Positions 1 to 64,000 of a stretch of DNA of 64,000 nucleotides are shown one piece after another (the first letter of the stretch is position 1; every line of letters begins with the position of its first letter). The notes under the pieces are model-generated. The model saw only the letters and a list, made by a program, of their open reading frames with translations, was not told where the DNA came from and did not search any database. A program made the translations under genes and the position numbers. The stretch is taken from positions 12,195,508 to 12,259,507 of the forward strand of contig NC_057751.1 of NCBI RefSeq assembly GCF_004010195.1, in the 5' to 3' direction. This DNA is from Chiloscyllium plagiosum. Lineage: Eukaryota.

Positions 1-345
1 TTAGAACTGGAGATGACTTGACGATGGGAGGGGGAGGATCCAGTTGTTGTGATTCATGTGGGTACCCATGATGTAGCCAGCAAAGAGGTTCTGCACAGTC
101 AGAGTCAGAAACTAGGCATCACATTAAAAACAGAACCTCAAAGGTCATCATGAATTGATTATTATCCCAGCCATAGCTAATGTGCTACAGACAAATAATA
201 TTGAGAAAATTAATTAGTGGCTGAATGACTGGCATGGCAGTAGAAGGTTCTGTCTGATGGGGCACTGGCACCAATAATAGGGCAAGTGAGAGCTGTCTCA
301 TTGGGATTGTCTACACCTGAACCATGCTGGAGTTAGTGTTTACAG
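1..345 (+). mobile_element. Degenerate CR1-type LINE ORF1 fragment (SGNH/GDSL esterase domain)
   Basis: Manual translation gives GEDPVVVIHVGTHDVA near 31-78 and WDCLHLNHAG near 302-331. These resemble the VHVGTND and DGLHLN blocks of CR1 ORF1 esterases; the frame is broken. Confidence 0.7.
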
Positions 346-2497
346 CATTCACTGAGATGAGCAGGCAGCAAGGATTTGGGATGATGCCTATACTATTTGG
401 ATCCGACATGGGTTAAACTTGGTTCACCATGTCCAGCACTTGTATGTGAAGCTATTCAGCCTCTATTGCATTCCATGGGATACGCTGCAGCGTATCTAAA
501 CCCTTCCTATTCATGTACCATCCAGCTGCCTTTTAAATGTTGTAATTGTCCCAGCCTCCACCACTTCCTCCACCACTTCCTCCAGATCTAATTTCCAACA
601 TGTAGAAAATTAAGCAATATTTACGTACCTGAGAAATTGCCTCCTAAGTTATCAGAACAAATTTTAAATTTATGAAAGAGATGACAGAAATAAGTAACAC
701 AAAATATTATGATCTCAATTGTGATAAACATCCTGTTCGGCAGTCTGATCTGACAAATATTTTTCTAACCCAATTCTACCAAGAAGAATTCCATGTCCCT
801 GGAATATTCTATGCCTACCTCTCCTGTAACCTTTGACTCAGCACAAATCATGAAATGTAGATCGTATTGACAGAAAATTAATTTTAAATAATTTATTTAA
901 TTACATCAGTAACTAATTTTGAAAAAAATAAATTTGCTAGGCTTAAGAGCTGAGATAGTGATACAAGATACATTTTGCCAGTGTACAGACTTAATTTCTG
1001 CACACATAAAATATTCTAAGGGCTTGCAAATATCAAGACAGCTGTGGCATTTTTAAACAAAACACAATTATTTAAATTGTAGCCTGATTCCCTGAACATA
1101 AAAAAATTACAAGCAGTAATTTCGAAGAGGTCAGATAATCTTAAACATTCATGACTTTGTTACTACAAGGTAAAATAAACTTCATGTTCAAAAATATCAA
1201 GAGAGTGAACTGAAACAGCAAATAAAAATGAAACACATTATAAATGCAGTTAATGAGCAAAAAGTGTTAAAACAAAAGCAGAATAAATGTACCATATAAA
1301 ATTTGAAAAAAGGAAATGAAAGCTGTGCCATTAACAATAAAGTTGAGAAATAAATATTGCATGTTAAATTTAAAATTAATCCATAGAATATTTATGAAAA
1401 TGAACAAGGAAAACATTTTGCAATACATTAATCTCTACTAAAAGAAAACCTTATTAGAAATGTTAAAATGAAACAAATAAAAGGACAAATCAATTGAAAA
1501 TACATTAAGGTAATGAATTCACCACTGAATGAGATCAGAATATAATAATAAAATTTAAATGGATATGCAAAGAACATTATTCATTATATTCCCAATCTTG
1601 CCATATGACATGACAGTAATGATTATTACTGAAACCTGTTATTTCAATTAGAACATTGATTGTAGGATTATGACTAGTAATGACATATCAAAATTGGATG
1701 CTGCTTCACACCAAACGACGTCCTGCCCAAAATGTACAGCTGATCATATATCTTGCATTTTCTCTTGTATTCAAACTAATGGATAGAACAAATAAAATTC
1801 TCTTGACTGCAGATTGGTTAGTGTGCAGGTTGGTTAGTGTGCTTTCTGAAAGCATTAGCTTTGATATGATTCTGTCAGAAAAACAAACAGGCAAAGATGG
1901 ATGAGCAAAACTTGAACTTAAACATAAAGGATGCTTAGAAAGCTTTTGAAAGTGGGAGTGAGATAGCAAGGCTCACAGACATAGGAAGAGAATGCCAAAG
2001 ATTAATGGCTGAAAGAGTGGCTACAGAATGGAGAACAGAGAAGTACTGGGGAAATACATGGGCAGGAACCATAAAAGCTGGAGTTACGTGCTGAGACAGA
2101 ATGGACAAAACTCATGGTGGACTTTGCAATGCAGGAAATTTTCTTTCCTGATCTCAAGGAATCTTAATTGCCAAGAATCAAGCGAAGGCATTCAAAACTG
2201 AATCCTATAATAATCACTAAAGCAACCTGAGGACAATTCACCCACTGTTTGATTAACTTAATTTTACATTCCTTTGATTCAACATCTCGGTATCTTTTAC
2301 AAATGTCTCCAACCTGGACATGTTGAGCCGAATATCCGAATGGAGTAGCGTGACTGAACTAATGACTGGCAACTCTATGATGTCATGCATTCATTCACTG
2401 AATAGACTAAACCATTACCCTACAGTGCCCTGCCATGGTACTCAGTAAGGCTATGCTATGAACTTGAATTCCACGTACGTTTATTTCAAAGATTTAC

Positions 2498-2710
2498 CTC
2501 TGAGTGCTTCAGGATCTAGGGTCTGACCGAGCTGTTCCAATAAATCAGCTCGTGCTGCATTCTTCTTGTGTTTCTTCCCATCGTAGTGCTGTTGGGCCAT
2601 CATTGGATTATTAAACCAGGCATTACAGAGTTGGCAGAACCTGTCTGAATCTCTTCTCTGTCGTGATGGGTTTGTTATTGGACTGGGCTTTGAGGAAATC
2701 TGCTTTGGTT
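2498..2710 (-). CDS. ZMAT4: ZMAT4 internal coding exon (matrin-type C2H2 finger: [51 protein letters not shown])
   Basis: Lies within ORF 2481..2786 and closely matches the recalled vertebrate ZMAT4 third finger. Pyrimidine tract with acceptor ctcacag|AA at 2711/2710 and donor AGAG|gtaaat at 2498/2497. 213 nt, phase 1-1. Confidence 0.93.
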
Positions 2711-2839
2711 CTGTGAGGAGGAGAAAGAATAATAGAATTAAATAGAGAAGAAAATCATCATGCTGTTTCATTGAGTATTCCAACACAATGATTAGTTTTT
2801 AATTCACATTATTGTATATATTCACATTATTGCAGTAGG

Positions 2840-3900
2840 AAGGCGTTGGCTTAATGGCACTGTCGCTGATCTATTAACATAGAAAATTCAGCTCATGTTC
2901 TGGGGGTACAAATCCCTCCATGGCAGAAGGTGGAATTTGAATTCAAAAATGATGATCATTAAACCATGAGCTAATTGAGTAGAATTGAATTAGCTTTTTG
3001 CCACATGTACGCATAAGTTTACAAGTTGCCACTTACGGCACCATGTTAGGTACGAAGGTGCCTAGGTACAGATTCTTGAGTACAAGTCTGCAGGGAAAAA
3101 AAACGAAATTACAAAAAAGAGAAATTATTCCATTTCATGAGTCTGGGCTTGAGGAGCCGGCCCGCTATGTTGGAATCCAACCATGCTGAAGAAAAGCTGC
3201 ATGGAGTCACAGACTGACGCCAAAACCACCAGAAGGAAATCCAGACCGACACTGAAAGTCACCACCAAACATGCTGAAAGGAGTCCCAGGCCGGTCATTG
3301 GAATCCCAGCCCTGGATCCACTTTGTCTTTAAAACCACTGCTGAACCAACTTAGTCAAAGGACCCACTAGGATGTGTCCACGAGAAACCACTGGATCCAC
3401 ACTAGCATTATCCACCATAGTAGCCTCTTGGAGCCTCCTTCTTTACTCAAAGGTCGCCAAAAGAAGGTCAGATGAACTTGATGCTAGAACAAAAATATGA
3501 AGAAGAAAGGATGCAGCAGGCCTGGTGATAGAAGCAGAAGAGCCATGAGCTTGAACACTTATTAGCCCAAATGCATTGCTGGGGCAAAGCCCACCTGGCT
3601 CACTAGTGTCCTTCATGAAAGGAAATCTAGGAGAAAATGAGGACTGCAGATGCTGGAGATCAGAGTTGAACGTGTGGTGCTGGAAAAGCGCAGCAGGTCA
3701 GGCAGCATCCGAGGAGCAGGAGAATTGATGTCCCTTCACTAGGAAAGGAAATCTGCCACTCTCACCTTGTCTAGCCTAAATGTGATTCCAGACCCAAAGC
3801 AATGTGACTGACTCTAAACACTCAGTTGAAGAGCAGCTTGGGATGGTCAATAAGTGCTGGCCAGCCAGTGATACCCATATCCCTCAAGGGGATTAAAAAT
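2840..3900 (+). mobile_element. Shark SINE split by later insertions (head ~2840-2975, body/tail ~3580-3900)
   Basis: Head segment aatccctccatggcagaaggtggaatttgaattc. The body ggaaatctgcc...gtgattccagaccc...aatgtgactgactct...gctggccagccagtgat also occurs at 11178-11335 and, reversed, at ~24570-25000. Confidence 0.55.
3629..3742 (-). mobile_element. Short Penelope-like terminal fragment (family A) with 12-bp TSD
   Basis: Same terminus as at 15603 and 43933 (gagaaaatgaggactgcagatgctggag...gtggtgctggaaaag). Flanked by gaaaggaaatct at 3617-3628 and 3743-3754. Confidence 0.75.
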
Positions 3901-5361
3901 TATATATTGTAAAACAAGGAAACCATTAACTAGACCCCTTTCATGGCCATGTCAACCTCTTTGTTTCAGTTGTCTAAAGTCTGGTTTCAGTTTTCAGTTT
4001 GCCAGTACGCCCTAACAATTATGTGTGTGGTTTAGTTGCACACATATTTTAGAACAAGTGAAGAGGGCAAAAGTAAAGTGCATAACTTCTGCAAATGTTA
4101 TAACAATTACACATACTTTTCTTGACAGTTTTCTCTTGCCTGTCAATGGTCTGGACTCGCAAAGCTAAAAAAAATTGTTAATTGCATCCAGCTCAGTAAG
4201 AAAGCTTCAGGTCAATCCACATCCAACAACGTGCTCTGAAAACTCTCCACACATATTGACAGCTTTTGGAAAGCAATAAGGTTAACATCAGAAGTAAGTA
4301 TAATGATGTGATCATTTCTTTTATTCACTCATGGGATATGGGACATGGGCTGGAATAACATTTATTGCCTGTTCCTAGTTTCCCTTAAGAAGGTGGCATG
4401 AGCTGCCTTCATAAATTGTACTGTCGGTAAACCCACAATGCCTTTGGGTGGGGGATGGGATTTTGACCCAGCTCAGAGCCACAGGATTAAGTAGAGAGAT
4501 CTGTATAGGAGCAAAAGCTAGAATCTAATCAGTTGCAGAGACAACTCATGGAGAGATCAAGCCATAAATGAAGAGTTCTTGCATAAAATTCCACAGTCTC
4601 CAACAGCATGACTTTGGAGACTCAACAGGATGAGACCTCAAACACACAACAAAACTGACATGACAAGATGTAGTTCAGCAGCTTCTACAGTACACAATAT
4701 TATAAACAACTGAAAACTTTCTCAACAATACAACCTACAACATTCTAAAACAAGAGTCAATTTGCCTTATCTCAAAATGTTAATAGATACTTTCAAAAAC
4801 ATCCCAGGGTGTCACTCCAGATGTTCAACCAAAGTCAATTTGTTCCTTCTGAAGTCTTAAACTAACTGTGTGCCAGGTGTCAAAATCTGTGTCTGAGAAT
4901 GTTGCTTACAAATGGATGAACAGACAGGGATGGAAAGGTGACCTCCAGGAAACAGAACCAAATATAGAGTGCTAAGTAGAAGCCAAATTTTATAGAATGG
5001 TGTGGAGTGTTGGAGTTGGACTGGGGTGGACAAAGTTAAAACTCACACAACACCAAGTTATAGTTCAACAGGTTTATTTGGAAGTACTAGCCTTTGGAGC
5101 GCTGCTCTTTCATCAGGTAGCTGTGAAGCAGAATCAAAAGACACAGAATTTATAGCAAACGATCAGTGTCATGCATGCAACTGATACGATATATTGAATA
5201 AACCTAGGTTGGTATTGAGTCCTTCATCTTTTAGAATGAGTTGCAGGTTTCAATTCATGAACATGTAAAACCCAGTACTTCTTTCAAATCACATTCTTGA
5301 GATAACTTAAGGCTTTATGAAAAAAGGTGACATCTCAGCTCAGACAATGCATTAAAACTAT

Positions 5362-6510
5362 GAACATAGAACATTACAGCGCAGTACCGGCCTTTTGGCC
5401 CTCGATGCTGCACCAACCTGTGAAATCAATCTGAAGCCCATCTAACCTATACTATTCCATTCTCATCCATATGCCTATCCAAAGACCATTTAAATGCCCT
5501 TAGAGTTGGCGAATCTACTACTGTTGCAGGCAGTGCATTCCACATCCCTACTACTCTCTGAGTAGGGAAACTATCTCTGACATTTGCTCTATATCTATCA
5601 CCCCTCAATTTAAAGCTATGTCACCTCGTGCTGTCCATCACCATCTGAGGAAAAAGGCTCTCACTGTCTACTGTATCTATTCTGATTATCTTATATGTTT
5701 CAATTGAGTAATTTCTCAACCTTCTTCACTCTATTGAAAACAGCCTCAAGTCCCTTAGCCTTCCCTCATAAGACCTTCCCTCTGTTCTAGGCAACTCCCA
5801 AGTAAATCTCCTCTGAACCCTTTCCAAAGCTTTGACATCCTTCGTCTAATGAGGTGACCAGAACTGTTCACAATACTCCAAGTGTGGCCACACCAGAGTT
5901 TTGCACAGCTGCAGCATGACCTCTACTACTAAAAGCTAACACACCATATGCCTTCTTAACAACCCTATCACTTGGGTATCAACTTTCAAAAATCTATGTA
6001 CATGGACATCGAGATCTCTCTGCTCATCTAAACTACCAAGAATCTTACCATTATTCCAGTACTCTGCATTCTAGTTATTCCTTCCAAAGTGAATCATCTC
6101 ACACTTTTCCACATAAAACTCCATTTGCCAACTCTAGCCCAGCTCTGCAGCTTATCTATGCCCAGCTGTAACCTACAATATCCTTCTGCACTATCCACCA
6201 CTCTACTGACCTTAGTGTCATCTGCAAATTTACTAGATAAAAACAATGACTGCAAATGCTGGCAACCAGATTCTGGATTAGTGGTGCTGGAAGAGCACAG
6301 CAGTTCAGGCAGCATCTGAGGAGCAGTAAAATCGACGTTTCAGGAAATGCATATACACCACATCCACCATACTTTTAAACACCAACACCAACCAACCTGA
6401 GCTTTGCCCTCAACCACCTGTTTGGTCACCTTCTCAGAGAGCTCAATAAGGTTTGTGAGGCATGACCTACCCTTCACAATACTGTGTTGACTATCCCTAA
6501 TCAACATATT
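5362..6510 (-). mobile_element. CR1 LINE 3' fragment
   Basis: SKFADDTKVSRVVDSAEGY in ORF 6094..6315; CR1-type 3' end with (tatgttc)n-like tail at ~5362. Confidence 0.8.
6237..6345 (-). mobile_element. PLE terminal fragment (same subfamily as 61088-61308) inserted in CR1
   Basis: aaaaacaatgactgcaaatgctgg...gattctggattagtggtgctggaagagcacagcagttcaggcagcatc...atcgacgtttcagg is nearly identical to the arms of the 61-kb element. Confidence 0.75.
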
Positions 6511-6935
6511 CCTGAGAGTTTGTCTGTATTGAGTCAGACTGATTCTATTTCCAAAGTAGGAATTTTAAAGTTTTACCTGGATTGATTGACTGCCTGCAGA
6601 TTGTGTCCCTTTTGAACAAAATAGAATATATCAGCAATCACAATTCTGCAAATACAAATTCACCCGATAGACCTATGTGTGTGCACGTGCATTTGAGGGA
6701 GACAGGGAGAGAGTGAGAGAGAGGGCGAGAGAGAGAGCAAGAAAGAGAATGTGTGTGTGTGTGTAAGCATGCAAGTGTGAGTGCGTGTTTGCATGTGTAT
6801 GCCTCTCAGAGGGATATATGTGTGTGCGACTAAGAGAGAGCATGTTTATGAGAGCGGGTCGGTGTGAATGTGTAAGTGTATGTGTATGTGTGCCTGAGAG
6901 AGAGTGTGTCTATGAGCGAGTGTGTGAGTATACAA

Positions 6936-6970
6936 GATAGATAGATTATAGATAGATAGATTAGATAGAC

Positions 6971-7002
<32 letters not shown>

Positions 7003-7346
7003 TTAGATAGATTTAGATAGATAGATTACTTACAGTGTAGAAACAGGCCCTTCGGCCCAACAAGTCCACACCGAAGCGCAACCCACCCATACCCCTACAT
7101 TTACCCCTTACCTAACTCTACGGGCAATTAAGCATGGCCAATTCACCTGACCTGCACATCTTTGGACTGTGGGAGGAAACCGGAGCACCCGGAGGAAACC
7201 CACGCAGACACGGGGAGAACGTGCAAACTCCACACAGTCAGTCGCCTGAGGCGGGAATTGAACCCGGGTCTCTGGCGCTGTGAGGCAGCAGTGCTAACCA
7301 CTGTGCCACCATGCCGCCCACAACCACTGTGCCACCGTGCCGCCCA
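6936..7346 (-). mobile_element. HE1-type V-SINE with (GATA)n tail
   Basis: Minus strand reads as a tRNA-like head (tggcacagtggttagcactg; B-box-like ggttcaattccc), then the V-domain gtggagtttgcacgttctccccgtgtctgcgtgggtttcctccgg. CR1-like tail and a gata microsatellite at 6936-7026. Confidence 0.9.
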
Positions 7347-9261
7347 AGAGTGTAAGTATAAGTGTGTGTGTGCCTAAGAGAGAGCATGTGTATGAGAGGG
7401 TCGGCGTGAATGTGTGAGTATATAAGAATGTGTATGTGTGAGAGTGTTTGTTTGAGTGTGTATAGTGTGGTGGGATCACCTGTAGTCTGACACGAACCCA
7501 AGGTCCCGGTTGAGGCCATCCTCATGGGTACCGAACTTGGCTATCAGCCTCTGTTCTGTCACTCTGTGTTGCTGAGTATCCTGAAGTGCACCTTGGAGGA
7601 TGGTCACCCAAAGGTCTGAGGCTGAACATTCCTGACTGCTGAAATGTTCCCCGGCTGGGAGGGAACATCCCTGATTGGCAATTGCTGCTCAATGTCCATT
7701 CATCCGTTGTCGTAGCATCTGCTTGATCTCACCAATGTACCATGCCTTGGGGAAACCTTGCCTGCAGCATATGAGATAGACAACATAGGCCGAGTCACAT
7801 GAATGCCTGCCATGTACATGGTGAGTGGTGTCCTCACGTGTAATGTCGACACTCTGACACTTCTTGCAGTGGTTGCCATGACAGGGTTGTGTGGTGTTGT
7901 AGTAGATGTTCACAGTTTGCTGCGAACAATGATCTGTTTAAGGTTTGGTGGTTCTTTTAAAGGTGAGAAGTGGAGGCATGGGGAAGGTCTTGGCAAGGTG
8001 TTAATTCTCATCGATAATGCATTGCAGGCTGCAAAGAACATGGCACAGTTTTTCCACTCCCGAGAATTACTTGACAACAATGGGTATCATATTGGTCGCA
8101 TCCCATGTCTGTCTCCTGAGGAGGTAATTACAGTTTCTCTTTGTAGCACATCAGAACTGGCGATCGATGAGTTGAGCATCGTACCTTGTTCTTATGAGGG
8201 TGTCCTTCAGCACCTTCAGGCATCCATCGTTTTGCTCCTCATTTGAACAGATCCTGTGTATGCATACAGCTTGTCCATAGGGTATGGATGTTTTAATATG
8301 TTTTAGTGTGGAAGCTGGAGAAGTGTAGTATTGTGAGGTTATCCGTGGGTTTGCAGTAGAGTGAGGTACTGAGGTGCCCATCCTTGATGGAGATGAGTGT
8401 GTCCAAGAATGAGATAGGTGCTAAAGAGTAGTTCATGGTAAGTCTGATGGTGGAACGAAACTTGTTGATATCACTGTGTAGTTGTTTCAGTAACTCCTTG
8501 CCATGGTTCCAGAAGAAGGAAATGTTGTTGATATATCTCGGGTACAGTGCTGGTTGGCGGTCCTGTGCAGCAACAAAGTCTTGTTCGAACTTGTGCATGA
8601 AAATGTTGGCATATTGGGGTGCAAATCTGGTCCCCATGGCTGTTGTGTGTGTCTGGATGAAGAACTAGTTGTCAAAGGTGAAAACATTCAGGTCAAAGAT
8701 GAAGCAGATGAGTTGTAGAATGGTGCTCAGAGATTGGCAGTTGTTGGTATTGAGTACTGAGGCTATTGCAGCGATGCCATCATTGTGGAGTATGCTGGTG
8801 TAGAGTGCTGAAACGTCCATTGTGTCGAGGAATGTTCCCGTTTCGACTGGTTCGTGGATGCTGAGTTTCTGTAAGAAATTGTAGTGTCGCGACAAAAGCT
8901 CAGGGTCCCTGTACAATGGGTTTCAAGATGCCCTTGAAATATCCAGAGAGGTTCTCACACAGGGTTTTGTTGCCTGACATGATTGGAAGATCAGGTGTGT
9001 TGGCTTTGTGTATCTTTGGAAGGCAGTAGAAGTACCATGGGATGAGAGTGCATAGGGAGCTCTGTAGGACTGGATGACTGGATCAAAAGTCTTGATTAAT
9101 CTGTTTAGTCCATGGGTGTGCTCTTTGGTCAGATCAGCCAATAGTTGCCTGTAATGTTCCTGGTTGTTCAGTTGTCAGTACACTTCCTTGCAGTAGTCCA
9201 CTCTACTCTGAATGATGATGGCTCCTCCTTTATCTGCTGGTTTGATGACAATGTTGTGATT

Positions 9262-9354
9262 ATAGTCCAACAGGTTTATTTGGAAGCACTAGCTTTTTGG
9301 TGTTGTGTGATTTTTAATTTTGTACACCCCAGTTCAACATTGGTATCTCCAAAT
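9262..9354. mobile_element. 93-bp rearranged family-B PLE terminal insert with 12-bp TSD
   Basis: Reversed piece (9262-9293) plus forward piece (9297-9354) of the family-B terminus. Flanked by aatgttgtgatt at 9250-9261 and 9355-9366. Confidence 0.8.
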
Positions 9355-11492
9355 AATGTTGTGATTGGTTTTGAGTGCATTGATGGCATTGTGTTGTGAT
9401 CGGGTGATTTTTTGCTCTACCTTGTGGGTGCGGCTGATGAATCTGGCACTTACACATTTCCTGACGGTCTGAGCATACATGTCAAGCCCAGGGCAGTGGC
9501 CCTATGGAGTCAAATTGACTCCTTCTTTGGTCTTTTCACGACGTATCTCTCTGATGACTGATCCGGTTCATCAGTTGTCTCATTGGGATCGCTGCTGACG
9601 TCTTGGAAGAATTCTCTGAGTCTCATTCGTCTGATGAATTCCTCCGGTGTCTGAATAAAACTGTTGGACTGTAACCTGGTGTTGTGTGATTTTTAACTTA
9701 ACAGAATGGAGTCTTCCTGTTTTTGGGGTATCCCAATGGCTGCATTAAGCACAACTCAACCCCTGAATATCAATTCCTATTGTCCATACCAACTACCAGT
9801 GGAGGACTCTCAATTCCCTTGTGACCATTAATTTTCAATGCCATGTTCACATTGCCATGATTGATGCAGTATCATTAAAAGTTTTATGTTGGTGCAATAT
9901 GAAACTTAACTTTGCTGACAGGAGCAAGAAGTATATAATATCAGGATTGTACAGCTCCAATCTAATATCCAGATATGACACAATAGACCAGAATGATCCA
10001 GTCATGACAGTATTTCTGTCATCTCACTTAACTGCTGATATAACTCAAACTCCCACATTCAACAAACAATGCATATCTAGGTAACTGAGGATGTTGCAAA
10101 TAATTATTCTAGTGCACAACAGATCATTGGACTTGCTCTGATTTGCACCTCATGTTGCATATTTACATTCTCTTGAAATTCTGCATCTGTACACAGCTGC
10201 ATATTCACGATGGCAGTATCTGTAAGCCCTCCTTGTTTGTAAAGAAGATCTGATACATTTTGGAAGAGTAATAAGGTTGGCATTAGAACCTAGAAGGTTG
10301 GAACTTATGCCTCAGGGCAAGAATGATAGTTGCTGGAGTGAGATTTGCAGTGGAGAGCCAATTAATGAGGAATTGAACCTTGATGGTAACACCAACCTCT
10401 TCGATACAGTTGGAACAGACATGGCATATATTTATTGGCCTGGTGCATACAGGGTAATTGTTTTCTTTGGGTGAAACATTTCAAAGTGAAATTGGGGTTT
10501 ATCTCTCACCTGACTCACCAAACAGCAAAGGCCAGTTTCTGATGATTTGGTGCTTTCTTCTCCACTCCATGTTACTTTATTTTTAGATACTGAGGGTAGC
10601 ATAGAAAATGAGCATCTAATTTACTTGAAACTTATCAGTTATAATAAGATTGCAGAGATTGGAGACTCTTTTCATCTGACATTTTTGCATAATTAACAGC
10701 AAGATAAATTAATTCTTTGCTTTTACACAAAGTCTGAAAGAATGCAATTAAACTGAGTCATCAAATAATTCATGGACTATTTGGAAGTTGCCTTCGGTAA
10801 TGTAATTAAAAGTCAGATATACAATACACTGATTTTCCCAGCAGATACTTAAAAGAAACAAAAGCTGTGTGCTTATACAGCTTCGCATTTCACTGAACGT
10901 GGAAGGGCACACACAGATTGGCAAAAACAATTCCTCAGCAAATTAGTTTGTATTCTTCTGAACTGTGCTCACTTGTGAGATGGTGAGAGCTACAAGGTAC
11001 TGTTTCCAACAGGGGAAAATAATGGTCACTTCCAAAATACATGTTATGATGGACATTGAATTACAGGTGTCTTAAGTTATAAAAGCATCCTTACATCTCC
11101 AAGGTCTTAAAAAAAATCTAACCCCTAATTAGCGGAATTAAAGCATTTTTTTTTGCCCGGCTAGTATTTAGTATACTTAAGGGAAGGAAACTGCCATGCT
11201 CACCTGGTGCTGCCTACATGTGACGCCAGACCCACAGTAATGTGACTGACTCTGAATTTCGCTCAGGGCAATTAGGGATGGGCAATAAATGCTGGCCTAG
11301 CTAGTGATGCCCACATCCCATGACTGAATAAAAACAATTCCTTGTTAATCTCTATCGTCAGGGTTACAAATTAAAAAAGCCAGTAATTTGACACAAGTTG
11401 GGAGTATTCCAGAGAAATGAGAAAAATCCATGTGATCAAACAGATGAGGGCTCATCTACAATTTGAGTTAAGACGCATTGTTGGGGTTGAGT

Positions 11493-12993
11493 TGTAAAGT
11501 GTGGTGCTGGAAAAGCACAATAGGTCAGGCAACATCCAAGAAGCAGGAGAGTCAACTTCTCGGGCATAAGACCTTCATCAGGAATGTGCCAGGGCGAAGG
11601 GAGCTGCGAGATAAATAAGAGGGGAGTGGGGCTGGGAGGCGGGAGGTAGCTAGGAAAGTGATAGGTGGATGCAGGTGGGGGTGATGGTGATAGGTTGGAG
11701 TGGAGAGTACAGGTGGGAAGGAAGATGGACAGGTAGGACAGTTCAAGAGGGCAGTGCCGAGTTGGAGGGTTGAATCTCGGATGAGGTGGGGGAGGGGAAA
11801 TGAGGAAACTGGCGAAATCGACATTGATGCTATGTGGTTGAAGGATCCCTGGGTGGAAGATGAGGCATTCTTCCTCTGGGCATTGGGTGGCTAAGATTTG
11901 TTGAGGGAGGAGGCCCAGGACTTGCATGTCCTTGGTGGAATGGGAGGGGGGGTGTTGAAGTGGTCAGCCTCAGGGCAGTGGGGTTATTTGTTGCATGTGT
12001 TCCGGAGATGTTCTCTGAAACGTTCTGCAAGTTGGTGTCCTATCTCCCCAACGTAGAGGAGACCACATCAAGAGCAACGGACATAGTAGATGAGGTGTTT
12101 GGATGTGCAGGAAAACCTCTGCCGGATGTGAAGGATCCTTTGGGGCCTTGGATGGTGGTGAGAGGGCAGGTGCGGGTGCAGGTTTTATACCTCTTGCGGT
12201 GGCAAGGGAAGGTACTGGGAGTGGAGGGTGGGTTGGTGGTGTGCTCGGACCTAACGAAGGTGTCGTGGAGGGAATGGTCTCTGTGGAATGCTGATAGGGG
12301 TGGGGAAGGAAATATATCTCTAGCGGTGGGGTCTGATTAAAGGTGGTGGAAAAGGCAGGTGATGGTTGTTGTATCTGGAGATTGATCAGGTGGAAGGTGA
12401 GGACTAGTGGGAGGGTCTATCTTTGTTGCTGTTGGAGAGGTGGGGTTAAAGAATGAAGATGTGGCAACTGAAGAAGTTGTGATGGAAGGAATTGTTGACC
12501 ACATGATCTACTGTGTCTGTTGCTCTTGATGTGGTCTCCTCTACATTGGGGAGACAAGATGCCAACTCGTGGGACATTTCAGGGATCATCTCTGGGACAC
12601 ATGCCCCAAACAACCCCACCATCCTGTGGCAGACCATTTCAACTCTCTCCTCTCGCTCCGCCAAGTTCATGCAAGTCCTGAACCTCCTGCATTGCCAAAT
12701 CCAAGCCACCCTACGACTGGAGGAAGAATGCCTGATCTTCCGCCTTGGGACCCTCTCACCACACGGCATCAATGTTGATTTCACCAGTTTCCTCTTCTCC
12801 CCTCCCCCCACCTCATCCCAGATCCAACCCTCCAACTCAGAGCTGCCTACCTGTCCATCTTCCTTCCCAACTATCCACTCTACCTTCCACTCCAACCTAT
12901 CGCTGTCACTTTCCAAAATGTCGACTCTCCTGTTCCTCGGACCAGATGTGCATTTTGATTCTGATCTCCAGCATCTGCAATTCTCACTTCCTC
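11493..12993. mobile_element. Family-A PLE insertion made of two oppositely oriented 3' arms (GIY-YIG region plus terminus)
   Basis: Minus arm ~11493-12470 and plus arm ~12510-12993 both translate to MQVL.LL...EECLIF..G.L.P..IN.DF. Flanked by cattgttggggttgagt (11476-11492) and cattataggggttgagt (12994-13010). Confidence 0.8.
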
Positions 12994-15602
12994 CATTATA
13001 GGGGTTGAGTAGATTGTTCTTCAACCTGCTCTCAAACGGAACCGTATTGGACTGCAATGAAATGTTGAAATTAAGGGATCGCAATTTCTGTAGCTTATTG
13101 TTCGGCCTCATTGATTCACACAGGTCTCACAGAATTGCATGGGCAATTGATTCACAGAGGCCTAATCACTCAACCACAACCAGTCTCCATTCCTGGAACC
13201 TGCTCAAGTGGGCTGGTGCCCACTGGGTCCCAGTAGGACCTGATCACACTACGGGCTCACGGGACTGTTTGGTCCTGCCAACCTTGTGGGCCTGCTCATC
13301 TATTGTGATGGGGCACAGTCAATCTTGGAGGTGCCTGCGTTACCTTAGTGTGACCCCACATAACACTGTTAGGCCAAATACTTATTTTGTGGAGTCTGTG
13401 AGATTCCAGCAGGATCAGTGGGACCCTGTGCTGTAGAAAGTTGGTAAGGATAGATCAGTGAGCCTGACGTCACTGGTCACTAAGTTATAGAATTCTACAG
13501 CATGCAGACAAATCCTTTGGCCCAAACTGGTCCATGCCAACCAAAATGTCCATCAACGCTAACCCCATTTTCTGGCACTTGGCCCACATCCTTCTAAATC
13601 TTTCCTGTCCATGTATTTGTCCAAATGCCTTTTAAATGTTGTTAATGTACCTATCTCAATAACTTCCGCTGGCAGCTCATTCCAAATGCATACCAAGTTC
13701 TAAGTAAAAAAGCTGCCCCTCAGGTTCTCGTATATTCTTTCTTCTCTAACTTTAAACTGCTGCCTTCTGGTCCTTGTTTCTCCAACCCTGGGAAAAAGAC
13801 TGAGTGCATCCACCCTGTTCATGGCTCTCATGATCTTATACAGTTCTATAAGATCCCCCCCTTAGTCTCCTATACTGTAAAGAAAAAAATCCCAGCTTGT
13901 CTAATTTCTCCCTATAACTCAGACCCTTGAGTCCTGACAAAATCCTTATGAATTTCTTCTGCACTCTTTTCAGTTTAATAACATCCTTCTTGTAGCAAGG
14001 TGACCAAAACTGAACACAATACTCCAAGTGCAGCCTCACCAATGTCCTGTACAATTGCAACATAACTTCCCAATGTCTATACTCAATACTCTGACTGATG
14101 AAGGCCAGTGTGCCAAAAGCCTTCTTCACTGCCCTGTTTACTTGTGACTCAACTTTCAGAGGTCTCCCTGTTCCACTACACTCCTTAATGCCCTACCATT
14201 CACCATGAAACTCCGACCTTAATTTGACTTTCCAAAATGCAAGACCTCACACTTATTTATATTAAACTCCATTTGCCATTTCTCGATCCACTTCCCCAGT
14301 TGATTAAGATCCTGTGGTAATTTCTGATAACCTTCCTCGATGTCCATTTTAGTGTCTATTTTAGTGCCTATTTTAGTGTCATCTGCAAATTTACTATGCA
14401 TGCCTTGTACATTCTCATCCAAATCATTGATCAGGATAACAAACAGCAATGGGTACAGCACTGACCCCTGATGCACTACACTGGTTACATGCCTCCAGTC
14501 CAACAAGCATCCTTTCACTATTACCCTCTGTTTCCTTCCATCAAGCCAATTTTGTATCCTATTTGCCAACTCGCCCTGGATTCCATGCAATCTAACCTTC
14601 CAGAGAAGCTGACCACGTGAAACCTTATCAAAGGCCTTATTGAAATCCATATCGACACTGTCTACTGCCCTGTCCCCCTCAACGTTCCTGGTCACTTCAT
14701 CAAAGAACTCTAACAAATTTGTGAGGCATGATCTCCCACACACAAAGCCATGCTGACTATTCCTAATCAAACCCTGTCTTTCCGAATGTATATATATCTA
14801 ATCCCTCAGAATCTTCCCAAGTAACCTACCTACCACAGGTGTTAGGCCTCTTGCAGTGTTCTTGGATATATCTGGTCAGGACCACCTTGATACATTCTAA
14901 TACATCCGACACTTCCTCTACTGTGATATGAACTGTTCCCAAGATATGACCACTAACTTCCCCATGTTCCCTAGTCTTCAAGTCTTTCTCCATGGCAAAC
15001 CCAGAGAAGAAATATTCATTGAGAACCTTGTCCATCTCTTGTGTTTCTACAAGTACATGTCCACTTTAGTCCTTGAGGGGTCCTATTCTCTCTCTAGTTA
15101 TTCTTTTTCCTTTGGCATTCTAAAAGAACCTCTTTGGATTCACCCTAATCTTCTCAGCCAAGGCTATCTTGTGCCTCCTTTTTGCCCTCCTGATTTTCTT
15201 CTTCAGTAAACTCCTGTATTCCCTGCATACATCCAGGGATTCCCTTGATCCCAGCAACCTGAGCCACACCTCCTTCTGTTTTCTAGTCGAAGCCTCAATG
15301 TCTCTTGTTATCCAGGGTTCGCTATTCCTGCCAACCTTGCCCATCACCCTCAAAGGAATATATAGATCTTGAACTCTAGCTATCTCACTTTTAAAGGCCT
15401 CCACTTATCGAAGCTCCCTTTGCCTGCAATTATTCCAGTCAACCCCTGCACGCTCCTGTCTAATTCCATAAAAATCTGCCTTGCTCCAGTTTAGAACATG
15501 AACCTATGAACAAATTTTGTCCCTCTCCATAACTACTTTAAAATTAGTAGAACTGTGGTCTCTGGTCTCAAAGTGCTCCCCCACTGTCAGCTTCGTCACC
15601 TG

Positions 15603-18158
15603 CGAAAGTAAGGACTGCAGATGCTGGAGATTAGAGTCCAGAGTGTGGTGCTGGAAACGCACAGCAGGTCAGTCAGTGTCCGAGGAGCTGGAAAATCAAT
15701 TAATGAGGCTGCGAGCATTGGTGAGGAGAGATAAGAGCCCTATAGGTGGATGAAGGTGAGGGTAATGGTGATAGGTCAGAGGGAAGAGTGGGGCAGATAG
15801 GTGAGATGGACAGGTGGGACAGGTCATGAGGGCGGTGCTGAGCTGGAAGGGTGGAACAGGTATAAGGTGCGGGGAGGGGAAATCAAGAAACTGGTGAAAT
15901 CCACATTGATGCCATGCGATTGGAGAGTCCCGAGGCGGAAGATCTTCCTCCAGGCATTGGGTGGTTAGGGAGTGTGGTTAGGGAGTGGCGATGGAGGAGG
16001 CCAAGGACCTGCATGTCCTTGACGGAGCGGGAGGGGGAGTTGAAGTGCTCGGCCACGGGGCTGTGGGGTTGGTTGGTGCGGGTGTTCTCTGAAGCGCTCT
16101 GCAAGTAGGCGTCCTTCCTCCCCAATGCACAGGAGACTGCATCGGGGGCAATGGATACGGTAAATGACATGTGAGGAAGTGCAAGTGAAACCTTGATGGA
16201 TATGGAAGGCTGTTTTGGGGGCCTTGGATGGAGGTAAGGGGAGAGGTGTGGGGGCAGGTTTTGCAATTCCTGCGGTGGCAGGGGAAGGTGTCGGGAGGGG
16301 AGGGTGGACGGTTGGGGGGCATGGACCCGACAAGGCAGTTGCGGAGCTAACTGTCTTTACGGAATGCGGATGGGGGTGGGGAGGGAAATATAATTCAGGT
16401 GGTGGGGTCTGTTTGTAGGTAGCAAAAATGGCAGAGGATGATGCGATGTATATGCAGGTAGGTGAGGACAGGGCGAAGGGTTCTGGCCTCATCTTCACCA
16501 TGGACAACCAGTGCCCATACACCTCTATCCGCCATGACCAGGGCCTCCAAGCCCACCGGTTCTTCCTCTCCCGACATCTCCACCAGTTCCCTTCCACTGA
16601 CACTCTTATTTGGTTGGCTGAACTGATCCTCACCCTCAATAATTTCTCCTTCGAATCCTCCCACTTCCTCCAGATGAAAGAGGAAGCCAAGGGCACCCAC
16701 ATGGGTCCCAGCTATGCCTGTCTCTTTGTTGGCTACATGGAACAATCCATCTTCCGTAGTTGCACCGGCACCATTCCCCACCTTTTCCTCTGCTACATTG
16801 ATGACTGCATCAGTGCCACCTTGTACTCCCACAAGGAGGTGAACAGTTAATCAACTTCACCAACACATTCCACCCGACCTTAAATTCACTGGACCATCTC
16901 AGACAACTCTCTCCCCTTCCTGGATCTCTCCATCTCCATCAAGTGTGACAGACTCAACATTGACATCTTCTACAAACCCACCGACTCCCACAGCTACCTG
17001 GATTATATCTCCACCCACCCTGCCTCCTGTAAAAATGCTATCTCTTATTCCCAATTCCTCCGCCTCTACCACATCTGCTTCCAGGAGGACCAGTTCCACC
17101 AAAGAACACACCAGATGGCTTCCTTCTTTGAAGACCGCAATTTCCCCTCCCACGCAGTTGATGATGCCCTCCAACGCATCTCATCCACTTCCTGCACCTT
17201 CGCTGTCAAACCCCATTCCTTCAACTGCAATAAGGACAGAACCCCCTGGTCCTCACCTTCCACCCCACCAAGCTTTGCACACATTGCATCATCCTCCGTC
17301 ATTCCCACCACCCACAAACGGACCCCACCACCAGAGATATATTTCCCTCTCCATTGCTATCCCCTTTCCATAATGACCATTCTCTCCNNNNNNNNNNNNN
17401 NNNNNNNNNNNNNNNNNNNNNNNNNNNNNNNNNNNNNTCCCGGCATCTTCTCCTGCCACCACAGGAATTGCTAAACCTGCCCCCACACCTCCCCCTCACC
17501 TCCACCCAAGGCCCAAAAGGAGCCTCCCACATCCATCAAAGTTTCACCTGCACTGCCACACATGTCATTTACTGCATCCTTTTCTCCTGATGTGGTCTTC
17601 TCGACACTGGGGACACAGGACGCCTACTCGCAGAGTGCTTCAGAGAAGATCTCCGGGACACCCACACCAATCAACCCCACAGCCCTGTGGCCGAACACTT
17701 CAACTCCCCCTCCCACTCTGCCAAGGACATGCAGGTCCTGGGCCTCCTCCATTGCCACTCCCTTCCCACCCACGTCTGGAGGAAGAATGCCTTGGCTTCC
17801 GCCTTGTTTCCCTCCAACCCCAGGGCATCAATGTGGATTTCACCAGTTTCTTCATTTTCCCACTCTCACCTTATCCAAGTTCCATCCTTACAGCTCAGTG
17901 CCACCCTCATAACCAGTCCCATCTGTTCATTTTCCTTCCACCCTCCCCTCCGACCTATGCCAATTACCCCCACCTCCATCCACCTATTGCACCCTCAGCT
18001 ACCATCCACACAGCCCCAACACCTCTCATTTTTCTCTCCATCTCCGAAGCTCCCAGGCTCCATTCCTGATGATAGATGTTTGCCCGAAATTTTGATTTTC
18101 CTGCTCTTCGGATGTTGTCTAACCTGCTGTGCTTTTCCAGCACCACACTCTAGAGGTC
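15603..18158. mobile_element. Family-A Penelope-like element with inverted arms and 9-bp TSD
   Basis: Plus arm ~16480-18158 has the RT (MGPSYACLFVGYMEQ...YIDDC) and GIY-YIG region. Minus arm 15603-~16470 has GIY-YIG (HVIYRIHCPRCSLLCIGE...ERFREH). TSD cgtcacctg at 15594-15602 and 18159-18167. Confidence 0.88.
17388..17437. other. Assembly gap (50 N)
   Basis: Run of n characters. Confidence 0.99.
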
Positions 18159-18312
18159 CGTCACCTGTCCTGCCCTATTTCCCAAGACTAGGTTGATTTC
18201 TGCTCCTTCCCATGTAGGACCCTCTATATACTCCTTAAAGACATTTTCCTGAATGCACTTAACAAATTCCATCCCACCTCAGCCCTTATGCTCTGGCAAT
18301 CCCAGTCTTATA

Positions 18313-20399
18313 CAGTCACAGAGTCATAGAGATGTACAGCATGGAAACAGACCCTTCGGTCCAACTTGTCCATGGCAACCAGGTATCTCAACCCAATCTA
18401 GTCTCATCTGCCAGCACCTGGCCCATATCCCTCCAAACCCTTCCTATTCATATACCCATCCAAATGCTTTTTAAATTTTGCAATTGTACCAGCCTCCACC
18501 ATATGCTCTGGCAGCTCATCCCATACATGTACCACCCTCTGCATGAAAAAGTTGCCCCTTAATTCCCTTTTATATCTTTCCCCTCTCACCCTAAATCTAT
18601 GCCCTCCCGTTCTGGACTCCACCACCCCAGGGAAACTACTTTGCTCCCTATCCATGCTCCTCATAATTTTGTAAACCTCTATAAGATCACCCCTCAGCCT
18701 CTGACGCTCCAGGGAAAACAGCCCCAGCCTGTTCAGCCTCTCAGCTCAAATCCTCCAACCCTGGCAACATCCTTGTAAATCTTTTCTGAACCCTTTCAAA
18801 GTTCACAACATCTTTTCGATAGGAAGGAGACCAGAATTGCACGCAATATTCCAACAGGAGCCTAACCAATGTCCTGTACAGCTGCAACATGATGTCCCAA
18901 CTCCTGTACTCAGTACTCTGACCAATAAAAGAAAGCATACCAAACACCTTTTCACTATCCTATCTACCTGCAATTCCACTTTCAAGGAGCTATGAACCTG
19001 CACTCCAAGGTGTCTTTGTGCAGCAACACTCTCTAGCACCTTACCATTAAGTGTCCAAGTTAGGCTAAGGTTTGCTTTCCAAAAATGCAGCACCTCGCAT
19101 TTATCTGAATTAAACTCCACCTGCCACTTCTCCGTCCATTGGCCCATCTGGTCAAGATCCTGTAGTAATCTGAGGTAACCTTCTTCGCTGTCCACTACAC
19201 CTCCAATTTTGGTGTCATCTGCAAACTTACTAACTGTACCTCTTATGCTCACATTCAAATCATTTCTGTAAATGACAAAAAGTAGAGGACCCAGCACCGA
19301 TCCTTGTGGCACTCCACTGGTCACAGGCCTCCAATCTGAAAAACAAGCCTCCACCACCACCCTCTGTCTTCTACCTTTGAGCCAGCTCTGTATCCAAATG
19401 GCTAGTTCTCCCTGTATTCCATGAGATCTAACCTTGCTAACCAGTCTCCCATGGGAGCCTTGTCAAACCCCTTACTGAAGTCCATATAGATCACATCTAC
19501 CACTCTGCCCTCATCAATCCTCTTTGTTACTTCCTCAAAAAACTCAAATCAAGTTTGTGAGACATGATTTCCCATGCACAAAGCCATGTTGACTATCCAT
19601 AATCAGTCCTTGCCTTTCCAAATACATGTATATCATTTCCCTCAGGATTCCCTCCAACAACTTGCCCACCACCGACGTCAGGCTCACTGGTCTATAGTTC
19701 CCTGGCTTGTCCTTACTACCCTTCTTAAAGAGTGGAACCATATCAGCCAACCTCCAGTCTTCTGGCACCTCACATGTGACTATCGATGATACAAATACCT
19801 CAGCAAGAGGCCCAGCAATCACTTCTCTGGCTTCCCACAGAGTTCTGGGGTACACTTGATAAGGTCCTGGGGATTTATTCACCTTTATGCGTTTCAAGAC
19901 ATCCTGCACTTCCTCCTCTGTAATATGGACATTTTGCAAGGTGTCACCATCTATTTCGCTGCAGTCTATATCTTCCATATCCTTTTCCACAGTAAATACT
20001 GATGCAAAATACTCGTTTAGTATCTCCCCCATTTTCTGCGGCTCCACACAAAGGCACCTTATTGATCTTTGAGGGGCCATATTCTCTCCCTAGTTATCCT
20101 TTTGTCCTTAATGAATTTGTAAAAACTCTTTGGATTCTCCTTATCTCTATTTGCCAAAGCTATTTCATGTCCCCTTTTTGCCCTCCTGCTTTCTCTCTTA
20201 AGTATATTCCTACTGCCTTTATACTCTTCGAAGGATACGTTCGATCTATCCTGTCTATATCTTACATATGCTTCCTTCTTTTTCTTAACCAAATCCTCAA
20301 TTTCTTCAGTCATCCAGCATTCCCTATACCTAACGGCGTTTCCTTTCACCCTGACAGGAATGTACTTTCTCTGGATTCTTGTTATCTCATTTCTGAAGG
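18313..20399 (-). mobile_element. CR1 LINE ORF2 (RT to 3' end), relatively well preserved
   Basis: ORFs 19544..20080 (NYRPVSLTSVVGK, SQHGF), 18803..19360 (VPQGSVLGP, KFADDTK), 18741..18947 and 18404..18664; tail (ctatgact)n at ~18315-18330. Confidence 0.92.
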
Positions 20400-20940
20400 A
20401 CGTCTCAGAGAGGGTGCAGAATATTCTCGCGGGGAAGAGGGACCAGCAAGAGGTCATTGTCCATTTTGGAACCAACGACATTGGAAGGGAAAAGGTTGAG
20501 ATTCTGAAGGGAGATTTCAGAGAGTTAGGCAGGAATTTAAGAAGGAGTTCCTTGAGAGTAGTAATATCTGGATTATTCCCGATGCTACGAGCTAGTGAAG
20601 GCAGGAATAGGAGGAGAGAGCAGATGAATGCATGGCTGAGGAGCTGGTGTATGGGAGAAGGATTCACATTTTTGGATCAATGGAATCTCTTCTAGGGTAG
20701 AAGTGACCTGTACAAGGAGGATGGATTGCACCTAAATTGGGAGGGGACTTAATATATTGGCAGGGAAATTTGCTAGAGCTGTTCGGGAGGATTTAAACTA
20801 GTAAGGTGGGGAGGCTGGGACCCAGGGAGATAGTGAGGAAAGAGATCGATCTGAGACTGGTACAGTTGAGAACAGAAGCGATTCAAACTGTCAGGGCAGG
20901 CAGGAACAAGGTAGGATTAATAAATTAAACTGCATTTATT
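20400..20940 (+). mobile_element. CR1 ORF1 esterase C-terminal part plus start of ORF2, inverted relative to the adjoining ORF2
   Basis: VIVHFGTNDIG...VVISGL...NAWL (20360..20695), then DGLHLN, ending at aaattaaactgcatttatt (KLNCIY). Confidence 0.8.
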
Positions 20941-21389
20941 ACCTGGTGTTGTTTGATTTTTAACCTTATACCTCCTATATTCACATATAAGTCATTTATA
21001 TAAATGACAAAATGCAGGGGACCGCACTGATCTTTGTGGCACACTTCTATGATACTTTGATCTTTTACTCTAAATTCTATGTCCTATGACCCTGCCCCAC
21101 TAGCTACCTGTAAACAAGCTTGGACTGCCAAATAAACCTATTGGACTATGTGGGAGAAAGATCTGCTACCCTGGCTACCTACAGCATGACCACATAAGAA
21201 ATACAGAAGCTGGCCTGCGAAACACAGAGATCAAACCTGCAGCACACACAGAACACACCCACAATGCCTCAGTCTTGACCAAACAGGCTAACAAAGAAAC
21301 CAGACATGGCCAAGCTATTCCCAGACCAGAGAATACACTTCCCAAACAACTCTCATAGTAAGCTCCCAGTTAATGGTGTTGCTGAATAA

Positions 21390-22075
21390 AGTGATCCAGG
21401 TGTGTAGGTGCATAGATATTTGAAAGTGGATTCACAGGCTGGTGAAGAAGGCATTTGGCACGTTTATCTTCATTGGTTAGTGTGCTGAGTATAGGAGTCG
21501 GGACATCATGTTGCAGCTGTACAGGACATTCATGAGGCCACTTTCAGAAACAGCACTTAATTCTGGTCTCCCTGCTGTAGGAAAGGTGTTGTTAAACTTG
21601 AAAGAGTTCAGATAAGATTGACAAGGATGATGCCAGGATTGGCAAGTTTAAGAAATAGCTGCATCGGCTGGGGCTTTTTCCCTGGAGTGTTAGAGGCTGA
21701 GGGGTGACCTTTTAGAGGTTTATAAAATCATAAAAGACATGAATATTGGAAATAGACAAGGTCTTTTTCTGAGTGTAAGGGAGTCCACAACTAGAGGGGT
21801 TTAAAGCTAGAGAAAAAAAGATTTAAAATAATCCTGATGGACAACTATGTTTGCACAGGGGATGGTGCATGTATGGACGAGCTGCTGGAGGAGGTGGTGG
21901 AAGCTAGTACAGTTATAAAATTTAAAAGCCATCTGGATGGGTGTATGAATACAAAAGGTTCAGTGATATGTGCCAAATGATGGAAAATGGGACTAGATCA
22001 GTTTTGGATATCTGGTTGGCACGGACGAGTTGGACTGAAGGGTCTGTTTCCATGCTGTGCTACTCTATGATTCCA
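21390..22075 (+). mobile_element. CR1 3' fragment
   Basis: Homologous to the reverse complement of 18313-19000; ends gggtctgtttccatgctgtg...ctctatgattc. Confidence 0.8.
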
Positions 22076-22979
22076 TGTTGCAATATCATGACTATTGCCT
22101 TGTGAATGTGTTGACAATGTAACAGCATGAAATGATTAGAGCTGTTCTTCCCTTGTGAAGAAAAGGTTCAATTTCCATCATGGAGATGCTGCAGCATTAT
22201 GGTCCCAGAAATTCACCATAATTAGGTTACCCTGACTCAAACACACTTGCTGCTCCCTAGATACAATTGACATTCTGTATTGGAAGAAACGGGAAAAGGA
22301 AAGTGCATGTTTCAATGTGAAGTAACTCAACTGCAAGGAGAAGATGACAAAGGGCATTGATTCTTTCCCTGTTAAAGAGTCATCTTTGGGCATGTGATTG
22401 GAGAAGTGTCATTCTTCCCACTGTTCAAAGATTGGAATAAAGTAACATATACAGCCTTTATAACTCAATGATCTCCTCTGATAGTGTCCAAGGAGAGAAA
22501 TAATGGGAAAACTGAAGTAGAAAGTCAGTTTGAATTCACCCTTCATTCTTATTCATCACAAGTGTTGCTTCCACTGATTGTCTGCAAGCTGTAGCTGACG
22601 GGTTCATTAGAAAGTGCCACTTACAAGTGAGAAAGACTGGAACAGGAGGTGGCTATTTAGTACATCAAACCTAGTCTTCCAGTCAATGAGATGATGTGGA
22701 TTCAAGAAGAGAGAAACCCCATGTTTGCACACTGATGGTAGGAGGACAGGTCAACAAAGCACGAATAAATCAAATGAGATTCTGATCTGTGTAAATACAG
22801 ATATAGAGCATAAAAGCCTTCAAATTCAGATGTTTATTAAAAAAGAAACATGAATTTGGCCCCAGATTGGCCCCACGACAATAAACCTGATTCTAATTCT
22901 AAGATGGAGTTCTCCCTCCATTCATTTAAGGAAACATTTGAATGCTTACGTGAAAACTCAAGAGAGTTATACCGTGTAT

Positions 22980-23505
22980 AAGAGAATACTGCGTGCAATT
23001 CTGGTCGCCCTCCATTAAGAAAGATGTTATTAAACTTCACAGAGTGCACAAAAAAATTTACAATGATGTTGCCAATATTGGAGGGTTTGAGCTATAGAAA
23101 AGGTTGAATAGGTTGGGGCTTTTGTCGCTGGAGTGTTGGTAACCTTATAGTGGTTTCTAAAATCATGAGGGAGAAAGATAGGGTGACTAGCTAAGGTCTT
23201 TTCTCCAGGGTAAGGGAATCCAAAACTACAGGACATAGATTTAAAGTGAGAGGATAAAGAATTACAAGGGCCCTGAGGTGCAACCTTTTATGCAGAGGGT
23301 TGTGAGTGTTCAGAATGACTTGTCTGAGGAGATTGTGGAGGCAGGTCCAATGACAACATCTGGATGGTTCCACGAATAGGAAGGGTTTAGAGGGATAAGG
23401 GCTAAATTCTAGCAAATGGGACTAGATTCATTTCGGATAGCTGGTCAGCATGGATGAGTTGGACTGAAGGTTCTGTTTCCATGCTATATGACTCTACGGC
23501 TCTAC
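22980..23505 (+). mobile_element. CR1 3' fragment
   Basis: tactgcgtgcaattctggtcgcc ... ctgtttccatgctatatgactcta. Confidence 0.8.
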
Positions 23506-24014
23506 AATTCTCCGAGAGATTCATAAGATGTTCTGGGGGAATCAATAACAGTTACATGGTGAAACTGGAGAATCTGGATTATTTTATTTCGAGGAGAAAA
23601 CAATTAGGAGATGCATAAAATCATGAAAGGTTTAGATGGAGCAAATAAAGGGAAACTATTTACATTGGTCAATGGTCAGTGACCATTTGGGCACTGATTG
23701 TTGGGCTGAGTCTGACACTTGTTTTTGCTAAATGTCAGTTTAGTCAAGTGTCCTTGCTCACCACCATCTTCTCCACAGCGGTCGGAGATGGGCAATGAAC
23801 ACTGGCCCAGTCAATGATGCCTACACCCTGTGAAAGAATGAAAAAGAAACAAAGGCAAGTAATGATAACGTTTGAGATGGAAATCAAAGGTGTTGACATT
23901 TCTTGCTTGTGATGGGACAAAATTCTCTGTATTGCAAAAATCTCCTTGGAATGTCTGTTACTGCCACCATAAATTATGTAAAGTACCAGAGAAATGGTGT
24001 TTTTGCCACACTTC

Positions 24015-24447
24015 TGGGGGAGAGGTTAAATAGGCTGGAGCTGTTTTCCTTGCAGCATTGGAGGCTGAGGGATGACCTTGTAGAGGTTTATAAAATCATG
24101 AGGGGTATAGATCGGATAAATAGACAAAGTCTCTTCCCTGGGGTGGGGGAGTCCAGAACTAGCGGGCATAGGTTTACGGTGAGAGGGGAAAGATATGAAA
24201 GAGACCTTAGGTGCAACTTTTTCACACAGAAAGTGGTGTGTATATGGAATGAGCTGCCAGAAGAAGTGGTGGAGGCTGGTACAATGGTAACATTTAAAAG
24301 GCATTTCGATCAGTATATGAATAGGTAGGGTTTGGAAGGATATGGGTCAGATGCTGGCAGGTGGGACTAGATTGGATTGGGGTACTGGTCAACATGGACA
24401 AGTTGCACCGAAGGGTCTGTTTCCATGCTGTACATCTCTATGACTCA
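24015..24447 (+). mobile_element. CR1 3' fragment
   Basis: ERLNRLELFSL...RLRDDLVEVYKIM...WNELP (23903..24328) with CR1 tail. Confidence 0.85.
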
Positions 24448-24577
24448 AAGTTACAGTCAGAGATCTGTGGCATTTCAGGGCCTTAATAAATGGGATAATC
24501 AACATCTGGTGAGAAGTGGCCACTCAATGAATTGTGGACGTGTTTAGAATCGAGTTGTTAAAAGTGACTTTTGATTC

Positions 24578-24869
24578 ATTCTTTCATGACAAGACCTGCA
24601 TTTATTGCCCATTGTCAATTGTTCAGAGGGCAGTTAAGCCGACCACATTGCCTTGGTTATGGTGTCACATCCTCGCAAGACTAGGTAAGGATGGCAGATT
24701 TGAAACTTTATTGCTGGAACAGCACAGCAGGTCAGGCAGCATCCAATTCTTTCATGACAAGACCTGCATTTATTGCCCATTGTCAATTGTTCAGAGGGCA
24801 GTTAAGCCTACCACATTGCCTTGGTTATGGTGTTACATCCTCGCAAGACTAGGTAAGGATGGCAGATTT
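24578..24869. repeat. 124-bp direct duplication flanking a 44-bp PLE terminal fragment
   Basis: 24578-24701 matches 24746-24869 with 2 mismatches. The spacer contains gctggaacagcacagcaggtcaggcagcatcc. Confidence 0.9.
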
Positions 24870-25031
24870 CCTTCCTTCAAGGACATCAGTGAATCGAATG
24901 CTAGTTTATAACAATCGACAGTGCTTACATGGTTACCATCAGGTTTGCATTTCATTCCAGACCTTTAGTTTGTCTAAATTGCAATGTTGGGATTCAAGTC
25001 TGTGCTCAGAACACTGGACTGGAGTTATAAT

Positions 25032-25566
25032 GTCACATAGTCATACAGCAGGGAAACAGACCCTTCTGCCCAACCAGTTCAGGCCGATCATGTTCCCAAA
25101 CTAAACTAGTCCCACTTGCCTGTGCTTGGCCCATGTCCCTCCAAAGCTTTCTTATTCATGAACTTATCCAAATGTCTTTTAAATGTTGTAACTGTATCTC
25201 CATCCACCACTTTCTCTGGCAGTCCATTTCAAACACGTACCATTTTCTGTGTAAAAATGTTGCTTCTCATGTCAGTTTTAAATATTCCACCTTAAAAATA
25301 TGCCTCCTAGTTTTGAACTCCGGCACTCCATGGAAAAGACTCTTGTCATTTACTTTAGCTATGGCCCTCGTGATTTTATAAGCCCCAATAAAATCACCAT
25401 TCAACCTAAGCTCCAGTGAAAAAAGTCCCAGTCTTTCCAGTCTATTTCTTTATCTCAAATCCTCCATTGCCAGCAACATCCCGGTAAATCTTTTCTGAAT
25501 CCTCTCCGCTTTGATACCTCCTGTAATAGGGCAACAAGAACTGGAGACAGTGCGACAGAATAGGCC
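25032..25566 (-). mobile_element. CR1 3' part (continuation of 29270-31443)
   Basis: CR1 3' end at ~25035; stops at ...gaataggcc. Confidence 0.8.
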
Positions 25567-27300
25567 AGGTCCTTATACAAAACTTGCACCAACCTGATGA
25601 AGATCTCTCCCAGGTCAAACCGCTTCAAAGTATGAAAAAGATATGGCCACTTGACCCTGTCAAATGCCTTTTTCCACATCTAAGGAGATCACCAATCCCT
25701 GTACTGATCGCTGTCGACATACATGGATCATGTCAAGTAAACTCCTGATATCATCCATCGATCTGCGACCTTTTATGAACCCTGTCTGGTCCTCCTTAAT
25801 GATGGAGGGTAGTATAGTTTCCAGCCTTAATGCCAGCATCTTAGATAGAATTTTGAATTCGATTCAGGAGTGAAATGGGCCTCTAGGACCTTCCCTTTTT
25901 AAAGAATGCAAGAGATGTTCACCTCTCTTAAAGATGGTAGGAGGAAGCCACGACTATGTGAGTCATTAAACATACTAAACATACTAGGGCAGTATACGTA
26001 TAAATTCGTTCTAGAACTCACTGGGGAGCACGTCAGGACCCCGTGCCTTTCCATTCTGAAGCTTCCTCACAGCCTCCTGCACCTCTTGCTCTGACAATGG
26101 GGCATTGAGGAGAAACTCTTATTCAGGGGTCGCTCCAGAAGATCCAAATTCTTTAAAAAAGATTCCATCCTAACCCGCCCACTGTCACAGCTTTCAGAGT
26201 GGTATAAAGTTTGGTACAATTAAAATTTCCTGAATGCTGCATTGATCCTTTTAGAATCATAGCTTAAATTTCCAGTGTCCTTTTTGATCAAGGTAATGGC
26301 TCAGGGGCAGTCCTTTTCCTTGCAAGGTACGCTAGGTACTTGCCCGGCTTATCCCCATGCTCAAACAGCCTTTGACTTGCAAATGTAAGCTCCCTCTTGG
26401 GTGTCCGTGTGAGCATGGAGTTCAGCATAGACCAAAGCACTGTGGTCCTCTGCAGTTTAACCCGTGAGGGCCTCTCAAAGTATGCCTTTTCAGCTATTTT
26501 CAAACATGTCTTAAGCAAGCGTTACTGCTCATCCATCTGCCACTTCTGACTGGCTGAATACAAAATAACCAACTCTTCAGCATAATCTTTAGCTGTTCCC
26601 CAAAGAATGGATGGGCTACTGGCCGAGCCTGAATTTGTATCTTAAAAAGCCCTGATTTTAGTAGAAAAGAATTCAATAAATTTGCTATCCTTGAGGATGA
26701 AGGGGTCCAGTCACCAGTGCCTCGAGCCTACCACAGTATTCTTACTCTTAACCATTAAAACACAGGGGTGTGATCAAAAATGAAAAATAAACCCGGTCAT
26801 ACCCATTGTGTTGCAGCTTCAAATGCTCTGCATCATCCAAGTGCGTTTCTTTTAATAAGGCAACATCCACCCTCTCTTGTTTAAGGCTGGAAAGTACCTT
26901 CTTCCTCTTGATAGGCAAATGACTCCCCTTAACATTCCCGGTGCACCACGTAAACACATCCTCAGCCACAACATTCTATAGCGCCATTTAGACTCCAGAG
27001 AGGAAGAACCTGAACTACATATCACTGAGCTTTAATGCAAAAGTATCCACAAAACCCAAAAACTACATAGATTAAAATAACTACAGCCAATAAATCTAAA
27101 ACACATACAAAACGTATATCTTGCAAAAACAGAAAAACGCCAAAGGTAATGATTAGAGGAATATATCCTCCATTCAAAGGGGGTACTTACACATTCTCCA
27201 ACCCTACTAACCATCCTAACTGCCCTCTCAATTCCCACCAGCTAGGGTCACACCACATACACCGACCAACCAGCAGAGAGAAAAAACACCACCAAGAATA
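25567..27300 (-). mobile_element. L1/Tx1-type LINE ORF2, 5' half (APE endonuclease to RT N-terminus), internally deleted
   Basis: NVKG...VDVALLKETHL (26748..26969), FEHGDKPGKYLA (26288..26518), KAFDRVKWPYLF...LVQVLYKD (25455..25679). Confidence 0.85.
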
Positions 27301-27984
27301 AGGTGAGTACTATCGACATGAATAAAAATTGCTTGGGCCAAGCACAGACAGGTGGGACTAGTTTTGTTTGGAATCATGGTCAGCAGGGACTGGTTTGACC
27401 AAAGGATCTGTTTCCTTGCTGTTTAATTCTATGATTCTCATCTTAATTTTCAGATCAGTGGAATAAATCTCAAAAGATTTTAGCAGACACAATTCATTTC
27501 CAAATCTTAAATATAAAAGCGATCAATGAAAAGAATAGTTGTAATTTCAAAAAAACGTTTCAATAATTGGTATGGAATATTTAAGAATTGTGGGGAATAA
27601 AATCCTTTAAAATATCGAACTTCACTCCAACTCATTCTTGACTGATCAGATTCCATTTTAAATCATTCCAGGTAGTGGAGAAGGCAGGTGACTAAGGAAG
27701 AGGGTTGGTCTGGAAATCCAAGGAGACTCTGTCTCAATTTTGTCAGTATTTTGCTTTTAACACATGATGACTAAGTTTCCTGGGCATAGAATTCCAGCAC
27801 GATAAAGGAAGAGTGAATGGTTTCATCTGTGAAGTGAGTACCTTTGCAGCACTGCTTGAGGGTCAGAATGAGTTTTGTTCAGGCTGAACGAACAAGATCA
27901 GTTCCTTCAGACAAACAGTTTTCAGCTGGGCTGCTCCCAACCACTCCCACTCCTTACTGAAATCTCTGATCCCAAGTCTCATAT

Positions 27985-27985
<1 letters not shown>

Positions 27986-28027
<42 letters not shown>
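27986..28027. repeat. (CA)n microsatellite
   Basis: Perfect ac run of about 21 units. Confidence 0.98.
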
Positions 28028-28029
<2 letters not shown>

Positions 28030-28159
28030 CCACCCTTTGCTAGAATCCTTCTTCCAATAAGAACCCACTACTTCCAACTGCCCCAGCAGCGTCCCTGTTC
28101 CCATCTCAAGAAATCCCTGACACACTCTTCTCTGTCTCCAACAATAGTTAACAGTCTTT

Positions 28160-28495
28160 CTTGGTTGGCACAGTGACTCAGTGGTTAGCACTGCTGTCTC
28201 ACAGTGCCGGGGAGCTGGGTTCAGTTCCATCCTCGGGCAACTGTCTCTGTGAAGTTTGCATATTCTCCCTGTGTCTTTGTGCTGGTGCTCCAAATTCCTC
28301 CCACAGTTCAAAGATGTCCAAGGTTGGCTGTGCTAAACTGTGCTTAGTGTCCCGGAATGTACAGACCAGGTGGACTTGTCATGGCAAATGCAGGTTTAGA
28401 GGGCTGTGAGGGGTGGTGTCTGAGTGGGATGCTCTTTGAAGGGTCAGTGTGGACTGAAGAGCCTGCTTCCACACTGTAGGGATTCTATGATTCTT
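28160..28495 (+). mobile_element. HE1-type V-SINE, diverged
   Basis: cagtggttagcactgctgtctcacag...gggttcagttcc...gtttgcatattctccctgtgtct...ccacactgtagggattctatgattc. Confidence 0.85.
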
Positions 28496-29269
28496 TCAAT
28501 CTTACTTGCTATCACACTGAAAACCAGCTGGTGGTACTTAAAAGTCATCTTCCAGTCAACCTCTGGATATGGAGACAATGCAGTTGTTTTGGATATCTCG
28601 GGCATTGCAGTCAGAAGTGACAAATCCACAGATATCAAGGTTTAATATCTTCTCACCAGCGAAATTGTGCCTGTTGCCAGCACAACAAATACTTTGCAGC
28701 AGTGCTTAATGACATTTCTTCAGTACAGATTTGTTTTGTCTTCTGCATCTTCTGAATTGAATGAGCAATACTGTCCAAGCTGCAGAGTAATGTATTTAGC
28801 AGAAGTGCACTTCTGAAAGGAAGCCAAGCAATTTATCATCCCTTTCTGCAAATGTCATAATGCTTGAAGTCCCACCTCATCAATGACTTGCAAGATACCA
28901 CCCATTCTAGTTTAAAGCACCTTCTGTTTTGTCATACGTCATTCTCCCAAAAGAAATAAACAGTGTTAATAATATTTTAATGGTTTGCAATCCACATCAA
29001 TCAAACTGATCATAAATGTCACTTTTAGCAGCACTTTATCATTCTTATTACCCTCTTCGAACACTGCTCTTGTGAGGTCATCCACCTATATTTAACCTGC
29101 ATGCAAAGAAAAGCTGGGAAACAACAAGCTTTGTCCAAAATGTACGTTCAGTGACAAAAAGGGATGGTAATTGGAAAGACAAAATTCATGCGTGAGTTCT
29201 GAGCTGATTCATCAACTATTCAGGGGAAGAGGTTGCATCGTGTAATGTCACCAGAATAATAATCCAGCT

Positions 29270-31443
29270 AATAATAATGACATTTTGGCTATTACAAAAA
29301 CTTGACTGAGGGAAGGACAGGACTGGCAGCTCAATATTCCAGGTTTCAGATGTTATAGAAAGGATAGAAAGAGAGGCAACAGAGATGGGGACGTGGCATT
29401 TCTAATGAAGGAAATCTTTACTCCTGTAATTCAAGAAGATATTTTTGAGAGATCATTTATGGTTTGAAATTAGAAATAAGAAAGGGATGATCACCTTGAT
29501 GAGATTGTACAATAGGTCCCCAAATAGTCAGAAGGAAATTGAGAAGCAGACATGTAGAGAGATCGCAAATATATGTAAAAGTAATAAGGTTGTAATAGTA
29601 GGGAATTTTAATTTTCCAAACATTGACTGGGTCTGCCATAGTGTTAAAGGCCTGGATGATGAAAAATTCGTTAAATGTGTTGAAGACAATTTTCTTTGTC
29701 AGTATATAGATGTTCCGAATGGAGAAGAAGCAAAACTTGACCTTCTCTTGGTAAGTGACTAAAGTGTAAGTAGCGGAACACTTTGAGACAAGTGATCGTG
29801 ATATTATTAGTTTTGAAATAGTTGCTGAAAAGTATAAATTTTCAATAAAAGTTGAAGATTTTAATTGGAGTAGGCAAATTTTAAGGGTATGAAACAAGAA
29901 CTTAAAAAGTAGATTGGAGTAGACTGTTCACAGGTAAAGGGATGACTGACAAGTGGGAGGCCTTCAAAAGTGTGATAACAAGAGTTCAGAAGCATTATGT
30001 TCCTGTTAGAGTGAAAGGTAAGGCAGGCAAGATGAGGAAAGAATGGATGAATAATGGTATTAAAGTTCTAGTTCAGAAAAAAGAATAACACATTAGATAT
30101 AGTAAACTGAGATCAACTGAATCTTTTGAAGAGTATGAACAATGTAGGGGCATTCTTAAGAAGGAAGTCAGGAAGGCAAAGAGGGAATATGAGATAGGCT
30201 TGGCTAATAAGTTAAAGATAATGCAAAAACATTCTCCAAATACAGTAAGAGCAAGAGACTAACTAGAGAGAGAGAGAGAAAATAGGACCCATTAAAGATA
30301 AACAAGGTTGTCTGTGTTGAACTTCAGGAGATGGGAATGATATTAAATGAATATTTTGCTTCAGTTTTTACTGTAGTGAAAGAAATGGAGGCTGGAGGAC
30401 TCAGTGAAATAAATATTGATGTTTTAAAACAATTCACATTTCAGAAGAGGAACAGCTGGATGTGTGAGAAAACATAAAGGGAATACATTTCTGGGACCTG
30501 ATCAAAAGTATCCCAGGATGTTATGGAAAGTTAGGGAGGAATTTGCAGGGCCCCAAGCAGAAGTATTTGTATCATCCAGAAGGTGAAGTGCCAGAGGACT
30601 GGAGCATGGCTAATGTTGTGCCATTACTTAAGAAAGTAGAAGCCTGGAAATATCAACCTGTGAGTCTGACATCAATGTTGGTTAGTTGTTTGAGGTGATT
30701 CTTAAAGATAGGATTTACATGTATCTGGAGAGGCAAGGAATGATTAGGGACAGTCAGCATGGTTTTGTGAAAGGAAAATCTCACAAACTTAATTCAGTTT
30801 TTTAATGGTAACCAAAAAGATTGATGAGTGCAGAGTGGTAGACCCTAATTACTTAGACTTCAGTAAAGACATTTATAAGGGAGACTAATTAGGAAATTTA
30901 AATTACATGGGATTCAGGGTGAGCTTGCTAATTGGATAAAAGATTGGCTTAATGACAGGCGACAAAGGGTGATAATGATGGGTTGTTTTTTGGAATAAGG
31001 CCTGTGACCAACGGTGTTCCATGGGGATCGACACTGGGTCCACTTTTGTTTGTCAATAATTTAAATCGTTTAGATTGGAATGCAGACAGTATGGTTACTA
31101 AGTTTGCAGATGACACCAGAATTGGTGTATTGTTGACAGTGAAGGTGGTTATCTAAAATTACAAAGAGATCTTGATCAATTGGGTGAATAGGCTAAGGAG
31201 TGGCAGATGGAGTTTATTTTGGATTTTGGTAATGCAACAATGACAGGACTTATGCAGTTAACGGTAGTGCCCTGGGTAATGTAGTCGAACAGAGAGACCT
31301 CAGGGTTCAGGTACATAATTCTTTAAAATTTGAATCGCAGGTAGACAGGGTGATTAAGAAGGTATGTAGCTCTCTTGCCTTCATTGCTCAGACCTTTGAG
31401 TATAGGAGTTGGGACATCATGTTGAGGTTGTACAGGACATTAG
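29270..31443 (+). mobile_element. CR1 LINE ORF2 (endonuclease to late RT), decayed
   Basis: VGNFNFPNIDW...LDLLL (29445..29762), cagcatggtttt (QHGF), aagtttgcagatgacacc (KFADDT); ends at gttgtacaggacattag. Confidence 0.85.
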
Positions 31444-33403
31444 CTGATAGAATGAATGAATTTATTTGGTGGCTTCTCGGGTTATAAGATCAATTTTGCG
31501 AAATCAGAAGCCATGCCCATGGGTGGTCTCCCGAGAGTGCCTGATTCTGAGGGCGGATCTCAGTTCCCCATAGATGGTCGCAGGAGGGCTTACTCTACTT
31601 AGCTACATTTATTACTCTCATTTTTGATCAGCTATTTAAAGCCAAATTTGCTTATTTATTCTACAGAATCTTTCTACAGCAGGACCTTTGTAGATGGGAG
31701 GCGCTTCTGATGTCTTGGTTAGGTCAGATAGCCCTTGTTAAAATGAACATTTTGTCTCGCCTGTTGTATCCCATGTGAATGCTGTCTCTCCTTTTTACTC
31801 CGCAAATATTTAGAAGACTGAACGGCTGGTCCAGTTCTTTTATCTGGTATCACAAGCAGCCCCTAATTAAATTGACTAAATTGCAGTTACCTTGCAGAGT
31901 GGGAGGAGTGGGCCTCCCAGATATCAAAAACTATCAGTTCAGCTCATTGTTATCTTATGTGAATGATTAGGCCCGGGGCCTCAGTCACTATGGTTGGACA
32001 TCGAAGCATCTCAGGCGAGAAACCCCCTTGTTGATCTGCTGTTCTTAGACAAAATGAGAACAGTTAAGGAATATTGCCATAGCCCAATAGTCATCAATAC
32101 TGTCAAGGTGTGGAGGGCAATGTGTCAGGGTGAAGGCAATATTGCTAAAACAGCATTTTTGACACCCATAATTGCTACTCTGGGATATCAGCCAGTGATG
32201 ATGGATTCTGGGTTTAAACTATGGGCAGCTCAGGGTGTGTCTTGCCTGGGTGATTTATTCGAAGGGGACATATTGATATCCTTTTACCAGATGGTTCAGA
32301 AATATGGATTGCCCAATAAGGACCTCTTCTGTTTCTTTCAAATTAGAAACTTTATACAAAAAGAGACTTCTAACTGATTCTTACAGGTCCAACATTGAGA
32401 AGAGGGTGTTGAATGTTGAGGGCACATTATCTGTTAGCAACATATCATCTATTGGGAGAGGGTCCCTTGGATGAGACTGAATGGCTCTGTCAGGTATGGG
32501 CAAGGGGGTTGGATGTTGAGATCTGTTTTGAAGTATGGGAGGATATCTGGGAAAATGCAAGAAGGATTTCGATTTGCAACAGGACCCTCACCTTGCAATT
32601 GGAGATTCTCCACAGGCTCCATTTGGCCCCAGACCACTTCGCTAAATTTAAAGCGGGAGCATCTCCAATATGTCCTAAGTGTAAAGTGAGCATGGGCACA
32701 CTTACTCATTGTCTTTGGTCCTGCCACAAACTGTGGGCATAGTGGCATAGTGGAGCATTGTGGTAGGCGAGATTGAGAAGGCCTTGGGGTTGGAAGTGGA
32801 GATGAACCCGGTGTCTCCTCTTCTTGGGTTTGTTAATTCACTTTCATTAGATGCACACAAAAAAAAGGCTTTTCAGTATCCTCACTTTTTGTGCCAGAAA
32901 GAACATTCTATTACAGTGGGTCTCGGAAAATCCCCCAGGGCTGGCTGGCTGGTGTAAGCTAGTCATGGAGCACATCCCCTTGGGCTTTCTGACGAGTATG
33001 GTGCACCATAAAACTGAGAATTTCTATAAGATGTGGTGGCCTTTTTCACTACCTGAGTATAAATTTGTCCGCCATACTAATAAAAGCCTTAAAATAGCCA
33101 TAGCAATTCTATGTCATAAATCTGGTATCCAGAGACAATGAACTTTGAACTTATGAATATGTATAAATGTATGCGCTTGATGATCGAGGGCTATTGCTTT
33201 GTTTTGCTGAGCTGTATTATGGTTATTATTATTATTATTATTATTGTTAAGATTTTCCTTTTTTAGTTTAGATTTTCGTTATTATTTATTTATGCAATTT
33301 GTGGGTTCGTTTTTTAACATTGGTTTGAATTGTTTGGTTTTTTATTTGTTGTAATATTCAAAAGAAAAAAGTTCTTTTTTTAATAAAAATATATTTTAAA
33401 AAA
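31444..33403 (+). mobile_element. L1/Tx1-type LINE ORF2, 3' half with C-terminal zinc knuckle, 3' UTR and A-rich end
   Basis: FGGFSGYKINFAKSE at the start; GGVGLPD (31779..31970); CPKC...THCLWSC (32413..32742); T-rich UTR; AATAAA at 33382 and A-run to 33403. Confidence 0.85.
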
Positions 33404-34290
33404 GCAAGTTTGCAAATGACACTAAGATTGGTGGAGTTGCAGATAACGAAGGGGACTGTCGAAGAATGCAGCAGAATAAAGATAGATTGGAGAGTTGGGC
33501 AGAGAAATGGCAGATGGAGTTCAATCCAGGCAAATGCGAGGTGATGCATTTTGGAAGATCCAATTCTCGAGCTAATTATACAGTAAATGGAAAAGCCCTG
33601 GGGAAAATTGATGTACAGAGAGATCTGGGTGTTCAGGTCTATTGTTACTCTGAAGGTGGCAACACTGGTCGATAGAGCAGTCAAGAAGGCATACAACGAG
33701 TTGGTGGGTCCTTGCAGTTGTATAGGACTTTGGTTTGCCCACATTTGGAATGTTGCATACAGTTCTGGTCACTCCATTACCAGAAGGATGTAGATGCTTT
33801 GGACAGGGTGCGGAGGAGGTTCATCAGGATGTTGCCTGGTATGGAGGGCACTAGCTATGAAGACAGGTTGAGTAGATTAGGATTATTTTCATTAGAAAGT
33901 CAAAGGTTGAGCGGAGACCAGATGGAGACCTACAAAATCGTGAGAGGTATAGATATGGTGGATCGCAAAAAACTTTTTCCCAGAATGGGGGACTCAATTA
34001 CTAGGGGTCACAAGTTCAAGGTGAGAGGGGAAAAGTTTAAGGGAAATATGTGTGCAAAGTTCTTTACGCAGAGGGTGGTGGGTACCTGGAACGCGTTGCC
34101 AGCAGAGGTGGTAGAGGCGGGCACAATAGCACAATTTAAGATGTATCTAGACAGACACATGAATGGACAGGGAGCAGAGGCATACAGATCCTTGGAAAAA
34201 TGCTGACAGGTTTAGATAAAGGCTGTGGATCAGCACAGGCTTGGAGGACCGAAGGGCCTGTTCTTGTGCTGTAATTTTCTCTGTTCCATA
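33404..34290 (+). mobile_element. CR1 3' fragment
   Basis: WAEKWQMEFNPGKCEVMHFG (33466..33675) and LECCIQFWS...WNALP (33712..34206). Confidence 0.88.
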
Positions 34291-36659
34291 TGTGATGCAA
34301 ACTTCAAAAATACTCTGATCAATCTTCAATATTCTGTCACTTCTGAAGAGTATGCAAGTGAGGAACCAATCGTGTTAGTTTGAAGTTCTTACAAGTCAGT
34401 AAGTTTAGACTCCAGATTGTTCCCTCTGAAGAGAGATTGAACCTTTTGGAGTTTAGAAGAATGAGAAGTGATTGTTAATTGGTCAATATTCATCTGGTAA
34501 AGTCGGATGCAGGATTGCTGATCTATCTTCCACATTTGTCCATTAATGTAGATTGCTACCTTCTTTGAGAAATCAGCTCTTCAGGTGGAAACTGTTTTTT
34601 AAAAAATGAACTCAACTATGGAAACTGCTTTTTTTCAATCAACCTGTTTAGAAATGCTGTGGCACACCTCTGAATAGGACGGGACTTAAACCCAAGTCTC
34701 CTGGCTCTGAGTTAGGGTCACTACTACGGCTGGTATCATTGAAAAAATATTCACAAGAGTGGCGTCAGCATCATACATTCAACATTTACCAAGAATCAGA
34801 TTCCCTTGTATAGGTTTAGCTGTGAAGTATGACCTAAAGAAACACATCTGCAGTTTGGATATAAACAACAAGATGGCCACCACAACGAGAGATGGCATTT
34901 TGTTACACTGAAGCACAGAATACTGCCACATTCTTCAGAAAATGAGTGGGCTCCTTACTGACTATTTGTCAGATATGCTGCATTAATACATGCCTCAAGA
35001 AAAATTATTAGAACAAAACACCAGAGGTCATTTGAAGTGGATTCCTCAACTGTCCTGTTACAGGAGACCCCATGTGGGCACGTCCATGTAGTGGTCAGCT
35101 CAAAAATAATGTCTTCAAACTAGACAATTAAGTGTTAATCATTAAAGATTAACTGGACATGACAATGAGCAATTGGAGACAAGTGGAAGCTTACTGGCCT
35201 AGCGTAACAACAGCTCATTTTGGCTGCATAACCCTGATTGGTTCCCATAGACTTCCTTTTACATGGTTGACATTATGATTATGCTCAACTTATTGTCTGC
35301 ACAATGGAGAACAGTATGAATATCAGGGACTCTGTCACAGTCATCAGATGTCACCTTGTGCAGGGGCTGCGAACGGTGCCAGGAACTTCGAGTTCTCCTG
35401 ACAAGCTGGGCAGAATGCAGTGAGACTTGTTACTTTACTCATAACTATTTGCTCATAAATGTGTTAACCCAGTTGCACAGCCCCTATGTATGTATACTCT
35501 GTAATTCAAGTTTATAGACTCACTCGTTAGTTTGCACATGTATATATTAAGTAGATTAAATATGCTTTTACACCAAAGTGCATGTACATTCTTGTAATCA
35601 TTTTGATCAGACTTTAAAGAACCTAGGAGGTACTTTCAGCCTAACAAGATAGTCCAGCACTAGTTACAACATTGAGATAGGGAGCATGAACCCATACTTT
35701 TCACTGATGCCCAAGGGAATACACATGTCAATTCTCTTCTTATTTGAGATCAGCAGTCTGGATGCTGATCGAGAGTAGAGACTATGAACCTGCTGGTCTG
35801 CTGTGCATTGGATGATCACATGCAAACTTACTGAAATAAGCCATGGCTACCCTGTAAAGATATTTGTAATTGTGAAAGATGTTTCCATTGTGATTTCTAT
35901 GCTTCGAGTAGCAAATGGTGAACAGATGAAATCTGCTGGCAATTACCCGTGTCGCTGTTTTCAGCATAAAATATGGTTGAATGTTATAAACCAAATCAAA
36001 CACATGTTTTAAATGTCCTGAAGCATAGCTGCACTCTAATTTACGCGGCAGTCCTCTCCTTTGCCTCTATTAAGCACCATTAGCTTCAAGATAATAAGAG
36101 AAATATTGTTAAGATTGCTTTACTGTGTTCGATAGAAGCAATATGCTGAGTTATGCAAAATTAATTTTTGAAATAGATTTCCTATCTTGAGCAACTTTAC
36201 AGGAGTTTGAAGCAATTTACAGTTAGTTATACTTTCCACAATGCAGTTAAAATACAATATGCTTTTCAAAGTCACTGAAACAAATGCTTTTGTACATTGG
36301 TCAGCTCTGCGTTATCTGACAAATTGTGACAAGTTTTGATGCTATCTCTGTGTTGCCAAACTCATTTTTCTCTCCTTTGCTAAGCCAGAGCACTTGACCC
36401 ATTTTGACCACAGCAAAAACTTGCCACATACTTTGAACCAAGAGCACTCCAGAGGTCAATTAATGGAAAAATGAAATTGCATGAATTTGAATCAAATGAC
36501 ATGGATTCAATGTTGACACATCATAGCGCGAAAAGCAAAACACTGTGCATGATCATAACCTACAAGAAAATACTCAGAAACTAAAAAAAGTTCTGGGATT
36601 TACATGTGAAAGTATTGAAACCAATATGCCCATGCTAAAAGATGAGAGACTTAACAAAC

Positions 36660-36870
36660 AATCCGGGTTTTTTTCAATATATAATTTCAGTTACATCACA
36701 CTGTAAACTTTTGCTATAAATTCTGTGTCCTACGATCTTATACTCCCCAACCACCTGATGAAGGAGCGGCTCTCCGAAAGCTAGAGCTTCCAAATTAACC
36801 TGTTGGACTATAACCTGGTGTTGTGGGATTTTTAACTTTGTACACCCCAGTCCAACACTGGCACCTCCAG
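36660..36870 (+). mobile_element. Family-B PLE terminal repeat
   Basis: Reverse-complement homologue of 5003-5160: ttttgctataaattctgtgtc...cctgttggactataacctggtgttgtg...gtacaccccagtccaacac. Confidence 0.8.
36752..36786 (+). ncRNA. Minimal type I hammerhead ribozyme motif (family B)
   Basis: CAC CUGAUGA A GGAG-CGGCU-CUCC GAAA GCUA GAG. Both core boxes are intact, with a 4-bp stem II, palindromic AGCU stem III and predicted CUA cleavage triplet. Stem I has one mismatch in this copy. Confidence 0.7.
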
Positions 36871-38300
36871 CTCAGAGAATACTTAGTAGATTGGGCAGCA
36901 CATGTGGACAGAGAAACAAAGCTAAACTTCACATGTATGTTGTGACGAAAGGCCACCAACTTGAAATGTTAATTCTGGTTCTCTCTCTGCAGATGCTGCT
37001 TGGTCTGAGCTTTCTGAGCTTTTTCTTTAAATCATACTGATTAATGCTGATTGCAATCTTTTATAGGTTTACATACTTCTGTTTATATTTTGAAGCTGTT
37101 TGTTGTTGCATGAAACATTAACTGAAACATTAAAATGAGTTACAGGGCCAGTTTGTATCCAAAATAAAATAATGATTAACCTGTCCCTCCAAGAAAAGAA
37201 AAGCAACTTTACGATGATCACCACAAGATAGTGAAAGTTCGCAAACTTTCACTTGAACAAATCTGACAAACTTTCTCTTGTGTTAACCTTCAATCAAATG
37301 ATGTTTTCACTAAATATGACATTATTACAAGACAAAACTTTGAAACAAAGTTATCATAGTATCAGATAGGTATCTTGGAATTCACTTTCAGAAAAGGTAG
37401 CAAAGGAACAATAACTGAAGCATTCAATATAATTTGTGTCCAGTATTTCTTAAAATTCTTGGTATTTGTGGAAAAGATGAAATGAGATACCTTTGGGCAA
37501 GCCACTTTTGCCTACAGGCAATGTGAAATTGGGTTCCATATTGTGATGGGTTATATTAGGTCTTATTCATTGAGAATGCATGTCTAGGAATGGCTGGTTG
37601 GCTCTGGATGGTTTCACGGCTGTTACTTCTGACAATACTGCCAATGGTAGAGCTTTGAGCTTGAACCATGCATTTGAAAATCAGCTGGTCAAATCACGAG
37701 CACTGCACATAGTGAGCTTCTGAAAACTACTTTGTTCTTTGGGTTTGGAATTTGTCCTGAAGTTTTGGCATCCATTCATCCCTGGGCCAAAGGTAATGCA
37801 AGAGGAACAGGCTCTGTATCAGCGCTAATATTTGCTCTGGTTGTGAGCTAATCTGGAAGAAATAGTCTTACAGTATGAAGTAGCACCAGCTACAGTGCAA
37901 AAGCAGCTGTTGGCAGAGCTTGCCAGAAATAAAAACCAAGAGCAATGATTAAAATAGACTGACAATCCATGAAGGCTAAACCCAAAGACCTAATGAGTAA
38001 AATCACTCAAATCTTTCTGCCTGGAAATGTTGCCTCAGCATGACTTCTAAGTAGATGTACAAAAAAAACTTAAAAGCTTGCAAATGCGAACAATCTTGCT
38101 GTGTTTTGTCATACAGATTAATTCTCCTGTAAACGTCTACGTTTCATTCAATTCTCATCGATGCTGGTGTCTTCTGCCAATTTTAGTTTATTTGAATTGA
38201 AAGCACACATTGCCAAACATGTTATTCCTTCAATTATGTTTGGGGTTTTAATTCTCTCCCTTGCTTGACACTAGGTCAAAATACAATATGAAGAACCCAC

Positions 38301-38454
38301 CTGTTCCAAAAGGTGCCTCCTCTCCCAGCAATAGCCTGCACCTTTTAGCATGAATTTTGCCTTGGTAATGTGACTGTGCCACCACAGCAGAGGTAAATGA
38401 CATATTACAGAGTGTGCAGCATTTGTTCTTGTCCACATCTCCATCATCACTTCC
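38301..38454 (-). CDS. ZMAT4: ZMAT4 internal coding exon ([51 protein letters not shown])
   Basis: Overlaps ORF 38248..38436 and matches the ZMAT4 second finger. Acceptor ttccttcattcag|GGA at 38455/38454 and donor ACAG|gtgggt at 38301/38300. 154 nt, phase 0-1; it splices in frame (G|AA = Glu) onto the 2710 exon. Confidence 0.93.
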
Positions 38455-40791
38455 CTGAATGAAGGAAAGAAGACAAATATGTTAGTTGTCCTAATATCTG
38501 CCCACTGCCCCCTCCCCATCTTCTCACTAATTTTCCTTAAATAAAGACAATGGGAGAAATAACTAAAAAAAGAACTTTGATGTTTGTCACAAATACTTCC
38601 AGATTCTAAAATCTCAGATGATTGGTTTTGATTCCCAGACTGAGGATCAGTGAGAAGTTAAATAGTAATGATTTCAATGTGGTTGAGTCTACAATTTCAA
38701 AAAGGAAACACATCAATGATACTCCTGTCATAGGAATAACCACTCATAAAGGGACTATACAGAGCAGTGACCATACACTGTCCCTCAATCTTCAGTTGGA
38801 GGTGTTTCATAAACCTCACTTCTTAACTTCTGCTAACATTCCTTTTTTCAAGTACTCATGCAAATTCATTTTAATCTGTTTGCTTCAATGGCCACTTGTT
38901 TCAAAACAACGTAATAACACCAAATGTGAAAAGAATCCTTTTCCCAACCCTTTCATTCTTCACTGGATAATTAAGAGTCTGCATCTTTCTGTTTCAATTT
39001 GTTGACCGGGGAAGCAAATGTTTACTATTGTTCAAATGCATGATATTTTTGAAAACCTGTGCCCCACAGACAATGTAAAAGGCCCATCTTTCTAGATTTC
39101 CTTCATATCAGGTGGTTGGAAGGGTAGCAGAATATGTGGGAAGAGAATGGAGCGCTCATTAGAGTGTAGCATAATTGTCTCTTAAGAATGTTGATGAAAT
39201 GAATGAGGAAAATGCAAAGGAAGCACTGACAACTCAGCACCATGTCACAATTCAGCCAATTGTCAGCAAAACTGCAGGACGGAAATGAACAATTTAATTG
39301 AAGCAGCTACAGTACAAAGAACAGGCATGTATGGTACATGGGATTGGTGTTTTCATGTACCATACCACAATACAGCATGGGTTGTTTCCAATGATTCAGG
39401 AACAGTGAGCTCTTGAAGTAGGGCACTTCCCTCCATTGAATGTGGATTTATGAGATTTTGGATCAAGTCTTGCACTCTCCTAATCCTCAGATTTTGGATC
39501 AATATTACCATAAGGAGAAAAATTTTTCACTGAGTGCTGCACTTCCAGAAGACCAGGCTAAAGAAATGTGACAATGGAGGGAGACTTAAATTTTGGATGA
39601 CTTGAAGATTACTTAAACACTGATCTATGCAGCCCATTGCACTTGCACAGATGTGATTAAAAAGGTAGACATGATTTTCTCAGAATGAAGAAGGGAACTG
39701 GAATCAAAGGTGATCCCTTATAGAAAGACATAACCAATGGGCTTAAATATTATTCCACAACATGTCTGTTACAGACTTATGATCTCATTGCAAATTATTG
39801 TTAAAACTTACAACTTCGAACCTTGCACATGAACTTGCTGGAAATGATCATAACGTTCATTCAAGCTCCCCCAAAATCATATGACTCTAATCAGGCAATA
39901 TGACTGGTCTGTCCTTTGTTTCTTAAAACAAATTCTTCTCTACAAGTCTGTCCTTCAGAAACAGCAAGTCCATTAGCATTGCAAATCGCAGGGACTGCTG
40001 GGGCTAAACTCCCCAGAAGAGTCTCTATGAAGGGAGTTGGCCAACAACTAGCTCAACCAACTCTTCAAGTGAGATGTGAATTATGGGTTGGAGGTCCAGA
40101 CTTCTGGTTGTTTCAATGGAACACAGAGTGAAATTTTCTCCCAGGACTTATGTAATTAGCAGATCATTCAAATAGCTATTGAAATGATTGCCACTACATG
40201 GAGGTTCACCATGACATCCCACATAAAGACAACTGACTGCTGCTAACTGTATGTCATACCAAGTACCAATCAAATGTATCCAATTTACAAATTGCTCTAT
40301 TTTTCTTATAACCCAGGGAAGTCGTTGATTTGTCCAGCACCAAACCTCAAAACAAAAAACACAGATGCTGCCCCTTCTTCCAAGATTACGCCCTCCCACA
40401 AGGTGAAACAACCATCTCAAATCTGAATGGACAATGTTTATAAAAGAACAATACAATATTTGGTGAATGCTACCATATTTCGATGGAGTCAATTTACAAG
40501 GAGATACAGGACGAAAGGTGTTGGTTTTTCGGCAATTCCTATTGTCGCTAAGGGAGAGTACTTAAATGGAAATTTGAATGGCACTTTAAAATTCAAATTA
40601 AGAGCCAATGAGGAGGGCTCTTGTGGCACAATGAAGGTGTCCCTAACTCTGAGCCAATAGTTTGGGTTGAAACCTCATGTGCTCCAGGGTAGGTTAACAA
40701 CATCTAGCAATGATTGGGGGGGTGTAAATGTCAAGTGTTAGATTGGGGATGGGGAGGGTCAACCCAAATTGATTTTAACAACAGTTTCAAT

Positions 40792-41550
40792 TGTTACGGC
40801 ACAGCGGTGAACCCTTCTGCTAATTAAACCAAACACCCAAAAAAGCTCATCTCATCTCAATCTGTTAAAGTATGAGTGACAGAGAACTCCCAAATTCCAC
40901 TATCTAAAGAAAAAATCAATTTATTCTTTAGCTCTAAAAATGAACATTAAACAACAATTATTTACAACTCTAAGCATCCTTTCCCTTAAATGTTTGTTAA
41001 CTACCTCCCACACTATAACAATATACTGTCCTGATAAAAACCCGTATTAAAATTACGTCAACTTAATTTCAAAACCCCACAGTAGTCGTTGGCGCAAGTC
41101 TTCCTCTGGCTGTTGGTCTCCCTGGGTTGCCGTTGGTCTTTTGCTGCAAAGATGTTTCACATGAAAAAGGTACCTTGATAGAGAGTATGTTGCTGGCAGT
41201 TATTCTGGCAATGGCAATTGGTCTCTCTGTCTAACTGTCAGAATGTTTGCTTCTTTTTCCCCAGCATCAGATCGTCTCATTGGTTCAATGTTGGCAAAAC
41301 AATAAACTCAAAATTGATTGGTTTTTAATATCTTGGGGCATAATTTAAACTGATTGGTCCACTTTGAATTGTTGTAAAAATAGCAACCAAAACTCAGGTA
41401 TTTGTTTCATAGCCAAATGTTAAATATTTCAATTTTCCAGTACACTCTGAGACCACTAGACAGTCACATGACAGGTGCCTGCAAGCTCTCAGTGCAAAAC
41501 AGCTTTCACATTCTCTTAAAGGTACAATACACGCCTTCACTTTCATAACA
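40792..41550 (-). mobile_element. Probable solo LTR (~760 bp)
   Basis: Bounded by TGTTA...TAACA inverted ends, non-coding, minus-strand AATAAA at ~40920-40925. No convincing TSD. Confidence 0.4.
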
Positions 41551-41644
41551 CTAAGAGGTGGATGAGAATGTCCAGGAGGAGGTTACATGGGTAACCTATT
41601 GCTTGGTTTCCAACTGAGCTGACTATATTGGTGTCCAATTTTAA

Positions 41645-42225
41645 TTTGATTTGATTTATTATTGTCACATGTACCTAGGTACAATGAAAGGTTTTATTTT
41701 GCGTGTGCAGATATAACATACAAAGATCATAGGGTGATTGAACAGAGGGAGGAATACTAAATTACAGCTGCAGACAAGGCATACAAAAAGCAGGATCAAC
41801 ATTAGATTTTAAATTTGAGAGATCCATTCAGAAGTCTAATAACAGAGGGAAAGAAGCTGTTCTTGAACCTGTTCTTGAGTGTTTAAGCTTTTGTGCCTTT
41901 TGTCTGGGAGGGGTTGATGTTGGCTGCTTTTCTGACGGAGCAAGAAATGTAGATAGAGTCTAGAGATGGAAAGTCTGTTTGCTTAAAGACTGGGCTGTGT
42001 TCACAACTCTCTAGTTTCATATGGTCCTGGGCAGAGCACTTGTCATACCAAGCTGTGATGCATCCAGACAGAATGCTTTCTATGATGTATCTCTAAAGAT
42101 TGGTGAAAGTTCTTATGGACATGCCGAATTTCCTTCACCTCCCGAGGAAGAAGAAGTGTTGTTGTGCCTTCTTGACCATCGCATCAACATGGGTGTTCCA
42201 GGATGGATTGTTGGTGATAGAACTC
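41645..42225 (-). mobile_element. Rex1/Babar-type LINE 3' fragment
   Basis: (tttga)n tail followed by tttattattgtcacatgt; homologous to 46005-46450. Confidence 0.6.
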
Positions 42226-43932
42226 TGATGTATTCTTTATTAGTTAGTTCTTGGTCAGTTAGTTCTTGGTCAGTACACCATGGCAGTTATTGCAATCCCA
42301 ATGGGCAAAGGAGAGGGAAAATAGGTGGATACTTCCTCAGTGTGCGGGCTCAGTATATGGGAAGGTCATGCAGCAAGGGATCACAGGACTGCCCAAACCA
42401 TGGAACTACATCCCAGTGTGGATCAGCATTCATCAGGAGCGGAAATTTGCAAACTGTCACTAAAATAAACAGAAAGGGAGTGGATGGGTGAATTTCATAT
42501 CACCTTTTGTCAATTTGAGTTGCTGGTTATTGAAGCTTTACAATTCAGCAGCATAGAAGAGTGTAAGACAAACAGAGAGAGAGAATGCCAGTGACACTAA
42601 ACATTTGTTAAACAGGCAAAATTTCATTCGAGCTGCTTATCACACAGCAGGGGCAGCTGTAGTGTTATGAAGCATATGGTTTTGGTTACAAATCACTTAT
42701 CTATAAAAGATGCAGCAGTCATGGAAATAAAACTGCGGAAATGAACAGGTTTTAGCACAGTAGGATTGCATACAGTTGCAAGAAATTAAACACTACCTGA
42801 AGGATAATTATTCACAGTCAGCTGTAAATTCAAGCGTGGAGATGGAGGAGAGAGCAAATTGCAACTTTTCTCCTTTAAATATGTAGAATTAATATAAAAA
42901 CAAGTGACCATTTTACACGTTGGAAGCATTTTGAGCATGCTCCTCTTCAGGAATTTGGTATTTAACAACATGTAAATGTGTTCCATGTGTTTCTTAAACG
43001 CTTATTTTTCTATGCCACTTGCAAGCCACCGTTATCTTTTACCATAAAATGTGCATAAAGGGACTTGGACCCATCAGCTGCTGTCTATACTTCCTGTTGT
43101 TGTTCTTGATGACAGTGCTGACAAGAGGTGAGACATGCTTCTGCAAGACAGTGAGCTGCATGACTTTCATCACTGCACTGAGCCCCCTCTGTGCCAAAGA
43201 TTTCCACCTCTGTCAAAAATACACTGCTAACATTGGTGAAAGAGTAGCATCGTGCACAAATGAACTCACAGTAATATCTGTGACTGATTGCAACCACAGA
43301 GCCTATAACACTTCTGCTGGGGAAAATGCTTGAATCACAGTGGAGGAATTATTCTTCTTGGATTCTCTGGGCATTAGATTTGTTTATAAAGAGTTTCTGG
43401 TGCATACAGGACACAGACAAATCCTCTCCTGCTAAAAGCCTCCCCCCTCCACTCCAAAATCAGAGGCAACCTATATCAATACATCATCACGTCTGCTCAT
43501 CATTGATTACTGGTCAACAACTTTCACTGAATCAGAACTATAAGGATGGATTGGCGCATCCAGTTTGCGTTATCAAACACTGCTGGTAATGCCTGGCTTC
43601 CAAACGGGCTCAAGATGGTTTGACAGTATGTAAAGGAACAGCTGAAGGACAGATTTCAACGAGAGAATTGAGGCCACAGAATGGCTGGAAATAAATGCTC
43701 AAAGTCTGTGAATTTCGGCAGATAAGGTTATCTTCTAAACAGGAAAGAAAGACCAATGTATTTGGATCAAAGAGCAACATGGCACTCTATGCTACATACC
43801 TCAAATAGCATTAAGGTAGAATAATTCTCTGAACATAGGAACAGGAATAGGTCATTCAGCCCCTGAAGCCTGTTCAGCCATTTAATGAGATCATGGCAGT
43901 TCTGTAGCCTAACTCTGTAGATGTGCCTTTGG

Positions 43933-44154
43933 AGGACGTGAGGATGGCAGATGCTGGAGGTCAGAGTCGAGAGTGTGGTGCTGGAAAAGCACAGCTGGTA
44001 CAGGCAGCATCCGAGGAGCATGAAAATCGATGTTTTAGGCATAAGCCCTGCATCAGGAATCCTGATGAAGGGCTTATGCCCGAAATGTTGACTCTCGTGT
44101 TCCTCGGATGCTGCCTGACCTGCTGTGCTTTTCTAGCACCACACTCTCGAAAAC
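43933..44154. mobile_element. Palindromic ~220-bp family-A PLE-derived mini-element centred on a hammerhead motif
   Basis: Arms are inverted around catcagg-aat-cctgatg (44051-44067). TSD tgcctttgg (43924-43932) / tgtctttgg (44155-44163). Confidence 0.85.
44058..44092 (+). ncRNA. Minimal type I hammerhead ribozyme motif (family A)
   Basis: CUGAUGA A GGGC-UUAU-GCCC GAAA UGUU GAC: intact core boxes and a perfect 4-bp stem II. Confidence 0.65.
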
Positions 44155-44720
44155 TGTCTTTGGCCCAGATTCCTTAACACCTTCACTGAAAATTTTTTTA
44201 TCCAATCCAGATTTAAAAGTAACAAATAATTTAGCAACAATTGCCATTTGTGCAAGTGAGTTCCAACCCTCTACGTCCTTTTGATCTGATTTAGAGAATA
44301 CGTGTTCTCCATCAATGAAGTTGCCTCAGTATGATCAAGCAAAATTAATCAGGATCAACTTCTCCTTAAACAGGAAACTAAATCAGGAAGTAATCTCTTA
44401 AAGGAGGCAAAATAGTTGTTATCATATAAATATTATATTGATTACTCCAGTTGTTGCAGAAACCACTGGTTCTGATAGAGATCAGCCATTGTTGAATGAA
44501 ATGATAGATTGAATACAGAGCAGAATGAACCCCGTTGTTCCTAGGATGAACTATATCTGATGTACAAGGTAACCTAACAGGAGAGGGGTACATGGAAAGG
44601 ATGAAATGTGCACGTGACCTTTCTTTAAACCAAGTAACATCTCCTTTCCTGTATCAGCAGGCAGGATAGTGAAGGGCTACTGGACAACCAATGTGCTCGA
44701 TTACAGATTATACAGGGAAT

Positions 44721-44777
44721 TGCTGATGTCTTCTGTTCATCAGGTGTGCAACACCTGATGAACAGAAGACATCAGCA
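44721..44777. repeat. Perfect 27-bp inverted repeat with 3-nt loop
   Basis: tgctgatgtcttctgttcatcaggtgt-gca-acacctgatgaacagaagacatcagca. Confidence 0.95.
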
Positions 44778-45439
44778 CTCCCTCGTGAGTTACAGAGATC
44801 ATTCTCAATCCTGCTCTCTTCAAAGGTGACTGATCAAAGTCGAGGTGCTGTCAGCGATAGAACAGCTGGTGTCATTATCCTCAGGCTAGGGAGACAAAGC
44901 GTGGAACAGTATTTAACTCTAATCCTTCCGGAAAGTGGACGGCACAGAAGAAGTTTATTTGCCTTGTCCGAATGACAAAGAGCTTTAGGAAAATAATTCA
45001 ATTTGTCCAACACTTTTCTTTCTTCATAGATCTAAGAATAGTTCACTTTTAACGATATATCAAGTTGCCTACAGAAAGATACTATTCCGTTTGCTTTCAC
45101 TTTCAGGCAACTTCATGTCAAAACAACTTAACGCATAATTATTTTCCCTCATATTGGCTCTGCTTATTGTTCCATTAACCTTAAATGTATTCCCATTCGT
45201 TACTGATTTTTCTGTCACTGAAAACAGTTTCTCATTCTTTACCCTTTGTAATTTTTAATCCTTCTTTGAAAACTCCCCTAACCTTCTCTGGTTACAATAT
45301 AAGGCTATAATACATTTCATTTCACCAGCCTTTCCATGTAACTGAAGCCCTCAAATTTGAAGCATTCTAGTAAACTTCCCCTGTACTCTTTCTTCAACCC
45401 TGACAATGTTCCTGAATATTGGAGCTCAGAACTGGATGC

Positions 45440-46560
45440 AAGATAGAACAGAGGAATTTGGGAGTCCTGTGCATGAATTACAAAAAGCTAGCATCATAGT
45501 TCAGCAGATAATGAGGAAGGCAAATGGAATGTAAGCCTTAAAAGGGAATGGAGTAGAAAAGTCAGGAGGTTTTGCTAAAAGTACACAAGATACTAGTCAG
45601 ACCACAGCCGGAATACTGTGAACAGTTTTAGGCCCTTTATCTAAGGAAAGGCATTGGGGACAGTCTGGAGATGGTTCACAAATTGATATCCTGTATGGAG
45701 GGACTGCATTAAAAGGAGAGGTTGAGCAGGTTGGATCTGTACTCATTGGAATTGAAAACAATGAGAGGCAACCTTATTGAAACATACAAGATTCTTTGCG
45801 GACTTGATAGGGTAGATGCAGAGAGGTTGTTTTGCCTTATTGGAGATCTCAGAATTAGCGTTTGCACATTTAAGGGAAAGATGGGGAGGAATTTCTTCTC
45901 TTAGTGGATAATGAAACCATGGAATTCTTTACCACAGAGTGCTGTCAAGGCTGGATCATTAAGTATATTCAAGGCTGAGACTGACAAATTTTTAAACAGT
46001 AAAGATTTGATTTGATTTATTGTAGTCACATGTATCTAAGTACAGTGAAACGTTTTGTTTGTGAGCAGTACAGGCAGTTTATAGTAAGCAAGGACATACA
46101 GATCATAGGGTGCTTAGACAGAATGAGGCGTACAGGTTTCACTGCACAGGAGGAACATGTGGCAGGATCAGCATTATTTGAAATTAGAGAGTTCATTCAT
46201 CAGTCCAATAATGGCAGGGAAAAAGCTATTCTTGGTGCATGTGTTCAAGCTTCTGTATCTTCTGCCTGATGGAAGGAGTTGTAGGAGAACATTACTGGGG
46301 TGTAAGAGGTCTTTGATGATGGCAGCAGCCTTTCCATAGCACCGAGAAGTGCAAATAGAATCCATGGATGGAAGGCTGGCTTCTGCGATGGTCTGAGCTG
46401 TGCACACAACCTTCTGTAGTTTTGATTACAGTGCACACAACCTTCCATAGTGTAGAAAGTGAGGTTTATGGGGAAAAGGCAGCCAAGTGGAGTTGAGGAT
46501 AATCTGATCCAGTTGAATAGTGCAACAGACTGGGTGGATTGAATTGCCTATCTCTGTGGC
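45440..46560 (+). mobile_element. Old CR1 3' fragment interrupted by a Rex1/Babar piece
   Basis: RLDLYSLE..MRGNLIETYKIL (45722..45904); the tail resumes after ~46455. Confidence 0.7.
46005..46450 (-). mobile_element. Rex1/Babar-type LINE 3' fragment
   Basis: HPSNVLLQLLPSGRRYRSL...NSFFP (46174..46407) is a typical Rex1 C-terminus; (caaat)n tail. Confidence 0.75.
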
Positions 46561-47854
46561 TACATTTTAGGGTTTTAATACTCCAGCTACACATGGTCCA
46601 ACTAGGTTGCAAAGATCCTCTTACTCAGCAGACCCACTGGCATTTATCATGTGGTCAGTGAGTGAGCAAAAAGAGACCAAGATCTACATTCCCAGCAAAT
46701 ATCAATGGTTTCAGATGAAAGCAGTGAAATAAACACAGGCAATGTAACAATAACAAATTTAGCAATTGTATATCAAAGCAAAGTCTGATTAAGAAACTTG
46801 AAAATGAGACGTTAAATAGAAAACATGAGAAGGAACTTATTGGAGTGCAATTATGATGGATTCAATTTCATGAATTCCCAAGATGATTTAGGTCTAGTCT
46901 AGCTGATGAGAAATGTGCAGAATACAATAGGTACCTTAGTCCACTACAGTCTACATAAATATTCTACTGACTCATGCACTGAATTCCCAAGTACAATTTC
47001 AATATTTTCATCCTGCAAGTTATTCAGAGCACACCTAAAGTCTGAGTAACATATTTCTTCAAACATGTGTTGTCCCTAACCACAGCAAAATGAATGCTCC
47101 TGTGGTTTTTGCCAAGGAACTAGGATGAGTCAAAATTTTAGAATTGCTTGGAGAATGCAAATAGGACTCAAATCTGCTGAAATTCAGACAAGCTGATTTC
47201 ACCAGTCCTCATTTTTTGCTGCATCTGTTAATATTCCATTTGGATTTTGTTTTACAAATTATCAGATGCAAGTTTACTCAGTGATTTCATTTCAATCATG
47301 TGGAGACCACAGAAAGAGCAACCCTAGCACAGTGGTGGCATTACAGATAGGATGCTTCACCTGGGTTCTGACTCCAGAACCAAGGGATACAATCGCAGGA
47401 TAAGCCGTATGTCATTTGAAAGGCAGACAAGGAGGAATAGCTTCACACCAAGGGTTTTAGAATCTTTGGAATTCTCTCCCATATTGGGCTATGGAAACTC
47501 AATCGGTGAGCTGGTTCAATACAGAAATCGATAGGTTGACTAATAGTTGTTGATTGCCAATACTAAGACTGTGCGTTGAACCACTTCAGAATCCTGATTC
47601 CCTGACCATCTCTTCACTGCCTGAAAAAGGGCTGCCCCACCTTGTGCTCAAGTCAAGAAGTGGACAAGAACTACTCAAGTCAAGAGTCTTCACTTCAAAT
47701 GACCTGTGAGCTCAATTCTAATAGCTAATGTCACAAATAAGTGCTGAATCATCAGAAAAAATTCCCTGTCATTTGTCACAGAAGGCACAGGCACTTAGAC
47801 CTCAGTTTTTTTTGGGGTTTCATTTACTTTGAAAAAGTTAAAAATCACACGACA

Positions 47855-50592
47855 CAGCCCTTCAAACACTTTCTCAATGAGAGATGGAGAAAAAGGGGTG
47901 GCTTATTTATCAATGTCCACAGCATGAACAAAGAAAGAAAAAGAGCAGTGATCTAAATGTTGTATCCTCTATACCCTGCAGCAAGAAGAGAAGGTAGATT
48001 CTACCAGATTATTCCCTGAGCATTTGACAGAATGCCAAAGTTTTTAAACAATCACCAGGCTATGTCTGGTCATCAGAAGAGTAGCAGTCCGAAAGCTTGT
48101 ACTTCCAAATAATGCTGTTGGACTATAACCTGGTGTTGGGTGATTTTTAACTTTGTCCACCCGAGCCCAACACCGTCACCTCCATATCTTCATTTTGAAA
48201 GGACAAGGTAATGTGGGAGACAGGCAAGATCTGCACTTGGAGTAGAATGAGAATTTAATACCTAAAAGAAGACTCAATTTTCAGATCACATCAAAGTGTT
48301 GAGGAGAAGTTACTGCAAAACAGTTTTACACTTTTAATTTGGTCTCAGGATGTGAACAAGCATTCTAAAAGTTATTAAAACCAGCCATACTTGAAGTATA
48401 TACCTCCATTATGAAATATTTGAGAACAACTGGACCAATACACCTAATTAGCCAGATTCACAGGTTTTTCCTTTTGGGTGTTTACTGTCCATTACAGTTG
48501 TAACATGTGAAGGTGGTTTTGGGTGTTTCTCTTGAATCACAAAGAAAGGCTTGTCAGAAATAAGTGGTTCACTGGACCACCTCAGAGAGTCATGAAGAGT
48601 CTTCCAGGTTGGTCAATGCCAGACTGAGTAAGCAAGGCAAGTTTTATTCCTTCAAACGTGCGCATGAATCTAGTTGGATTTTTGCAACAATCTCACAGCT
48701 ACGTGATCGTTTATTCTAATACCAACTCATTTCAAACCAAAATTGTTACTCTCCACACATCCACACTATTATTTGCATTCTCATGTTCCAGATTATTATT
48801 TTGTTGCATTTTTAATCCAATGACAGACCTTTTTTTGGCTACCATAATGAAGTAAAAATTAAAAACTTTACAAGTTGTAAAATAAAATTTAAAAAAAATG
48901 GGTAACCTGAGCCCAACACCGTCACCTCCATATCTTCATTTTGAAAGGACAAGGTAATGTGGGAGACAGGCAAGATCTGCACTTGGAGTAGATCCATCTG
49001 GAGAAAATCTGCGGTATGTTATTAGGGAAGTGCAGAAACAGATGTTTAATGCTTTTATCTAGCTGCGATATTGTAACTCCTTACTTAGCACTCATATTAA
49101 GCTTCCTTGAATACCCAGAATTTGGAGATTCTGTTTATGCAATGCCTGCTTATCTTGTGCAGTTAATGGCTTGTTTTTTAATTAAGTATATGAACAGATG
49201 GGATGAGGCCACCACAGAATTTTCTGTTTTATTGGTGTAAGTTATTAAAGATGAGAGTTTATTTCTTGGTAAGCTTGTTCATGGTTCAATGTTTCTTTTG
49301 ATGGTGAAAGCAAGTTGGAATTTATTCCAAATTGCAATTAAATACAATATTTTTTCTTTCAAAGAGAAAACAAACCAGCAATAAATATGGACCTTCCCAT
49401 TGTGTTACATCCAAGATGCACAGCTTGGAATAGCTTGCGCCACTCCTGGCTTCATATAACTCATGACCAGCTTTTGTCCCACATATCATGAAAAATTAAA
49501 CTGTCTTCTGCTGTTTACCCATCAAAAGTGGAAGTAAATGCTCTTCGTCACTATGGTCAGATGTAGAGGCTTTCATCAGATGTAAGTTAATGAAATGTCC
49601 TGTGATTTTCACACCACTTCCACTTTAACCATGCTGAATGCTTAGAATTTCACATGCCCATAAAATGGATAAAAAGTTAATCCCAAATGCACCAAGTCCC
49701 AGAGTATGTGGATTATAACCCCCTGGTCTTATATCAATAACTTAACAATGAAATGTATGCTGATTTCTGTTTGCAAATGTACACTTGAAACACAACATAT
49801 ACTTCATTACACCGTATGACCAAAGTTGACACTACCAAAGGTGCATGTCACATTGTTTTTTTACCAACAGCCTGTATATTTCTCACTACGTCTACCATGA
49901 TGATTAATATTGATTGGATGCAAGGTGCAGCAAACACATTGCTGTACTATGGCTGAAAGACTGAGATATGGGCCTTTCCCTTCTGCTTTCTTGCTGTACT
50001 ACACTTTACTGTGTGCCTCACTGTGGTCCTGAATGTTATAATGAACCAGTTGCAACACTCAATCATGGACTGCTCTTCACAAGGAAACACCAACAGGTTT
50101 CAAGCAGTTTAAACAGCATCTTTCACTACGCTGTTAGTCCTCCAGCTGCATGTGGTGTTTATGTTGGTTTTCCAGGGTCGCACATATCCTGATAGCAGAG
50201 TCCTAAGAAGTTGCTCAGAAAGAACCTTGACAACAAACATCACCTTTCTTTCCAGAATCTTCTTTGCAAAGACACACTTCAGATGGTGGGAGACAATGAG
50301 CATCCTTGACAGAAAACTGAATTGAGTGAGGCCCGAGGCATACAGACAAGATGTAGCAGCAAAGGCTCTTCTGATGACCAACCGTAGCCTGGTGATTGTT
50401 TAAAAACTTTTGGCGTTCTGTCAAATGCTCAGGGAATAATCTGATAGAACCTACCATCTCCTTTTGCTCCAGGGTCTGGAGGATACAACATGTAGATCAC
50501 TGATCTTCTTCTTTCTTTATTCATGCCATGGATATCAATAACTAAGCCACTCTTTACTGTCCATCTCTCATAGAGAAAGTGGTTGCAAGCTG
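47855..50592. repeat. ~225-bp dispersed inverted repeat (47855-48081 vs 50365-50592)
   Basis: For example gattattccctgagcatttgacagaatgccaaagtttttaaacaatcaccaggcta versus tagcctggtgattgtttaaaaacttttggcgttctgtcaaatgctcagggaataatc. Confidence 0.9.
48163..48992. repeat. 84-bp exact direct repeat (48163-48246 and 48909-48992)
   Basis: gagcccaacaccgtcacc...gcacttggagtaga is present twice with no mismatch seen. Confidence 0.92.
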
Positions 50593-53500
50593 TCTTCTTT
50601 AACTGTTGAGGTCCACAGCCTGTAGGGGCATCCGCAGTGTGTTGTTGAGAAGCAAGTTCCAAGATTTTGACTCAGTGACAATGAAGGAATGGCAATGTAG
50701 TTCCAAATCAGGACTGCTTGTGGCTTGGAGGGGAAGTTGCAGGTGCTTATGTTGCCATGTGTCTGTTGTCTTATCCTTCAAGGTGGGTGCCTAATGAACC
50801 TGTGGTTCAAAGTGTTTTTGATCCAAGCATCACTACCAAAGGAGAGGCGGTATGGCACAATGCAGTTACTTGGAGCAACCAGGCTTTGCAACACCTCAGA
50901 CTATTGGTACATCAGCAGGCAATGTCAGTTAACACTTGTGTCTTGAGGGTCTACACATGATTAAGGTAGGCAACAAAGTGAGAGATGACTTCCACATCTA
51001 TATCATTCATACTGATGAGAGTCACATTTGGTGGAGGCAAAGAGTCTCAAGCAGCTGCTGAAGACCCGTGTATTCAATACCAATGAAGGGATGTGTAGAT
51101 TTGGTGGTAGTCGGGTGGTAGATATGGTTGGTTGCAATCAGGAGACATTGTCAAAGCAGGGCACGGAGATCCCAAGATATCCTTGTGAAGCCGGGGTTCT
51201 AAAAAACCAAATGCATATCCTGAATTCAAATATCACACAACTGACATGATTACAAATGTTGACAATGTCAGTGTAATACTAAAAAAAAACAACAGATGGA
51301 ACAATCATTCCTAATGGTAATGCACTTCGAGAAAGTGGAATTTGACCACAACAACTGGCACTTCATTAGAGCACATATGCCTGAAGTGTTAATTTTTGTT
51401 TCGCAAGCTGAACAATTAAGGAGCATTGTTTAAGAGTGCTTGATGTCACAGCTCATTAATTTGCCAGTGCACAATGCCACACAGTGCAAGATGTGTGGGT
51501 TCCACTTTCTTTCACAGTTTGAGTCGTAAGTCAAACTGCCTACACAAGATGCCATATCCAGGATAAAGAATGAACTGTGAGTCAGCCTGTAAGCTGCACT
51601 TCTCATCACCAGTGTGAAAAATACAGCATCCAGACTTCAGCTTCAGGGGCTGTTGAAAATAGTGGTTCAGTCTATTTAGCAGCAATATCTTTGTTTTCCT
51701 CTGACTCTTTCATCTGCTTCCTGGGGGAAAGATGACTTAAAAATAAATGCTGTGCAGCATAACATGACAGGCTAATATTTTCATGTGATTAAGAGCAGAC
51801 ATGCTTTGTGTGCACAATAGTTGCGAGCCCATGTCCTGATAGTTTCAACATTAAAACCATTGGTAGCACTTCAATGAGCTCAGGTTTATTGAAAAGCTAT
51901 GTGGTGTGTAATATTCATGCTTATTTTTTGCATTAAAATGTATATTCATGATCTAAAAGGATGGAATAACATGCCCATTCTTATCACTGAATTGTTTAAA
52001 GGTAGTTCAACTGTGTCAGCTCCCAACCTCCTGACTCACAGTTTGGAATGAACTTTGTGTATAATGATGATAGTTTCAAAACATTGGGATTTCCCTTGAA
52101 AGCCACCACATGCATACAGTGTTAGTATCAGTATCAGTGATTCTAGTTTCCCTGATGGCTGCACCAGGTCCATGCAGGCCACTTGGAGAAAAACCCCTTC
52201 AGCGGGTGGCTTTAGATAAGCAGAAGCAACCCCATTCACGAGTGGCCATGCCTTCTGACCAACTGCTATCTCTGACAGTGAGATCCTTCCAGAGAAAGCT
52301 GAAGACAAATTGCCACAAGAAAAGTAACCTCTGTGGGATGGTTATCCTCTTGCTGAAGCTTCAGCACTCTGTGAAAAGTCAAAATTTGTTGTTGAAGTTC
52401 AATGGTGTGCATGCTTGCTGCATTTTTGACAGTCTTGCACCAATGGGTTGGTCTTATTTTCATTTATTTCAGTAAAATGCTTAAGTTGATACATAACTGA
52501 CAACCTTAGATGGGCTCAACTGAAGTCATTAGATGGAACCATAAAATCTCTGCTGGCAGTGTGGGTGCACATCTGATTTACTTTAGACAGAGCATATCCC
52601 TGGGAGAAACTGACTTCTTTAAGTAAGAAAAGAGTAAATATTATCTTACAGGTGTATGCTTCTGCAATATAAGATGGTTTCATATGAGGTGAAATAGCCT
52701 GCTATTACTTCCAATATACCCCAACCTCACGAATAATGACAATGCCAAATGAGACATGATAATAACAGCACACAGGCTTTCCAAGAATCAAGAGTAATGT
52801 AGGTGCCTCAAAAATCATCAGACCAGTTTATAATAAGAATGATTCCTGTTTCAACTGCCTTTGCCACTAGGTTTGCCTTGAGACTCGAGGTAACAGGTCT
52901 GAAAGTCAGTGTCATACTTCATGCATGCTGAATTGGCTTTGCACAATGCAAGGCAAAAACTCAGCCAGGACTCCTGTTTTGTATTCAGCCTGTCACTGAC
53001 TCAACAGTCCATCAAGGCTCAATCAGCACTTCACTGCATGTGATGAACAGAAGTGTTGGAGAAACCACAGTCAGAGAGAGTGTGCGATCTGAAGTGAAAA
53101 CAGAGGGGAAACAAGTCACAATGTTATTTCGATGCTGGTTGTTTATTCATAATCATTCCAGTGTAAACAAAGTAGTTGATGCATTAATATAATGTTTACT
53201 TTTTGAGATCGATAATTATATATAATTTCAATTGAATCACCATTACTCATTATTATGCACCTGATTCATTCACTTCATTTGTTATTTTGGAAAGAAAAAG
53301 ATCTTCCCTTAGTAAATGCTAAATGCTGAATGCTGTGTGCAGAATTTACAATTTGTGACTGAAGCTCAAAAATGGACTATACTGTCATGTATGGTGAAGA
53401 TTTCCTTTTTCATTCTTCTTACTCTACCCTTTTGGGAAATGAAATCTTCTCTAGTTTCACTGACATGCTATTCTATTGGAGTTGCTTTGCAGTCGCCTGG

Positions 53501-55384
53501 TGTGTCACTACAGGGAGCAAGAAGAAACCAGAGATATTTTCTCAAGGCAACCTCATACAGTATGGAGAGACTTGACATCTAAAAGTATGAAATTACTTTA
53601 TTAATCCAGATTGGAACAAGGCAACAAAATTGGAGTTTCAGTGGATCATGTGACAATTCTAAGGTGATATGATCCACATCTGTAGACATGATCATTGCTT
53701 CTTCAGGAACTGATATTTAGAGTCACAGCACAAGTTATTGACAGAAATCATCGTAAGCAGTAAAGCACAGCAAAATCACAGCCTGCCAATATAAATATTT
53801 TACGTATTTTCCTTGTGTATATACCCAAGGAGATTTCCACCTTCGTGTTGGCTTGCAAACAACTCCAAGAATGTAACAATGTAGTGTAATAAATATTAAT
53901 CAGCAGTGTCCAGTTTTCACTCAGCTATCAAACTGGGTAGATTTCTGATAGCAGAGACCCATTGGATACCTGTCAAGCAGACAGCTTTGAGGCCTGTTTG
54001 TTTTGCTCAACTGGAAATCTGAACAGCTAGAAGAATCGTCTTGAGCAATGGATGGATGAGATGAAGGAGGGATTACAGATTGAGCAAATTCATTCATGAC
54101 GTGATTCATGAACCCCAGCTTTTTTTAACAACATGCTCCATCTTTACTGTAAAACATGTATGAAACCAGTTTAAATATCATTGAGTGACACTTATTCTTT
54201 AATGCTGCTAATTTTCAGCAGGTCTCATGTAAGCTTCATGCATGCAATGGAATAAGTTTGTACTTATTTCAGGCAAGGCAACCAGAGTGTTGGGCTCAGA
54301 ACAGTGGGAAACATTTTGAGGAACAGAGAGAGCCATTTGTTCTAGTTGATGCTACATGTTGCAATTGAGTCTGTTTCTGTTTCAACACCGAAGAGGTCTT
54401 GGCGATAGCTGTTAAATTTTGAATGCTGACCTCCAATTGCCCTTATTAACAACTCATGCGTTTCAATGATACGGTCTTCTTCCAAACATTGAGGATATGA
54501 TTGCACTGGCATCAGTCACGCAGGCATGCTGAGAATATCAGATGGTAGAAAAGTAATTATGCTCATTGGTAGATTGATTAATTTTTGAAACCTAACAGAC
54601 AATTTGTAGGTATAAAACAGGTTTGCATCACACAGTGCTCAGGAACTCAGGCTGTGGAACATTATGACCTTGATGGAATTGAGCTCAGACTGTGCTTTGC
54701 CTCAGTTGATGGAGATACTTTCCATGACATGTAAAGCCAAAAATCTGATATGATAAGTTAATGCCATTTTCCCTGGATGCAGAGCTCAGGTTTTCAGCCA
54801 ACTTGCAATGCTGCATTTCTCTGAGAGGAATACAGGTTCCAGGGTCAGCTTTCAAGTGACGTAACCGATGAGTTAATACCCGATCCTCTGATGCATTTTA
54901 GAATTTTAATCTGTTTCTGCATGCTGAGCATTTTTATGAGAACAGCGTGTGATAATTACTTCAAGCATTGTTCTGACAAGTCAGACCAAATATGCACTAT
55001 GGAAAAGAACTTCACACAATGACAGTTTCAACAAAAAGTTGCATAAAATGAAACAATTTTACAATGTTTGGTGCTTGATCACCAAGTGTTCCCACCAATT
55101 GTTATGCCCAAGTGCTATTTTGAGTCTTTCCTTATGACTGGTGCCTAGAAGAAGAGAAGATGATGCATTTTTTCAACAAAAAGCTTTAAACTTGAATGAA
55201 TAGATGGAAGCTAATTGTAATTTTAGTCAGACTCACGTAAAATAAGTTATTCCGAAGGTTAGCATGCAGCCAGCAGTTTCAACTTGCAAGATTCAGACAT
55301 CCTGGCCATCTCTTTAAATTTTAGCTTTCTGTCAAAGATCAGCAGCCCTTCTTGCAACGTTATCACCATACTGGCAAGCATATC

Positions 55385-55725
55385 CTTTGTGGAAGCAGGC
55401 TATTCAGCCCATTGAGTCCACAATGATCCTCCAAAGAGCATCCCATTCAGACAAGCCCCCTTCACCTATCCCTGAAACCCTGCATTTCCCATGGCTAATC
55501 CACATAGCCTGCACATGCCTAGACACTATGAGCAATGTGGCCTGGCCAATTCATCTAACCTGCACATCTTTAGACTGTGGGAAGAAACCGCAGCACCCAG
55601 AGGAAACCTGTGCAGACACTGAGAGAATGTGTGAACTCAACACAGACAGTCGCCTGAGGCTGGAATTCAACCCAGATACTTGGTGCTGTGAGGCAGCAGT
55701 GCTAATCACTGAGCCACCACAATGC
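55385..55725 (-). mobile_element. HE1-type V-SINE, diverged
   Basis: Homologous to 7030-7320 (cctgcacatctttagactgtgggaagaaaccg...gtgaggcagcagtgcta). Confidence 0.88.
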
Positions 55726-57384
55726 CTTGGGTGTTTCCGATGAGAAATTGTAGGCACTCTTATCAATGAATTAGACACACTTGTTGTTATAGTGTAATGA
55801 AGTTCCACTCTGCTCACAATCCTACTACCTTCTCAACCACCAACAACCAGAGATACAACTTCTATGTTCTGAACTCTACCTAATTCATGATGCATGACTG
55901 TCACTAAGAGGATATAATTTGAATGACAGGTTTGTTGTTATTTTTGTTGTTAAACATTTGTTGAAGACCCCTACCTGAATCAGTTGGGTAAAAATAATAT
56001 ACAGGGCATAAGGCAATTAATGCCTGAAAGCTCCACCCAACAGGATAAACACAAATCTGGTCCTGGCAGGAGATAACCAGATCTAATTTGATGTCAGTTC
56101 TTGTTGCAAGTTTTTTGCTGAGTCCTATACAGATTAATGGAGTGTACTTGGTCTTAAGTGTAGCCTGGGGTCCCACAACAAAATTCTCAACTAACACAAA
56201 GTTGGTTAACTAGGTATTAAGTACATTGTAATAAACATATTGCATTTTTCAGCAGTGAACTTGCTTCTGCTCAAGGTGTTTTTGTGAGTATCCTTCCCCA
56301 TTTGGTATTAGCAATTTAGATAAATGTCAATAAAGAAGGGCTGTTGTCATTGAAACTACCCAATGCAACTCAAATGGTATCAGTGGACATCACCACAACA
56401 TATGCCAATACTAATGCCATCAATTTTCTCCAAATATTCCTGCCAACAATCAGCAGGCTTCAGGCTGAATGAACTGTTCCTGTTGAAAACCAAAGCCTGA
56501 CAGTTTAATTTGACCTGGCTTTCAAGAATCAATTGGTGACAATGACATATTTCTTGTTGGATAATTATCCTGATTTTGTTCATGCACTCCACAACTTTGT
56601 CACACCTTTTGACAGGATCGGTACATCAAAGTCATTTTTTGACATGGAAGAATATCTCATCCACACCAAAATGGAAATTTCCAGCTTGCTTTGAATTTCT
56701 TTACTGAAGATGTCATTTTATTGAATATGTCACTGATTCTTTTAATTTTATAGTCACTGCGGTGCTGGCTGGATCCCACTCCATTACAATATTAGGGTTG
56801 AATTAACCCACGACTGCATTTTGAGTTGGAGGCAAGTGGTGTTCTGTTAACAATGTTGGAAAATCACATATAACTAAGGAACTTTTGGATTTAGTCAGAG
56901 TTCTGTCAACTTCGGTGAGAAAGAAAATATCATTTGTACATTTTGAACTGTTTAACATAGTGATATAACAAAGTTAAAGATTACATCTTAACTTCTGTCT
57001 ACCTAGATTTATTGAACAGAATTTGCTTTGTTCCGTTAGTTGTTCGGGACAAATTTGCACATCAGACAACGTGAGGTACTCATATTAACGTCTTGCATTC
57101 TCAATATTAATGCCACATCAAAGCTTACAGAACTTCGCAAAACACCAGAGAAGTAACTTTGTAGAGTTAAAGTATGTCATGGACAAACTAGCAATTCTGG
57201 GGAAATGCTAAGATTATGTTTTTTGAATGAGGACACTTCGACAAAGATAAAGGATTCATGTTTTGCAGTGCAACAAATATTCCAAGGTGAATCTGTTAAA
57301 CAAAATGAAGAAATAAATAGATTGCCATCATTGAACAGATATCATCATCAAGCTTGGGAGAATCTTAAAAAAAAAGTCTTCTGC

Positions 57385-59890
57385 AGCCAACCTCTGAATC
57401 TCAGGTACAGCATATAGTTGAACTCCGCCTCTGTGCCCTTTCTTTGGATAAGAGTCTTCTCCCCATGCCACAGAATCTTTCATCCACCTCTCACATTCTC
57501 CCTCCAGCATGATCCCTCCCATTCCCCTTTTAACTCCACTTGACCTCTTCATTAAAAACTGTCAATGTGACGTTGGTCACCCTAATTTCTTTGCCCCCCC
57601 TTCTAATCTGACTGCTCACCATGCTCTCAGATCCAACCCTGACTTGGTGATCAAGCCTGCTGACAAGGTGCTGTTGCAATCAGGCATAATGACCTCTACA
57701 CTGTGGAGGCTAAGCCTCATCTGTCGGATACCTCTTTCTATCTCACACTTGACCATGGCCTTACTATTGAACATTAGGCTATTGTGTGTACCATGGTGAC
57801 TGATCTCATCTTATGTGGGATCTCCAGTCCCCCTCCCAACTTCCAAGCTTGTACAGTCCACTTCAACCTTCCTCCCAAAATCCACAAACAACACTGCCGG
57901 GGTAGATCTGTTGTTTCCATCTGTTCCACAGAACTCATCTCTTCCTACGTTAACTAGAATTTTTTCTCACCTTGTCCAGTTCCTTCCAACTTACATCTGA
58001 GATTTTTCTGTAGCTTTACATTTTTTACATGATTCAGAATTTCCAGTTTGTGGGCCCCAGCTGCCTCCTCTTCACCAAGCTCACTCAATCTCTTGACACA
58101 TCCATCTGCCATCCAGATAATCCTTGGGTTCTCCACTCCTTCCTGGAAAAAAGGCATGAACCATCCCCACCACCAGCTTCGCCTCCTTGGCTGAGTTCAT
58201 TCTTACTTTTGATCAACTTGTCCTTAAACTCCTCTTACTTCCCTCAGATCAAAGATGTGGTCATGGGCACCTGCATGGGCCCCAATTCAACCCGTCTCTT
58301 TATGAGGTTTGTGGAACATACCATGTTCCAGTCCTACTCCAGCCTCCACCCACAACCCTTTCACCAGTACATTGATGACATCATTGCTGTAAGCTTCCCT
58401 CTCTTGCTTGGAATTGGAAAAATGTATCAATTTTGCTTCCAATTCCATCCTGCTCTTACCTTCACCTGATCCATCTCTGACTCCTTTCATCCCTTCCTTG
58501 ACATCTCTGTTTCCATTTCTGGGGACAGGCTGGCCACTGATATCCAACACAAACCCACCAATTCCCACAGTTACCTGGACTATACATCCTCACATTCTAC
58601 TTCCTGTAGAGATTAATGCTATGATTCCATTCTCTTCATCTCCATTGCCTCTGTTTTGATGATGCCATCTTCAATAGATGGGCATCGGAATGTCCATTGC
58701 TCCACAGCTGAGGATTTCCCACCACCGTGGATAACTGGGTCCTCACCTGTATCCAACCCATTTCCCCCTCTGGACCACACCTCTTCTTTTCCCTCCCAGA
58801 ACACAGATAGGGTTTGCATGATCCTCGTTGTCCACCCACCAGCCGACATCCAAAGGATGAGAAGCCACCATTTCACCACCTCCAGCAGAATGCCACCATC
58901 AGACACCTATCCCCCTCCCCTCCCTTGTCAGCATGTCTAGAGACAATCTGGTCCATTCCTCTCCCAACCCCAATATCTCTGTACACCCTTATGGCACCTC
59001 CCCATGCAAGTGTGGAAGGTGCAACACCTCCTCGCTAGCCAAGGCCACAGACACTCCTTCCAGATGAAGCAGTACCTGCACTTCACTTAATCTAGTCTAC
59101 AGTATTCACTACTCACCATTGGGTTTCCTTTACACTGGGGAGATGAAGTGTAGGCTGTGCAATCGTATTGGGGAATTCCCACACTCTGCAAAAATGACCC
59201 TGAACTTCCAGTTGCCTGATACTTCAATATGCCACCATAATGTCTGGCCGACATTTCCGCCTTGGACAAAGAAATAGAAATTGCTGGAAAGACTCAGCAC
59301 GTCTGGCATCATCTGTGGAGCGAAAACAAAGTTAACATTTTGGGTCCAGGGATCCTTCTTCAGAACTGCGTCTTTAGAATTTTTCAGATTTTGTGTCTTC
59401 AGCCTGCTCCAGTGCTCCAGAGAGGCTCAATGCAAGCTGGAGGAACAACATCTCATTTCTCACTTGGAGTCCCTGCAGCCTTCAGGACTCAGTATCCAGC
59501 TAAAGAAACTTTACAACCTGAACACCTGGCTTTATGTCCTTTACTCATTCCCACCCTAAGTCCTGTCAACACGCTGATTGCTTTCTGTGCAGCCAATGCA
59601 TTTTCACCCACTCATGAACCCATTATCAGTCTTTCTTTGTCTCTGGCACACCACTATCAATTCTTACATTGAGCCAAACTTTGTACTGTCTCTCTGGGCT
59701 CCGTTTCACCCTATCCGTTCACTCCAATCCCCTTCCCCTCCACTGCCCCCATCCCTACTATATATACCACCTTTTCCCAACTACTATCGGTTGTGAAGAA
59801 GGGTCACTGAACTCAAAACAACTCTGCTTTCTCTCCACAGATGCTGTCAGACCTGCTGAGTTTCTCTCGCAATTTCTGCTTTTGATTTGA
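57385..59890 (+). mobile_element. Older Penelope-like element (RT, GIY-YIG region, terminus with decayed HHR)
   Basis: LVIKPADK (57509..57799), MGTCMGP...QYIDD (58029..58469), LEEQHLISHL (59281..59559). Terminus ...ctctccacagatgctg at ~59830, with an inverted terminal piece at ~59265-59400. Confidence 0.8.
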
Positions 59891-61087
59891 AAAAGCTATT
59901 TCATGTCAAAAGGCTGTCCTCTTCAACAGAGTTCAAACATACAAAAGAATAAAGAATTAATATACCTAACTGTTGTTCCAATCTTTAAATCAAACATTTT
60001 CCCATGAGATAGGAATAAATAAACACATGAAAAAAAAAAGAGATAGGACGCAGTTTGTGTGTAGCATTAACACAGGCATCAATTGGTCCTTTTGTAGGAA
60101 GCATTTCATATGCACTTCCATTATTAAATTTAAAATCTGGCAATCTGAGGTAGATCCATATATTTGAAAGACACCTTGGTAAATATACATACTTACTCAA
60201 TTGATCGTCTTGATTGGGGACTAATGGTTATTTGTTCTTGGTGAAGTTCAAGATATTTTAAGTCAGTGTTCATCAAATCAGAGGACTTTGACAAGTTTCA
60301 GAAAAGGTATAAACTTAACATATTTGAAAGTTCAAAGCATTAGAGTGATAGCTGGAAGGTTAAATTCTATTTTACAAAACAGAAGTCCCAGTACAATCTG
60401 AGATCAAGGTAACGTCATATACACACACTACAAGTACATACACGTGTGTTTAATTATAATGACAATATTCAAAGGAAGTTGACAACTTGCTTCAGGCAAC
60501 CTCAGGCAGACTATATGCTTTAAAAGAAACATGTCATATAATACTCGTGTCACAGATGATAATCCAGATCACAGAATGTTTGAGCAATAATTTGATATGT
60601 TCAGTTTTCATCATGACCTTGGACAACGATAGCATTTTTTGATACAAAGACAAACAGCACGTGTTTTAATATCGTGCTTCACATTTGTCAGTCATGGCTG
60701 TCCCTATGGTGATTTGACAGAAAGTATCAAAATTACCGGAAGGTCATCTTTAATATATTCTTGATGGTGTTAATTGTGGCAGCTTAAATTCTTGAAAATA
60801 ATGTTAAGCACTGCCGTGCTCAACTTCATTCTTGATGACACTGGCAAGTAGCAGTTAATTACACTCCATGCACTGTGCTCCCGCGGTAATTGATTTGGCT
60901 TGGAAACTATTGATCCAATTTGAACTGGTCTGTGTAAGACAGATGAAAGGCAAGCTCATTTAATCATCAAATAAATTTTAGACAAGAACAGCAGATTCAA
61001 ATTTGACTTATCAATGTGTACATAAGAGAAAGGTGGTTGGAATCGCTTAACAGATACCTTCCAACCATTTAACTCGGTAACAATGTG

Positions 61088-61308
61088 GCAGATTCTGGAT
61101 TAGTGGTGCTGGAAGAGCACAGCAGTTCAGGCAGCATCCAAGGAGCTTCGAAATCGACGTTTCAGGCAAAAGCCCTTCATCAGGAATATGGGCTTTTGCC
61201 CGAAACGTCGATTTCGAAGCTCCTTAGATGCTGCCTGAACTGCTGTGCTCTTCCAGGACCACTAATCCAGAATCTGGTTTCCAGCATCTGCAGTCATTGT
61301 TTTTACCT
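61088..61308. mobile_element. Palindromic 221-bp PLE-derived mini-element with hammerhead motif and 10-bp TSD
   Basis: 61089-61175 is inverted against 61190-61276 with few mismatches. Perfect TSD taacaatgtg at 61078-61087 and 61309-61318. Confidence 0.9.
61153..61187 (-). ncRNA. Minimal type I hammerhead ribozyme motif, sense to ZMAT4 pre-mRNA
   Basis: Minus strand AUUC CUGAUGA A GGGC-UUUU-GCCU GAAA CGUC GAU: intact boxes, palindromic ACGU stem III, GUC triplet. Stem I is very short. Confidence 0.7.
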
Positions 61309-64000
61309 TAACAATGTGACAGACAACAGAAGAAAGGGCTTTGTTGTCTTTCAATTTTGATCCACCTTTCAATATCACATTTGAACTTCAAGGTGCATTA
61401 CTCTTGTCCAAACTACCCCCTATCCTTGAATTCCAATGGTGCTCAAAGATTGAGCAAACTCAGTCTTGACAATACTCATTGACTGCATTTCACTAGCCCT
61501 CTGCACTTTCAAAGGTTCACAATCCTCTGAGTGAAGAAATTAGACCAGGTTGGCTGGTCCTATTTGTCCTTCTCCTTCCTAGTTTTCCAGCTGGCAGAAG
61601 CAAATTCTCAGGACCCATCCACTCAAAATCTCCAACATTTGATATGTTCCCGTGAGTTCATCTCCAATCATCTGAACTCCAGAGGAAATAGCCCATTCTT
61701 CTAAGTTTCTTCTGAGGACAGCTGTCTCAGCGCAAGACTAAATCTACTCAACTGCTAGCCGCATTTCTTCGGGCAAGCAAACTACAAAGGGGTTGAATGG
61801 CAGAGGAGACTCCATGTGTTGAGTGACCTACGGTCTGTTCCAATATCTTATGGTATCATCACATGTACTGAGAACTTGGTCTATGAACACACACAGAGTG
61901 AAATCCAATAAAATCAGAGATAACAGTAATATTTGTACAAATTTCATGAAGCTACAATGATGGTGATCAAGGAAACTGACAACTTGCAACAGGCAGCCCC
62001 ATAGCTGAAGGCTGAACATCACACTGTTGCGGAGAGAAACAGCAAACTATAAGCCATAGAGAATTGTGTCACATTGCTAAGAAGACTAACAATTTGCAGA
62101 GTACATGCTGTGGTTCCACCGATGCCCTGCATAACTCTTCCAAAATTTATTATTACTTTCAAACCCCAACAGGATAAAAGCTAATATACATTCTGGCTTG
62201 TTATTTCCTTGCTGTATTTACACATGATGTTATGATCCCTGCAGAGAGAAAAGACTAATGAATGCATCAAATGATTATCAAGAAAACCAGTGAACTAAAA
62301 CTTCCCTTTATTTGGCTTTTACTCAAAAAATCAATTGTAAGTCAACGGACAAATTGCGGTTTCATATCAACCATAAATTATACGTTAGATCGCAGACACA
62401 ATAAAGTCAAAAGTCAACGATTTACTTTCGAGTCCACTCAACATGCATGGCAATGACTTCAAAGCTCTGAATTCTCTCCAGTAGAATTTATGCATTTTTT
62501 TTTGAGGGCTTAGACTGATTCCCTATTGACAACAGCCAAACAACCCCAGTTCGCAGATACGGTCTTCACCAAAATGCTGTATGCAAGCAAAAGCTCAATT
62601 CTGCTTTGAACATGTCGATGGTGTGAATTAAATAATCTTATCACCCAACAAACTGAAACAACTGCACCAACTGTATATTTGCCTTTACTCAGATCTGGGA
62701 TTCAGTTTGTACTGCACCATTCAGATCTGAGTTTCAAAGGCTCTGTGTTTTCTTTATCTGCATTAAACTCATGTCAGGCTCCTCTGAAACTTTAAATTTC
62801 TCTTGCCATTCCGGTTTTAGTTTACCTAGACACCAGAAAGTTTGGATTCATTTCACTTAGCCTAAGTTTCTGTTTCAGTTCCAATTCAAATCTGTCAGAA
62901 AAAACTATAAACTTTGAAATTATGTATTCCATCATTATGAACTTTGTATGTTTCTAGGAAATGTTGTAAGATCAAAATTATATTAGGTTTTGAACGGAAT
63001 TATTTCACCATGTTGTACGTGATGTAATATTCATCTAGCTGACACCGTTATGTTCCCTTGACTTTAATCACTACTGTCCTCTTTGCATTTTGTAAACTAA
63101 AATAGCATCAATTCTACTGAGTAAGAAAAATAGTAGCCACAGTTCTGCTTTAAGTTGTTCTTTAATTGATGTGTTCAAGTTGTTAATATTCCTAAGAATA
63201 ATTAAATCCAGAACTTTGAGAATCAGAGATAAAAAGAAATCACTTGGCCCATCAAAGCAGATCTCTTTCATGCATTAACTCTCCCACCATGGGATCTAAT
63301 TATGCTTGAGTGAACTCCAAATTCTTCGTTTGCCTTGTTTGTAAATTATTTCACACATCTATCACAGATTCCTCTGTTACTAAAAACCACTTTATTTCAC
63401 CACAGTAACAACTGTATCTGTATCTCTGTTGCTCTCCCTTTCTGGCACCAATATCCTTATTTCTGTTTGTATGATTTAGAGGCCTGACTTCTCCAACAGT
63501 AACCTAGCTAGCCAAAAAAGGTAATTTTTCCTGAAGTAATTGTTCCACATTAATTATTCACTGAATTCTACTGATGTCTCTTGGTCCTATTTCCTTGCTT
63601 TACTTTGCCGAAATAATCTGGATTTAATTTATCTCTAGCGTTTAATATTTTGCATGCTCAAAGTGAAATCTGTGAAAAATATTTAGCATGTTGCTTTAAT
63701 TTGCTTCACTTTTCTTAACATTTTTATTCCAATAGAGTTAGGTTACTCCAGTATTTCTAAGAGACGTTAGGTAATTATAAACAGACTCAAGAACCACTCT
63801 TATAAATGCTCTTGCAAAAAATAATATATTCTGAACAAATTTCCATTGTCTCCAAGACTAGCAAGCTACGTTGTCCTGAAACATGGCATTTTGGTGCCTG
63901 TGAAATGATGGCTGGTAGGTTTTAAAATAACAGATTGGTTTAGATATATGGTTGATCATTGATGCTTGAAATGAAGCAACTGATCTGCTGATCCACTGTT

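Follow-up and report, generated by a model that had tools for sequence, protein, structure and literature searches.

Two inverted Penelope-like termini form a hairpin in an intron

What is a short, non-coding hairpin that carries a hammerhead ribozyme motif: a mobile element in its own right, or something left behind when another element inserted? The question is raised by a locus near one end of a 64,000-nt stretch of the shark Chiloscyllium plagiosum genome (contig NC_057751.1, positions 12,195,508 to 12,259,507; hereafter the window, in whose coordinates positions are given). An earlier note on this DNA had described a 221-bp insert bounded by an exact 10-bp duplication, and we confirmed both features in the window sequence, with direct repeats at 61078–61087 and 61309–61318 enclosing the 221 bp. 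The target-site duplication (TSD) admits an equally good reading of 15 bp that includes one substitution, in which the left copy runs to 61092 and the right copy to 61323; the repeats are identified by sequence and by the single copy at an empty site in organism C (see below). The longer reading fits the family better because 16 of the 23 TSDs measured are 13–15 bp long and the short arms of family members begin mostly at element position 35–39, and by this comparison the true TSD of the insert may be 15 bp.

Within the insert, two stretches of 87 nt (61089–61175 and 61190–61276) are 97% complementary, with mismatches at three of 87 sites, and fold far past chance (z = -24.7). Both arms proved to be pLTRs of a Penelope-like element (PLE) encoding reverse transcriptase (RT) and GIY-YIG domains, as expected from their description as two inverted Penelope-type termini. 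The short arm (61088–61188, minus strand) is an inverted pLTR copy without a tail; numbered from the tail end, it spans element positions 33 (or 37) through 132, and its PLE sense is on the minus strand. The hinge, at 61189, is a single base that falls outside both arms when the insert is compared with family copies. The long arm has its PLE sense on the plus strand; its paired part (61190–61276) runs from pLTR position 119 to 33, beginning inside the hammerhead motif without CUGAUGA, and it extends 32 nt further (61277–61308, plus strand; ~30 nt by the first estimate). Counts of termini and the available text of PMC8557442, PMC3846280 and PMC11167929 identify this one-sided, 32-nt extension as the known PLE "tail". 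Element positions 120–132 are thus found in the short arm only and positions 1–32 in the long arm only. When tested as a PLE inverted-pLTR unit, the insert was found to have an inverted 5'-truncated copy, a 30–40-bp tail at one end and a TSD; inverted 5'-truncated copies with a tail of this size at one end are typical of PLEs in the available portions of PMC8557442, PMC3846280, PMC2377424 and PMC8969392.

The minus strand carries zinc-finger exons near 38.4 and 2.6 kb of the window and, on the other side, 13 and 32 kb past the insert. Because such exons flank it on both sides, the insert is intronic, in an intron of ~35 kb. At the level of protein family, the exons encode matrin/JAZ-type zinc fingers. 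The minus strand had been taken as the one transcribed for ZMAT4; the strand holds, and the gene is presumably ZMAT4, a name that agrees with the exon sequences.

The window contains other PLE sequences. A second hairpin stub, at 43947–44150, belongs to a related, older PLE family; one of its arms is tailed, and its hinge is nearly symmetric and lies at the same hammerhead edge. Six more PLE termini are single-arm (6235–6347, 3634–3730, 11501–11588, 15610–15697, 18062–18146 and 24712–24746), the one at 6235–6347 being of the same family as the insert, and a fragment at 7692–7937 (minus strand), which has a Cys-rich linker, resembles the GIY-YIG region of another PLE family.

The parent element is abundant and encodes RT and GIY-YIG domains

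The 33-nt tail end of the element has 13,334 exact matches in the genome, and longer family copies run into a GIY-YIG coding region. In one long copy, L151, a single frame encodes an RT domain (PF00078) with a GIY-YIG domain (PF01541) at the C terminus and is followed by a pLTR that is 96.8% like the short arm; the short arm is 96–97% identical to the pLTRs of the RT-bearing copies L151 and L159. Both domain matches in L151 (RVT_1, E 2.8e-6; GIY-YIG, E 6.5e-4) are slightly under the Pfam curated cut-offs, and the RVT_1 match in another copy, L032, is above the cut-off. Homologues have both domains, and the nearest named proteins come from Chiloscyllium punctatum. L159 is organized as pLTR-RT-pLTR: its RT is flanked by two copies of the arm in direct orientation, separated by ~5 kb, with an N gap; among the long copies examined, none was seen to be a gap-free, intact parent. 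The suspicion that the insert looks like a MITE (miniature inverted-repeat transposable element) yet derives from a retrotransposon was right, its origin being an RT and GIY-YIG PLE.

Compared with the description in the available text of PMC8557442, the L151 translation has the CCHH residues, the two cysteines of which lie between GIY and YIG. Its linker upstream of GIY-YIG reads CX4CxxC, and a CX2-5CxxC linker is a criterion for Neptune/Nematis-type PLEs in the same source; by motif, the translated sequence points to a parent of the Neptune or Nematis type.

Three further observations concern individual copies. The parent frame of L071 and L159 is uninterrupted across the hammerhead, pLTR and tail and on into the beginning of the ORF, and the tail is coding-frame sequence too. 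Right behind the tail of the 5' pLTR in L159 (6810–6960 of that locus) is nested a hairpin stub of another PLE family with its own duplication. At L060, a PLE 3' fragment adjoins sequence that resembles large-subunit rRNA.

The hammerhead is probably a passenger

The minimal type I hammerhead motif of the insert lies at 61152–61187 on the minus strand. It is laid out as a weak stem I (AUUC/GAUU), CUGAUGA, an extra A, stem II (GGGC-UUUU-GCCU) and GAAAC-GUC, with a predicted cut between 61156 and 61155, and the motif of the family agrees with the minimal type of PLEs in the available text of PMC4209133. This ribozyme had been called intact. The core (CUGANGA, GAAA and NUH, 61183–61156) is indeed present on the minus strand, but the G10.1-C11.1 pair is lost: 61164 is a U at 11.1, which leaves a G10.1-U11.1 wobble, and 123 of the 142 copies examined have a C there. 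The plus-strand arm is without CUGAUGA, and the insert offers no second same-strand core as a dimer partner. Minimal PLE hammerheads are reported to be inactive as monomers and weak as dimers (PMC4209133, available text). A scan of the window with Rfam at the gathering score returned no matches, which is no evidence against a minimal hammerhead.

Computed folding energies are -173 kcal/mol for the hairpin and -3.8 kcal/mol for the hammerhead helices, and the pairing probability of stem II in the whole insert is 0.0; on the host-gene strand, the antisense arm is made before the hammerhead arm. In these models, the hammerhead of this insert is predicted to be sequestered in the hairpin and inactive. 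It is probably a passenger, brought along in the pLTR, and to call the element "built around a hammerhead" overstates the role of a motif that is part of the pLTR, mutated and predicted to be buried.

Hairpin stubs have two fixed outer ends and, as a rule, one tail

To place the insert among its relatives, we used an unselected sample of 90 consecutive termini on one contig (C1; the first 90 of 100 listed), picked by tail and not by hinge. These comprised 31 simple hairpins, 16 inserts called single-arm (a very short second arm being present in two) and 43 that were long, gapped or unresolved. The outer ends lie at two fixed points ~35 nt apart, a tail end and a tail-less end, one per arm, and the inner ends vary. 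Compared with the long arm, the short arm extends deeper into the element in 15 of the 31 hairpins, less deep in 10, and to within 5 nt in six.

A scripted count found exactly one tail in 22 of 24 hairpins selected by hinge, the two exceptions being one damaged tail and one match in flanking DNA. Among copies picked at the hammerhead, 15 of 30 have the tail, and the one-tail rule departs from independence with p = 2e-5. Single inserts with a TSD (L174) and a long copy (L151) likewise have tail-less ends, and the tail-less site therefore works alone. The two arms share a subfamily block in 44 of 49 pairs (a set that includes L013, a spurious match, and L012, a complex locus), as against 29% between elements, and none of 10,000 permutations came as close.

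These observations bear on how the insert arose. That it is a PLE stub made at insertion is close to certain. It was likely assembled in a single insertion event and is likely not mobile as a unit. We further propose, as a probable mechanism, that it formed by dual priming. The PLE protein would nick the target in a stagger, 10–15 bp apart, and each 3'-OH would prime reverse transcription within the element RNA, one cDNA starting at the tail site and the other at the tail-less site. Both would end after ~100–130 nt, often at the 5' edge of the hammerhead, perhaps a 5' end of the RNA; these cDNA ends would then be joined with little trimming, and fill-in would give the TSD. An anole PLE protein cuts and extends both strands in vitro, and two internal RT start sites bracket the tail (PMC11167929, available text). 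Dual priming on one RNA-protein complex explains the one-tail rule, the concordance of the arms, their asymmetry and the tail-less single inserts. Taken as a whole, the statement that the insert is a stub of an abundant PLE, two 5'-truncated pLTR copies placed head to head by dual priming, is the one we favor with some confidence.

The earlier suggestion of a stereotyped, abortive product of PLE integration comes close to this. The stereotypy is partial: it applies to the fixed outer ends, and the inner ends differ between copies and have a hot zone at the 5' edge of the hammerhead.

Inner ends pile up at the 5' edge of the hammerhead

The hinges are not random. Per 100 nt at risk, we counted 5.7 arm ends at positions 128–136 (21 ends), 1.0 at 61–127 (59 ends) and 1.2 at 137–170 (10 ends), an approximately five-fold pile-up (p = 7e-9 against 61–127 and 2e-5 against 137–170), in which short-arm ends were counted in simple hairpins only and are thus biased toward short ones. 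The long arms alone gave 3.5 at 128–136, 0.7–2.7 before it and 0.8 after it. Nine of the 31 short arms end at 130–131, the 5' edge of helix I, and the placement of the fold-back point at this edge holds for the class as well as for the insert.

An RNA 5' end at position 131 would explain the pile-up, and the sequence there fits an initiator consensus. A reverse-transcribed cap, seen as an extra G before 131, was not supported at ~24 junctions read by eye (G 7, A 7, C 10), about six of the 30 loci examined being ordinary continuations. Genome counts at position 131 (4,156 of 20,361 preceded by a non-T base), set against 1,476 at position 129, give weak support, since both templated-C subfamilies and point changes confound them. 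At short palindromes, microhomology may contribute to the peak.

Hammerhead cleavage was rejected as the cause of the hinges: the predicted cut is at 99/100, the ends cluster at 128–136, and ~2 of 31 short arms begin at 99 (L053 and L056).

Self-copying and repeated insertion account less well for the stubs

The main alternative to dual priming is that a single cDNA, primed from the tail site, folds back and copies itself, that the endonuclease resolves the product at the tail boundary, and that central deletions follow. Self-priming has been proposed for inverted pLTRs (PMC3846280) and endonuclease resolution for the tail (PMC8557442), in the available text of both. We consider this route possible, though doubtful. 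It accounts readily for the one-tail rule, nearly symmetric hinges are frequent (one such pattern is matched by 455 loci), and the arms share their subfamily, and even private variants (for example in L131 and L143), in 44 of 49 pairs. This concordance is what self-copying predicts; under dual priming, a single RNA or identical RNAs must be copied two times. However, the short arm has sequence missing from the long arm in this insert and in the 15 of 31 hairpins noted above, so that a second event is needed each time. Such asymmetry could come from later deletions at the center of a perfect palindrome, and the inner ends of long and short arms are weakly correlated (rho 0.34, p 0.06), which leans slightly toward a shared original hinge. 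Against self-copying also stand the tail-less single inserts with a TSD and the anole protein, with its extension of both strands and its two start sites on either side of the tail (PMC11167929, available text). Finally, the arms of L134 clearly belong to two subfamilies, and those of L045 do so partly; the mixed arms of L134 are therefore not obtainable by self-copying, and both hairpins likely record two RNA templates in one event. "Fold-back", when meant as plain self-copying, is thus a poor fit to an insert in which each arm has sequence missing from the other.

In six complex inserts (L005, L012, L017, L071, L092 and L104), pLTR pieces are joined to the first 10–100 nt located behind the tail, a pattern suggestive of repeated template jumping.

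We also considered two separate insertions at one place, or a longer inverted PLE insertion later shortened by internal deletion. Inverted insertions of greater length, their arms separated by hundreds of bases, do exist (for example L033, L093 and L109), as do nested insertions (L159). Both arms of the insert nevertheless lie inside one TSD, arms are concordant in subfamily, and single-arm and two-arm inserts share the positions at which their ends pile up, making either history improbable.

The hinge recurs without being inherited

If the hairpin spread as a unit, its copies should share a hinge by descent, and in the unselected sample 30 of 31 hairpin hinges are distinct. The hinge string of the insert occurs in the genome twice exactly and 41 times with one mismatch (43 loci at no more than one mismatch). 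The other exact match, L121, has its tail on the opposite arm and a different subfamily block; among the one-mismatch loci, the eight of 41 inspected are not uniform in subfamily, in the length of the arms or in the side that has the tail. The insert itself has three private substitutions. Judged by these sequences, its hinge recurs but is not inherited, and the insert is not a member of a propagating family. The idea of a non-autonomous, ribozyme-bearing hairpin that the PLE protein retrotransposes whole after its transcription, the first of two options in the earlier note, thus failed the hinge test set for it and, despite the 43 look-alike loci and the great frequency of hairpins (31 of 90 termini), is very improbable and largely refuted for this insert, whose hammerhead is moreover mutated and predicted to be sequestered.

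Nor does the insert behave as a MITE. Length and internal structure are not shared by descent, and matching terminal inverted repeats with a transposase partner are absent: the tail makes the termini uneven, and the parent is an RT element.

An empty site in a relative

An empty orthologous site, proposed earlier as a check, was found in organism C, where a contig joins 61077 directly to 61309 with ~380–400 letters on each side; its flanks differ from the window at 22 of 777 letters. The flanks of organism B differ at 20 of 834 letters, and its contigs enter the arms by 26 and 23 letters, like those of organism A and under our 31-letter rule for bridging. From these contig sequences, the insert is likely shared with organism B, and it probably predates a species split. 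The insert had been described as young, which is overstated for one whose arms differ at three of 87 sites and which organism B likely carries. In the right flank, the window differs from all three DNA runs compared by a 7-bp indel at 61498–61502.

Relation to known elements and significance

An inverted pLTR with a one-sided tail is a layout already published, and the insert is explained in outline by it. In the available text of PMC8557442 and PMC3846280, insertion units of endonuclease-bearing PLEs, including Pen2a_Av of Adineta vaga, have the same inverted pLTR, head-to-head layout and one-sided tail; the tail is 31 bp in Pen2a_Av (PMC3846280) and 32 nt here, and the TSDs of rotifer units, at 9–10 bp, are similar in length to that of the insert. 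Unlike those units, the insert has no ORF and its arms are cut to ~100–120 nt, which makes it MITE-like, and the clustering of inner ends at the 5' edge of the hammerhead is not reported in the available portions of these papers. Poseidon PAc of Anolis carolinensis likewise has a hammerhead ~110–125 nt upstream of its 3' end and two ends that bracket the tail, whereas the CX2-5CxxC linker of the shark parent is missing from Penelope/Poseidon; the available text of the PAc study (PMC11167929) gives no explanation of inverted products.

The metazoan minimal PLE hammerheads of PMC4209133 (available text) have the same extra base between 9 and 10.1, the palindromic 15.2-16.2, a short helix I and no helix III, and motif pairs 100–700 bp apart on opposite strands were also noted there; the insert differs in having lost G10.1-C11.1 and in lacking a second same-strand core for a dimer. 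With MITEs, as portrayed in the available part of PMC8969392, it shares a short, non-coding form and inverted arms, but it has no uniform length or hinge, its termini are uneven, its TSD is long and variable, and its parent encodes an RT and not a transposase. Non-LTR retrozymes (bioRxiv 10.64898/2026.07.22.740005, available text) have a PLE-derived hammerhead in common with the insert, which consists of two head-to-head arms with one core and not of a head-to-tail tandem array. In the main texts available to our literature search, neither these shark stubs nor dual priming by PLEs is described, and the available text of PMC8557442 calls the formation of inverted repeats by PLEs undefined.

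The locus itself is minor, one dead intronic stub among thousands, and such stubs should be annotated as PLE fragments rather than MITEs or ribozyme elements. The class has modest importance: models of how PLEs form inverted repeats are constrained by the one-tail rule, by the common subfamily of the two arms and by the pile-up of ends at the hammerhead edge, all of which are testable in an existing in vitro system. We tentatively suggest that the hairpins might record the very step that makes inverted PLE ends, in which one RNA-protein complex produces two short, "strong-stop"-like cDNAs from both cut strands at two start sites, the cDNAs tend to run off at an RNA 5' end by helix I, and they are then joined. 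If this reading is true, the thousands of copies in one shark genome would provide a statistical readout of PLE integration.
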